Source: Archangium sp. | GTDB lineage: Bacteria; Myxococcota; Myxococcia; Myxococcales; Myxococcaceae | Length of the DNA stretch: 11,054 bases | Direction: 5' to 3' | NCBI GenBank assembly: GCA_031367385.1 | Contig: JANLPS010000114.1 | Location: forward strand, 1-11,054 | Shown here: in pieces, positions 1 to 11,054 of the stretch | Position numbering within the stretch: the first letter of the stretch is position 1 | How the letters are laid out: every line of letters begins with the position of its first letter | Translations under genes and position numbers: made by a program | The notes under the pieces: generated by a model | The model's database searches: none | Seen by the model: only the letters and a program-made list of their open reading frames with translations | Told to the model about the DNA's origin: nothing

Positions 1-225
1 GTTTTCCTGAATCGCCATCAACAGCCGCTTCATGTGCTTGGGATTGGTGATGATCCGCGAACGCACCTTGGCTTTCGGCTGCTGGGGCTGGACGTAGATG
101 AAGTCGAGCGTGAACTCGGTCTCGGCGTGGTTCACCAGCGCCATGTTCGCGTACTGCCCGTTCGCGATGTTGTCATCGAGCTGAATCTGCAGCTGGAGCT
201 CCGGCGGCTTGTCGTTGTCAGACAT
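1..225 (-). CDS. DUF3467-family small protein, 3' end truncated by window edge (not in ORF track)
   Basis: Manual translation from ATG at 225 gives MSDNDKPPELQLQIQLDDNIANGQYANMALVNHAETEFTLDFIYVQPQQPKAKVRSRIITNPKHMKRLLMAIQEN, open to the edge. The GxYxN...H...EFxLDF...RII..P.H.K.L pattern is typical of DUF3467; third codon positions are GC-rich. Confidence 0.85.
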   Translation of the reverse strand, partial: MSDNDKPPELQLQIQLDDNIANGQYANMALVNHAETEFTLDFIYVQPQQPKAKVRSRIITNPKHMKRLLMAIQEN

Positions 226-260
226 GCGCCACGCTGTATCACGGTGTAACCTGCGAACGC

Positions 261-1025
261 TTGAGCTTTCCCCTCGACCCGGCGCAGACGGCCACCTTCA
301 GCTTGGGCCCCGCGACCGCGAAGTCGGCGGTGCTGTTGCTCCACGGTTTCACCGGCAGCCCCTGGGAGGTTCGCCCGCTCGCCGAAGCCCTCGCCGCGCG
401 CGGCCACCACGTGCTCGTGCCCCGCTTGCCAGGCCACGGCACCGTGCCCGAGGCGATGCTCTGGGCCGGCTGGCGCGACTGGCTCGAAGGCGCCGAGAGC
501 GCGTTGAGCCAGCTCAAGACCTTCGATGAAGTCTCGGTCGGCGGCCTCTCGATGGGAGCCCTGCTGGCCCTCATTCTCGCCGGCCGTCACCACAGCCGGG
601 TCTCGAAGCTGGTGCTCCTCGCGCCGGTGCTCGCGCTCCAAGCCAGAGAAGCCAAGCTGCTGCGCCTGCTGCGCCACCGCAACTTCGGTCTGCTCAACGA
701 CCGGTGGGTGCCCAAGACCAGCACCGACCTCGAAGACGACGAGGTGCGTGCGCAGTCTCCGATGCTCTCGCGCTACCCGGCCAATCGGCTGCTCGACCTG
801 TTCACGCTGCAAGACATCGCCAAGCTCGCCGTGCCGTTGGTGAGGCAGCCCACCTTCATCGCGGCCGCGGTGAACGACCACGTGGTCTCGCTCGAGCGCA
901 TCGAGCAGCTGCACCGCGAGATACCCGCGTCGCGTTTTCTGCTGCTGCAGCGCGGGTTTCACATTCTGCCTCGCGACACCGACCGGGCGCTGCTGCTCTC
1001 TGAAGTGAGTGCGTTTCTGGGCTGA
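261..1025 (+). CDS. Alpha/beta-fold hydrolase, carboxylesterase/monoacylglycerol-lipase (Est30/YvaK-like)
   Basis: LLHGFTGSP oxyanion motif, PRLPGHG, nucleophile elbow GLSMG (GxSxG), acid in NDHVV, catalytic His in GFHILP. TTG start is somewhat uncertain. Confidence 0.9.
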   Translation: MSFPLDPAQTATFSLGPATAKSAVLLLHGFTGSPWEVRPLAEALAARGHHVLVPRLPGHGTVPEAMLWAGWRDWLEGAESALSQLKTFDEVSVGGLSMGALLALILAGRHHSRVSKLVLLAPVLALQAREAKLLRLLRHRNFGLLNDRWVPKTSTDLEDDEVRAQSPMLSRYPANRLLDLFTLQDIAKLAVPLVRQPTFIAAAVNDHVVSLERIEQLHREIPASRFLLLQRGFHILPRDTDRALLLSEVSAFLG

Positions 1026-1118
1026 AAGCGAAGGTGGGTGGGGGTGTGCGAGCCGCCGCGAGAACGGGTGGGCGCCGCGATTGGCGGAAGAGCGGCGTGA
1101 GCCACTAGGTTTCGTCTC

Positions 1119-1955
1119 GTGATGCCGCGACGAAAGCTCCTGACCGCCCTGGCAGCCTCGACCTTCGTGGTGCCGCGGTATGCCCGAGCCGAGCGCAAGC
1201 TCATCGACCGGGAGTTCTTCGAGGTGACCCACCTCGACATGTACCTGACCTCGCTCGACCCGGCGCACGACGGCACCGTGATTGGGCAGCTCTCAGACCT
1301 CCACATCGGCAGCGGCGTGCCTGACGGCCGGGTCATCAGCGCGGTGCGGGCGATGAACGAGGCCGCTCCCGACTTGGTGATGCTCACCGGAGACTTCGTG
1401 ACCACCAAGCGCGACCCCACCGAGCGCGTGCCGCAGCTGCTCGGGTCTCTCAAAGCCCCCTCATTCGCCGTGCTCGGCAACCATGACCACTGGTCGCACC
1501 CCACCGAGCTGCGCCATGGCCTCGAGCAGGTCGGCATGACCGTGCTGCAGAACGAGAACACCGCCATTCGGCACCGCGGAGTCGATTTTCGCATCATCGG
1601 CATCGACGACAGCACCACGCAGAACGACGACGTGCCGCGGGCCTTCAAGGGCGCCGGCACCGGCTCTCGCGTGGTGCTGACCCACACCCCGGCCTGCGCG
1701 CAGAAGCTCCCCGCGTGGGAAGACGTGCTCTGCCTGTCGGGCCACACCCACGGCGGCCAGTGGGACGTGCCGGGCCTCACCTCGGGCCTCTTTCGCCGCG
1801 CAGGCCAGCCCTGGTACCGCGGGCACTACCCCGTTCGGGGCAACCAGCTCTTCGTCAACCGCGGCCTGGGCTTCGGCAAAGGCACCCGCTTGCCGCGCAT
1901 CAACTCAGACCCAGAGTTGACGCTGATCACCCTCCATCGCCTCGAACCCAGCTGA
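1119..1955 (+). CDS. Calcineurin-like metallophosphoesterase (YkuE/YaeI-like) with probable Tat signal peptide
   Basis: All five motifs present: SDLH, TGDFV, LGNHD, LTHTP, SGHTHGGQ, plus NRGLG. N-terminus PRRKLLTALAAS...YARA. Start is GTG 1119 or ATG 1122. Confidence 0.92.
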   Translation: MMPRRKLLTALAASTFVVPRYARAERKLIDREFFEVTHLDMYLTSLDPAHDGTVIGQLSDLHIGSGVPDGRVISAVRAMNEAAPDLVMLTGDFVTTKRDPTERVPQLLGSLKAPSFAVLGNHDHWSHPTELRHGLEQVGMTVLQNENTAIRHRGVDFRIIGIDDSTTQNDDVPRAFKGAGTGSRVVLTHTPACAQKLPAWEDVLCLSGHTHGGQWDVPGLTSGLFRRAGQPWYRGHYPVRGNQLFVNRGLGFGKGTRLPRINSDPELTLITLHRLEPS

Positions 1956-2037
1956 CCCGTTGAGCACGGGCGGGTGGGTCCTTTGACGACACCTAGGCAC
2001 TGGCACCGCACCCCCTCTCGCGTAAAACTGGGCCGGC

Positions 2038-3372
2038 GTGCGCCCGGTGACCCTCATGCTGTTGGCACTGGGCTGCGGCGTCGCCGACCCCGCGCCGGTG
2101 CCAGAAGCCTTCACCCGGCGTGACCCCATTCTCTCGGCCACCGCTGACACAACGACGAATTCGGTCTTCTTGCTCGACCTGCGCTTCGACAATGGGCACG
2201 CCGCCGTCTGCTCGGCGACGCTGATCAGCCCCCGGGTGTTGGCGACCGCCGCGCATTGCCTCGACCCCTCGCGCGAGGGCGCTGCCTCGATGACCGTCAA
2301 AGCCACCAACAAGGCCGACGACTCGAACCTCAAAGCCAGTGACTTCATCGCCGGCACCATGCTCGCACGCCACCCCTCGTACCCCGCGGTGATGGGCGCC
2401 GACCTGGGGCTCATCTTGCTCGCCAGCGCACCCGTGGGAGTCACCCCGGTGCAGCTCCAACGCACGCCCCCCGGGTCGTGGGTGGGTCAGCCCTTGCGCG
2501 TGGTGGGCTACGGCCGAACCGCCGCGGGCACCTCTGACAGTGGCACCCGCCGCACTGGCAACGTCACGGTCAGCTCTGCCAACGCCGATTCACTCGAGTT
2601 CGGCACCGCGGGCGCGACTGGCATCTGCTCGGGTGATTCAGGCGGCCCCGGCTTCTTCTCCCAGGGCGGCGTCGAGCGAATCGCCGGAGTGCACTCCTAC
2701 GTCATCTCGGCCGCCTGCGGCATCGGCGACGACGTGCGCATCGACACCCACCTCGCTTTCATCGACGCCTTCATCGCCGCCAACGACGCCGCGACCTGCG
2801 GGGCTGACGGCCGGTGCCTGGCTGGGTGCACGCCTGCCGACGTCGATTGCCCGAAGTGCACCAGCGATGGCCGTTGCGATGCCAACTGCGCCACGCCCGA
2901 CCCCGATTGCCCGAAATGCGTCGCCGATGCGTTCTGCGACACCACCTGTGCGAGCGACCCCGACTGCGCGCCGATCTGCACCACCGATGGCGTGTGCAAC
3001 AAGGCCTGTGCGTCAGACCCCGACTGCACCGCGGCGTGCGCGACCGAAGACTCCGTTTGCTCGAGCGACTGCCCCGTCGTCGACCCCGATTGCCTCACCG
3101 ACGGCGACGTCTGCACCGACCCGAATCAATGCGCGACCCGGGTGTGCCTGGCCGACGCGCGTGGCTACTCGACCTGCTCGCGCACCTGCGACTCGAGCGC
3201 GCGCTGCCAGCGTCAGATGATCTGCGAGGGTGGGTTCTGCCGGGTGCCGGTCAGCGACGCGCTCGATGGAGGGAATGGCACCTCGGTGCGAGGAGGCTGC
3301 TCCGTCGCTCCTGGAGTGCTCGGGTTGCTGGCCGTGGCGTGGCTGTTGGCTCGACGCCGCACGACCTCATGA
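2038..3372 (+). CDS. Secreted S1 (chymotrypsin-clan) serine protease with Cys/Asp-rich repeats and MYXO-CTERM-type C-terminal anchor
   Basis: Catalytic triad motifs TAAHC, DLGLI and CSGDSGGP. Lipoprotein-like N-terminus LMLLALGC. C-terminus GGCSVAPGVLGLLAVAWLLARRR (GC + TM helix + Arg cluster). Confidence 0.92.
   Translation: MRPVTLMLLALGCGVADPAPVPEAFTRRDPILSATADTTTNSVFLLDLRFDNGHAAVCSATLISPRVLATAAHCLDPSREGAASMTVKATNKADDSNLKASDFIAGTMLARHPSYPAVMGADLGLILLASAPVGVTPVQLQRTPPGSWVGQPLRVVGYGRTAAGTSDSGTRRTGNVTVSSANADSLEFGTAGATGICSGDSGGPGFFSQGGVERIAGVHSYVISAACGIGDDVRIDTHLAFIDAFIAANDAATCGADGRCLAGCTPADVDCPKCTSDGRCDANCATPDPDCPKCVADAFCDTTCASDPDCAPICTTDGVCNKACASDPDCTAACATEDSVCSSDCPVVDPDCLTDGDVCTDPNQCATRVCLADARGYSTCSRTCDSSARCQRQMICEGGFCRVPVSDALDGGNGTSVRGGCSVAPGVLGLLAVAWLLARRRTTS
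2797..3093 (+). repeat. Five tandem 60-nt (20-aa) Cys-rich coding repeats, consensus CxxDGxCxxxCxx(x)DPDC
   Basis: First Cys codons at 2797, 2857, 2917, 2977 and 3037. Units: CGADGRCLAGCTPADVDCPK / CTSDGRCDANCATPDPDCPK / CVADAFCDTTCASDPDCAPI / CTTDGVCNKACASDPDCTAA / CATEDSVCSSDCPVVDPDC. Confidence 0.93.
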
Positions 3373-3386
3373 TCATCGGTACGCCC

Positions 3387-3536
3387 TTAGATTGACGCGC
3401 GCGGAGGCGTCGCTGCCGGCTTCGTCACAGGCAACTCGACCGCGACCAACACGGTTTGATAGCCGCCGATAACCGCCAATCGCTTCACCTCAGCGATGCC
3501 CCCAGTGCCGATGCGTACGACTTGTCCGTCGGTCAT
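3387..3536 (-). CDS. Small hypothetical protein, 49 aa (below ORF-track cutoff)
   Basis: ATG 3536 to TAA 3387: MTDGQVVRIGTGGIAEVKRLAVIGGYQTVLVAVELPVTKPAATPPRASI. Beta-strand-like pattern; stop lies 14 nt from the convergent protease stop. No clear Shine-Dalgarno (SD) sequence. Confidence 0.4.
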   Translation of the reverse strand: MTDGQVVRIGTGGIAEVKRLAVIGGYQTVLVAVELPVTKPAATPPRASI

Positions 3537-3597
3537 TTGGCTGGTTTACGAGGCCAAAACGGTGTTGTCACGCCTCCGGCCAATCCGCATGAAAATC

Positions 3598-3648
3598 TGT
3601 AAATCAACAGCTGTTGTAAATTCGTTAACGCTTCAAATTGTAAATTCG
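3598..3648. promoter_or_regulatory. AT-rich tract with direct repeats (TGTAAAT x3; TTGTAAATTCG x2) and palindrome CAACAGCTGTTG; candidate protein-binding site
   Basis: TGTAAAT at 3598, 3615 and 3639. TTGTAAATTCG at 3614-3624 and 3638-3648. Perfect 12-bp palindrome at 3605-3616. 19/60 G+C over 3591-3650 in a high-GC context. Confidence 0.45.
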
Positions 3649-3649
3649 G

Positions 3650-4130
3650 TCGGGCGACGGCGATGGCGCCGAGGGTCGCGAAGCCGGCGAGCACGGCCAC
3701 CGAAGGCCAACTCGCCAAGGCGAGGGCAATCGCTCCGCTGAGGTGACTCCGCGCGCGAAAGCCCCCGGAGGCGCTCACCAACTGTCGCAACGTTGCGACA
3801 ATAATGTCACTTCTGACTTTACAAAATTGTCCCATCGTTGGGACAGCTGGCCTCGCCGACGGGTTCTCGCGCCCGAGAGCGCTGCTGCTCCACTGCCCCG
3901 TCGAGCCACGCGGTGCTCCATTAACCCGAAGGCGAGCAGGGCCGTTGTCGCCCGGGGCTCACGTCGCCAAGCCACAGCGTCAGCAGCAGCAGCAGCACCG
4001 CGCGAAAGGTGTGAACGAGGTGATCGCGCTTGAAGGCTGAGCGGGCGAACAGCGTGTACTTCCGCAGGGGAGCGTCGATGGCTCCAGCCACTGACAACAG
4101 ACCAAGGCTCACGGGTAGCAGGTCGAGCAC
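3650..4130 (-). pseudogene. Possible degraded/frameshifted membrane-protein gene, or a 69-aa small membrane ORF at 3921-4130
   Basis: Hydrophobic GC3-rich segments in different frames: VLDLLPVSLGLLSVAGAID...FRAVLLLLLTL (3921-4130 frame), AWRREPRATTALLAFGL (3775-3975 frame) and GAIALALASWPSVAVLAGFATLGAIAVARP (3533-3835 frame). Confidence 0.25.
3778..3850. repeat. 30-bp imperfect inverted repeat whose arms each contain an 18-bp palindrome (TGT-N12-ACA); candidate tandem operator/enhancer or element remnant
   Basis: TGTCGCAACGTTGCGACA (3783-3800, perfect) and TGTCCCATCGTTGGGACA (3828-3845, one mismatch). Arms 3778-3807 and 3821-3850 match 24/30 as an inverted repeat. Confidence 0.8.
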
Positions 4131-4140
4131 GGGGCCGGGC

Positions 4141-5028
4141 TCACAGCCGGTGCCCAGAGAGCGCTTCGAACACCGAGATGACCGCCCCGATGTCTTGCTC
4201 ACCTTTGCCGGCGGCGCGGGCCAGGTTGTAGGTCTCTCGCAGCGACGAGGCCGTCGGAGTCGGCACTTTGTTGGCTGCCGCGTTCTCCAAAAACAGCGAC
4301 AGGTCTTTGTGCATCAGGTCGATTGAAAAGTGCGTCGCGAAGTCATGCGCGAGGAGCGTGGGCCCCTTGAAGTCGTAATACGGCGAGCGAAACCCAGAGG
4401 CCTGCACGACTTCAATCAGCTTCTTCGGGTCGACGCCGGCCTTCGAGGTGAGCAGCAACCCCTCTGAAAACGCCTGCAGCATCGCGGCGATCATCACGTT
4501 GCCCGCGAGCTTGACCTGAGTGCCAGCTCCGACGGGGCCGCAGTGAATGACCTTCTCACCCACCGCCGCGAAGATCGGGTTCGCGCGCGCCAGCGTGGCC
4601 TCGCTCGCGCCGGTCATCATCACCAGCGTGCCCTTCTCGGCGCCGCCCTTCGAGCCCGTCACCGGGGCATCGGCGAAGTCGACTCCCTTCGCCGCGAACG
4701 CCGCCTCGAGCTGCTTCACCAGCGGCACCGACACCGTCGAGAAGTCGATGTACAGCTGGCCCTTCTTCGCGCCCTCGAGCAGGCCGTTCGGGCCCAATGC
4801 CACGCTCGTCAGCGCACCCACATCGGCGACGCAGGTGCAAAACGCGTCGACCCCCGCGGCCAACGCAGCCGGTGACGACGCCACCGAAATGCCCTGTGCT
4901 TTCAAGGCCTCAGCCGGGGCGGGAGACCGGTTCCACACCGTGACGTCGAAGCCCTTCTTCTTCAGGTTCGCGGCCATACGGCTGCCCATCAAACCCAAGC
5001 CACAAAACCCGATTTTCAAGAGGCTCAT
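4141..5028 (-). CDS. NAD(P)-dependent beta-hydroxyacid dehydrogenase (3-hydroxyisobutyrate dehydrogenase / tartronate semialdehyde / glyoxylate reductase family)
   Basis: Rossmann motif IGFCGLGLMG, WNRS, DFSTV, substrate motif DAPVTGS, catalytic Lys in VKLAGN, C-terminal FSIDLMHKDL. Exact substrate cannot be assigned. Confidence 0.93.
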   Translation of the reverse strand: MSLLKIGFCGLGLMGSRMAANLKKKGFDVTVWNRSPAPAEALKAQGISVASSPAALAAGVDAFCTCVADVGALTSVALGPNGLLEGAKKGQLYIDFSTVSVPLVKQLEAAFAAKGVDFADAPVTGSKGGAEKGTLVMMTGASEATLARANPIFAAVGEKVIHCGPVGAGTQVKLAGNVMIAAMLQAFSEGLLLTSKAGVDPKKLIEVVQASGFRSPYYDFKGPTLLAHDFATHFSIDLMHKDLSLFLENAAANKVPTPTASSLRETYNLARAAGKGEQDIGAVISVFEALSGHRL

Positions 5029-5042
5029 GCCGTGGCCTTAGC

Positions 5043-5087
5043 AGGCTGACGAGAAGCGCGCTCCGGTCCGTCGCTTCTCATCAACCT
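5043..5087 (-). promoter_or_regulatory. 16-bp stem-loop in the 5' leader of the dehydrogenase gene / divergent intergenic region
   Basis: Arms AGGCTGACGAGAAGCG (5043-5058) and CGCTTCTCATCAACCT (5072-5087), 13-nt loop. The two DNA mismatches are G-U pairs on the minus-strand RNA. Confidence 0.55.
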
Positions 5088-5134
5088 CCTCCACCGCTCG
5101 CCACCGTTCAAAACCTTGTAAGGTGCCCCCTCGC

Positions 5135-5341
5135 ATGAAGCTTCGACTTCCCTTTCGCAAAGAAAACTCCAGCGCGGCGCAGCGCGAGCGTGAGGAGCAA
5201 TTGCAAAAGGCCGTCGCCGACGGGCTCCGCACCCTGGGCGTGATGTTTCAGCGCGCTGCTGACTTCATCGAGAAGAAGCGGCTCGAGAAGCAGGGCTACG
5301 ACAAGCAGGGTCGTTTTCTCGAACGAACGCCGCGCCGCTAA
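5135..5341 (+). CDS. Small basic helical hypothetical protein (68 aa)
   Basis: MKLRLPFRKENSSAAQREREEQLQKAVADGLRTLGVMFQRAADFIEKKRLEKQG...; GC3-rich codons; ends 10 nt before the next gene. ATG 5135 preferred over GTG 5123. Confidence 0.7.
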   Translation: MKLRLPFRKENSSAAQREREEQLQKAVADGLRTLGVMFQRAADFIEKKRLEKQGYDKQGRFLERTPRR

Positions 5342-5351
5342 AACGAGACCA

Positions 5352-6677
5352 GTGCTCTACAAAATCGTTCGAGCCATCGCGTCACTGGTACTGCGGCAAT
5401 TCTTTCGAATCGGGCCACCGGTCGACCTCTTTCGCGCGCTGCACACCACCGGGCCCGTCATCTTCGTCGGCAACCACCCCAACGGGCTCATCGACCCCGG
5501 GCTGGTCGCGATTCTGGCCGAACGCCACGTGACGTTTCTGGCGAAGGCGCCGCTCTTCAAGATGCCGCTGCTGGGGCCCATTCTCAAAGGCATCGACGCG
5601 CTGCCGGTCTTTCGCAAACAAGACGGAGCGAACACCGCCGCCAACGACAGCACCCTCACCGCCGCGGTCTCTGCGCTGGTCGAAGGGCGAGCGATCACGA
5701 TTTTCCCTGAAGGCAAAAGCCACTCCGAGCCGCAGCTCTCGGCGCTCAAGACCGGGTGCGCCCGCATCGCGCTCGACGCGGTTCGCCAAGGGGCCGCCGT
5801 GCGCATCGTGCCGATCGGGCTCACCTACGGCGAGAAGAACCGCTTCAAGAGCCGGGTGCACATCGAGGTCGCCGCGCCCATCGACGCCACGGCCTTCGCC
5901 CCAAAGCCCGGAGCAGACGCGTTCGAAGCCGCCAAGGCGCTCACCCAGGCCATCGCCGCGTCGCTGCGCCAGGTCACCTTGAACTTGGAGCAGTGGGAAG
6001 ACCTGCCGATCATCGAGACCGCCGAGTCGCTCTACGCCCTCAAGCAGGGTGACGACGCCGGCAACCCCGAGCGCCACCGCGCGTTCGCCAAGGGCATGGC
6101 TCTGCTGCGCGATGAGCAACCCGAACGCTTCGAAGCCCTCAAACGACAGGTCGCCTCGTTTCGACGCCGGCTCGATTTGGTGCAGGTCTCCGCGAAGGAG
6201 CTCACCTTCGCCTACCGCCCCGCGACCGTGGTGACCTTCGCGCTGCGCAACCTGCTCTGGCTGCTCGGGCTGCCGGTGTTTCTGCTCGGCATGGTGCTCT
6301 TCACCATTCCGTACTGGGTGCCGATCACGTTGACCCACGTGATGAAGACCGAAGACGACGTGCAGTCGACGGTGAAGGTGGTGGCGTTGATGGTGCTCGC
6401 GCCGTTCTGGTGGGCGGTGCTGACCGTGACCGCGTTCTTCTTCGGCGGCGCAGGGTGGGCCCTCGCGATGTTCTTCGCCGCGCTGCCCCTGGCGTTGTTC
6501 ACCCGCTGGTACTTCGAGCGCCGCCTGGCTGCCTTGCACGACGCCCGAACGTTCTTCGTCTTCTGGAGCCGCGACCGCCTCAAATCGACGCTCCTGGCCG
6601 AGGGAGAGACCCTCTCGGCCGAGATCAACCGGGTCGCCGACGAGCTCCGCCCACGGGTCACTGCCGCCCAAGATTGA
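5352..6677 (+). CDS. Lysophospholipid/glycerol-3-phosphate acyltransferase (PlsC superfamily) with C-terminal transmembrane helices
   Basis: HxxxxD motif NHPNGLID, FLAKAPLF, PVFR, IFPEG block, LKTGCARIA, IVPIGL; several hydrophobic helices in the C-terminal third. Confidence 0.92.
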   Translation: MLYKIVRAIASLVLRQFFRIGPPVDLFRALHTTGPVIFVGNHPNGLIDPGLVAILAERHVTFLAKAPLFKMPLLGPILKGIDALPVFRKQDGANTAANDSTLTAAVSALVEGRAITIFPEGKSHSEPQLSALKTGCARIALDAVRQGAAVRIVPIGLTYGEKNRFKSRVHIEVAAPIDATAFAPKPGADAFEAAKALTQAIAASLRQVTLNLEQWEDLPIIETAESLYALKQGDDAGNPERHRAFAKGMALLRDEQPERFEALKRQVASFRRRLDLVQVSAKELTFAYRPATVVTFALRNLLWLLGLPVFLLGMVLFTIPYWVPITLTHVMKTEDDVQSTVKVVALMVLAPFWWAVLTVTAFFFGGAGWALAMFFAALPLALFTRWYFERRLAALHDARTFFVFWSRDRLKSTLLAEGETLSAEINRVADELRPRVTAAQD

Positions 6678-6765
6678 GTGAATTCAGGCGCTTGTGCGAG
6701 GCCCGGCAACTTTCTACGCTGCCCAGCGACAATTCTCGAAATCTGAGACTGCAAGGAAACCAGAA

Positions 6766-7257
6766 ATGCCCGCAACCGTGACCTCGATGAACCAAGCCCA
6801 GCTCGCCTCTGCGTTGAGTGAGCTCGAAGTGGCGCTCCGAGAGGGCGAAGCCGAGCTCAAGCAGAAACCCGACCAGTACCAGATGGTGAAGACGCTCTAC
6901 ACCGAGCTCAAGAAGATGAAGCCTGGGCAGACCCCCAGCGCGAAGGTGACCACCTTGCTGCAGTCGTTCTTGAAGAAGCAGCTCGACGAAGAAATCAGAG
7001 ACCAGAACAAGCTGCTGGCCAGCTCGCGCACATCGGGCAGCGGCCCGGTCATCAAAGCCGTGAGCGAGGCCCACAAGGCGACCTTGAATGCGTTGTCGGT
7101 CGCACGCGATGGCGTCGCCGCGCTGACTCCGAGCTTGTCTAACGACGTGGCCGCGGGCACTGGCATTCGCATGAACAACGCGAACCAGAGCGCCGAGCGT
7201 GCCCTGCAGAACGCCGAGGCCGCCAAGGTGTTCGGTCCTGTGCCCGCCAAGAAATGA
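6766..7257 (+). CDS. Hypothetical alpha-helical protein (163 aa), apparent paralogue of 7951-8661
   Basis: SD-like AAGGA at 6753-6757 before ATG 6766 (preferred to the track's 6694 start); GC3-rich codons; stop overlaps the next start (ATGA at 7254-7257). Confidence 0.8.
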   Translation: MPATVTSMNQAQLASALSELEVALREGEAELKQKPDQYQMVKTLYTELKKMKPGQTPSAKVTTLLQSFLKKQLDEEIRDQNKLLASSRTSGSGPVIKAVSEAHKATLNALSVARDGVAALTPSLSNDVAAGTGIRMNNANQSAERALQNAEAAKVFGPVPAKK

Positions 7258-7943
7258 ACGCTGACTTCACCAAGCGCCACACGCTGCTGATGTTCAGCGG
7301 CGGCATCGACAGCCTCTTCACCTTGCACCAGCTGCTCACCGAGACCGACGACGTGGTGTGGGCGCACCACGTGAACCTGGTCAACCGCGAGGGCCGACAC
7401 CGGGCCGAGTCTGAGGCCTGTGGCAACATCGTCGCCTGGCTCACCGAGCGCGTACGCCGCTTTCGCTACACCGAGAGCACCCTCGACCACAGCGCGTTCG
7501 CGATGTTCGGGCGCGACGTGACGATGGTCGCCTTCGAGGCGGGCCTGGTGGTGCAGAACGCCCACGTGCAGTGGAAGCGCGGCTTCGACCGGTGGATGTT
7601 GGGGTACTGCAAAGAAGAGTCAGAAGAGGTGCTGCCCAGCGGCACCGTCGCCGACTCGTCGAACCGGCGCTCATTGACCGAGCAAGCGGTGGCCTTGAGC
7701 GCCCACCCGATGGTGCCCCCGAAGTTGTTTCGCCCGGAGCTGCTCGCCAAGCAAGCGCAGATCGAGGCGATGCCCGCCGAGCTCGTGCAACTGGCGTGGA
7801 CGTGTCGTCAGCCCCGGTGGGAGGCAGCGGTCGCCACCGAATGCGGGGTCTGCAAGACCTGCAAGCTCATGGGGCCGATTCGCGCCAACCTGGCCACCAA
7901 AGGCTACCCGCTGGTCTCGCCCACGCTGACCGTGCCGGCCTGA
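7254..7943 (+). CDS. Divergent QueC-like PP-loop ATP pyrophosphatase with C-terminal 4-Cys zinc site
   Basis: PP-loop FSGGIDS; C-terminal AWTC-x12-CGVCKTC resembling QueC TxSC...CGxCxxC; PELLAKQAQI resembling PL...K..I. Canonical QueC YGQ, VPxRN (here FGRD) and YPDC motifs are absent. Confidence 0.8.
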   Translation: MNADFTKRHTLLMFSGGIDSLFTLHQLLTETDDVVWAHHVNLVNREGRHRAESEACGNIVAWLTERVRRFRYTESTLDHSAFAMFGRDVTMVAFEAGLVVQNAHVQWKRGFDRWMLGYCKEESEEVLPSGTVADSSNRRSLTEQAVALSAHPMVPPKLFRPELLAKQAQIEAMPAELVQLAWTCRQPRWEAAVATECGVCKTCKLMGPIRANLATKGYPLVSPTLTVPA

Positions 7944-7950
7944 GCAGCGA

Positions 7951-8661
7951 CTACTTCTTGCCGTTCTTCTTCGGGTCGGCCTTGGCGTTCGCCCACTGGG
8001 GTGCGCTGAACGGTGCGGTCTTACCAGGCGCGGCCTTCGCGGGTGCCGGCGCGGCTGCCTTGGGCGCTTTGCGGCTGGGAGGAGGCGTGGCGTCGGGGTC
8101 TTGCGCTGAGACCGCTGGCATCGAGGTCAGTGAGGTGCGTGGCGGGGGGGCGGCGTCTTTCACGGCAGGTACTGCGGTGAGCGACTTTCGCATGGCGGTC
8201 GTCAACGCTGCCGGAGGCGGCTGGGCCTCGCCCTGCTTGAGCTCGAGCAGCGAGCTGCGCGCGCGGTCTGAGGCTGACTCCATGTGTCGCATTGCTTGAG
8301 CCGCCGCCGGGCCCGTGCCGGTCGTCGCCTTCTTGGCCTCGTCGAGTACCGCCAGCACGTTCTTGAGGGCCTTCTGCGCCTTCGCCGCCTTGGGGTCTTT
8401 CTTCACCAGCGGCTCAAGCGAGTCGATCTTCTGCTGGTACGCGGCCTTCTTCAGGTCGAGCTGCCAGATGAAGAGGCTCTTCAGCGTCTTTTGCGACGCG
8501 GGCGAGACCTGCCCCGTAGGTGAGCTCTTCAGCTCCCGCAGCAGCGACTTCATTTCTTGCAGCTGCTTGGGCGCCGTCTTGCTGAGCGTTGGTGTCTGCT
8601 CGATGAGCATCTGCTCGAGGTTCTTGATGGCGGCGGCGTTCGCCGGCGGGTTTGCAACCAT
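7951..8661 (-). CDS. Hypothetical alpha-helical protein (236 aa) with Pro/Ala/Lys-rich tail, apparent paralogue of 6766-7257
   Basis: ATG 8661 with upstream AAAGG; strong coding codon bias; N-terminal ~145 aa aligns by eye with the 163-aa protein; tail PPPSRKAPKAAAPAPAKAAPGK...PKKNGKK. Confidence 0.8.
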   Translation of the reverse strand: MVANPPANAAAIKNLEQMLIEQTPTLSKTAPKQLQEMKSLLRELKSSPTGQVSPASQKTLKSLFIWQLDLKKAAYQQKIDSLEPLVKKDPKAAKAQKALKNVLAVLDEAKKATTGTGPAAAQAMRHMESASDRARSSLLELKQGEAQPPPAALTTAMRKSLTAVPAVKDAAPPPRTSLTSMPAVSAQDPDATPPPSRKAPKAAAPAPAKAAPGKTAPFSAPQWANAKADPKKNGKK

Positions 8662-8728
8662 TGGGCGATGAGACCTTTCAAATGGCGTCGGGCGCTAAAG
8701 CGTACCACCGGAGGAACCAGCGTTCGAC

Positions 8729-9046
8729 TCAGTCGTAGCGAACTTCGACCAGATAGGGGCCGAGCTCGAAGGCCTGCGAATTGACGATGGTGGGCTCACC
8801 CTCCTCGACCTGTGCGCGGTTGACTCGAACGGGGGCCCCCGGCTCGCACCGAACCAGCGTGCGCTGGCCGCGGCGAATGACCGAGGCGTGTTTCGGGGCC
8901 AGCCCTTTGAGCACGAGCTCATTGGTCTTGGCCGAGCCGATGTAAAACTCGGGCAGCTTCGGGTCGACGCCCTTGCGCGGGTTCACGCGATGCTTCGACG
9001 TCAGGCCCGTTTCGCTGTTGGTCACTGAAACCAAAAAGGAAGCCAT
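8729..9046 (-). CDS. Stand-alone degenerate FHA-like (YscD-cytoplasmic-like) beta-sandwich protein, 105 aa
   Basis: FYIGS...NELVL...LAPKHASV...VRVN...FELGPYLVEV follows the FHA pattern IGR...DIVL...VSRxHA...TxVNG...IxIG. GGAGG SD lies inside the upstream gene's last codons; 3-nt gap to that gene's stop. Confidence 0.65.
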   Translation of the reverse strand: MASFLVSVTNSETGLTSKHRVNPRKGVDPKLPEFYIGSAKTNELVLKGLAPKHASVIRRGQRTLVRCEPGAPVRVNRAQVEEGEPTIVNSQAFELGPYLVEVRYD

Positions 9047-9049
9047 GGC

Positions 9050-11054
9050 TTAGAGCCCTCCGGCCAAACCGGGAAAGAGGTCTTGATTGGCCAAGTAGAA
9101 GCCACCGAATGAAGGGTGGTAGTCGATGCCGGTGTCGAAGAGCTTGGCCCACAGGGCTGCAGGCCCGCTGCCGACCTGCGCCGTACCGATGCCTTGGTAC
9201 AGCTCGACCGCGCTCGCGCCGCCATAGTTCGCGGGGTTGAGCTCCATGTCGCGCACCAAGCCCCACCACTGCACGCGGTGCGTTTGAACGCCGTGGTGGG
9301 GCGAATCGGCGAAATTCACGTCACGAAAGAGCGCCCCGTCAGAGAGCATCTTCGCCCACTCAGTGTCGGTGTACGGCCTCGGCTCGAGGTCGAGCGCGGG
9401 TTTGAAGCCGGCCTTGGCCTCTGCTGCGCTCAGCTCTGCTTCGAGTGCTTCAGCCGTGCTCACGCCGGTCTCCGCCACTCGCCTTTGCACCGCCCGCTCG
9501 AGCTCTTGGGTGCGAGCGATGGGTCGGGCAGGGTCGTACATGTAACTCGAGATGCCCTCGTACCCGGCACGCTGCGTCGGCGTCAGCGTCTCGGCCCGGT
9601 GGTACCCGCCGATTTCGGGAGCCAACGGCGAGTAGTGACCAGGGGGCGGCTCGGTGCGAGCCAGCGCCGCGTTGGCGCGCGCCAGCTCCTCGGCGGTGCG
9701 TTCGGCGGGTTGCACGACGGCCGCCACTGTGGCTGCGTCGGTGACCGCGGCTTCGACCGCGGCCCCGGCCGGCCGTCGCATGATGAACCCCGGGCTGCCC
9801 GTCGCCATCGGGTCGATGATCTCGAGCTCGGTGAACCCGGCGGCCGCGCGAATCTTGTACGCGGGCGTCGCTCTGATCGCTGCCTCCATGTCTCCGGTCT
9901 CGTTGTAGACGCGAACGTACACCGCCATGTTGGTGTCTTGGAGCGTCGACGCTTTGATCGCCGTGATGCCCGGGTTCTCTTCGAGCACCTTGGCGAAGAG
10001 CTGGCCTGAGACGCCTTGGCCCTGCATCTCGGGCACGACGTCGAGCCCGGTCACCTCGAGCGTGCCAGCCTTGGTGTCCACGATGTACGAGACCTTGCCG
10101 ACCTCCTGGCCCGCCGCGTTTTTGGCGGTCATGTCGTAGTACTGACTGCCCCGAAAATCGGCACTCATCACCCGCTCGGTTTCGAGGGGCGGGGCGGTCA
10201 CCTTCACCGGAGGCACATCGACGACCGGCCTCTCAACGACCGGCGCACGGGCGCCCTCAAGATCGCTTGCCACGCTGCCGGCGCGGCCCGTGCCAGCACC
10301 CCCATCGACGACTTCACCCACGACCGCCCGGCCACCACGTGCACCGGCTTCGAGGCCGGCATCAACGGCCGCATCAACCTCAGCGGCGACACGGCCGCCC
10401 TTCAGCGCGCTCCCTGCCGCCCCAACTGCGACGACGCCGACGGTGTCGGCGACCGCCCCGTAGAAGGCTCTTCGCGCGTCAGCTGCGGAGAGCTCACGGT
10501 CACCCAGCTTCTCGACGTTCTCGTAGAGAGACTTCACGGGGATGACGGTGTTGATTGCTGCGGCTGTGGCACCGAGCGGGTCGGCGACGACGGCGTCGTA
10601 CGCTTTGCCCAAAGCTGCCGCCGTGTCGGCCCGCCGTTGCTCCGCAGTGGTCGTGGCCAGGTACTCGATGCCACGGCTGGTGGCGTCGACCGCGCCGTTG
10701 TATGCGCCCTTCGCTGCGCTCACGACGCCATCGACCGTGGTGCTGGTCACGGCGGTCTTGATGTTGGTGCCAATCGTCGAGATGCGCTGGCCCAAGATGC
10801 CCAGGTACGAGTCGTCGTCGCTCTCCGCGGCCGGGTCGGTTGTGAACCTGCGGCCGGTATTCACCGCACCGGCTGAAAAGCTGCCCTCTTGGGCTCCGCC
10901 AGCGTCATTGAACGCAACCGACGGTATCGAGGTTTGCTGCGCCGCAGGAGGCGGTATCTTCGAGAGCCGGTACGCTTCATAGGCGGCGTCAGAGTCTCTG
11001 CCGCTGTAGTTCTGCCTGACGAAGCTGGCGTAGTCGGCGCCCGAGCCGTTCGGC
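9050..11054 (-). CDS. Large polymorphic-toxin/effector-like protein, 5' end outside the window; GNAT-like domain plus C-terminal His-motif domain (LirA/MavJ/DUF5636-like)
   Basis: The frame stays open upstream of the track's GTG 10864 to the edge (PNGSGADYASFVRQNYSGRDSDAAYEAYRLSKIPPP...). Ala/Gly/Val-rich pre-toxin-like helices; acetyl-CoA motif VVPEMQGQGVSGQL; C-terminal LFRD...HHGVQTHRVQW...LY...LWAKLFD. Confidence 0.75.
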   Translation of the reverse strand, partial: PNGSGADYASFVRQNYSGRDSDAAYEAYRLSKIPPPAAQQTSIPSVAFNDAGGAQEGSFSAGAVNTGRRFTTDPAAESDDDSYLGILGQRISTIGTNIKTAVTSTTVDGVVSAAKGAYNGAVDATSRGIEYLATTTAEQRRADTAAALGKAYDAVVADPLGATAAAINTVIPVKSLYENVEKLGDRELSAADARRAFYGAVADTVGVVAVGAAGSALKGGRVAAEVDAAVDAGLEAGARGGRAVVGEVVDGGAGTGRAGSVASDLEGARAPVVERPVVDVPPVKVTAPPLETERVMSADFRGSQYYDMTAKNAAGQEVGKVSYIVDTKAGTLEVTGLDVVPEMQGQGVSGQLFAKVLEENPGITAIKASTLQDTNMAVYVRVYNETGDMEAAIRATPAYKIRAAAGFTELEIIDPMATGSPGFIMRRPAGAAVEAAVTDAATVAAVVQPAERTAEELARANAALARTEPPPGHYSPLAPEIGGYHRAETLTPTQRAGYEGISSYMYDPARPIARTQELERAVQRRVAETGVSTAEALEAELSAAEAKAGFKPALDLEPRPYTDTEWAKMLSDGALFRDVNFADSPHHGVQTHRVQWWGLVRDMELNPANYGGASAVELYQGIGTAQVGSGPAALWAKLFDTGIDYHPSFGGFYLANQDLFPGLAGGL

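Follow-up and report, generated by a model that had tools for sequence, protein, structure and literature searches.

To our knowledge, protein modification by the QueC family has been described for just two anti-phage systems, in which an N-terminal glycine is deazaguanylated. The chemistry of QueC and Cap9, as given in the accessible part of one report (10.1101/2025.04.06.647259), is adenylation of a carboxylate followed by displacement of AMP by an amine. In that account, Cap9 activates a small molecule and not a protein, and the CD-NTase of type IV CBASS begins with M(G/S)G(G/S)GG. For QatABCD, the accessible part of a second report (10.1101/2025.09.03.674047) describes QatB as helical, its N-terminal MGTS as needed by QatC, and QatB and QatC alone as sufficient for defence. 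Canonical QueC has the signature motifs YxQxHxxE, VPxRN and YPDC, and its residues Y35, R99 and Y131 are essential, according to the available portion of Libby et al. (PMC13329287).

The locus studied here encodes a QueC-like protein, Q, that had been predicted to be a non-queuosine member of this family, probably a protein modifier, belonging to neither Qat nor CBASS. Our analysis supports that prediction, and the Q family points to a third use of the QueC fold, the tailoring of exposed proteins through a tag that is short and portable.

The locus and its QueC-fold enzyme

The window is an 11,054-nucleotide stretch, the whole of contig C432 of a 7.97-Mb, 65% GC Archangium genome (G000). Its segment 6000-11054 is unbroken in contigs of two of four public runs, one run being possibly the source of this DNA. 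Re-derivation of the open reading frames from the sequence confirmed the predicted coordinates of genes A, Q and B, the ATGA overlap and the 7-bp stop gap. Gene A (6766..7257, plus strand) encodes a 163-aa helical protein, and its stop overlaps the start of Q (7254..7943, plus strand) in the ATGA at 7254..7257. Q is a 229-aa QueC-like PP-loop/Zn enzyme whose stop is separated by 7 bp (7944..7950) from the convergent stop of gene B (7951..8661, minus strand). B, of which A is a divergent paralogue, comprises 236 aa, with a five-helix bundle of approximately 150 aa and a Pro/Ala/Lys-rich tail. B closes a series of minus-strand genes that also contains the 3′ part of a large repeat protein (9050..11054; 667 codons, open at the contig end) and, in the slot between the two, an FHA-like gene (8729..9046; 105 aa) whose match to PF16697 (E 3.5e-4) is below the cut-off. 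The 7944..7950 gap has no terminator-like site, in a scan in which terminators occurred at chance level; a sigma-70 promoter scan returned 0 sites, and a plasmid comparison gave no match to P0023.

The structure prediction for Q is confident (pLDDT 90.9), and QueC is its best match by profile search as well as by fold. The best Foldseek matches are the QueC structures 2pg3 and 3bl5 (TM about 0.55), and comparison with the Cap9 structure 9nto gives TM values of 0.55/0.67. Q has in common with canonical QueC (PF06508 cluster 1; 3bl5, 2pg3) the fold, the SGGxDS loop, RHxxE, the conserved Lys and the four cysteines of the C-terminal Zn site; the residues are SGGIDS 15-20, HH 38-39, R48, E52, D88, K166, WTCRxP 182-187 and C197/C200/C203. 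Q differs from canonical QueC in its cysteine spacing, C-x12-CxxCxxC, and in having no queD/queE linkage. It also differs in the signature motifs: YxQxHxxE, VPxRN and YPDC are all absent from Q, whereas the canonical queC of the same genome has all three. Instead of grouping with canonical QueC, 33 Q-family members stand apart from six canonical QueCs on a long, fully supported branch, in a tree of 39 rows that leaves out Cap9 and QatC and contains several long branches. By motif or neighbourhood, Q matches none of the clusters described in the available text of PMC13329287, in which clusters 7, 8 and 10 are archaeal and were not analysed; the Q family may be among the 1.5% of sequences that this text places outside its ten clusters. 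Sequence and predicted fold together place Q in a QueC-fold enzyme family that is separate from canonical QueC.

A spare canonical preQ0 synthase would account for the best fold and profile match and for the name 7-cyano-7-deazaguanine synthase that some sources give to Q homologues. However, Q has no equivalents of Y35, R99 and Y131, the residues essential in the available text of PMC13329287, and its Pfam score of 19.5 is below the cut-off of 22. Moreover, a canonical queC copy is found elsewhere in the genome, on contig C158 (E 9.5e-73). With this copy present and the QueC signature motifs missing, Q is very probably not a queuosine enzyme, and we regard a spare preQ0 synthase as scarcely credible. 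The same copy restricts the original description of Q as an orphan: this holds at the locus, where, as predicted, no que, tgt or dpd gene is found among the 11 window proteins scanned, and fails genome-wide.

The large repeat protein and genes A and B

Q is present in 5 of 208 family genomes, the same five being recovered among 401 genomes sampled from the phylum, and its closest relatives come from records that bear the names Myxococcaceae, Archangium and Archangiaceae. The convergent A-Q-B layout, originally read as a three-gene module, occurs in one of these five genomes. The four others have Q, the large protein and B in that order on one strand, with the large protein directly after Q in G001, G218, G220 and G225. 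Since this order is collinear in all four, the A-Q-B arrangement is a local inversion that put the stop of B beside Q. The unit that recurs is Q with the large protein, which are linked in all five Q-bearing myxobacterial genomes, with only the two ends of the protein assembled in G000. Its N-terminus in this genome is probably G000:C95:3-608, a frame that runs off the contig start and matches the N-terminus of the G001 large protein at E 6e-25. A serine-acetyltransferase-like neighbour lies beside the N-terminus in both genomes, and we infer that the two halves join C432 to C95.

The large protein has approximately 1,200 aa overall (1,270-1,280 aa in three genomes; frameshifted pieces in G001). 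As read from an alignment and not from a model, it contains four alpha/beta repeats into which a long hairpin-like segment is inserted; it also has a hydrophobic helical region and, in several members, a LysM-like part (weak match). Orthologues are 69-76% alike overall, and the C-termini are unrelated among paralogues and between G000 and G001. A conserved N-terminal region with exchanged C-terminal domains is a trait of polymorphic toxins. The variable C-terminal half of the window's protein gives weak GNAT and DUF5636 matches, and none of seven C-terminal 300-aa segments from relatives matched Pfam. The slot of the FHA-like gene is empty in relatives or holds an unrelated 183-aa gene, with a variable gene there in two loci, and the FHA-like protein is possibly an immunity or adaptor gene. 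The large repeat protein is probably secreted; no secretion genes were seen beside the myxobacterial loci. It is matched in 13 of the 208 family genomes, strongly in eight, three of which lack Q (G080, 97% complete; G223, 87%; G065, 80%). A search of the Q-less genomes for a second QueC-like writer gave only canonical queC and generic PP-loop matches.

The predicted homology of A and B is weak by BLASTP (23.9 bits) and is borne out by two further comparisons. None of 1000 shuffles attained their local alignment score of 89, and A is recovered at E 6e-9 by a profile built from 11 B-family proteins with A left out. Among 6,986 sequences, this profile matches only B, A and one relative's A orthologue. 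That orthologue, in the same-genus genome G001, is 48% identical over 132 aa and lies at a contig end; among the 208 family genomes, A is a paralogue found in this genus alone. The model of B is a five-helix bundle (pLDDT 71) with a best Z of 9.0, among generic bundles. Attempts to place A and B in a known fold matched only generic helical bundles, and the ESM Atlas held no usable match for B or for the large-protein repeats. The A/B family is present in 7 of the 208 genomes, all of them among the eight with a strong large-protein match and two without detectable Q. Ten of 13 A/B copies lie within one gene of the large repeat-protein gene. Because B follows the large-protein gene, also in genomes without Q, we infer that B belongs to that protein, its simplest role being that of a chaperone or of an export factor. 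A is likely a chaperone or accessory factor of the same protein.

A and B had instead been proposed as substrates, adaptors or effectors of Q. A defence module of the Qat type, with deazaguanylation or some other modification of A, B or both by Q, would be consistent with the translational coupling of A to Q and with the structural match to Cap9. It would also be consistent with G001, in which the A orthologue runs off one contig and Q begins another. The two may be adjacent there; no sequence overlap was found between these contigs (C529 and C392). Absence of the qatA ATPase and qatD TatD neighbours, in the window as in the loci of Q-bearing relatives, is not decisive, since QatB and QatC suffice in the accessible part of 10.1101/2025.09.03.674047. 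However, the proteins begin with MPAT (A), MVAN (B) and, in relatives, MNVA, MNAT, MSPA, MATQ, MTMT, MTSL or MASQ, so that no conserved Gly2 is present in A, B or the relatives examined. A is absent upstream of Q in three g12 genomes, and B follows the large protein whether or not Q is present. Nor are A and B conserved neighbours of Q homologues outside the myxobacteria: among 152 Q loci, B is matched only at four myxobacterial loci and the window's own, and A only at the window's own, with no match to either at the non-myxobacterial loci (31 of alphaproteobacterial type and those from other genomes, metagenomes and viruses). A PADLOC scan of the locus for defence systems gave no QatC model match and only a weak QueC match (PDLC00911, E 1.4e-4). 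The QatC and Cap9 motifs are absent from Q, and neither a CD-NTase with an M(G/S)G(G/S)GG start nor a Cap10 TGT-like gene is among the window proteins scanned. We consider a Qat-like module highly improbable. A and B are likely helical chaperones of the large repeat protein rather than substrates of Q.

Gly-Glu motifs in proteins beside Q

The Q family comprises 1,006 representatives (membership at E up to 1e-10), and the nearest non-myxobacterial relatives of Q are 37-47% identical to it. An RTX protein or T1SS gene lies within 6 kb of Q in 24 of 31 mostly alphaproteobacterial loci, at which Q is sometimes present as two or three paralogues. Saccharibacteria loci contain a methyltransferase with pilin or BNR-repeat proteins, and viral loci contain methyltransferase-like genes with virion-like proteins. 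Many of 34 metagenome loci lie beside a glycosyltransferase cluster. Some loci adjoin a kinase and a saccharopine dehydrogenase-fold gene, which we take to be homospermidine-synthase-like. Among 44 longer family matches scanned, Q is fused to HlyC and a methyltransferase in seven, to a methyltransferase alone in seven, and to an Asp/Asn beta-hydroxylase in one; several longer matches are tandem Q domains. Family members thus keep company with surface and virion proteins and do not lie in defence islands. A literature search, mostly without subscription papers, found no account of this context or of GE-tailed virions.

Unrelated neighbours of Q have G-G-E-G or G-[WS]-G-E in common, in many cases flanked by beta-strand-like segments or placed C-terminally. 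The hairpin-like repeat tips of the Q-adjacent myxobacterial large proteins read GSGES, GTGEG, GWGES and SGED. At the first tip, three Q-adjacent orthologues are of the Glu type and that of the Q-less G080 is of the Asp type, the G080 protein having Asp at all four tips; G223 (87% complete) has a GEGET tip and no Q was found there. The only tip assembled in the genome studied here is VPVSEY, which has no Gly-Glu, the others falling in the assembly gap. The myxobacterial tips VGWGES and VGSGES resemble VGWGEE and VGSGEE in an unrelated RTX protein beside Q.

After removal of near-duplicates, which kept 109 of 149 Q loci, GGEG was observed 16 times versus 3.3 expected at viral loci and 7 times versus 1.7 expected in other genomes; the 34 metagenome loci show no excess (1 versus 1.5). 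The 32 viral Q loci contain 17 GGEG in 105.9 kaa, whereas 30 control loci contain one in 123.3 kaa (1.6 versus 0.08 per 10 kaa), and GGDG and GGSG show no excess in this comparison. The viral controls were picked by a GE-repeat DNA pattern, so the GEGE count there is uninformative. With calcium repeats excluded, 6 of 15 RTX proteins near Q have the strict motif, with 16 motifs in 36.1 kaa, and two of these six proteins are closely homologous. The corresponding figures are 2 of 20 proteins and three motifs in 37.9 kaa for RTX proteins encoded elsewhere in five Q-bearing genomes, and 3 of 16 proteins and six motifs in 43.1 kaa for those of five Q-negative genomes. All three Q-adjacent pilins, which are homologous, end in GGE(G/L/AG), versus 0 of 18 other pilin-like ORFs with a GGE-type end in five Q-bearing Saccharibacteria genomes (30 loci). 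The motif was defined after these loci had been viewed, and the cultured phages, examined afterwards, are the stronger test. An unbiased 4-mer ranking was dominated by homologous neighbours, and no P value is given because kin are not independent.

Eleven cultured phage records encode Q. They represent four distinct types (Muddy, FF47, DS6A and PIS 136), and all four have GE tails on structural proteins. Muddy and FF47, which are close kin, combine Q with tails on capsid, tail-tube and scaffold proteins. The Muddy capsid protein ends in GGGSGEGEGESE, and its major tail protein, encoded directly before Q, ends in GGGGEGEGEGE. Q is a lone insert between the major tail and tail chaperone genes of this phage, with no partner enzyme adjoining. 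In NoShow and JacoRen57, which have a capsid protein 75% identical, the major tail gene leads straight to the tail chaperone gene with no Q, and the capsid, tail and scaffold proteins have no tails. ReT1v-2, Eileen and two related contigs likewise have neither Q nor tails. Of the five closest viral contigs, four have GE/GGE tails, and one complete provirus has Q and no tails. An ATP-grasp ligase adjoins Q in PIS 136 and could be the tail-acting enzyme there. A freshwater phage Q used as query found no cultured phage. In the reverse test, 31 pattern stretches, most of them out of frame, led to 11 viral records that have an in-frame (GE)4 tail, and only two of these encode Q. Several of the records are fragments or giant viruses; one complete phage has a tailed capsid-sized protein and no Q. 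A (GD)4-stop control gave seven stretches, two in frame and none with Q, which is too few to weigh. The link between Q and GE tags is not one-to-one, with exceptions both ways.

Tails without Q in nine of these 11 viral records, and the large protein without Q in three of eight genomes, would be expected if Q acted on a metabolite, glycan or nucleic acid and merely rode in mobile surface-gene islands, with GE segments as independent low-complexity linkers. A distant Q clade that adjoins glycosyltransferases fits as well. However, Q and the tails on three separate proteins are jointly present or absent within one phage genus, the same motif appears in unrelated carriers, and Q is fused to HlyC, a protein-acting enzyme. 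These observations make an enzyme unrelated to its neighbours improbable.

The main rival reading keeps the same surface-protein targets and makes Gly-Glu a flexible docking tag or linker. Q would then activate a small-molecule acid for an amine (Lys or an N-terminus) or make the donor for a fused acyl- or methyltransferase. The fusions to HlyC and methyltransferase, the homospermidine-synthase-like gene and kinase near some Q loci, and the absence of the strict motif from 9 of the 15 Q-near RTX proteins are consistent with such a role. So is the precedent of Cap9, which activates a small molecule and not a protein in the accessible part of 10.1101/2025.04.06.647259. However, the excess is Glu-specific, GGEG being raised and GGDG and GGSG flat; Q of Muddy has no partner enzyme beside it; and the C-terminal GE tails contain no amine. 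We therefore rate a docking tag as rather unlikely.

Proposed chemistry and relation to known modifiers

On balance, we think it somewhat more likely than not that Q uses ATP to activate the carboxylates of Glu residues within the Gly-Glu tags of surface proteins. The ATP/Zn machinery is intact in Q, the base pocket is gone, and the enzyme occurs with flexible tags that bear Glu; together, these features suggest a protein Glu as the activated acid, and the protein is probably the carboxyl donor. Q would use ATP to activate the Glu side-chain carboxylate in Gly-Glu loops of the adjoining large protein, which, rather than A or B, is its likely substrate. The acyl-adenylate step would follow QueC/Cap9 chemistry, and Glu is suggested as the acceptor by motif co-occurrence. 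The product would most likely be an amide with ammonia or an amine, a nitrile or cross-link being further options, and the amide might then be methylated by partner methyltransferases. Such modification would serve to alter the surface of exposed proteins as a protection from receptors, proteases or defences.

We propose more tentatively, at somewhat below an even chance, that the Gly-Glu tag and its QueC-fold writer form a portable post-translational system on outward-facing proteins, yielding amides, nitriles or amine conjugates. With the same reserve, its carriers may be capsids, tail tubes, tail fibres, type IV pilins, RTX proteins and myxobacterial polymorphic proteins. There is a fair chance that the Q family is a new kind of portable surface-tagging system. 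If so, Muddy, a therapeutic mycobacteriophage, would bear hundreds of Gly-Glu modifications per virion, which may affect how stable the virions of a therapy phage are, which hosts it infects or how antibodies recognise it. About a thousand protein clusters that at present are annotated as queuosine enzymes would need a new annotation, and protein engineering would gain a small taggable ligase. A natural control pair in culture is available on M. smegmatis, with Muddy on one side and NoShow/JacoRen57 on the other.

As far as the accessible text describes it, Cap9 of type IV CBASS (9nto) resembles Q as a small QueC-fold PP-loop/Zn enzyme, and its ATP-driven carboxylate activation, by which a partner protein that has a Gly-rich motif acquires an amide, is proposed likewise for Q. 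However, Cap9 retains YxQ, RN and YxDC motifs that Q lacks, and it puts CDG on the N-terminal Gly of a CD-NTase in immunity, whereas Q tracks internal or C-terminal Gly-Glu tags. QatC of QatABCD, on the same footing, shares with Q a remodelled QueC active site and a helical partner encoded alongside. It differs in its size (approximately 400 aa) and its own motifs, which are absent from Q, and QatB has an N-terminal MGTS whereas A and B have no Gly2. The activation of RTX proteins by HlyC is similar in that a dedicated modifying enzyme is encoded with its T1SS substrate, and HlyC is itself fused to Q homologues. HlyC is a Lys acyltransferase that draws on acyl-ACP, whereas Q is an ATP pyrophosphatase that also lies beside pilins and virion proteins. 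The TTLL enzymes, ATP-grasp proteins that are eukaryotic, differ from Q in fold and use acyl-phosphate chemistry. They are an analogy only, one in which tubulin tails are glutamylated or glycylated and Glu side chains in flexible Gly/Glu-rich tails are the acceptors.

Polymorphic repeat proteins and neighboring genes

Paralogues of the large myxobacterial repeat protein (L213:1000-4593; L212:6297-9587; L211:6316-9744; L004:3503-5527) carry mutually unrelated domains at their C-terminal ends. One end resembles the tip of an ART-like toxin, and another looks like a C80/caspase-type protease; Pfam supports neither assignment. These proteins form a polymorphic family that is apparently undescribed and has its own helical partner. 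Several frameshifts break up the large gene of genome G001 (L004:833-5527), reflecting assembly error or decay.

In the g12 group of myxobacterial genomes, the gene divergent from that of the QueC-like enzyme (L005:4980-6014; L006:5039-5953) has no family match and presumably resembles a cell-wall amidase lacking the catalytic Cys. The neighbors at window positions 261-6677 are unremarkable: an alpha/beta hydrolase, a metallophosphoesterase, a 3-hydroxyisobutyrate/6PG dehydrogenase-like gene, an acyltransferase, and a trypsin-like protease with Cys-rich repeats.

Fusions and operons in other bacteria

The fusion proteins P0040-P0042, P0050, P0060, P0064, P0071, and P0078 share the three-domain order HlyC acyltransferase, methyltransferase, QueC-like, an architecture that suggests a multistep tailoring line for RTX proteins. 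Two methyltransferase-QueC-like fusions (L011:2728-8970) adjoin genes for a ferritin-like protein, a kinase of the APH type, and a protein with the saccharopine dehydrogenase fold, presumably homospermidine-synthase-like; this setting may hint that the co-substrate is an amine. Saccharibacteria operons encode a pilin, the QueC-like enzyme, and a methyltransferase (L041:1414-3543; L042:5505-7307; L049:5306-7333), with pilin C-termini of GGEG, GGEL, or GGEAG; in further Saccharibacteria loci, BNR-repeat proteins accompany repeated QueC-like genes.

A glycosyltransferase cluster lies downstream of the enzyme in a distant clade (L068, L070, L077, L087). Its first gene encodes GGGGDGEG, and this clade may have a separate function.

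Tagged phage proteins

In phage PIS 136, a RimK-like ATP-grasp ligase gene (L343:8705-9454) overlaps the QueC-like stop. A complete phage lacking the enzyme encodes a capsid-sized protein of 358 aa with a (GE)4 tail (L346:10001-11077), which may be served by a host enzyme or a different writer. Muddy (NC_022054.2; L341:2479-3468, 5373-6014, and 6037-6588) bears Gly-Glu tags on its capsid, scaffold, and major tail proteins. Its QueC-like gp16 is a lone insert, missing from the close relatives NoShow and JacoRen57. We judge Muddy to be the best experimental handle.
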